A stretch of DNA of 64,000 nucleotides from Takakia lepidozioides (lineage: Eukaryota; Plantae; Bryophyta), in the NCBI GenBank assembly GCA_030704615.1, contig CM060732.1, positions 69,688,001 through 69,752,000 on the forward strand, written 5' to 3'. Position numbers and translations under genes: made by a program. Under the pieces are notes generated by a model. It had not been told where the DNA came from and ran no database searches. It worked only from the letters and a program-made list of their open reading frames with translations. Positions 1 to 64,000 of the stretch are shown here, one piece after another. Each line of letters starts with the position of its first letter. The stretch's first letter is position 1.

Positions 1-64
1 AGAGAGTCACTATGACCTCACCATAAACCTACAGATACTCTGAAGCAGACGTTTTTTGAGTTCT

Positions 65-3000
65 ATGATTGCTCATTTGGTGGGCTGTCCTGTTTCCAGA
101 AGGTCAAGGACATCCAGCGAGCTTGACAGGGATCCAGGTTGCAGCAGTCCTTCTGCCACACCCAGAAATGTAACTCCTTTAACATCCCTGACACCATTGA
201 AATGGAAACCTTCCAAGCGAGAAGAAGATGCAGGGAAGGGCTCCAATCAAGGAATGTCAGGCGAAATTATCCGCGATAACGAAGAGCTCTCTGGTTCTGA
301 AGAAGTGACAACCCATGTGCTAGATGAGCATGTAAGAGAGCAGCAGCGGTGTATGGAGCCAAGCAGTGGCCAAGGTGTGGACTGTCAGACCAAATCATCA
401 GATGAATCTTCACTAACAAAGGGGCAGCAGGGCACCGAACCCAGCAGTGATATTGAGTTTCCTTCTCTTGAGAGGTAAGATTAAGGATACATCTCTCAGA
501 AGCCCTTCAATTGTACATAGACAGCTCGACGCTAAAACTCTGTAGAATCTCCAGCACACACACATACCATACAAACTTAGCGGGACTAAACTCTTATTCA
601 ATGAACCTCCAGGCACCTTGGCAGCTAATTGTCAATACACTTGTATGTGCTGGGTGCAGAGTTTGAACCCATCAGGTGCCTTTGCATAGAAGCCAGCAAA
701 GATACAATCCGTAATATGAAAAAGAACTTAACATCATGTTGTTACAAAAAATTTACAGCAATGCACACTGAGATGCACGCTGCTTTGTGTTTTTCAACAT
801 CCTCCATCATAGGTGAACAAAGACAACTCATAATGATGGTGCAGAGTAGAAGGAAGTGGTCATCCTGAGCTGTTCTTCTTAGTTTTTTCAAGATCCCTGC
901 TGAATGATGCAATGAGCCAAGTCTTCTATAAAAGCGTGTGTCCCCATTTGCCTTTGAACAGGCAGTTCGACTATGTTTTCAAACCAAACTCAAAACTTGG
1001 GCTGGTACTCGGGTATCTTGCGTAGGAAGCCTTCATTGGGGGAAGACTCATCCACCATGACCATTGACTTTTTACGAGCCAGGCTCTTGTCAGAGCGTGC
1101 TTCATCGAAGGCTGCCAAGCATCATGTCCAGCTGCTTGAAAAGAAGGTCAGGTCCAATTTCACTGTCATGAGATGAGGGAAGATCAATCAGGTCTCAAGT
1201 TGAAAAGTCTATTAGATGGTTTTTAGAGATGGTTTAGGTCTAGCTCCAGCTTATAATCTGAATTCAACCCTAGGTTTTGTGGGTGGACACATAAAACTTT
1301 TTTTATACTTTAGCGACACCAAAGCATGTAAGTTAGGATATCACATCTGACCTTTTCCATTTCAGGTGATTGAGCTGGAGCACAAATTGGAGCATGCGAT
1401 TGAACTGAGGAAAAAGGCTGAAGCAGCTGCAGGAGAGGCTATCTCCAAGCTGAAATCTGCAGGTTAGTGATTGCCTTTGGTGAATGTAGAAGTGGACCTG
1501 CAGAAGTATCTGCAGAAGTGGATGCAACCACCAGAATTTGAAGTGAATTGAAGTATTCACATAGGATAGGTAGAACTGTTATTCCTGTCACTGCATACTT
1601 TGGCCGTCACCTAGAAACTTGAAGTTGTTCCCAACTGTTGGCAGCCATTTTTACCTCACATTGTCCGACTTGAGTTCAAAGGCTTTTCCTTGGTCTTGCA
1701 AAGACCTGGGCCCTATCACTTCAACACCCCCTGATATTTGTTTTGTTTGCAGTGACAAGTTAAAGGAAAGATGCTAAAATCTCCAGCAAACAACTGCCTA
1801 CCATCACAACCGAACCAAGATATCAGGCATTAGGATACCAGAAAGTGTAGTTGTCATGGTGGATGCTGATCTGACATAGAACTGTGTTAATTCAAAGAAT
1901 CTTCCTGTGGGTGGTTTTGGAAGTTGTACTTCATAGCAAACCTAAATTTGACACATGCTTAATCTCACTGGCTTCAGGTCTTTCGACAGAGGGAGCAATA
2001 GATATTGGTAAGAACACAAGAATTGCTTCTCAAACTCGTGACCCTGCCTTCGGTGTCACAGCTGAAGCCACCCCACCAGAGACAAGAAGAGAACTGGTGG
2101 CATCAAGGTCCAGAACTGGTTTGGATCAAGGCAAGGAAGATTCTGGGCAAGATGGGGCCAGTTGTGAGGGTTCTCAGAGACTAAGCTCAAATGGAGAGTT
2201 GAGTCGGGGGAAAGATAATAGCTCGCCTTTGCACCAGCCGCTGGCAGTCTCGGGGGCCAACAGAGAGGAAGGTGTGGTCAAATCAGGGGCAACTGACAGT
2301 CATCTTGAGCTTGATTCAATATCTGAGACACCAAATCGATTAATCCAGAGGCAAGTGACGAGGTAGATCCTGTTATCCATGTCTCTTGTTGTTTGCTTCT
2401 GTGGATTGTGTGTTTGCAATGGCTTGAGATGTTCCAATTGCTGGCTTTTGTGAGATAAGCAGGCTGGAGGGAGAAAAAGGGATGAGCGGGAGAGACGAAA
2501 ACTTCTCATATGTCTGATTTGGATCTGTTAGGCTTAACAGGGCTGCTACAGAGGAGCGACTGCGCAACATGTGGAATCAAATTAGTGAGGAGATGGTAGC
2601 CCTAGCTGAAGATCGAAGCCAAGAGGAGTTGATCCGTAAGGAGCTTATGAGTTGGATGGGGCAAGTGCCAGCTGTTCTTCAAGACATTCTCCCCAAAGAC
2701 ACAGGGACTACTGGTGAAAAGAAGCAAGTTGGTGGCAAAAATCCTGACCTTAGTCGTGAGAACTCTGGAGTTCAGGATGTGTCACCTCAGCTGGTAGATG
2801 AGCAAACGGAGGCAGGTGTTTCCAAGGGAGATGTCGGCAATGATAGAGAAGGTAGCAAACAGTAAACCCTATGTCTGTTCTAGTACTGGCACTGATAACA
2901 TAGTTTCTGAGGATTTCACTCTGGAGCTCATTTGTCCTCTTCTTGGCTTCCCTCAAGGTCTTAAATGAAGATCAAAATCTTCCAAGCATATGATTACTTC

Positions 3001-6000
3001 TGTCTTTCTGGCTGCTGATTGTCTATGCCCTCCTTGCTCACCCTAGTTAGTGGCGCTAACGAAATGGCTGGCTTTAAGCTCCCCTTTCTTTGTGTTGATC
3101 TGTGTCTTACCTTCAATTTTGCTCTGCTCAAAGTTCTTGCTGGTAAGTGATTATATTCTTTGCTTGGATGCTTTCTAGTCTTGACAGGCTGATTTTTAGC
3201 TTACCAGATTTCAATCACTCACTGATTGACACTCAATGGACCAGATGAGAATTCAAGTGTTAAGATGATTGAGAACTTTGAAAATAAAGGTTCGGAGCTA
3301 TATGATGATGCCAAGGAGGCACAGCGGATTGAGCGCTACAAAGCTGAGGAGATTGTGCAGTTGGAGTGGGAGCAAAACTACTATGCCCAACAAAAGCTCG
3401 AGCAGTTTAAGGTACTTGCCTTTTCGGGGTGCCTTGGGAAAACATAAGCCCTATTCCGTGTTTTGTATCCTCAGCATCCTTAGTAGGGCATCTTCTGGTA
3501 AAAGCTCTCCCTAGTAAATGTGAAAGGCAGGAATTGACTTCCTTCTTAACCACACTATTGGAGTGAGCCTTTCACGATGACAGTCGCTCAATTCTGATCT
3601 CCTCTAGTCCCCCTCTCAACTCTCCCCCAATTTGGGCTCCATCCACACAGATGCAGAGAAAAGTGGAGAGTTAAGACTAACGAGCGCAGAGTCTGTCTTT
3701 TCCTGCCTCTCTGCTGACATGACTTTACAGTATCACGGGGTAGTGGTGTTAGCAGAGGTATAACAAGATAAGTATTTCGTACCTAGCACGGGTATGGTAT
3801 CACCTATGCCTAATGCATTCAAATGTGGTCTGCTCAGTTCCACTTGCTGTCACAGTTTGTGGGATAAGTAGTGTGAGAGAGCTTCGTGTATGACACCAAG
3901 GTGTACAGTGTCCTTACAATGACACACAGCCTTACAACTGATGAGCATGTCTCCCAGGATGCTCTTTGTCCCTCTGTTACATTGTGTCTCTTGTCCAACA
4001 GGTGCTCTTCAGCATGCACTACTGACTCCTGTAGTTGCTGTGTGCAATTTGTCAACATTTTTAGAGGAACCATCAGTATATGCGAAATAGTGTCCCAACT
4101 ATGATATAATTTATCTTCACTTTGACAGGATGAAAGTGGCAACAATGGCAAAAAAGAAGCAGGTGCAGTGTGCACGAGTGGTGACATGGGAACACCCCTT
4201 CTAGGATCTCGACACTTGTCTCTCAGCTCACTAGATAAGCAGCAAATTGATCAGGAGGAGGGACCTTTAGCAAGTGTACAAACTAAGATGGTGAAGAGCA
4301 AAAGCACCACTGATTTTTCCCCCAGAGTTGGCAATGGGAAAGTAGATCTGCATGCTCCCCACTTTGATGCTCTGTATGCGGACTCAGAGACAATTGCGAC
4401 TGATGGAGAGAGGTTTTACGGACAAGTGTTGGGTGGGAAGACAAATGATGCAATCTACAGCAACAAGGAAGTGGTACGGCAGCAAAGGCAGGCAGGGGTG
4501 GCTAGGTCACCAGTTCCAGTCTATATGACAACAGGAGCATTTCGCATGCAACAGGAGCATTCAGTGATTGCCACCAGGGCCAGTGAAGCTGAAGGTCAGG
4601 TGTGGGCTGAGAGACGAATCGAGCAGGATCCATACAGCTTGAATCATGGTCAGGAGAGGAGAGGTGCCTTGGAAAGAGAAGGTGTGCACAGATCTCAGGG
4701 GCATCCTGGGATCAGATCTTCAAATGACATAGGTAGTGGTCTACTAGACTATAGTGGTAGGTCACCAAGATGGGATGCCTCAGGGGATGGCTCAGGCTGG
4801 GTCCATCAGCAAATGTATGAGGAGAGAGGAGCACACTGCCCGACTGGAAGGCCTGAAAATCAAAAGTTCCATAGGCAGAGAGAAGGCATGAGTGGAAGTT
4901 TGCCGCCAGATGCAGTGTATGGCAGTCATGGTTGGCATAATGAAGACTATGGGATAGGGAGCCGTCCACCAGAGGGGGTGCAAGGTGTACAGAGACAGCT
5001 GGGTTATGCAGCTGGGCACCTTGGCCCCATGCGATCAGAGCCTCCCCAAAGTGGTGTAGAGAATTATGAGATGCGTGGATCTCTTGAAGTATTGCAGTAT
5101 AGAGAAAGGCATAACAAATTTGACAGAGACATTGTGCATAGACGAGATACTCAAGCTTCTTTGCAGGTTTGTCCTCTGTTCTCTTTTGCACAGCAATCCA
5201 GAGAGCAGGACAGTTGCATCACACCCAGCCTAAAAATACTCTGCAAGAAGCAAATCATAGTTTTACTCAAAAGTCTAGGCTATACTCTCTTTCTGTCTGC
5301 AACTCCCCTCCCTCGAATAGGAACTTTCACACAACATACTAGGTGAGGTTTCATTGATGGTGGCAGGGTTTGTGATATTCCAGTTTCCTCTTAAGTGGAC
5401 GATTTTGTGTACTTTTCTCTTGCCATGACCTTCAGCCGTACATCTAAGTTACTTCTGAGCCTTAGGAATAGAGCGGTGTTTCTCCAGCAACCAAGACAAA
5501 TGTGAAGAGTGCTAACAAGTCTGTGTATCAGCATTCTAACAACTTACGTGACAATCATGGGGCCACAGGCAAACCAGAAGTCTAGGAGCCATTACTACAC
5601 CGAGAATCAAGGAGGATGGTCAGACATGAATGGGTACTTAAGGAGGGACCTCCCCTTCACCCCTGGATACCCAGCCTGGGCTCCCCAAATGAAAGATGCA
5701 CCAGTATCTCAACCTTCCATGGATGCTGCAAAGAGTAAAGTAAATGAAGTGCTGCGGGCATTACAGATTGCAAAGCAAAATATCCAACGGACAGGATCGG
5801 AGGAGAGCCCATTTACCACCACTATGAAGGAAAGGTAAGTTGTGAATGCCACTTCAATCCTACATTGTCTTATCCAAGATCTGCTTTCAGCAACTGCTTC
5901 ACATGTTTTAAGGGGCGGACAAACACCTGGGTTTGTGAGATCCTAGTCACTTGTGTAGAAGTAGGCTCATCTGGTGAAAGCCCTTCACCAGGATGAAATT

Positions 6001-6266
6001 CACAGCATTACCTGCTTTCACAGTCCCATCTGAAATTTTTTTGCAGGCATGGAGGAGATCAGCCACCTGGCAATGGAGGTGATCCACCTGTTAGGTACCG
6101 GGCACTGCCACTTGATGGACATCAGAAAGAGCAAACCAAGCTCTCTGAGGCCTATGTGTCAGGCCGGGCTTTGAATCCAGCGAGGAATTCATCTCCATTA
6201 GACAATGAACGCAGCAGCTATGTTGAAAAAATGAGTGTGGGAACAGGTATTCAGTTCTTCTTTTGA
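65..6266 (+). CDS. Uncharacterised plant coiled-coil/low-complexity protein (At3g52240-like family), 9 exons; 5' end uncertain
   Basis: Exons approx. (<=65 or 100)-474, 1026-1146, 1366-1462, 1978-2362, 2541-2851, 3245-3411, 4129-5166, 5569-5834, 6047-6266(TGA), with GT-AG boundaries. Blocks EDSSTMTIDFLRARLLSER..VIELEHKL..RKKAE, AQRIERYKAEE..LEWEQ and VLRALQIAK resemble the remembered TIEFLRARLLSER family. Confidence 0.75.
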
Positions 6267-8041
6267 TAAAGAGTCTTTGGTTCAAAAACCCATGGCAGCC
6301 CCTGATGTTGGTCAATGTGTGGATGGGGATGGGCATGCGGATCTGGGCGGCTTGCAACCTGCAGGTAACACATGTTGTTGATGCTCTTGGATAGTAAACT
6401 CTTGGGAACATTTCTAACAACTTTGTCAATGGTACAGATACACCATAGATAGTGTGATGGTCCTTCCATGCTCCACACTTCTCTAAGGTCACCAAAATGA
6501 GAGAGACAGTTGATGGAGACAGAGAGTCACTGTGCAGGCCGTTGGGTATTGAATGTACCTGTCTCAAGATGCCTGTACAGCATTGTCATTTACCATATTT
6601 TCCCACTTCTAGGATTTGTCTTTGGCTGTTGCATTGATATCTCAAACCTCCTGATTCTGGGTGCAGCTAGGATATTTGTTAACCAATTCCTATGTAGTTC
6701 TTCACCAACTTCCATACCTTGATGCAAGAAGAGTTATGCGAGTGTAAAATGGGTCCAGGTACATATACACACCAGGTAAGTATAATTGCTTTAAATCATG
6801 TGAACTAAATTAACTTACGTCATGTAGGTGTTCAAATGATCCTAAATGGATTCTAGTCCCACATTCTTGTGATGGTAACAAATATGAAATGCTAAAACAA
6901 AATGTTGTTTGTCTTTTTCTTTGGTTAAGGGAAACTGGGAGTGACAGCTCACAATTCAGGAGCGAGGAGTTGAACAGCATAGAGCACAACCAAGTTTACT
7001 AGAGTTGTAACACTCTGCAATCCCTTCCACTTACGCTGAGAAAATTTATACCCCACCCACACCTCCTTGTCATCACTTTTAAGTGTAAAAAATGTCCTGC
7101 TCTTTTCAAGCAACACTAACTTGAAATGCCAGAAGAGGGAAAAAAAAAAAAAAAAAAAGCCAGGAGCGGACCTCAGCATAATGATCCATAGCCACCACAG
7201 GATACAAACATACATGAGACAATGTTGGACAGTTTCCAAGATAGTACTTGTGAGGAGGGAATAGACTTCCCCCTTCAAGCCTTCTCTGCTCTAAATCAGA
7301 TTATTCACACATGATTGACAGTCACAGTTGGATGGACATTGTGTAACTACCTGATTTGCTTACCCACTTGATGCATTTATGCTGGCAACCCACTCAAGCA
7401 TGCTGGCAGTTCACAAAAATCCCGCAAAAATAAATCTCAGGGTCATAACACATAGGCAAGTGATAAATGAGGCCCGGGAGTTCAATGCTCCCTCAGCGGG
7501 CCTGCTTGCGTGGCCCCACCCCCGCCCTCCGCCCCGCACCCATCTCGCGGTGCCGCCGCGGCTGCCGCCCCCCAACCCCTCCACCCCCCGCCCCCGCGCC
7601 ATAACACTGTCATACAATCTCAGCACTGTCATTACTGTATTGCACACAACCCTCATGCATGCCCCATGAATGCAGGAAATAACAGCCATCGCATGGTGAC
7701 TTTCCGATCATACACGCACATGACTACTCAAACATACATATTCAAAATGTGAACGAGTCCTAGAGTACAGACACACTATATTGGAGTCCGTGAACATTCA
7801 AATTTGAGATTTTGAAACAGCATTCAATGTGCCTCCAAAACGGATGGATGTCATTTAGCAAATGACTGATTTCATCCAGCTGATTGATCACCTGTCCCCA
7901 CTGTCTTCGGCCCTCATTCTGTATCTCCGAACTTCCGGACCTCCTTCATCGCTTGCCCTTGTGTAATCATCAGTGTGTGACGAATTTGAAACACGGTACC
8001 TCTTGCTATCTCAGTGTGGTTTCACCTGCTTGCCAACAGAC

Positions 8042-8975
8042 ATGTCTGCGAATGAGAGAACTGAAGAGTTTCTCCCTCCTGTTGTGCCCCATTTGATCTC
8101 CATGCTTCGAAGCCAGGTGCAATCTCCGGCGCCTGGTGCTTTCAATCACACAACGTTACATTGGCGTCATCAGTGGCATGGAATCCCCGATGGAAGCGAC
8201 AATGCTGAAGTGGCCTACATTCCATGGGGGCATGTGAATGATTTCATAACTGGGGAGTCTTCCCGTCCTGATGGACCTTGCACTTTCCAGAAACGTCGGC
8301 AGAGAGGCTGTGCACAGGGATCCCTCCAAGCTCCACGCACCAACAGCGCCCTCAGTATTACAAGGTACGACGTTAATGGAAACACTTAAAGTATTGTTTT
8401 ACCTAAAATAGTTTCCAATGATGCTGACGACCTTGGTGAAGGAGTTCAAGCTGAACGCCGAAAAATACATGTACCATCATGTTTATCACCTTCTTCAGTT
8501 TGTATACAGTAGTACTATCCCAATTGCATGCCCCGAGCTATTGTCCAGAACTCTTTTAGGCGCTCCCCCCTTTTATTCTATTAATGCAAGATTCTTTCTG
8601 TTGTAGGTATCACTGCTCATTCGGGCCAGAGGACAAGACTTCTGTTGTCTTGCAGGTTACATCCGCCATGGCAGCGAAGAAGTGGAAACTGAAACCTCCA
8701 AAGAAGAAGGGTAGAAAGACACGAGTTGTTGCAACCGTTAAGGAGCAAAAACCCAAAGTATTGAGGACGTCCAAAACAAAACCTGGTGAAGGCATCAAGC
8801 GGGGATGCGTATGCCGATTTGCAGTCAAACAATGCTATTTGGACCCAGATATCGCAGAGGTTGTGTACTACGAGAAGAGGCACATTAATCATGCGGGAGA
8901 CATATCTCATGGGCCAGCACATGATTGTGGTCGGGTTGCCTTGGCCCCCACATCAGCGAAGAAATGAAAGCCTAG
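8042..8975 (+). pseudogene. Mutator-like transposase / SWIM zinc-finger family (At1g60560-like), N-terminal part
   Basis: Two exons (to ~8364, from ~8608): AYIPWGHVNDFITGES..CTF, YHCSFGPED, KRGCVCRFAVK..YYEKRHINHAGDISHGP, then APHISEEMKA after a frameshift. Confidence 0.75.
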
Positions 8976-9252
8976 GTATTGCATAATAAAATCAACCTTC
9001 CTAGGTTTGACATATTCTCCACAATACGACTTTATTAAAGATACTTGCTAAAGTCAACCTTCATAGGTTTGATCTATTCTTTACAATATGACTTTATCAA
9101 AGATTTGACCTACTCTCCATAATATAAATATCTTAGAAGTTTGACTTAAGAGCCTCAAGTCAAACTTCTTAAGATTCTTCCTAGTTATTCTGGAAACTTC
9201 TAGGGAACTTTCCTCTTCTATCTAGAACCTTCTATATTCTACCTATGTTACA
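8976..9252 (-). mobile_element. Inverted 5' part of the 5' LTR of the old Ty3/gypsy element
   Basis: On the - strand it begins TGTAACA at 9252, complementing the TGTTACA end at 10030. It shares ACTTGAGGCTCTYAAGTCAAAC and TCAAACCT..CATATTGT sub-repeats with 9884-10030. Confidence 0.7.
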
Positions 9253-9289
9253 GCTATTCAGCCTTGACGGCTTACATTTGCTGGTTTAG

Positions 9290-9883
9290 TGCCTGCATCT
9301 AAGGTCGCAGATCCGTGGCTTTGCACCTTGCGGTGATTATGTACGCGACTGGAATACCATTCAGCCACTCATCAAACACCATCATGGTGTACAAATGATA
9401 CTGCAAGAACAAGCATGCAACAGAATTGATCAGGAATACAGAAGAGCGAGGAGACCGGAAATTTGTGACCATGCAGAAAATAGTTGAGCTCTGTCCGCAG
9501 GCACATAGTGATCCTGGAACCAACCTTCTTCTCGTTTGTCCCGAATGTTGCATCGCATACCACTATTCGAGAATGTCCGTGATGCATCATTTGTTTTTTC
9601 TGCCATTCTTCTGTATGCCCAACACAAAAGGAAGGTCCAGTTTACGGCTATTCGAAGACCAAGCAAGATGATTGGACTCTTTCTGGTAGTAGAAAACACT
9701 GTCAGGGTTGGCCTCCACCCACATTCGCACATTGCGAGCATCATTTGGGTGTTTTTTAAACGTTTCATCATCACACTTGTTGGCAATGTTGCAGATGTCC
9801 CAGGAGAGCAGAAAAGTGTCACGATCTGCCTCCAATCCAGCTTCCATAGTTTTCTATACCCGCTGCATGTGCTTCGCCATTTC
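9290..9883 (-). pseudogene. Same Mutator-like gene, continuation into the catalytic MULE region, now inverted
   Basis: RDTFLLSWDICN..HPNDARNVRMWVE..VFYYQ..FVLGIQ, then DATFGTNEKK, an intron, and YHLYTMMVFDEWLNGIPVAYIIT; frameshifted. These motifs normally follow those of the + strand part. Confidence 0.75.
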
Positions 9884-10031
9884 ACTTGAGGCTCTCAAGT
9901 CAAACCTTTAAAATAATCATATTGTGAATGGTATCTAAACCTGCAATGAAAGCCTAGAAGGCATCGAGTTGTTTTGGGAAAAAGTTGAGAAGTACTTCTA
10001 TTCTAGTTTGTGTAGATCCTGGGTGTTACAA

Positions 10032-10044
10032 TGGTATCAAAGCC
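10032..10044 (+). promoter_or_regulatory. Primer-binding site (tRNA-iMet type) of the old Ty3 element
   Basis: TGGTATCAAAGCC one base after the LTR-terminal CA; one mismatch to TGGTATCAGAGC. Confidence 0.85.
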
Positions 10045-10156
10045 TAGTCTTTCTTAAAGTTGGGAGTGAATACCATCTTTAGGAGGAAACGATTAAGATG
10101 TTTTTTTTTAGAGATTTTTGTTGTTAATATTTTTAAGTGTTGAATAGATAGTAGTG

Positions 10157-10670
10157 ATGGTGCGCCATAACGATAATATAAAACTTTTATGGACTTAAAT
10201 CAACCTCCTTTCCGTGATTTTCCTTCGGAGTGTGAGTTTAAAATTATATGTCGTCGTAAAGCAGAAATTAGAGATATGATAGTACAGAGATTTGGAGAGG
10301 AACAATATCAAGAAGTGTTACAAAACCCACGACCTGTCGTCTTTCCTATAATTAGAAATTGGAAGGTATACATATGTGTATATACATAGCTCATGGATCG
10401 AGGTAGACATTTTTTGTCAATTTTCCACCGCCAAATGTATTTAGTATCAATGTGCGTGCCATCGACAAGCATCATCTTGTGAGATTTTTAGTTGCAGAAT
10501 TTGGGGTAGAATTCATGAACCTTGTCATGAGTTCAAACGTCTCTTTTGTATTACCAATAGTCACGTACGGGATGGTTTGGGATTGCACTATTTACATACT
10601 GTATTAGGATAAGAGAATAGAGATAATATACATCAATTTTAGAAGACAAACACCACGAAGGAAGGAGTAG
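10157..10670 (+). pseudogene. Decayed extra ORF (~170 codons) between PBS and gag, two tandem ~65-aa repeats
   Basis: Reconstructed with 2 frameshifts and 2 TAG stops; internal protein-level repeat; its stop lies 9 nt before the gag ATG at 10680. Confidence 0.6.
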
Positions 10671-10931
10671 TGAAGCAAGATGGCAGACAATGAAGAAATG
10701 GTAGACAACGCACACACTACTCATCAAGCCAATGATCAGACGGTGTGGATAATGGAGCGCTTACACGAATTGCAGAATGCTCTTGTCACGACCCAACAAC
10801 AAAACAACGTATTGATGGAGGAGCTTAAACAAGTGAGACAATCAACCGCCCCGGGACTGATTGCTGATGGATCGGGTACGTTGCTGCAAAAGATGACCAA
10901 CACATGCAAGGTCGAGCCGTATAAAGGAAGT

Positions 10932-11656
10932 TGTCGCGCACCTCACTTCGATAAGCTCCCCTTCAAGTCATAGTTACTCGCTTTGATGCGCGCGCCTGAC
11001 TCCCAACCTGGCCGCCCGGGCCAACTTGGAGCTTCGGCTGCTCACCGGGACATAACGGTCCCCCTTCGCTTCCCACTAAAACCCTCCACCTATTTGGGAC
11101 TAGGAGAATTCCCTTTGGTAGATGACAGTCCGGAACAGCTCCCCACTCTTTGGTCGCTTTCCGGCTCGCTCGCTTACTCACTAGTTTTTGGTCACCAACG
11201 GGCTTGCACCGTTCTCGGGTCACTACTCCCCTTATATATACTTCTGTAGCTGTCCGCGGGGTTTCACAACCAGCCATGCCATTTTATGGCGAACCACCAC
11301 GAAAACCCTCGACTCCCGGTGATGAGTCGCGGTGAGTTTTGGCCCACTCACTACGGCCCCTATGGACCGTGATGAGTCCCAAGACTCCCCACGACTCCCA
11401 CCACGAGGTCTCCGCCCCCATGGTGAGTCCTATGCCACCCCCACTAAGTCCCGCTAAGCTACCACCACCCTTGTGGAGCCACCCCACCGCAACCCGGTGT
11501 GCGGGGCTCCACCTAGTGAGCGCCTCTGCCTCCTTGGGTGCCTTGGGCACTCAAGGGTGCTTCAGCCCCCCATACCTATCGCTGCCGCTGCCCCCCCACA
11601 GGGGCAACCCCTCATGTGTCCCCGACCCCTTGCCCTCAAGGCAAAGGGCCGCGACA
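10932..11656 (-). repeat. 3' LTR of the nested chromovirus (725 bp)
   Basis: Direct repeat of 17129-17857; purine-rich tract TTGGTAGGGGTGTG adjacent on the - strand (11657-11670). Confidence 0.97.
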
Positions 11657-12513
11657 CACACCCCTACCAACAGGGAGTCGATGTCCTCATCGACTTGTTC
11701 ATTTTGTAGAAACGAACATCCAAGTTGTGGCGTCCCACATCAAGGAGTTTGTTTCCGTACCATGGCGTCCCATGGCAAAGAACCAAACCCCACACTTGAC
11801 TCTACTCTCCACTAGCTAGTTCGGCCGACTTCCTCCAAGTCCCGGCCAAGGGTGGAGCCTCTCCAGCTCCTCCCAGTGCACTCTTCTTGGGCCTACTTCA
11901 AGGCCAAGGAACGATCCTCCCGAGGATCGAATCGCCTTACTGCAACAACATTGCTTGCGATCGCTCATGATGCCGCTTTTGGCATCACCTTGAGCAAGGG
12001 TTCACCTGGAACCCTCTTTGACTAGGAAGATAACCTTGAACCAACCGTGCGCCCCAATCACTACAATTGGGTCCGCCTTGGAATGTGGCCTGAGTACGGG
12101 AACACGCCGAAGCCGCACTATGACTTCGTCCCGAGGCTACACGATTATAGTACGTGAACGGAAGCACGTAGCTTCCGCGTTAGCCCGCACTACAAGGCAA
12201 CCCCCTCGGTAGCGCAGTTATAGTACGCGCACGCGCCAGGTGCGCACTAGCACGTGAACTCCCAAAAAGGCGCAAGTTTCCTTGCCCCTTGGATGGGAGT
12301 CACCCGATTTCGGCACTGCGCAAACACACGATTAACCCAATTTACCTCTCCCGCTTTTGTAAGCTAGTATGCCTTCTACACACTAGCCAACCATACCATG
12401 CATTGCCATTCCAAACAAAAATAGGAAGCACAACATTTTGAAACATTTCATTTAAAGCAAATTTTGTACAATACAAGTTTTTGCAATTGGAATCCTGAGC
12501 TAGCTAAGCCGGG

Positions 12514-15500
12514 CTAAGCATGCATTTCCTCCCCACGCTCCAAGGTTGATGTCCCCATCAACGCTTCTTCCGCTTTTGAGGTCGCCCTTTCGAAAGCTGC
12601 AACCGCCTCGGATGCGTTTTCCCATTTCTGAGGCACGCACCCAAGATGCCTCCACATGATGATAGCCCTTCCATTTGACGAGATACTCCGTTTCTCGGTT
12701 CCTAAACCTCCTCGACTTAAGTATTGCCTCCACCTCGTACTCAGGTTCATTTTCATGATCCAACAGCATAGGTGGTGGACGCAACACTTGATGCCGATTC
12801 GGACGCGCTTCATCTTTGAAGTAAGGCTTAAAAGGGATACATGGAATACTGGGTGCACCTTACTGTTTGCCGGCAGCTCCAATTCATACACATCCTCATT
12901 CATAACCTTCCGAATGCGAAAAGGTCCCGCATACGGAGTACGAACTTTGGACTCACTTCCAGAGGTAGTCGGAAATTCTTGATATTCAACCAGACCTCTG
13001 TGCCTGCCTCAAACTTCACTTCCCTCCGCTTCGCGTTCCATTCGCCTGCCTTTCATACCGTTTCCTAGCTTTGGCACCGTTCCTAGCTTTGGCAATATGT
13101 ACTTTGCGAGCTTCAACAAACGCTCGCGTTCTTCCAGTACCGCCGCTACTGCCGGTTCCTCAACGTCCTGGGCGGCCCAACTTGTCGGCACCAGAGGTGC
13201 TTTCCATAGACCAATACGAAAGGGGAAATTCCCGTTGCGGAGTGTTCTGTGTTATTATAACAGAACTCTGCCGCGTCTAAGTGTTCCACCCAGTCTGTTT
13301 GGTCTGCCGACACGTAATTCCGCAAGATCTGCTTCACTACGGAATTCACCCTTTCTGTTTGGCCGTCGGTCGTAGGTCGGAAGGCGGTGCTCATCTTCAG
13401 CCTCGTCCCCATCTTCTTCCAAAGTGCTCTCCAGAAATTTACTCGTAAACTTTGGATCGCGGTCCGAGACAATATCCTTCGGGACTCCATGATGCTTTAA
13501 GACGTGGGTGAAGTAAAGTCGCCCTGTCTCCTGCGCCGTTGCCGTCTCCTTGGTGGGGATGAAATGGCCCATTTTACTGAACCTATCCACCACCACCATG
13601 ATTGCATCGAATCCTTTTTGACAGCGGCATAGCAGTCATGAAATCCATCGAGACGCTTTCCCAAGTCCCCTCTGGAATTGGCAAGGGTTGTAACAGCCCC
13701 GCTTGCTTTTTGTACTCGCTCCGGTTTTGTTGGCATGTGGTGCATGTCTTGACATACTCCTCTGCCTCCTCCCTCAGTTTGGGCCAGAAATACTCTTTCT
13801 TCAAGAGTGCCGCAGTGCGCTTGGCTCCGCCGTGGCCCGCAAGCGGGCTATCATGGCATTCTCTCAAGAGGCTATCTCTGATCCCTCCCTTCGGCACGTA
13901 GAGACGTTTTTGCTTATACCGGAGCAGTCCATTTTGCAAGTGGAACTGCGATTTAACCCCCATCCTCAAGTCCTGCATCACGGACTTCGCCAGCTCATCC
14001 TTCGGCAAGCCTTCCGGATCTTCCTTTGGAGCGCCGTCTCGCCCTTGTACACCAACAGAGCTGCTGCTTTCTACTTAAAGCATCGGCCACCACGTTGTCT
14101 CGTCCCGGTTTGTACTGGATATCCACGTCGAACACCGCCAAAGTATCTTGCCACCTAAGTTGTTTGGGGACAACTTGGGCTGCGTGGCAAAATACTTCAC
14201 CGTGACATTGTCCGTGAACACCTTCACTGGGTTGGAACCAACATAGTGGCGCCAAAGCTCAAGACAGTGCACCACCGCCTTCATCTCTTTTTCGTGCGTC
14301 GGCCACCGTCGCTCCACTTCATTCAGTTTCTTACTTTCGTAAGCCACTGGACGTCCATCTTGCATCAGTACACCCCCAATCGCGAAGTCCGACGCATCTG
14401 TGTATCTCGAACGGACGATCGAACTCCGGGATTTTCAAGACTGGAGCTTCCGCCATCCGCTGCTTCAATTCAGCAAAAGCTTGGCCACAAAAGGTGTTCC
14501 ATGCCAGACTTTAGATTTACACAGAAGGTCTGACAGCGGCCCCCGCGATCTTGGCGAAATTTCTCACATACTTCCGGTAATAGGAGGCGAGTCCTAGGAA
14601 GGATCGCACTCCCGGGACCGAAGTCGGAGGCTCCCAGTCCAAGATCGCCCTCACCTTTCTGTCATCCATTTTGATCCCATCCTGTGTAATCACATGCCCC
14701 AGGAACTCCACTTTGTGACCCCGAATTCGCACTTTGAAGCTTTGGCATACAGCTTCCCTTCTCGCAATTTTTGGAACACCCTTTTTGGTGCTCCAGGTGT
14801 TCTCCTTTGTTTTCGAGTACACCAAGATGTCGTCGATGTACACGATCACAAAGTCATCCAACCACTCCTGGAAAAGGCTGTTCATCAGCGTGCTAAATGT
14901 CGCTGGTGCATTGGTGAGCCCAAAAGGCATCACCAAGAACTCATATGAACCATACCTTGTCCTGCACGCGGTCTTCTCCTCATCTCCTTCCGCCACGAAT
15001 TTGATGATAGCCGGAGCGCAAGTCGATCCGGCTGAAATACTTCGCTCCTGCCAACCGATCGAAGAGGTCGTCGATCCTTGGCAAAGGGTACCGGTTTTTG
15101 ATAGTCACCTTATTCAGAGCCCTGTAATCGACACACATCCGCAGCGTCCCATCCTTCTTGTCTGCAAATAGCACCGGGGCTCCGTAAGGTGACTTACTCG
15201 GCCGGATGTACCCCTTTGACATTAGATCCTTGAGCTGAGTCTTCAGCTCGACCAACTCTCTGTGGCTCAACCGGTAGGGCGCCTTGGCAGGCGGTTCCGA
15301 TCCCGGTATCACCTCAATCTTGTGGTCAACTCCTCTTCGCGGTGGCAAGCCGCTTGGTAAATCCTCCGGCATCACATCCTGGTATTTCTCCAAAATCCCC
15401 TTGATCCAATCTGGGCTCGGCTCCCATCGCCTTCTCCTTTCACTTCTCTAATGTAAAGCAAAAATTGGGGCTCGTGTGCCTCCTCCACGGCCCACTCCTT

Positions 15501-17000
15501 TGCTGACAGAAGGTTTATTCGCCCTCCCACGGATTTGGGCGTTTCCGACACTCGTAAAACCTCGCCACCATTCCCACATGGCAGCGTGACTACTCTCTTG
15601 CGGCCATCTATGACCGCTCCGGATTTGCTCAAAAAGGTCATCCCCAAAATGAGATCCACTCCATCGATCTCGCAGATGGTGAAGTTCTCACGTCCCTCCC
15701 AACTCCCCAGTTGAAGAGGAACATCAAACGCCAACCTTGTCGCCAACTGTGGTTCTCCTTTGGCAGAACGCACCTCAATAGAGGCCCCCACGTCACTTGT
15801 CGGGAGTCCCAACTTTCGCGCCGCCGCCGGCGTCATGAAGGAGTGCGACGCTCCTGTGTCCACCAACAACGACACGTTAGTTCCGGATATTATCCATCCA
15901 CGAACAATAACTGACTCCCTTTACGCAGAGCGCCAGTTTCCTGATACAACTCACAAGAATAGTTGCCTACCTTGCAAGTCCTGGCGACCACCGCTTCCAC
16001 CAAGCGACTGATGGTATCTTCCGACAGCTCCGTGGTTGCCCGAGTCATGTTCAATTGTCGAGGTTTTGTGCACTTCTTGGCCATGTGCCCGGGCTCCCCG
16101 CAATTGAAACACACTCCATCAAAGGTCGCCTTCTGTCCGCCATAAGCCGCTCCACCCGCTTTTCCTTTCGAAGCACCGGGTGTCGCCTTGACGTGTGAAG
16201 GCCCTCCCTTCGATTTCCACGTGCCATTGTCGCCGCGTGGCCTATCCCACTTCTTTTCCGGTCGGAGGAGTCACCTTCCCGCCGGGTCTTCTTGTGGTTC
16301 AGCTCCGTACGGCCTTGTCTCTCACCCCTAGGGACATCCGAGAAACATTCAGCCCTCTCAATTGCCTCGTTCAAAGTCTTGGGTGGCTTCTCCTCCAACT
16401 TCCGCCTGGCCCATGGGGCCAGTCCCGCCACAAAGTTGAAGACCATTTCTGGTTCTGCCATGTCCGCGACTTCGAGCAACAGCACATTGAAAGCCTGGAC
16501 ATACCCCCGAATGTCATCTGTTTGCTTCAAATTCCTCATCTTGTCCCGGGCAAGCCAGGACGCGTTGAGGGGCACAAATTGTCTCTTCATCAATTCCTTG
16601 AACCCCCCTCCAAAAAGGCGTTTCTTGGTTGAGTGAAGCCACTTCCACCCGATCCTCGCCACTTAACTGGCCGCCCGGAAGTACTGCTCTAGCTCCAGGA
16701 GCCAGGTGTTGAGTGCCTTCCGATTTCGGACGCCCTCGAAGGTGCCGGGTTCCTTAGGCTTCACCTTAAACTTTGCCTTAGTGGAAGTGGCATTAGCCGC
16801 CTTCAACACGTCTTTCAACGTCCCGCCAAACTGCGCCAACAACCCTTCCCAAAAGGCTGCCGGCATGGGAGGCATCCGTTGGTCAGTCGGAGCTCTCACG
16901 GATTCCTCGGGCCCCGGCTCCTCGGATTCCTCCCGCTCTTGAGCGGCCTCGCTTTCAGAAACCTGCGTCGCTTCCTCAAACGGCCGCTTCGGTGACACGT
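12514..17000 (-). CDS. gag-pol polyprotein of the nested chromovirus (frameshifted in this assembly)
   Basis: Zn knuckle [14 protein letters not shown], protease [21 protein letters not shown] / YIDDILVYS, RNase H AYESKKL..HEKEM, integrase H..GH..C..C / SDRD / [17 protein letters not shown], chromodomain [20 protein letters not shown]. Confidence 0.92.
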
Positions 17001-17114
17001 CGCCCCCATCGGACTCACCAGGATCATCATCTTTTGGGCCGTTTCGCTTTCGCTTTGGCTTGCCCGACCCCGTGATGAGGCCAACCCCAAGGACGATCGC
17101 GTACTGAACTCTAA

Positions 17115-17126
17115 GCTCTGATACCA
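17115..17126 (-). promoter_or_regulatory. Primer-binding site (tRNA-iMet) of the nested element
   Basis: Perfect TGGTATCAGAGC on the - strand, 2 nt from the LTR. Confidence 0.95.
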
Positions 17127-17128
17127 AG

Positions 17129-17857
17129 TGTCGCGCACCTCACTTCGATAAGCTCCCCTTCAAGTCATAGTTACTCGCTTTGATGCACGCGCCTAACTCC
17201 CAACCTGGCCGCCCGGGCCAACTTGGAGCTTCGGCTGCTCACCGGACATAACGGTCCCCCTTCGCTTCCCACTAAACCCTCCACCTATTTGGGACTAGGA
17301 GAATTCCCTTTGGTAGATGACAGTCCGGAACAGCTCCCCACTCTTTGGTCGCTTTCCGGCTCGCTCGCTTACTCACTAGTTTTTGGTCACCAACGGGCTT
17401 GCACCGTTCTCGGGGTCACTACTCCCCTTATATATACTTCTGTAGCTGTCCGCGGGGGTTTCACAACCAGCCATGCCATTTTATGGCGAACCACCACGAA
17501 AACCCTCGACTCCCGGTGATGAGTCGCGGTGAGTTTTGGCCCACTCACTACGGCCCCTATGGACCGTGATGAGTCCCAAGACTCCCCACGACTCCCACCA
17601 CGAGGTCTCCGCCCCCATGGTGAGTCCTATGCCACCCCCACTAAGTCTCGCTAAGCTACCACCACCCCTTGTGGAGCCACCCCCACCGCAACCCGGTGTG
17701 CGGGGCTCCACCTAGTGAGCGCCTCCGCCTCCTTGGGTGCCTTGGGGCACTCAAGGGTGCTTCAGCCCCCCATACCTATCGCTGCCGCTGCCCCCACCAC
17801 AGGGGCAACCCCTCATGTGTCCCGACCCCCTTGCCCTCAAGGCAAAGGGCCGCGACA
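17129..17857 (-). repeat. 5' LTR of the nested chromovirus (729 bp)
   Basis: Direct repeat of 10932-11656; followed on the - strand by the PBS. Confidence 0.97.
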
Positions 17858-18670
17858 GAAGTCGTGCAATGGGAGTGCTAGAATGATGGATTTATCGAAT
17901 GGAAGTACATTTGTAATATTTTCCCACGTCAAGTGATTTGGAGCACGGAATGTTCATACGATCTTTTCTACTCGACAATGCTTCAACATGGTTACAAACA
18001 TGGGGGAGAAGACAGCTTGCAAAAGGAGAATTTTTACTATGGAGCACCTTGAAAGCGAGACTGCTCCAACAATTCAAGGCAGTAGATGTTGTTACAACTG
18101 CTCGAATGAAATTATGAAACTTAGAACAACACGGGAGTGTGCAAAATTACATTGAAGATTTTTTGAATCTTCAGGTCCAAATCGAAGACATGAGTCCTGT
18201 AGAAGCTTTAGACAACTTCAAAAGAGGATTGAAGAAGAAAATTCAAGGAGAGGTAATTTTACGCAACCTGGTTGATGTCCACGATGCAATTTCAATGGCC
18301 CAAAAGATTGAAGGGACGCTACCAAAATACGACGAAGGTATACACGTTCCATTGAACCAATACGGACCAACGCTTATGGAGCTTGGAAATCTTCGAAGAC
18401 GGGATAACTTCCAATACTCTCAAAGAAATAGGCTGGGAATTAGATATGGGGAAGATAACACACAGCGGCGAATGAAATTGAATGACAAGGATGTGACCTC
18501 CTCAACATTCTCACGAACAGAAGGACAAAAGGAAACTCGACAATATTACAACTGTGGAAATACAGACATCTTACAGCCAACTGCCGAAGTGGAAGGTACA
18601 ATCGACAAACTTATCGAAAACCTCTTAACAGTTTAAGGAGATGAGAAGATAACAAACATCACAATGAGCA

Positions 18671-18716
18671 GGAAAATGAGGACAACCAGTAAGTAGACCT
18701 CGTGGTCTTACTGGTT
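18671..18716 (+). promoter_or_regulatory. Putative -1 ribosomal frameshift signal at the gag-pol junction
   Basis: GGAAAAT (probably ancestral GGAAAAC), 6-nt spacer, then hairpin AACCAGTAA..GACC-TCGT-GGTC-TTACTGGTT. gag ends QENEDNQ*, and the -1 frame runs to the protease motif. Confidence 0.65.
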
Positions 18717-20475
18717 CTACAAAGAAGAGGAGAGGCGAGGGGCCTTACAAGGAGAAGAGACAAATCAATCATGCGGGCAAGAAAGAGACGCAGTTAATTG
18801 TGGCAGATGAAACCTTGGAAGGTATTCATGTGAAAGTGTTAATAGACCCTGGGGCAAAAAAAAACTGCCTTGAAACTAGGACTCCCCTTAGAAAAGGATG
18901 AAATAGATGAAGTAGAAATTCCAAATGGACATGCAGAGGCCATTGAGACACTACCTAAAAACATAGAGTTGTCGATTGGTAAATATAGAGAAACCTTAGA
19001 ATGGCGAGTGGTCAGACTGACTCGATATGACGTAATATTAGGCATGCCTTGGATGGAATCTCACAACCCTGATGTTGATTGGCGTAGAAAGATAGTCAAA
19101 ACCCAGAATTGGAAAATATGGGGAGATGGAGTGAAGACACTATATCGAAACCTACCATCATTTGTTATAGGTACTACAGCTATATGTAAGAAAGACTTAT
19201 TATTTGTAGGTTTAATAAGAGACGTGGAAAATCCGAAAAACCCCGCCAAAGAGAAGAGTAGATCATAAGATTGAGGTTGTTCCAAGTAGTACTCCTTCTT
19301 GTAAAGTCCCTTATCGATTAGCACCAAACGAGTTGGAAGAATGTAAGGCTCAAATCGAGGACCTACTATCAAAAGGCTTTATAAGACCAAGTGTATCCCT
19401 GTATGGAGCGCCGGTGTTGTTTGTGAAGAAAAAAGATGGAGCAATGCGCATGTGCATTGATTATCGAGCACTCAACCAGCAGACAGTGAATAACAAGTAC
19501 CCGTTACCACGCATGGACGATCTATTTGACCAACTGCGATGAACAAAATACTTTACGAAGCTTGATCTAAGGAGTGGATACAACCAAATTCGAGTTGCTG
19601 ATGAAGATGTATATAAGACCGCTTTCCGCACTAGGTATGGACATTTTGAATACATGGTTATGCCATTTGGTCTCACCAATGCCCCAGCCACATTCATGGG
19701 CCTCATGAATGATATCTTTCGCCCATTCTTAGATAGATTTGTGATAGTCTTTTTAGATGATATTCTGATCTATAGTAACAGCCTTGTCGAGCATAGAAAC
19801 CACCTCAAACAAGTATTACAAGTTCTCCATGAGAATCAGCTATATGCCAAAGCATCTAAATGTGAGTTTGAAAAATAAGAAGTAGATTATCTTGGGCATC
19901 GTGTGAGTAGGAAGGGAATTGAGGTAATGAGTGAGAAAATAGAAGCTATTCAGCAGTGGATAGCCCCTGAAGACTTACCCAATTAAGGAGTTTTCGTGGC
20001 CTTACCGGATTCTACAGACGATTTGTACGGGCATTCTCAAAGATTGCCCAACCATTGACAAATCTTTTGGGCAAAGGAATTAAATGGAAGTGGGGTAAAG
20101 AAGAGGAGTTAGCATTTCAGGCCTTGAAGGATGCGTTGCTTCATGCCCCGATCTTGAAATGGTATGATCCAACAAGATTAATCAAGCTCTCGGTAGATGC
20201 GTCAGGCTCAGCAGTGGGTGGGGTATTACAACAAGAATGGGAAAACGGATGGCACCCAGTTGCATATTTTTCTCGCAAATTGTTACCTGCGGAACAAAAC
20301 TACCATACAACCGAACGAGAAGAATTGGCCATTGTTTTGGGTACAAAACACTATCTTGGAGACAAAGAGTTCATAGTGGAGACAGACCATAAACCGTTGT
20401 TGTACTTGGAGACACAAAAAGATTTATCGAAAAGACAGATTCGTTGGGCGGAGTGGCGACAACAATTTAATATGA

Positions 20476-21150
20476 TGTCATGGTTTTAGTCATGGTTATC
20501 TAGAATTACCTACTTCTAGTTAACTAAGACATTTTAGATATTTATATTTATATTTTGTGTGTTGGGAACTCATTTGGTCTCACATGCCAAGTGAGGTGTC
20601 GAGCATCACTTGAGACATGGAGATAGGTTTTCCCCTTGTGAGTGTTGAGGAGGCTCATCTTCTTGTAGTTGAGCCTCCATGAGCTTCTCTCACCTCCATA
20701 GCTCTAGGTATTGAGAATGAGTGTGTTGAGGGCTTTCTAGGGTGGATTCCATTAGCAAAGGTGCCCTTGGCTTGACTTAGTTTATGTGATAGAGTGGATT
20801 TCACTTGGAAGGACTAGGGCTTGTTCTTCATGTGATTGCTTCATGCTTTGAGAGCTTTCATTGTCTTCTACTTCTCTCATTTCTCATCTCTTATCACCAC
20901 AAGAAGATCACCTTATGCTTGTGAGTGCGGAGTGTAAGGATTAGTTTTGCACTTGTATTTTAAAGAGGTTGAGAGCTAGGAGAATTTAGCTCTTGTATCA
21001 CAAGGCTTGCAAGGGGTTGCAAGGAAAGGTGCTCGAGTATTGCATGCACCAAGGAGTTGGAGAGCTTGAGAAGAAAGCTCTTGAGTCACAAGATTTTGCA
21101 AGGATTGTAAGGAGGAAGTCTTGTGTGTGTGGAAGCATGGATTCTAGGGT
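20476..21150 (+). mobile_element. LTR-like fragment of a third family (starts TGTCATGG) that truncates the old element's pol
   Basis: Abrupt junction after RWAEWRQQFN; TG start; a diverged second copy begins at the same base at 36186. Right boundary approximate. Confidence 0.6.
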
Positions 21151-22249
21151 TTGAGAATCCTTTGTATGCATTATGGAGTCGATGGTGTTGTAGTGTGAAT
21201 GCAGGGGAGTAACAGTGAAATTTTGCTTGGCATCAGGATCCGGCATTACTACAAAGGGAGTGCCCTGGTACTAATAACGGGAGGGAACTATCCATGCCTA
21301 CAGGTAATTCCATGGGCACACTATGCTATTGCTCTGCCAGGACAAAATGTGGCTAAGTCATGAAATACGCCTTTTCATCCATAGGATGAATGGCTTTCAT
21401 CGCTGGTGATTACCTTAGAAACGCAGGTCGAGGAAGCTTAGGGCTTGCTGGAGGGTAATCGTGCAGGGAACAGCTAGGTAATTTTGCTCAAGCCAGGAGA
21501 AGGGAGGCGGTGCAGTAATCGGTTCATGGCTTTGAAGAGAGGGAGTGCTGCAGGACGATTCATCAAGGGCGAGGGAAGTAATATCATGTACTACTGACAG
21601 AAGTAATGAAGGCATAGAGGCGGTGCTTCCTGTGATTTGACCGCTGAAGGTGTAGGAGTTGCAGGGAAAGCAGCTCGGTGGAGGGGCAGCAGTGCCGTCG
21701 TTACTCTCATAAACACGATGACAAGGAGGATGAACTTGCAAGGGAAACAGCCTGCTGCCAGGGAATAGGAAGGTGGGGTTGCAGACTTGATCAAAGGCTA
21801 GTTAAGATGATGGAGCAGCTCCATCATGACGAGCATCTGCCAGAGGTAGGGTGTGCAAACTGATACCGCCGCCATTGCATTCATGTGCAATTATAGAAAG
21901 CTGCACTTGTGGAGAAGCAATTGCTGCCAGATCAAGGGCAGAGATGGGATTACTGACTTGACCACTTGTGAAATGGTGCAATCGCCAGAATGAGGGCATT
22001 GCTTGTGGACAGTGATACAGGTTATCTGTAAATAAAGAAGCAAAGAGTGAAATATGTAGAGCATGAAGCTTTCAGATAATGACTGTCTTCTTGTTATCAC
22101 ATCAGATCTTAGGGTAGATTAGCAGAGATGGTAGGATAGGGTAGTTAGTGGCAAGCAACAAGGTTACTGCCATAGGTTGAAACAGAGCTGTCAAGACTCG
22201 CGGAACGCTTGAATCGACGAAATATCTGAAGGTGGAGTGGCAGAGCAAT

Positions 22250-22900
22250 GACAGGATCTAACATGCATAGATCTTTGTTTTTACAACGTGGCATTCAAAC
22301 GACAAAAGGAGTTAGGGGAGCTGCTGACAGAGATGGTGAGGTGCCATTTCAGGCAGGCGATCCCACCGCTTCAGCTGGAGTATAAGAGAGCTAAGTTCAT
22401 AGATGCAAGGGCTCCTCTCTGACTTAGGGATAGTTGCTATGGAATTTTTGCTAGAGAGACTCTCATAGAAATGAGGGAGATAGAAAAAGATTTTGGCAAA
22501 TGGAATGGAGACTTCTAGAATTCATACCAGTCCTGGTGGTAGAGAGAAAGTGAGGTAGGGTGGAAGTTGTGTGGAGTGCTGCAAGAAGTTGGGAAGTCAC
22601 CTCTCAAACATAGGATGCTTCCTTTTTGGGTGTGACTTAGAAATCGTTTTGGGCAGATTTAGGACTTGCTCTTGATAGAAGGGAAAAAGATAGAGACATG
22701 TGATCGAGAGGAAAAAGGGTTTTTGAAAATGGAATGGAGTGGTGGTCTGGGCTTCAAACCAGAATGGTGTAGAGAGGATAAGAGATGATGCATGTCAATT
22801 GGGAATGGTGATAGAAGGGCTGTCTGGTCCAATATGGGCAATTGCATCAGAAAAGGGAGATAAAACATTGGGAAGAAGAGAGATCCGCTCAGCAAAAGAA
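22250..22900 (-). mobile_element. Possible highly decayed LINE ORF2 remnant
   Basis: - strand KIP*Q..cctaagtcagagaggagcccttgcatc resembles W..PKxEGGLGI, followed by LQLKRWDRL; weak, and boundaries are guessed. Confidence 0.3.
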
Positions 22901-23910
22901 TGATGAGAGGAGGGTCAGTTGAGAGATAAAGGAAAGACCATGAGTTGGATAGAAATATCAGACCTGCACTGTATGGTAGTTACATGTTGCCTTGCACTTT
23001 CGGTGATTGCATGACAACAAAGGGGGTTCAATGTAGATGCTACATGCAAATGGTGAACTCATAGGCTGTCATTAACCCACTGGTAAGCTGTTTGAGTGAC
23101 TATATCAGCATGAAAACTAAGCTGGTGCAAGACAGAACCCTAGTCAGGCCTGTTGCACTATGCAGGAAACACCTTCACTTGTCCCATCCATGTCTTCTCT
23201 TCCGCTGCGGCGTGGATGAGGGCTTCATGAACTCTGATCATAAACAACATGGATGTAGCCAACCTGTGTGGGAGAACCAGGATAACAACAAGACCTTGCA
23301 CTAAGAACTAGATTAGGATTAGACAGAAGGGGATATATGCCCCCTTCTTTTCACACTACAGTGTGCGCTATGGCTTGTGGAGAGTGACTAAAGGCTTGTT
23401 AGTGCTCATTTCACTATCAAGCTAGGGTTAAGCAAGTTCAAAGTGTGGATGTTGTGGAAGAGAAGCCAAGGAGCTATATATGCTTGGGCTTGAAGACAAC
23501 AAGGGCAAGAAGCTCAAGAGGTTTTGAAAGGGAGCATGTGAAGAAATCTTCCAATCATGGTGGTGTGGAGCCAAGCTTAGGGTGCCATTGGAAGGGCTTG
23601 GAGAACATGTGGTGGGAAATCCTTGAAGGGAAATCATCATTCAATGTATGCATAGCTTCACCCTAACTATGTAATGTGACAAGAGGGGGAGACAATACTT
23701 GGCTATTCATGCTCTTGGTAGTGCGAGCTTTGTGGTGGATAGTTGACCAAGCAAGTGGTGCACGTGTGGAGCATGCTCGCTTGAGTTTGTAAGTTCAAGT
23801 TTGAGAAGGGGAGCTCTTGAACTAGCAAGAGGTGAAGGCCTTTGAGATCCATTTGTGTGTGAAGTGGGAGAGGTGTTGATTCATGTTATGATGAAAGAGA
23901 GCAACACATG

Positions 23911-24150
23911 TATACTAAACAGGGCAACTACCTCATAACGATACCTCAACTTGCATATAGGCTGATTTGACCAAGTTTCTTTGTAAGTCAGGCGCTATAC
24001 CTCTGGTGGAATACTAAACAGAGCTACTGTCTTATGACGATACCTCCGCATAAATATAGATTAATTTGGCCAACTTTTCTTGTAAAATGAAATACTATAC
24101 CTCTGTAGATATATCAAACAGGGCTACAACCTAATGACGATATCTCTACT
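23911..24150. repeat. Diverged tandem repeat, ~100-bp unit x ~2.4
   Basis: ATACTAAACAGRGC..ATRACGATACCTC..CTATACCTCTG recurs at ~23912, ~24011 and ~24111. Confidence 0.7.
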
Positions 24151-24374
24151 AGTATATATCTCTCTCTCATCTCTCTCCTTTAGGCTACGCGACTCATCTC
24201 GTGACTTAGGCCTTACGACAAGCAAAGGATGGACGGGCAGCAGGAATAGACGGGCAACATGTATATTCAGCTTATACTCTCGTATGTATATGTATATACG
24301 ATGCATATACATATACATATACATGATAATATATTATATATTATATACAAAAATAAGTTAAAAATTATAGATTA

Positions 24375-24555
24375 CAATTCAATTGAATTGTAGTCAGCAA
24401 TTCAATTGAATTGTTGACTGCAATTCAATTGAATTACGAGTTGACAATTCAATTGAATTGCCAATTCGCAATTCAATTGAATCGTGCCGACAATTCAATT
24501 GAATTGCAAATTAGGGTTAGTTCAATTGAATTGCCCTTGCAATTCAATTGAATTG
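24375..24555. repeat. Array of 8 copies of the 16-bp palindrome CAATTCAATTGAATTG with variable short spacers
   Basis: Directly visible; five copies are perfect and three carry 1-2 substitutions. Confidence 0.92.
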
Positions 24556-27420
24556 CGCACTGATCAAGTGAATTGCGATGCATTTCACATCAAGGCCTTT
24601 TTGGAATTCCCTAGACTGTCTCTGTGCCTCGCTTGCGCATGGGACAGAAGCAGGAAAATCGAAAGGGAAGAACACTTATCATTCACTACTGTCCTTTGTA
24701 CTATGATATCCGGACAGTGATAATGTAATTTATTCCTAGAAATCCACGGAGGTCTTCCCACCACCGCTTGACCCATAGTTAATTTCGGGCTGCTCAAGTG
24801 GGGAGGGCCCTGCTGTCTTTCTTGATCGATACTTACTCTTGTCCCATCGGCACTTCTGAGCTTTCCAACCCGTTGTAACTTGTATCATGTCATTTCTGGA
24901 TGCATTGTTTGAGGGAGGACCCACACTTCACGTGGGCAGGATGGAAGGTCTTTGGGCCACATTCCATCCTGCCTTCACGTTCAATATCGCATACACGCTA
25001 GACGCACCATTTGATTTGGCACAGACCCAACTCATCCATTCATGCATATCCCTTTGTTTGGGAACGTAACTACTAAGTAGCAACCCTGTCAACTGCTTCA
25101 TCGACTCTGGCAACGTCGTCTCAAAAGGCCCTGTCAACTCTCGAGTGTTTTCAACCCCATGAGCTTGCCCATACACTCTGCTAGCCTCACCCATAGTCCC
25201 AATCAACATACAAGCGCAATGTCTCAGATCCGTGTGAGTTCATCAATACACTCTGGGAGAGTCTGTACAACACTTCCCTTGCCCTTTAAAGGAAATCCAA
25301 AAGTGGAGCGTTTACAGGTCTTTGAGTTCACAACTGACTGCTGCAACTTCTCCACAAAATTCAGGTGGTGTGCAGAGCTTCTGTATGGAAATTAAGTCTG
25401 TACTGCTTCAGAGCGGGAGATTTCAAGTAATCCAAGCTCAGTCTTGACAGCATCTTGTTGGGACACATCTCATTTGAGATTAAAAGATTGCTCCTCATAT
25501 TTCAAACTGGCAGCTCACTTTTACTCTGAACTTGGATTCTGTGAGACTTGTCGGAAGCCTTCTATCTTCTCAGAAGGGGCATGTGTTATGCCCATGATCA
25601 AGCATGCGACTCTTCCCACTAGGTCAACCTTCTTTCACTGGCCTAGTTCACAGAGGAAGTGCTTATCATGGAAGTTTGGGGACAGTTTCTACTTCCATCA
25701 TTTATTTAAACCTGAAATATGACTCTGTCCATAGGTCTTGTCTTGAGATCCCCCTAAACCCTTACCTGCCTAGGTAACCACGGTACTCTCCGGCTACCTT
25801 TTAAACTGGCCATAACTTTTGTTGGGCAGCTCAGATTCAATGAATTTTGTTGAACATCCAACCAAATACTTGCTCACATCTGAACATTCTACAAACAGAA
25901 ATCATATAAAAACTCTTGTTGATTATGAGAAAGAAAAGGGATGCCATGAACTGAAAGGTTCAGATGTGTGTCCGTAAAAAACTGAAGATATACAAAGCAC
26001 TCAACCTTCAGCATTCTTATTGGCTCCACCTTCAAGATGCTCCCACTTATTCGAAAGTTCGGTAACTTTTGGTTACTCAGACAGCTATGGAACAAATTTA
26101 CTAACAATAGAACATCCAATGCTGCTGCAACAACGACACCCAAGCTCAGTACATCAAACCATTGTGAAAAGCAACACGTCTACGAACCGACTGCAAGCCA
26201 AGACAAATCATCCCACATCGCTCCATCGGGACTGTCGTAGAAAAATGAGAAGATGGACAATCCAAGAGAAGGCAGACCCCGACCCATATTCTGCGAGAAT
26301 GGACCCAGCTCCAAACTCAGCCCACATTTGTAACTAACCTGAATTCCAAGCCACAACGAAGCATCCTTCCACTGTTGTGAAATAATCTCAACAACACACG
26401 AGATCAAAGAGAGTTGAGTCCTTTGACCTTCTCTTGCAAACTGTTGCCATGGAAAAGACGAGACATCAAGACCCCTCAAATCCATAAGCCATCATCCACA
26501 TGGGCTTAAAATTGATACACAACAACAAGTTGACATACTTGAAACAGAGTGTGCATGGCAAGTACATGCATGTTTGGCTGTCAGGCAAGAATGTGTAACC
26601 AACACCTTCCAAAACAGGAGACAAAGTTAGTCACAGGCGGACCATAGCAGTCGATGTCATGTACAGGAAAACACCCTCACATAGAACCCCAGAAGACTTC
26701 ACAGGTCAAACGATTCAAAGCTCTTTTGCATAAACTGAAGTCTGCCAAAATCTGGATCTACTGTTATCTGTGGCTCATATGGGTGGAATCATTGGTGGAC
26801 AGCATGATCAAACATTCAGGCCACTGGCCGAGAATTCATTCTTCATTTGGCATCTTGCATCTTCCCAAGTTTGATCTTCCTTAACCTTTTCAGATTGATT
26901 GATGATATGTACCAGGACTTCCCATCCATATCTTGACCTGAAATCCCCACTCGGGATGTGTGTGTTCAGTGCAACCTTGTTCTTAATTAGTGTGCATTGC
27001 ATTTTACTTCTGGGCAATAGTCTGCCTACATTTAGTGTAACCAACTCACAACTCACCTGAGCAGACCAAAACTTCCAAGTTCCTGTGTGAGGGCTTAGGA
27101 CCCTCATCAAGACTTTCCTGTGCCTTGCAAGTTTATTTTTACATTCTGACACAAGACTAGCAATAATAAGTCGAGTAGATGGGATGCTTGTGAAGACCAC
27201 GCTTGTGAAGACCACACTGAAAGATTTCATAGTTTAAACCTGATCAACTCCTAACACTAGACCAGGGTCATAAGACAATGAAAAGTAGTCTGAATTGTTT
27301 AGTTCCACATGTGGGTGTCTGGCATGTAGACTTTCGGGTTTCTTATGACTGCAACATTCTTCTTAGCTTGTTCTTGAAAAAGATACATCTTTGAGACATA
27401 CACCTCCTGTGAGACCTGAT

Positions 27421-28312
27421 TTAATAGCCTCCTTTGAGATCATTGACGACATCATAGGGAATCGGAGTCACAGTCTCGAGTGTGGATGCATCCAGAACAA
27501 ACCCACCCTTGGGGCCTTGTGGCTGCCGTTTAGTAACAACGGTTTCCCCACGAGCCTTGGCCTCAGCCTTCAGCTTGTCGTTACTCTTTCGACGTTCAAT
27601 AAACTCCTCTCGGCAGCGGGACGGCTGGACATGCTCAACGCGCACATGGATGCGCTTCCGAATAATCCTGGGGCCAACCTGGAATTCAGAGTACCGACAA
27701 AACTCAGAAGCAGTCTGACCACAAAATTGTACTGTACTCAGAAACTGGAAAACCAACAGGAATCTGTGGATTGCATTTGAGACAACAATATGTGCTCATG
27801 ATTGCTTCAGGGCAAATCTAGAAAAAACAGATGACAGACATTGGACGACTTGTGCTGCTCATACTGCAACATTTTGCTTCACAGTCACACAACCTAACTC
27901 TAGGTATTGGGAGCTTAACACCCTGAGAAGACTGTTTCTTATTCTCGCACACTGGTCAGACGTTCACTTTAGCTCCTTCTCTTTCCGATGTCCTCACAAA
28001 AGCTTTTGAACGTTACAACAGAGAGCATATCATGCACATAACTTCCACAGACACCATCCATATACAAGAACCCACCTGCTTGTTAACAACTACACCAACA
28101 GCCCGCTTGGTGACATTCCAGACGATACCAGTGCGGCCATGGTAGAACTTGTGGGGCATGCCCTTGTGCACAGCGCCATTCACCTTGATGTCCACATAAT
28201 CTCCAATCCTGTAGTTTCTCAGATATGTGGTCAAGTGAATGTACCCCTTCTGTCTGAATGGCCGCGAGAACAGATCCCTGGTACGCGATCGCAATCCATG
28301 ACCTGCCGGCAT
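27421..28312 (-). CDS. RPL21: 60S ribosomal protein L21 (eL21), 164 aa
   Basis: Exons 28312-28076 and 27678-27421: [62 protein letters not shown]. Probable 5'-UTR intron ~28340-28427. Confidence 0.98.
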
Positions 28313-29342
28313 GGCTCCTGCCCTCCTCTCTCAAAGTCACTGCTCCGAGAAAGGAAAAGGAACTCGTTCGTCATGCAATTAGGGCACAATACCCTCTCTC
28401 ATGTCCCGATACAGAGGGACTCTTAACCTGGTTATGGCGCATTGACTTCCGAACAATAGAATCCTCATTCCGGCATTTGAAATCTGCATCCCAGAATATC
28501 TAGTCCCGGTGCACGAGCTTACAAGCCACGTTTAGAGATGTTTGAGACTTCCTTTGCTGGCAGCTGTGTGAGAAGATGGATCCTCTTCTTAAAAAATATT
28601 GTTCTGTTGATAGATACTGGGGAGGAAATGCAGGTGGATGCATGTTGTTTCCAAGTACATGTTCAACTTCTCTGCAAGGGTTTCTGCAGATCCTGACAGT
28701 GGTGATGCTTCCATGAATGCTTGTCTTATGCATGGCAAGCTAGATTGGTCTCTTGATGCTCAATGGAAAATTACTACATCCTCCAGGAAGAGGTAGGCAC
28801 TCTCGCCTCCTTCTGAGCCTAACAAAATGTAGAGATCATTTTGGGGTGACAAGTCATTATCATCATGTTGCAGTAGTAAGTCATCTCTGGGTGGAAAAGC
28901 TTGTTAGATTGGTTCCTCTGCATAACCTGCAACTGGGAACTGGCTAGAAGAAAGTTTTCCATAGGATTGTGTTGTGGTAGCCCTGTGCTAAGTAAGGTGT
29001 CTGTGACCAAGATGATACTGTTATCTGATTCACCCTAGAGACTTGAAGCCCCCTAGGTATGTGAATTGCTGCAAACGGCCCAATCCATAGCTGTGCAATG
29101 TGAACTCCAACATAGGCTTTCCACAGCAGAAAACTCATGTATGGTCTCCCACCTAGATACTCTAGCCGTACTCAGATGGAGAACTGTTTTCTAATGTACA
29201 AAATAGCAACTAATTTCTTCATGATGGACAATGAATGAGTAAAAAATCTCCAATTTTTTGTTCCGTTTATCCTCTTCTCCTTGAATGAGTCAAATAGCTG
29301 CAGATTAAATGGTTGGTGACTACCATCTGCGCTGGAATCAAC

Positions 29343-32300
29343 TCAGTAAGATGCTGGCCCCAGCTGCTGTGCCCCAGCCGCACTGAGCAAAGGAAGCAGC
29401 TCTCCCTTGGAATGCAAGGCCATTGTATCTGTGAAAGCAACCATCCAGTCACCAACACATTCACTACCCCACCCACACATCCATGGATCCATGTAATCAA
29501 ATAATACCATTTATGTACATCTACATACTTCTCCACATTCTAACTTGCACATTAATCCATGTCAATCCACATACTCACCAAAATTCATACCTTCGGGTCC
29601 CCCTATAGGATCAACACTACAGAACTTAGCCTGCAAACTCCCAGGCACTAGGTGAATGCCATATGTTTACACAAAATGTGCAGAAATACAGTGGCAATAA
29701 GGAACAGGCAGTGATGAGGGGGAGAAGTTTGCCATACCATCGCATCCACCAATGTGCTTGCCACCTGCAAGAATAAAGTATTATATGTTAAGAAAATAAC
29801 AGTTGGAATATAGTCTGGTCATACATTAGGGGTCCTGGAGTCTGTGGGGTTGGAACACCAGCTTAGACAACAGCCACCAAAACATTGGTTGCTGATACAA
29901 AAGCATATTGCCATGCCAGTTCCCAGGCATCCGACAATTTATAAAAAACTGGATTGGTATTTCCAGAGGACTAAAATACATCCAACCTATTGATGGAAGT
30001 CTGGCCCGTGTGGCAACTACAAGTGCATACAAGCCTGAATTGATACCCCTCTTGCAACGCATAGGGATTTGCTTGGAATCTCATATTTCTGACCTGGCTG
30101 ATTTCTTAAACAAAATAGTGTACAACAGTAATGAAGAGTTTATCTGTAAATTGGATGTCTGAGTTTATCATGGCCAGCTCAACAGAGATTGTAACAGCTC
30201 TCCCTTCCAGATGAACGGAGTGGGGCATAACACCCAGTGTTTTTATCAGACTTATCCACCCAGGGTTGCACATAGGGGAGCGCAACATTTCTTCCCGTGA
30301 CAGGCCCAAGGCAATCCTACTGGAGCTGTCAGCCACAAAACCTACAATCTGAGTGGCATGAGAACTCAGACCCGTAGTCTCTTCCTTGCAGCAGAGCCCA
30401 ATACATGCAGTCCTTTCCATTGACATGTGTAAAATCCGCACCATTAGCCCACACATTGAAACAAATTTGCCTTCTTAAGTCTGAAACAAAGAGGGATGCT
30501 TTCAACCGAAACCTGTGTAACTACAAGATTCAACATTGAGAGGTCAAAGGTAACAGGCTTTACCAATGAAGACATTGGGGACAGTTGTCTGCCCACTGAT
30601 TCTTCGCAGAGCACCCTGCAATCCTTGCTCTTCCACTGCATGCACCAGCCATACAGTAGTTTAAGCCATATTTTCCTTTTTTGTCATGTCATACCTTTCT
30701 TCAGATGCTAGTCAAGCTACTCAACCAGCTGACAGAGATGCAGACAGAGACAGAAGATATACCCATCTGATCAAGTTCGATCGCAACAATCTTCACGCCC
30801 AGCTTCTCAAACAGTCCCTTCACCATATTGCAATACCTGCCCAACATAACTCACGTCATATACTTGAGCTGAAGGTATAAAAGTCATTTCCTGTCCACCG
30901 TGTCTGGTACCCAGCACAATGCCTTGATGGACAACTGATGGAGTATCTAGACAGGAACAGGTCAAAATGTCACTACACTGTTTTACCAACATCGCCATCA
31001 ATCCTGAAATAGTCAAGGGTGTCAAATTGCCAAAACAGCATAGTCCCTGGCAGTAAGCTGCTGGAAAATTCTAACCGACAAATTGCTGGCAGTTTATAGG
31101 TTATATTTAATATCTGCTTCCTTCATTCTGATAGAGTGATGCTCAGTTCAGTGGGTCAATATCTTACCACACAGCAGGCTCTTTCACACCTTGAATTGGT
31201 GTAGCCCTTTTACACTGTGCATATGGAAAATGACAGGAAGATAACATGAAATCTGATTTCAACACCATGTCATTTGTCCCATTTGTTTTACCTTACACTA
31301 GAGAGAAATCTGCAAACTGTTCAAAAATACATATTAAGTGAAGACCCTCACCTGTGCCCGTCCCCAAAACCACCACATCAAGATGGGTGTTAGTGAGGAT
31401 GCACCAGGTGAGTAGCAGGTCTTCACAGTTGCTATCCATGTCCAACGTGCATTCTACTGTGAGCAAATTGATCAAAATAAGAACAGAGATGCGACACCAC
31501 TAAGAACCTTAATCGTTTGTGGAGTGGGACGCTGCGGCGTTCAACTTCTCAACCCTGCCTTGTTTACAATGGCATCACCTGAGAGGTGATCTCTCAGACA
31601 CAGTAAATTGACAGATTGTATTATTATTGAATTCTCTGCAACACCACTCTCACCCCTCTTTTGCCTTGTCCAAGAGAGGGATGCATGGATGCAAGGAGGT
31701 ATCAACAAAAACTCTCACAGGGTCAAATTGACTGTCAGGTTGCTCAACATTTGTGTAGATTTGACAGAAAGGGAGGGAAAAGAGGAAAAACTACAGATCC
31801 ACAAGGATCGTTGGTCTTGCAGCCTTGCAAATTACATTGACGGTCCCAGAAAAGTAAATCCTCCATATGACTGACACTCCATCTCAATCCCTAAGAAATT
31901 TTCACTTACTGACCTACTGTATCTGTGACCCCCTGAGGGAATAGTCGCCTTGAGATGCTCGGCCCCCGGAGCTGCGTGAGGTTCTAAGACAACAGGTAAT
32001 TAGGTGTTCATACTACCCGTGTAATTCAAAACCACTAGTGAGCAACGACAGTCCAGAAACAGAAGTGACAGTCTTCCAAGCAATCGTTTCGAAAACACAC
32101 AGAGAAACACGATAGTAATGTCGGCCACGCTACTGTGGCCCTCTATCGTCCCACAGATTAGAAGGCGTGTGACTGTGATTGCACTCCGGATCACACTGTA
32201 GGAACCAGAGAGCTACATTTCACCTATTTCCCGTGAAAGAGAGAGAGAAAAGTAGTCCTACCCCTTACACTTCGTAGTGGCACAATCGATTAGCAGGTTC

Positions 32301-32904
32301 TCAAATTGAACTTCAGCTAGTACAGGCACACAAGTGCACAGCGATCATTACCAGAAACCATACATGACTGCCCTTACACCGTCGAGTCCACTTCTACACT
32401 GATAGATTAACCTGCAACTCAAACCAAGTGACAATTGACAGGCGAGAAGACCACGTACGGGCACCACGACTTGGAGTACACGACAACTGGACTGGCTGCA
32501 TTCTTCGCCCTAATCAGATCATCTAGGGATTCATCCCCTCCAGCCATGCTCCTTGCCGCACACACTCCTATAGTTGCACCCTGCCTGGCATCAGAACCCT
32601 GGCAGCTTGCGAACCCTAAACCTAAACGAGCCGGCAGCCGGCTCCCTGAAGAATAGGACAATGATGAGGAAAGAGAGTAAAGAATTGAAGGTGCCAATGC
32701 CGAATTCCTGGAGGCTCGATGTGCAAGGGGCCAAAAACAAGCCGATCCGAAGACAGGGAGATGCAGAGGGCTGTACTTTAATTTTTGGCTGAATGAAACA
32801 CCATCAAGAGAGTAAGACGCACAGAGGATGGCAGAAGACGGTGACGCCATAGGTTTGCTGGAAGCTCCCGATATGCCCAATCCACTGCCCAATGCGGGCG
32901 CCAT
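29343..32904 (-). CDS. Class I glutaredoxin, plastid GrxC5/S12-like, active site WCPYC, ~234 aa
   Basis: Exons 32904-32459, 30836-30763, 30635-30564, 29764-29738, 29428-29343, phases consistent: [65 protein letters not shown]; Ser/Ala-rich N-terminal extension. Confidence 0.93.
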
Positions 32905-33334
32905 ATCCCACAACCACACGAAACCCAATTGCAGAAGAAGTCGAGGATTGGGATATGCAAAGAAGATAATCACCCACAGCAAGATGGCTCTGGCCGAGCC
33001 AGGCTCCGCACCACCGAGAGAGTCCTCTCTGTTGTTATCGTGCAGGGGGCTGAGGTGCGAGACAAGCCAAAAGCAGTCCAGGTTCGTCGCACACTGAAAC
33101 GCAACGGGGTATTACCTCCAGGGAGGCTATAAAATCAAAATCCTTGAAAATATATACGTTCTGAAAGATACTACCTCTGTATAGGTAATTTTAATGCATT
33201 CGTTGTATGTAGGCATTGACCCCAAGACCTTGCGAAACAACCTATCGTGCAGTTAAGAATGACATTCATTCAGGGCTTATAATCTCTCACTATATATTCA
33301 CTCATTTCTATATAAGCCGAGCAACCCACGCCAG

Positions 33335-33610
33335 CAGAGTTTTTTTTAAGAAATTCGGCAAGTGGCTACAGAGTTTTGCAAAAATTAGGCATATATTCTG
33401 TTCATCCATTCAAATTAGGACAGAATCATCCACATCCATATTTTCATCCATTTATATCATCCATATTTGGTGAATTCATCCATAATTATTATTATTTTTG
33501 GAGAAATTTGGCGATTTCATCCATGAAAAAACATGGAATTTTCTACAGAATATTCTTTTCTATCTTTTGAGGTCGCCATTTGGCGAAAATTTGCCAAATA
33601 AAAAATGCTG
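33335..33610. mobile_element. hAT-type MITE (276 bp)
   Basis: CAG..CTG termini with T/A-rich imperfect TIRs and a perfect 8-bp TSD CACGCCAG (33327-33334, 33611-33618). Confidence 0.85.
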
Positions 33611-33652
33611 CACGCCAGGTGCTTTGTAAAGAATTGAAAAAAAAATGTGCCT

Positions 33653-34657
33653 TGTCAGGCTAGCGAGTAACGTTATGGAGTGTAAGCCACTCGTTTCATG
33701 GTTGGTCAAACCTATGCTATGTACCCGTTATATCAGAGCAATGGAAGCTACAAGGTCTTCCAACACACCAAAAACAAACCAGGGGAAAACCAAAAATCAG
33801 CCCCAATTCACCCCCCAAAATCAAACCCCAAACACCCCCAACCCCCCCACCAAGCGGCATGCCACGGCAGGGTGTCGCTTTCAACAGCGCCCATGCGACA
33901 GGAATTTCCGTCTTGCCACGGGAGGGGGTTGCAAGAGGCGACGCCCCGCCGTCGCCACGACCCATTGTGTAGCAACGGCCGACCCCCCCTCTCCGACTGG
34001 TTTTTTTCCTTGGCGACCGAGGGGGAGAGAGGGAGAGGGACAGAGGGAGAGAGATGGAGAGGGAGAAGAGGGTGTATGAAAAAAACAAAAAAGAAGGGGG
34101 GGGGGGGGGGGGGGTGACTGAGCAGCAGCAGCTGCTCGATTAGTCCCCAACCCACATTTTTTTTGTTTTTTTTCCCTCCTCTGGCTCTGTCTCTCTCCCT
34201 CTCTGTCCCTCTCCCTCTCTCACTCTATCGTCTTCCACTCCCCTAATAAAAAATTAAAAAAAAGAGGGAGAGAGGGGGCAGAAGAGAGGGAGAGAGAGGG
34301 AGAGAGGGAGAAGGAGAGAGATCACAAGATCAGGTAAGGTTCGGATGTAGAGCTTCAAGAGACAGGCCTGACAATCCGAGATGCCCCACCAATGGCAGTA
34401 AAACTTTAAGTCAAATAGAAGCTGTAGCACCTCAAACCAAGAGCAAGCGGGCCAAAATCGGGGCTACATGCAGTAGCCAAGTCAAGACGCCATACACAAG
34501 AGGTTCCCCTTTGCCCACATCCATATCTGCAAGCTCAAGAGAATTCAAAGCAAGTAGGGATCCTCACCTGGTCCCATCACAAGCATCCACAAAAACCAAC
34601 AGGTTAATGAGGATTGTGGAACGCTTACACTCCGTAACGCTACTCGCCAACCTGGCA
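33653..34657. mobile_element. Non-autonomous TIR element (~1 kb)
   Basis: 35-bp inverted repeats 33653-33687 and 34623-34657 (5 mismatches, all transitions); internal GA/CT fold-back at ~34020-34220; no TSD identified. Confidence 0.7.
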
Positions 34658-36185
34658 CTTTATTCCACGAAATAATCCCACTCGAAATACAAAGGGTTTT
34701 TTTTTTAATTTCTTTACGTACTAATTTAGCTATGCCGGTCCTATTTGTTTTTGGGGCCTAGAGGGAGCCCCCTAAATACTAACTAAAATATTTACTATAT
34801 ATGTACAGTAGTGAGGCGAGCACCCCCTTATATAGCCCTGGGAGGTGGCGCTCCAGACTTCGATAAGACCCCTGAGGCGGTGGCGGGACCTTCCAGAAGA
34901 CCCTAGAGACACCCCCACGTGTTGTACCTTACATATATAAACCACCCTATCCTTTTACACGTTTCCACTAATTCCAACCCTACAAGAAATCTAATCTGAG
35001 CCCACATTGGCTGGCCAAATGATGCGCGTATTTCCTTACATTTCATAAATTGAACAATCTCTTTCTAGGTGTCCTACAGCCCAAGCCCACCTATCTACTC
35101 AAGAGCCCCCTTTTCTCTCGGGCCTACGTGTCCTTCCCCCGCTTTTCGACTCGCCTCTACTTCATTGTGCCAGCTTCTCACTCGCTGATTTTTCTTGGAA
35201 TGAAACTTGGGTTTACATATTGAGCTTACTGTATGGTCCCTATTAATTAATATACCTATGGTTCATGTTTATGTTTTTTATGGGGGGCCCTGCGCCTGCA
35301 GAGCCCACCATTTATTTTCTAGTAAGTGGTAACTTAGTAAGTACTAGGCAGGGGCTCTCGTTTATATACCCTCTCAGGGCAGTGGGACCCTTCTAGAAGC
35401 CCTCCGAATCGTCACACGGTGGGACATTCTAGAAGCCCTATGACATGTATGAGCCCTAGAAACCGGCATGCAACACCTTCTTACCCAATTTGCAGCCTGA
35501 ACCCTCCCCCACTTAGTAGTTGTTGGCTTCATGTCTTCTTTTTTCTTACCCCCCTTACATGATGGTTTACTAATTCAAGTCGTGGTGTAGCTTACTATAT
35601 CACCCGTTTTTTAATTCATGGACCACTCTCTAAGCCTCACACCCCCCTTCAAACCTGGCCCCCTTATTCAGTGACTCACCCTGGATATATTATTCATTAG
35701 TTTAGGGTTTCGGGTGGGGGCAGTTGTAGGTGCTTATTAAGGGAGCTTGTGGATGTGGATTCATCATCGGTGTAGACTCATATAGCCATTACGACAAACT
35801 CCGTTGCAGATGTAATTTTGGGCATAAAAATCATAGTCACACACATGCTGCAACGTCATAAAAAATATATGATGACATATAATTTGCTTGAACACATCAT
35901 TGATTAGAATGCCAAACAAGTTTCAAATAAGAGAGAGCTTAGAAGTTATACGTCAGCACCACCACTCTCTGTCGAAGCCCATCTAAGCCCAAGCCCAATC
36001 ATTGTTGTAGGAAAGCCCACTTTGCTATTTTATGCAAATTTTCACCAACCAAAGTACTTGAAATTCTATATCTCCCACATCGCAGGTCCCAAAATTATGA
36101 GACCACCTCCTCATCTAGGGGTTTCCAATGGTACTAAGCACCAGGGCTGGGGCCTCGCGGTTTGGGACATCTCAACGCTACAAAA

Positions 36186-36446
36186 TGTCATGGTTTTAGT
36201 CATGGTTAATTGGAATTACCTACTTCTAGATATTTTGGATATTCATATTTGTATCTTGTGTGTTGGGACTTCATTTGGTCTCATATGCCAAGTGAGGTGT
36301 CAAACCTCACTTCGGATGTGATAAAGGTTTTTCCTTTATGAGGGTTGAGGAGGCTCATCTTGTAGTTGAGCCTCCATGAGCCTATCTCACATCCATAACT
36401 CTGGGTTCATCTCTTTTCACATCTCTTATCACTACAAGAAGATCTG
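36186..36446 (+). mobile_element. Internally deleted copy of the TGTCATGG LTR-like family
   Basis: Colinear with 20476-20710, then jumps to the match of ~20875-20910; inserted in a repeat ending in a (CAAA)n tract. Confidence 0.75.
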
Positions 36447-36580
36447 CTAGGTACAAAAAAAAACAAAACAAACAAACAAACTACTTTGCTTCATATATTG
36501 ATATTCAACTTTTGAGCCTCCTTGAAGCCTTCTTCCTCTTGCTGGTCCTAGTTGCCACCAGCCCCAGCCAGCTTGTATTG

Positions 36581-37143
36581 GAGGTTGGGTAGCGTGTGAG
36601 CACGCTCACGCTCGAGCATGCTTTCACGAGCATAGAGGCATATTTTGCATATTAACCAAGAATCTGAAAAATACGCGATAGCGACAAAATGCGTTCACGC
36701 GAAAAAAAAAAACGAAACTATCTGAAAACCGTGCTCATGTGACAAAACTTACGAAGCTAATCGTCCAAAGCTTAACTCACGTTAGCACAAACACCCACAA
36801 ATATATCTGCCAGATCTTGAAGGTCAACAAACGTAAACAATGTGGCATTTGTTAAAACATTGTGAGTAGAACATCCCCAATAACCACCCAAAAAATGGGT
36901 TCGCTGGCGAAACTTGGGTTTCGTCAGCAAAATTGGGTTTTAATTTTTAATTGTATTTGTAGGTTTCTCCTTTCAAGCTCCTTCTATATGTTTAAAATTA
37001 TTCTTACACACCATGCATACCCTATCAATGCAGAAAGACCCTAAGTCTATTATATGTATTTCCGCTGGCATATATATGTCACCCCCCATAATAATCCTGC
37101 TTAGGCGGGTTTTTTTTTTCCTGCTCACTCCATACCAATCCTC
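36581..37143. mobile_element. Short member of a GAGGTTRGGTAGCG TIR family
   Basis: Left end matches 37148; degenerate right end CTCACTCCATACCAATCCTC. Confidence 0.5.
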
Positions 37144-37147
37144 CCTC

Positions 37148-40100
37148 GAGGTTAGGTAGCGCGTGAGCATGCTCACGTGAGCACAAGGGCATATTCCCCG
37201 AATTTCCATGAAATTTCCGCGAAATGTCCACAACGAAACGGAATTGGCGAAACTAATAATTTTTTGAAACTAACACATAAAGAACAAGTAGCCCCTATAC
37301 CTGATGAACATGTTACCCTATAAGCGTTGTTTTTTCTCACGTTGTGCTCACACGATATTAGGTCCTTTTCATAACAGACATGAGAGTGGGCAGTGATGTC
37401 TAGCCTTAAATTTAAGATCATCATCCATGGATAATTTCGCACGGCGAAACTTTGTACCAACCAGCCTGAGAAGAAACCACACTGTAGCTGAAATGATAAA
37501 TATGTCACTTTTAAAGGCCCTACCCATGTATATTTTTGTAGAGCGAAACTCTCTCCCTTTACAACAAGTACAATTACATATTGAGATATGTATTTGCAGT
37601 GCGAAACGCTGATCTCTGAAGAGAAGTTGGGTAACGTGCAGTTAAGATGCTCACAAACATGAAAAAATATGAATTTTTTTTTTGAGATGCCCAAAGAAAA
37701 TCGCACCTGGTTTTAAACGAATACACTGTCAGACAAAAGTTTCGTGTTGAAAAACTCTTTTGTCACGACAAAGCAGTTCAAATCCCTCAATTAATATCTC
37801 TCAATATTGGTTCAACAACATGCAAGTTTTTGAACAAGAACAATGTCAGACATGAGTTTCTTACTGAAAAACTCTTTTGTTACAGGAAAACAGTTCAATT
37901 CCCTCAATTCATGTCCCTCCATATTGTCTCAAAGCATACTGGTTAACAAATACACTGTGAGACAAGAGTTCCGTGTTGAGATACTCTTTTGTTACGGCCA
38001 AGCAGTTCAAATCCCTCAGTTCATATCCCTCCAAAAATATTTTCAGACAAGAGTTTGTGTTGAGGAAATGATGCAGATTTTTGAACAAAACCCTTGCCAG
38101 ACAAAAGTTTTGTGTTGAGAAACTCTTTTGTCACGACAAAGAATTTCAAATCCCTCAGTCCATACCCCTCCATATTTGTTCGAAAGGATGTAGGTTTTTG
38201 AACAAATACATTGTCAAAGAAGATTTTCATGTTCAGAAACTCTTTTGTTATGACAAAACAATTCAAATCTCTCAATCTCTGTCCTTCCATATTGGTTCAA
38301 AAGCATGTAGGTTTTTGAACAAAAACACTGTCACAAAAAAATTTCGTGTTGAAAAACTCTTTTGTATGGCGAAACAATTCAAATCTCTCAGTCCATTCCC
38401 CTCGATATTAGTTCAAAGGCATGCAAATTTTTGAACAAAAACACTGTCACAGAAGAGTTTCGTGTTGAGAAACTATTTTGTTATGGCGAAACAATTCAAA
38501 TCTCTCAGTCCACGTCCCTCCGATATTGGTTCGAAAGCATGCAGGTTTTTGAACAAAAACATTGTCCAAGAAGAGTTTCGTGTTGAGAAATTCTTTTGTT
38601 TTGGCGAAACAATTTAAATCTCTCAATTCACGTCCCTCCATATTGGTTCAAAAGCATGCAGGTTATTGGACAAAAACACTGTCCGAGAAGAGTTTCGTGT
38701 TGAGAAACTCTTTTGTTATGGCGAAACAATTCAAATCTCTCAGTCCACGTCCCTCCAATATTGGTTAAAAAACATGCAGGTTTTTGAACAAAAATACTGT
38801 CTGAAAAGAGTTTCGTGTTCAGAAACTCTTTTGTTTTGGCTAAGAAATTTAAATCTCTCAGTCCACGTCTCTCCATATTGGTTCAAAAGCATGCAGGTTT
38901 TTAAAGAAAAACATTGTCTGAGAAGAGTTTCGTGTTGAGAAATTCTTTTATTATGGCTAAGCAATTTAAATCTCTCAGTCCACGTCCCTCCACATTGGTT
39001 CAAAACATGTAGGTTTTTGAACAAAAACACTGTCAGAGAAGAGTTTCGTGTTGAGAAACTCGAATTTCGGAACAAAAACACTATCAGACAAGAGTTTCGT
39101 GTTAAAAAACTCTTTTGTTATGGCGAAGCAATTCAAATCCATCAGTTCATGTCCCTCCATATTGGTTCAAAAGCATGCAGGTTTATGTTGAGAAACTCTT
39201 TTGTTATGGCGAAATAATTGAAATCTCTCAATGCATGTCCCTCCATATTGGTTCAAAAGCATGCAGGTTTATGTTGAGAAACTCTTTTGTTATGGCGAAA
39301 TAATTGAAATCTCTCAATGCATGTCCCTCCATATTGGTTCAAAACATGCAGGTGTTTGAACAAAAAAACTGTCAGAGAAGAGTTTCGTGTTGAGAATCTC
39401 TTTATGCAGGTGAATAAGTTTACATCACTCAGTTCATATCCCTCCATATTGGTTAAAAAACATGCAGTCTTTTGTGCATGCTTTTGAACCAAAACAATGT
39501 TAGACGAGAGTTTCGTGTTGAGAGACTCTTTTGTCAAGGCGAAAGAGTTCAAATCCCTCAGTTAGTATCTCTCCTTATTGTTCCAAATGCATGTAGGTTT
39601 TTGAACAAAAAACACTGTTAGAGAAAAGTTTCGTGTTGAGAAACTCTTTTGCTACGCCAAACTAGCAATTCATATCACGGAGTTTATATCCGTACATATT
39701 GGTTCTAAAGCATGCAAATTCTTAAACCATTACACTGTCAGACAAGAGTTTCGTGTTGAGAAACTCTATTTTTATGACAAATGAGTTCAAATCCCTCAGT
39801 TCGTATCTATCCATATTGTTTTAAAAGTATGCAGGTTTTGGTACACAACCATAGTCGGATAAGAGTTTCATGTTGAGAAACTCTTTTGTTACGACGAAGT
39901 ATTTCAAATCTTTTAGTTCATATCCGTCCATATTTGTTCAAATGCATGTAGTGCTTTGAATAAATTTACTGATAGATAAGAGTTTCGTGTTGAGAAACCT
40001 TTTTCAATCTTTGAATTCATTACTAAAAATTGTTGACATTAATGTTATCAAAGCGAAACAATCTCAGACCTTCTCAGATTTTGTGATAAAATTCACGGCA

Positions 40101-40698
40101 CAAGAAGGAATATCTTGATTTTATTGATGATCTAAATGACAGATGTATATGTTAACTTCATTCCTAAAAGAAATTTCAGTAAGCGAAAGTATCATCATTT
40201 GTTATCCTATCTATATTGTTATGTAAATCATTTCAATCAATATCGTCATATTTTATGCTTACCGTGTGTTTGGTGTTAACAAATACATTTTCCGAGTTCT
40301 ATTTAGCATCACATTTCAATAGCATTAGAATTGTATTTTGTATCAACATCAACTATTTTGTTTTCGTTGCATGAAATTGTTGCGATGTTTTTTCTTTTAA
40401 GGCTCTCTTTCCTCAATGCGAAACCCACTGCTGTTTAGTTTGTGCCCATATCACCAAGTATTTCTCAATGCAAAACTCGCTGCCGCCGCTATAGGTTTAG
40501 GGTTTTTGGCTACACTATTGAAGATTTCGCCTCACTGGATTGGTGCTGATGTACCGATAAATGCACCGGTCCTCTATATCCACTTTTGATTTTATTCCAT
40601 TCTGAAAACATATAACTCCTATGACCGCGGTTAAAAAATCATATAACTCCCACGACCATGGGTTGTGTTCACGCGCATGCTCACACGATACCAACCCC
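37148..40698. mobile_element. Non-autonomous TIR element (~3.5 kb, possibly Mutator-like) containing a satellite array
   Basis: GAGGTTAGGTAGCGCGTGAGCATGCTCACGTGAGCACAA at 37148 is inversely matched by TTGTGTTCACGCGCATGCTCACACGATACCAACCCC at 40663-40698. Confidence 0.7.
37715..40000. repeat. Tandem satellite, ~117-bp monomer, ~22 copies (some truncated)
   Basis: Recurring AAGAGTTTCGTGTTGAGAAACTCTTTTG..CCATATTGGTTCAAAAGCATGCAGG, mostly spaced 116-120 bp apart. Confidence 0.95.
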
Positions 40699-42582
40699 CT
40701 CCCCCCTCTACCCCCCATAGTGAGCCTCCTTACGGCCACCTCCTCCCCTTGGCCCTTGTTGCCGGCCTCACGGACCTGGTATGAGTATTAGTACCCTAAA
40801 CCTAATACCAGACTGGTCTGGTGTCGGTATGGGCTTGGGTACTGGCCAACCGTAGACCAGGCTGGTCTGTTATCAATACCAGTACTGATACTAAATACCA
40901 GGCATCAGACCACTATCAACACTGGTCTGAACTGCGAACCCTAATCTGTGGCAGCTGAATCTGCTACCTTTTTGCAGATCAGAGCTTGTGCGAAGACATT
41001 AATGAGAGTAGTAATGGCGACGCAGAGCTCATCAATGCCATTACCCAGTGCCTTCACTGCAAGCAATCAATGCCTTCCTCCCGCTCCAACAATCTGCTTG
41101 TTTTATTAACAAAATGAGTTAGATCTTTGTTGCTCTGCCATTACTACCGAGAACACTTTGAAGGCGCTGAGTCAGTACCAAATGTGTCATAAATGCTCCA
41201 TCTCCGTAGTTTGATGAGGTGGGGAGAGCAGGGGCGCGAGACCGAAGTTATGCTGAGCATGTGCTATTGCTATCATCACGCATGTTTGCTGAGGGTTTGA
41301 ATTTTGAAACCCCAAAAGATCTGCGATCTTGTGCGAGTTGATTGAAAGATCTAGTGTTTACTAAAGAGGTGTCCATGTTTCGAATTTCGAGTTTCGACCT
41401 ACTTCGTCTACCGACGTCGGCCAGAAATGGCCAAACCAGTTGTGCCGGTATGATGGAGCTCGACTGATCACACGCTGCTGAAGTTGCCCTGCGGCAGGAC
41501 ACACGAGGTCTAACTCACGCCCGATATGGGTCATGTCAAGTACAGAAAAACTCGCCACTCTCGACGCAGACCTCCGCACATAGTATGGTACGTTTCCAAC
41601 AATCCAGCAACACCACCGTCAATTTAGCAGCTTTAAATAGGCCACCTACTACCTTGGCAGCTGAACAATATCGCGAGGACGCTCTGGAAGTCGGAGGCAA
41701 GACTGAAAGCCTTTGGACAAAAAATAGGTAGGAATCTCCAATGTGTCAGGATTACACCAAGCGAGGACAAGAGCGCGTAGAACACGTATTTCTCGAAGCC
41801 AATGTTTCTTGTCAGATCTGTAGCCGGGGAAATAATCAGAGGATGAAGAATTTCCTGCGGAGTGGAGTGGCTCTCCCGACAAATTGTTCGATTGAGGAGA
41901 GAGCAAGACACGATGGGAGAGGAAACACACAGAACTAACAGAAGAAAAACCACAACGGTCAGAAGTGCATCCTTGAACATCCACAAACGATGAACAACAA
42001 ATGGCATATATCTAGTGAGGTTTCAGTACACTGAAGAGAAGAAAAATTTCACCTGAATGAATAGCAAATCAATCAGATGCGGAGCTGATAGTTGCTCCCT
42101 TGAACAAGCAGCATAACATAGAGTGGTCCAGTGAGCTCTATCACCCATCTGTGATCCCAACCTTGCGCTGTATATATACCTGCTACTAAGTGACTGAAGT
42201 ATGTACTCACCACTTACCCAGACAGCCTCATATTTGTACCACACCCCTTACGAAGGTGAAGGAAGACTTCTATAACTTCCTACCAAATCAAGGATCATCA
42301 CATGTGATGAGGTGGGATAAACAAGCAAGTTTTGGACCGACCTGTGTTGCCTTCAGAAATTACTTGATTCCCTGAAACTTTAATAGCCAAACTTCTTTAT
42401 ACGCTCTGCAATTTGCAATCTGTTCTCGGCAGTCTAGCAATCCCCACTTATACAGTGTTTCCCGTCTAGTGAAGTCCGACAACCACTCGCTACCCCTCAC
42501 CTACCCTCTCTAGCTGTTCTTCCCTTTCAAGAATTTAAACAAGTGACTGATGAACCAGATGGTGTGAAGGGGCCCAGGCAAA

Positions 42583-45500
42583 TCATGGCAGATTTAGCCT
42601 GCAGTCGATACAAGTTCCAGAATTGTCTGCTGTAAACCCTTCACTACAGCTGCAGCCATATCCGACAGGTGCTGAAGGGTCTGATTGACAAATGGCATTC
42701 GAATCCCCATGTGCTCTGCAAGTGTCTGATACACCACAACCCATCGACGAACATCTTGAAGGAGAACAAATAAATGGAAGCTTGATATCACAAGCAAGAT
42801 CGTTAAGCATGTAGTCTAGAGATTTTATGGGTTTTCCTGAGATGAAAGACTTGTACTTTACAGTGGTGCAACCCTCTTTCCCATACAGGTTATTGGGCTC
42901 TGCGAAGTTCCAAAATGACTCCTGGAAGGAAATGCACGGTGACAACGGCCAGCTCCATGCAGAACTCGGTGGCAAGACAGCATGAGGTTTTCTCCCTCCT
43001 AGGTAGCAGCCTTGGCCTTTGGGGCTGTAGGAATCCAGGAAACCTTGGCCAAGAGGTGTCAGTTTGCACAGATCACCTACATCCTGCAGCTCATCAAGAC
43101 TTGCAACAGCTGCCAAATGCCCACCATGCTGCCGGCAATACAACTCGGCCTCGTCCCATGTATGACTCTCCTCAACTAGCATGAAGCAAGATTGTGAGGC
43201 TACACCAGCAGTGTATCCTGTTGGGCATTCTGAGGCTCGCGGGACCCATTGCACCGGGCTTGAAGGTGGAGGTGGACAAGAACTAACAGAGGGAGGGGAT
43301 GATGGCACTGTAGGCAAGGAAGGAGATGAATACGTGTAGGGTGGTGGAGAGGGAAGTGGGGGGACTGGGGCAGGAACGTATGGAGGGGGAGACTGAGGAG
43401 GGCTTGGAGGTGGGGAAGATAATTGAGGAGGTGGAGGGGAGGGAGGTGGAGGAGAGTACTGAGGAGGGGGAGGGATGTACACCTGTGGTGAAGGATGGGA
43501 GGGTGGGGAGGACCATTGATAGGGCGGCGGTGGTGAATATTGAGGTTGAGGTTGGGAAGGAATGGGGGGAGAGCTGGAAGGCAGGGGAGATGAAGGTGGA
43601 AGGGAAATGGAAGGCGATGAACCGGATTGTGGAGGGGAAGGGGAGGAAGGATCCGTAGGCGGGGGAGGGTCGCCACATTCCTGCGGCGGCTTCTGGTTGG
43701 GGACACCTGGTATGCAGTTGCCATTGTCATTGAAGATGGGGATCTTCAGACAAGTGGGGCTGACCCCTGTGAAGAAGTTGTTGGAGATGGTTACATTCAT
43801 CAAGTGGGGCAAATTGCAGAGATTTGCGGTCACATCGCCAGTGAGCTGGTTATCCCCCACATCGAAAACAATCAGACTGGAGGCGTCTGACAGGCTGTAG
43901 GGCAACATGCCACTAAGTCCATTGAAGCTCACATCGAACACTGTCACCAGGTTCAGTAGGCCAATCTGCTCAGGAAGTGGACCAGCGATAGAGTTGTTCA
44001 GGAAAAGAACCTCATTCAAAGAACGTGACATGCTTCCTACACTGGTGGGGATTCCACCTGTCAGATAATTGTTTGCCACCACCACCACTGAGACAGGCGA
44101 ATTTCCAAAGTTCTCAGGCAAGGGAGAGTCAAATGCATTATTGTTGACGAACAAAGCATCCAGACTTTTGTCGAAGAGTTCCGGTGGAAGGGGTCCCCCG
44201 AAATTATTGAAGCGGATGTCGAGGTAGATGAGTTGAGGGATTTCCAAGACCACTTCCGGGAACGGACCTGAGAAACGGTTGTTGCTCAAATCAAGCTCAA
44301 ACAAGATCTCCCAATTCTCAAATGTTCCTGGGATCGTCCCTGAGAATCGATTGGTGTTGATATGGAAAATCCCGAGTTCGTATATCCACCCCAATTCTTC
44401 TACTAAAGTGCCTTCCAAGTCTGCATGGTTCAAATCAATACCCGCAACCACTAGTACACTGGATGTGCTATCATTCAAAGGTGGCGAACAAAACACTCCC
44501 TTGTACTGACACACATCGTATCCCACCCATGTCGCTGTGATACCAAGAGGATCATCTGTAATGGCCCCTTTCCATGCTTGGAGAGCAACATACGCACGAG
44601 CTTGGCTTGTATCCAGGCCATACTGATGACCGATTCCGTGTGGGTGATGGTTGAACCCCTCGGAATAGTAATCCTTGCCAAGGAGGTGGCGGTCCACCCA
44701 GGGAGGATCCGGGATCCCATCTCCCGAACCAGCAGCTGGTCGTGTTTCCGACGCCTGCCCTCCTGTACGCAAACAAGGTATATGAGCGAACCACAATCAA
44801 GGTAATTAGGAATCGTTTGATCAATGTCCGTGCTCGCCTTGAATCGACAGTCACCAGACACTGTGAAGTTTCAGCTATGCCGACTGCAGGTTCATGGAAA
44901 ACAATCAACACTACTTGTTGTTTCCCAAACTAGTGGAAACTTCAAAACAACAATCTGCTGATCTCGCTCTGTGTATGTGGTCCCCCTGGACGCTAGATTT
45001 GTTCATCACTCTGCCGTGCAGACGGCGCATTGAGCTCTTCTATAAATCGATATCTAGAGGTCGAGAAGGTTGACGGGACGTCCAACAATATTCAAGATAT
45101 GCCTGGCCACAGGTGAAAACTGTTGTGCGACCTTTGAAGTGGACAGACAGGCCTTAGTCGGTTAAGAGGAAGAACTTCAATGTCACACTGGACGTTCACA
45201 CATCTACACGTGAGTAGTTTACTTATCAACTCAAGCCGACCTTACTGAACTCTATTTAATGGAAGCATAAATTTCCTCATTGCTGTAGATGGCGGCGGTC
45301 ACAGGTTATGGGTACGGCCCTGCTCAGGAAGAATACCTCATGGTATCTGGACGTTCGGAAAATCGGCAGAATACATTGGCAAACCCAGACAACGAGAGCG
45401 CAGTGAAGACGCGTGTTCTCTCTAATTCCTAACTAATCTACGCCAACGCAAAGATGTGAAGTCGCTTTCTCTGATAGATAGCGTGACACCTGGACACAAA

Positions 45501-45673
45501 TTGAAAGAGAGTGGGATCTCAGAGAGGAGACAGAGAGAACCTGCAGCCATACCTGAGACTTGCGACAGAAGAAGAGAGATGCATATCAGGACGAGTAACA
45601 AAAAGCTCCCGAGCATGCCCTTCCGTTGCTGCTGCAAGATTAAGGCCGCTGGGCCTACATCAACCTGTGCCAT
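42583..45673 (-). CDS. Secreted LRR-extensin (LRX-like) fused to a C-type lectin domain and an EGF-like module, ~766 aa
   Basis: Exon 1 45673-45553 (hydrophobic signal MLGSFLLLVLICISLLLSQVSG, phase 1) splices in frame to exon 2 44762-42583. LRX cap AYVALQAWK..W.G.DVC.YKGVFC, VAGIDLNHA, plant LRRs, NCIP..QKPPQEC; SP3-4/Tyr extensin; CTLD ~43227-42766; EGF ~42752-42600. Confidence 0.93.
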
Positions 45674-47384
45674 GCACCGGCCTTTCTCCCTAGTCCCTGA
45701 GACAGGTCCACGTCCCCCTCACCTGTCCTCTCTCATCTCCTTCCCTGTACACTGACCTCCCTCTTGTATCTCCTTTCCTGTTAGAACCCTGACAAATCAA
45801 CCCAAGCTGAACATTCAATAACAAAACAGCAAGTGGGCCGATCCGATAATTAATGGGTTGATACCAAATGAACATCAGGGGCCGCTACTGTTAAGTTTGA
45901 TCACACAGACGAGTGCCATCGACAAGAAACAATCTAAGGATCATCCACGTCAAGTTAGCATGAAACTGGATTCCTGCTTCACAATGCATACTGAGAATGG
46001 AGAAGGCTACTGTAATAGACAAGGTTTTCCATCGTTGAATCATGATGCACTGCAGTAGTTCATCCCTAGGTCTTGGTATCTATCAATGGCCTCCTCCTCA
46101 ACCAAGTATGCAAAAAAAAAAAACCAGGAACTTGTGCACATTGCTCTGTTGTGCCATGCAAATGCAGCCTGCAGACAACTCCGCAGGGAAGAAATACAAT
46201 GTCCAACAAATCCAAGGGTGCAGTATTAAACCTAACATGACAGCCAAAACGCAACAAGCTCTTAATAATTTGACCATCCATCGGTGCAGTCCACAGCCTA
46301 ATCCCTGACTAGTAGATGCCAGCTCAGGTCCATCCCTCCCACATCTGCACTGCTCAAGGGGGACCGCCAACAATGTGTGCCAAACGTCCGTCTCTACATA
46401 AAGGATATTGACCTCAAAATGCTTGCACCTCTTGTTCATGCGCCGCTGCCATATGAAGCTGAAATGCTTGCACTGAACAAGCGGTAATAAAACTCTGACC
46501 TTGAGTGGAAAACCGTTGGGCACTACTTACCCAAAAACCAAAGCCGCTGCAAAGCAAGCATCATATACAACTCTTTCTCTCCCTCGCTCTCTTTCTCGCT
46601 CGTGCTTCTCACGCAATGAATGGGTGGAGAAGAAAACAAATCTTGGAAACTTCAGATCTTGAGAGGACAGTGCTGCCTTGGCCGCCGGGGTGGCAGACGC
46701 ATAACTTGGTGCATTAATTTTCCCACTAAATTTGAACTGCATTAATAAAGGCAACTTGGGCAGTCAAATGTGGCCTGTCACCACCAACCGTGACATGCGT
46801 GCCACCTCTCCTGTTTCCCATCAATCTCCAATCTCCCTCTGAACCTAGATCTCTCTGGACAGATTGGTCATTAGACATGTCTTCCAAGTTCGAGAGTCTT
46901 ACAAACTACAAAGAGGGATGTTAATCCCTTAAGGAGTAGGTACATGGTGGGTTGTTGGGTACGCTGCAGCCGCAATAACTGGCTGATGATTCTGTTCCGT
47001 TCTGCAGCCAAAATAGAGTAGAATAATCTGCAGCACAGTCTGCAAACATGGGACGGTGAGACTTGGGGAATAGATAGCAATCACGCATCGATGAACCGGA
47101 TAGGCATTGAATTCAATTTTGTTCGAGTATATACAATGCTGGTCCCACCCCAAAGGCCATGATGAAAAGTGAACGCGGGGTGTGGCAATTAATTCCGTTG
47201 ACGGTTGAGTAACTAGTAAAAAGGCAAGTTGAATGTAGTGAGTTCTCCTCGCTGACCGGCGAAGGCGGTGTACTGGCTCTGGCACCGGCAGTGGCCGGTG
47301 GCCGATATTAGTGGGTGCCCCATTATTTGTCCTGTCACTCATCTTGTGTGCTAGTACAGTCTGATGAAGGGAAGGCAGTTTAAC

Positions 47385-47449
47385 TGTGAGTGTGTGACTC
47401 AGTGTGAGAGAGACACAGAGAGTGAGAGAGAGTGAGAGAGAGAGAGAGA
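47385..47449. repeat. GT/GA microsatellite
   Basis: Direct inspection. Confidence 0.85.
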
Positions 47450-48513
47450 TGTTTGGAATGAGAATTTATGACTCTTAGTATTCAATGGCCCAGCGATCAA
47501 TCAAACACAGAACTCCCAACTTACAAGCCCATCTGCATAGAGACTCAAAACTGGTCTGCAAAGTTGACTATCTGTCTTGTGGATCCATGTGGCCTTGTGG
47601 GTGCCAACGGACAGCCAATAAATCCATTCACTCATTGATTAGGTGAAGATGATTGCAATACTTATGAATGAATGAATACAAAATTTATGAACCATCTGAG
47701 GCTTCTCATGGGCGTGTAATGGTAAGGGAGCAGTGCGAAGATGGGAACTGGAAGACACTAAGGCACCACCTTTATTGGCTCTGCCAATAAATCTGCAAAC
47801 CTTGGGGGATAAAGAGTCCGTTACATGATTCAGTCACGGTTGGACCTGGATGGAGGGAGCAGAGGATGTGATGCTCTGACCCCTTTCAGATGATCATATC
47901 AGGCTTTGTTCTTGACTGTCTCTGCTTGTTGTATCGATGTCAGACTTGGATTGGGAGTAACACCATGTATTATGGTCGACATTGTTTGTTGAGGGGCCAG
48001 GCTGACATCAACGCTCCTCCTGCCCTTCCATCTGATCTCCCAGGACTCTGAAACCATCTTCACATAGTTTTGATATTAGTGTTATCTACCATGGCCAACT
48101 GCAAGTCAAGGGCAGTCTACAGATGGTTGTTCATCTGCTTGCTGTATCAAACATGCGATTGCATTTCTGAACCCACAAGCCAATCGGCGTACAAGTACTC
48201 CATATCACATGGCCCAGAAACAAATTTAGGGCTTTGGTAAAATTCAAGTCATACACTTGTCACTCAAATAGCAGAGATCTACTCCAGAAAATATTTCTTT
48301 GGTTTAGCCATTAGTTGTATGCATCATGCTTCATACATCATTGTTTGCACTATTTCCACTATATACCACTGTATATGAGCTTGATTGACAGGATTAACTG
48401 ATCAACAGCAGCGACTGTCTCACAGCTAGCTACAAGTCTGAATCAAAGTTCGGTAACTCCTGAAAAGTCTTCCAATTGGCCTGGAAATCTGAGGGCCAGT
48501 CCGCCAGCAGTAG

Positions 48514-61362
<12,849 letters not shown>

Positions 61363-61839
61363 GACCGGGGCAGCTCTCGTACAATAGAGCTGGACGAAGC
61401 TGTATCTGCCTGCAAAATACCTGCACTAGCCTAAAACATGCCCAAGCATACGGAAGAAAGGGGAACAATCATTACCGAGGAACTACCTCTTCCCAATAAC
61501 TCCATCCTCCATTCCCGCTGAAGACGACCTCAAGGATGTGAGGAATTGCTCATTCACACAAAAGCTTATCGCAATTTTCTTCTGATCCTCTTTGCAATCA
61601 GTAGCCTACCAGCTTTCAAACTGCAACTCACACTTGTCTCCAGCAATTGATCAACTCCATGTTCATAGATTTGTCAAGCTCGTTTGCAGCACCTCCACGA
61701 TCCCCTCCTCTTCCTCCCCACAGCAATATCTCCGTTCCAGGTAGGATATCGCTATCGCTGTTCTCATCATTCATCCAGTCAGCTATTCTTTCATTCATCC
61801 TGAAGCTTATCTATCCATCCGTCTCTTAGGGCTCCACCA

Positions 61840-61852
61840 AAACCCTAAACCC
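61840..61852 (+). promoter_or_regulatory. Telo-box (AAACCCTA) upstream of PRP28
   Basis: AAACCCTAAACCC ~480 bp upstream of the ATG; telo-boxes are common near plant RNA-processing and translation genes. Confidence 0.55.
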
Positions 61853-61866
61853 GTTTCTGCCATTGT

Positions 61867-62320
61867 GATATCTCTCTCTCTCTCTTCGTATTATGACGGC
61901 CAGAGCCGCAAGTAGAAGAGAAAAGATGCGGGTGAGGTAAGTTATATCCGGTACTCGTGTGTCATTCGATATGGTATCACTGAAACCTTGAACAGCTCTA
62001 AAGACTAGATAGTTTTCTCTATTGTACTCTCTTTCCTTTCTCTTCCATGTATGCCGGCGCCATTGAGCCGGGGTTGATAGACAAATAGGATATCTCTCGC
62101 TCTCCGTATTATGATGGCCAGAGCCGGAAGTAGAAGAGGAAAGATGCGGGTGAGGTTTACCACTAAGTTATATCCGGGACTTCGTGTCATTCGATATAGT
62201 ATCACTGGAACTTTGAACAGCTCTAAAGACTAGGTAGTTTTCTCGATTGTACTTTTCTTTCCTTTCTCTTCCATGTATGCCGGCCCCATTGAGCCGGGGT
62301 TGGTAGACAAATAGGATATC
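61867..62320. repeat. Tandem duplication, 2 x ~225 bp
   Basis: 61867-62088 and 62089-62320 are colinear and highly similar. Confidence 0.92.
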
Positions 62321-64000
62321 TGAGTGGTCGAGAGCTACTGTAACCGGAGAAACCGCAGGAGAGAACAGGGAGTGAGTCGGTCATCATCTCTGCAGGGGTG
62401 AGATTCAAGGGATGGTTGGAATCGTAGAGAAGCCGCTATCATTCGGATGTAACTGGAAATATTGAGTATCTCCATGTAGTTCCTTCTGGTTGGCATCTTC
62501 AAGCTCCTGAATGGATCTTGTGTGTGGTTTTCCAGGGGCCTCTTAATTGTTACTTACATGTTTGTCAAATCCAGCTTTTGCTTATCATTCATTGTTGCAG
62601 TAGATGTTCTTCTCAGTAATCAGTCTCGTAGATTTCAACTCAACTTCTCTACCAAGACTTCGTAGTTCCGCAGGGAGATGAGGGCGTTGGAACTCGTTTG
62701 TCATCTGTGAGACATTTCTTTGCTTGTCGATTGTGTATGGGAAAGATGTTGCGAAATGATTTCTTCCATTTTTACACTAATATGTCCACGGGCCAGGTTT
62801 TAGTCAGGTCAATGTCAATGACAGGAGTCTATAAGACTCCTACCTTCAAATGGCAAAGACCGTTACAAACCTGGTAAATTAATATCAGAGATCGGTCTCT
62901 TCGAGAGCATGGCTGTTCTAGCTGTGCATTGAACAGGCTATCTTTGAGTGGGCCCATCGTTGCCAGATGTGTCCTTTACGATCATCTGAGCTCCATAAGG
63001 GTTCTACATCGAGTTCAAATAACTAGTATGGCTTGCTTATTTTTTATGATTGTTTCTGACCTTCGTTAAAATCTACCGGGTGCGGAGTATTGTCCCCATA
63101 TCCCCCCGGTGCCGATATTATGCCGATGCCGGTATTATGCTGATGCAAGTGGCACTGAAAACATCTTATCGTTTTGTGGACTACTCCAGTACTTGTTTCT
63201 TGCTCTTTAGCTGGTCAGTGCCTGCATGACTGGGTTTGTCACGACATTTTAGTGGTAGATCTGTATAGGTTGATTTAGTGTCCGCCAAAAACTTCTGTCT
63301 GTCGAGTAAGTGGCTGTACTAGTTTTGGCAGTAGTCAACTCTGTTTGGCAATCACTAGTGATTCACTTACTTCCAGAGTTAAGCTCAATGTTGGTGCCTA
63401 ACCCTTCCCACTGATTGAAGGGGAAGCCACTGATAATCTGAGGAATTAAAGATTGAAGACACCTCCACTGCTAATCTTTGTTAAGCTCTCTCTCTTTTTC
63501 CAGGATGTAACAAGTTTGTTTTTCTCACACTCTGCTCACAGTAATGTCAGTGGAAGATAACGAAATCTTCTGTGAGATTGCTAATCTTTGCACCTACAAA
63601 TTTCTAATTAACTCTGCTTCATTCATGGACATTCTCTACTCACACAGATAGATACGGTATACCAGTGTCAATCCCAATCTTTTGATGGTAAAGAAGGTTA
63701 AATCCCTCACAAAGCAATACTACTTAGTAGGTAGTCTGGAGAGGCCGTTGCTGTTGTAGTCATGCATCGAATGCAGTCTTTATGTGATGATCGAAGTTCC
63801 TCGACGTTTTGCCCTGGAATTATATTTCACTGTTCAATGCAACAGAGTAACTCCTACCACCTGTAGGAGCCTCTTGGAAGCCAGCATGGAAATTCTCTTT
63901 TTCTTCACCTCATGAAGTACTTCAGAGTCTCCTGAGTTCCAACTAGTGGCAACTGGAGGTAATTACATTCTGTAGATTACCACTATGACAAAGCATGTAG

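Follow-up and report, generated by a model that had tools for sequence, protein, structure and literature searches.

A Lectin-Bearing LRR-Extensin Gene in the Moss Takakia lepidozioides with a Predicted RALF-Binding Pocket and a Predicted Ca2+/Mannose-Type Site

Results

Gene structure and transcription

The gene described here lies on the minus strand of the window (the whole 64-kb stretch of Takakia lepidozioides DNA that was analyzed) and encodes an LRR-extensin (LRX) protein of 766 aa, that is, 766 codons plus stop, from two coding exons (Table 1). Coding exon 1 (45673-45553, 121 nt) runs from the ATG at 45673 to a GT donor, and coding exon 2 (44762-42583, 2180 nt) is an open reading frame down to a TGA. 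Other genes in the window, all on the minus strand, are those for ribosomal protein L21e (27424-28330) and for a multi-exon DEAD-box helicase (~49700-61400) with an RS-rich N-terminus and a Helicase_C match, PRP28-like by inspection, as well as the first exon of a probable plastid glutaredoxin (32419-32982), which encodes a transit-peptide-like region ending in WCPY and, as an exon alone, has no Pfam match. Broken pieces of Ty3/gypsy retrotransposons (RVT_1, RT RNase H) occur on both strands at ~13700-20500, and a tandem array with a 117-bp unit, ~16 copies and a 235-bp higher-order period is found ~2.5 kb downstream of the gene (37716-40003).

Table 1. Features of the Takakia LRX gene, in the order of transcription (positions within the window).
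Feature	Position	Strand	Basis or remark
5' untranslated exon	46232..46500, extends beyond 46500	(-)	spliced contig, run X1; several upstream ATGs
5' UTR intron, GT..AG, 443 nt	45789..46231	(-)	joint in run X1; ends read in sequence
Exon with start codon 45673 and probable signal-peptide hydrophobic core	45553..45788	(-)	alternative Met at codon 20
Phase-1 intron, GT..AG, 790 nt	44763..45552	(-)	splice-site reading and contig joint
RHLL (RxLL-type) motif	44680..44691	(-)	sequence comparison
LRX-type LRR domain with N- and C-caps	43675..44607	(-)	Pfam, PDB matches, residue alignment
Extensin-like region, 147 aa, 7 Tyr, 3 SPPPP, one YTY	43231..43671	(-)	sequence
Long-form C-type lectin domain	42766..43227	(-)	Pfam, conservation, model
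EPNN; Glu; Asn-Asp	42889-42900; 42874-42876; 42799-42804	(-)	within C-type lectin domain
EGF-like module, six cysteines in EGF spacing and one linker cysteine	42610..42753	(-)	
Short tail with one extra cysteine, and stop codon	42583..42609	(-)	relatives likewise end few residues past EGF
3' UTR	42345..42582	(-)	run X1 contig; further contig reaches 42128

A single contig of public run X1 covers 42792-44761, 45552-45787, and 46231-46500. Both GT-AG introns are missing from it, showing that it derives from spliced RNA, and it includes without interruption the LRR, the extensin, and the lectin as far as the Asn-Asp motif. A second contig of this run (42345-42812), unspliced and of similar depth, continues through the EGF module, the stop codon, and the 3' UTR; the two overlap by only 21 bases. 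Given these contigs, the LRR-extensin-lectin fusion is real and transcribed. A preceding reading of the letters alone (the sequence-only reading) had held that the fusion is not a splicing-model artefact and had asked for reads across the junction between the extensin and the C-type lectin domain (CTLD); the single open exon and the spliced contig that spans this junction bear it out. Alternative splice sites were considered and rejected, as only the donor at 45552 and the acceptor at 44762 fit, and the contig uses the same pair.

The 5' untranslated exon (46232-46620) contains ~ten upstream ATGs, and near 46530 there is a strong GT donor that looks unused. These may point to uORF control or to alternative splicing of the UTR.

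N-terminus and membrane topology

All sequence searches were made exon by exon, not with the joined protein. Exon 1 encodes a hydrophobic core at residues 21-36 (mean hydropathy 2.9) behind two candidate start codons, and an N-terminal signal peptide is likely. In exon 2, no 19-residue window rises above a hydropathy of 1.35, so that by this measure the protein is without a TM segment, as first proposed. The RHLL site that had been noted from the letters is present; similar motifs occur in the LRXs of lycophytes, ferns, and Ginkgo and are absent from Ceratodon/Physcomitrium-type proteins. Cleavage at this site is a guess.

Marchantia (L004:8001-10832) and moss LRXs have in common an N-terminal His/Pro/Gly repeat of the GxGHHPPG type ahead of the LRR, which we found in none of the vascular-plant N-termini inspected. 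The Takakia protein differs from the Physcomitrella proteins in keeping only one degenerate copy. The repeat is possibly a metal- or pectin-binding segment.

The LRR domain keeps a predicted RALF pocket and lacks the dimer cysteine

Pfam identified LRRNT_2 and LRRs in exon 2, and the best PDB matches of the LRR are Arabidopsis LRX8 and LRX2 (E ~1e-100), far above other LRR proteins. The initial proposal of an LRX-type LRR with Cys caps, an extensin, and a C-type lectin within one 2180-nt exon is thus supported by Pfam, the PDB matches, and the open frame. In LRX8, F109 and H150 are required for RALF4 binding, F221, E266, E313, and Q314 are minor contacts, and the dimer face is formed by Y87, A133, and C157 (Moussu et al., 2020, PMC7132299). 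The equivalents of F109, H150, F221, and E266 are kept in the Takakia protein and its moss relatives (F109 is Tyr in one of them). At E313/Q314 the Takakia protein has Ile/Val, whereas other mosses keep E313. By these residues, the predicted RALF-binding pocket is retained.

The dimer face differs. Positions Y87/A133/C157 are T/E/S in the Takakia protein; in other mosses they are, respectively, T/V/S, K, and non-Cys. The LRR region has only six cysteines, including those of the N- and C-caps; missing are the dimer cysteine and the Cys-rich ladder by which the tail is joined to LRRs 7-11 in Arabidopsis LRX2 and LRX8, which corrects the first description of the LRR as complete. It is unlikely that the protein forms a covalent dimer. 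Roughly half of the seed-plant LRXs sampled also lack C157, and its absence is therefore not tied to the lectin. Overall, the protein has in common with LRX2 and LRX8/PEX1 (PDB 6qxp, 6qwn) the capped LRR core, the four RALF-pocket residues, and an extensin that follows the LRR; it departs from them in the absent C157 disulfide, the altered dimer face, the missing tail ladder, the changed E313/Q314, and the lectin-EGF module beyond the extensin.

A tyrosine-bearing extensin that is not the C-terminal domain

In LRXs of the angiosperm type the extensin is the C-terminal domain, whereas here the lectin and the EGF module come after it, an arrangement shared with Physcomitrella proteins that are still classed as LRXs in the literature. 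The region had been estimated at ~140 aa and is 147 aa long; its expected SPPPP and YTY motifs were found, together with six SPPP. Physcomitrella LRXs were reported to have shorter extensins without cross-linking tyrosines (MacAlister et al., 2016, PMC4738400), and we see such short, Tyr-poor extensins again in the sequences analyzed here. The extensin tyrosines number 15-17 in the metagenome loci L008/L009, 7 in the Takakia protein, and 0-2 in the Physcomitrium proteins. Because the Takakia protein and L008/L009 carry both tyrosines and a lectin, a mere substitution for the tyrosines does not explain how the lectin arose.

Two cysteines, one in the C-terminal tail (42586-42609) and one at the end of the extensin (about 43270), are absent from the Ceratodon and Physcomitrium relatives. 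They could form a bond between themselves or connect one molecule to another.

The C-type lectin domain and EGF-like module

The C-type lectin is confirmed by its profile: Lectin_C scores 27.8 bits in the whole of exon 2 and 32.3 bits with the domain alone, against a cut-off of 22.6. For the EGF-like module, which had also been named from the letters, EGF-type Pfam models (cEGF, Pvs28) stay below the cut-off, and the assignment rests on the spacing of six cysteines, their conservation, and a Foldseek search in which the first match is the lectin+EGF fragment of E-selectin. Folding the lectin from seven moss rows alone gave a poor model (pLDDT 53), and an alignment that included animal lectins gave one with a pLDDT of 88. 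This model has the C-type lectin fold with its core disulfides (codakine: Z 17.6, rmsd 2.1 over 126 residues) and also matches the mannose-type lectins langerin, mannose receptor CRD4, and DC-SIGN.

In C-type lectins, an EPN/ND site predicts that one Ca2+ is bound and that sugars ending in mannose, glucose, GlcNAc, or fucose are preferred. The EPN-N and the next Glu of the Takakia domain align with those of mannose receptor CRD4. The five primary Ca2+/sugar ligands (E, N, E, N, D) do not vary among 19 sequences, and EPN, Glu, and Asn-Asp are also found in L008/L010. Overall, 10/25 of the D/E/N/Q columns are invariant, giving a chance of ~0.005 that all five named columns would be so if columns are treated as independent. 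Going by these residues, the domain is predicted to have an intact Ca2+/mannose-type site of the animal kind. Such a site predicts the class of sugar but does not identify the ligand in nature, and proteins are the targets of some EPN domains.

Animal mannose-type lectins and selectins (codakine, langerin, mannose receptor CRD4, DC-SIGN, and E-selectin) share the fold and the EPN and xND ligands with the Takakia domain, and in E-selectin, as here, the EGF module directly follows the lectin. On the other hand, the plant domain is only 20-29% identical to the animal lectins, has two long inserts (near the site) and extra cysteines that add disulfides, carries Leu or Phe in place of the Trp of WND, and forms the C-terminus of a wall protein. 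Within plants, C-type lectin domains of extracellular proteins are found in receptor kinases of the At1g52310 type, two of which occur in mosses; these have a TM segment and a kinase and no EGF (PMC5007699), whereas the Takakia protein has neither TM segment nor kinase. No kinase of this type was recognized among the best 150 matches of the profile search, in which one match was kinase-like (2017 aa), so any kinship to the Takakia lectin is distant. The ESM Atlas returned only generic animal and bacterial lectin clusters.

Relatives and distribution

The sequence-only reading took the architecture to be undescribed. It is not: in a discussion remark and a supplementary figure, four of the five Physcomitrella LRXs are reported to end in a C-type lectin domain (MacAlister et al., 2016, PMC4738400). 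We recovered four lectin-bearing Physcomitrium genes (XP_024370173.1, XP_024373216.1, XP_024383063.1, XP_024391105.1), and the same domain order was found in two Ceratodon proteins and in the metagenome loci L008-L010. The Physcomitrella proteins resemble the Takakia protein further in LRR identity (~55%), in Ca2+ ligands and cysteines, and in ending just after the EGF; they differ in their shorter extensins (0-2 Tyr, against 7 Tyr and a YTY) and in the RHLL motif, present in Takakia. Neither the EGF module nor any function is mentioned in the accessible part of the 2016 paper. Our literature search, with most subscription papers beyond reach, returned no functional study of moss lectin-LRXs and nothing relevant for MpLRX/PpLRX. 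The architecture is thus described, though not functionally characterized, and the Takakia gene is a new member of a known, functionally unstudied moss LRX subfamily and not a new kind of protein.

The lectin-EGF region is 52-54% identical to Ceratodon and Physcomitrium counterparts over ~95% of its length (E 1e-62 to 1e-69), with a range of 48-54% for the four Physcomitrium proteins, and lectin identity across mosses is ~50-62%. Closer relatives came from the metagenome scan: L008-L010, whose JGI identifiers may denote peat-moss samples, show 61-62% identity in lectin-EGF and ~64% in the LRR (L008, L010), and have long, Tyr-rich extensins. When 1.84 billion representatives were searched with a profile, the strong matches were only three clusters, of which the named one is Physcomitrium, and one fragment; the other matches were weak and mostly multi-domain lectins. 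LRXs were also sampled from Marchantia, Diphasiastrum, ferns, gymnosperms, and angiosperms, and the lectin-EGF module was found in none of these. A six-frame profile search of L001, L002, and L004 downstream of the Marchantia and Diphasiastrum LRX genes likewise revealed no hidden lectin. The Marchantia gene contains an assembly gap of ~1 kb inside its extensin, and since a Pro-rich tail follows the gap, a lectin hidden there is unlikely.

Most moss members of the family have no precomputed Lectin_C match in the protein database, because their scores lie near or below the cut-off; this may explain why the subfamily is overlooked. One annotated Ceratodon allele (P0065, M758_1G050100) is without the lectin because the frame apparently shifts beyond the extensin; this reflects either a mistake in annotation or assembly or a truncation that is natural.

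Age of the fusion

Takakia lepidozioides is sister to all other mosses (PMC13120521), so the presence of a lectin-LRX in this species would make the fusion no younger than the base of the mosses. LRR trees place the Takakia protein among LRXs, in the bryophyte group (100/99), as the deepest branch; L008/L010 follow, and then Marchantia with the other mosses. In the free LRR tree, the lectin-less Marchantia sequence is nested, on a long branch, among lectin-bearing LRXs, and a single clade of lectin-bearing LRXs is not rejected (p-AU 0.054). The simplest reading of these sequences is one fusion event in the moss ancestor. An earlier fusion followed by loss in Marchantia would be a less simple alternative.

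Discussion

LRX-RALF-pectin complexes occur in pollen tubes and root hairs. The explanation that we judge best, and toward which we lean with modest confidence, is that the Takakia protein binds RALF in the wall and has a second tether, to glycans, that depends on Ca2+. As in Arabidopsis LRXs, the protein would be secreted, and its extensin would be hydroxyproline-arabinosylated and lie in the wall; the LRR would bind a RALF peptide in contact with pectin, leading to CrRLK1L/FERONIA wall-integrity signaling. By analogy with animal C-type lectins, the C-terminal domain would bind a single Ca2+ and use it to hold terminal mannose, glucose, GlcNAc, or fucose-type sugars, the most plausible carriers being the moss's own wall polymers, such as mannans, or glycoproteins. 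Mannans are abundant in moss walls and make up ~7% of that of Physcomitrella. The lectin would then serve as a second, reversible anchor, capped by an EGF module made rigid by disulfide bonds, and the LRX would probably assemble non-covalently. The loss of tyrosines from the extensins of derived mosses fits a lectin that takes over anchoring. Since the protein has no TM segment and no kinase, any signaling must go through a partner. The idea of a wall-anchored, two-headed protein, first suggested from the letters, is supported in that the key RALF-pocket residues and the five Ca2+/sugar ligands are both kept.

The lectin could instead recognize microbial glycans such as fungal or oomycete mannans or chitin ends, making the protein a soluble pattern-recognition molecule that links pathogen contact at the wall to RALF/CrRLK1L signaling. 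We consider this unlikely, even though animal lectins that have EPN sites and recognize pathogens are among the solved folds nearest to it. The moss lectin evolves slowly and occurs in few copies, unlike most immune receptors, which diversify, and LRX function elsewhere is structural and growth-related; still, RALF knockouts in Physcomitrium do change pathogen resistance (PMC9933782).

A similarly low probability attaches to the idea that lectin and EGF together form a Ca2+-stabilized domain for protein interaction or self-association, replacing the missing LRR dimer interface and binding no sugar in vivo. LRX8 needs dimerization to work, its dimer residues are changed in the Takakia protein and in other mosses, and the inserts near the site and the extra disulfides would suit such a role; however, invariance of all five primary-site ligands is more in keeping with sugar binding than with a function that is structural only, and many lectin-less LRXs are also without C157. 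Finally, it is very improbable that the assembly is wrong here or that the model, for want of later exons, shows just the extracellular portion of a longer receptor kinase: the contig through the stop is unspliced and its overlap short, but all domains share one open exon, the spliced contig crosses the extensin-lectin junction, and all relatives stop a few residues past the EGF. The longer kinase was rejected on the stop codon in the contig, the like ends of the relatives, and the lack of any kinase-like frame, by inspection, up to the next genes.

Returning to the Ca2+-dependent tether, it bears on a question that is open in the field, namely by what means LRX proteins stay attached to the wall and what it is that they sense. 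To our knowledge, no plant C-type lectin domain has a demonstrated sugar ligand. New here, beyond the domain order, are the EGF module, the invariant residues of a predicted animal-type Ca2+/mannose site (EPN, E, ND), the predicted RALF pocket, the lack of the LRX dimer cysteine and cysteine ladder, and an extensin that keeps tyrosines. Physcomitrium offers a direct test bed, with easy gene targeting, four genes with the invariant EPN site, and three RALF peptides with knockouts, and the Takakia copy, as an early-branching, tyrosine-bearing form, helps to order the evolutionary steps. On a wider view, which we put forward tentatively and with more doubt than conviction, mosses would have had, since their earliest split, a C-type lectin whose animal-type Ca2+/mannose site works and which is coupled to a RALF-binding LRX scaffold, so that wall-integrity sensing would respond directly to one particular glycan; the non-dimeric form with a lectin would perhaps be the ancestral moss (or moss-liverwort) LRX design, and the tyrosines would have been lost later, in Ceratodon and Physcomitrium.
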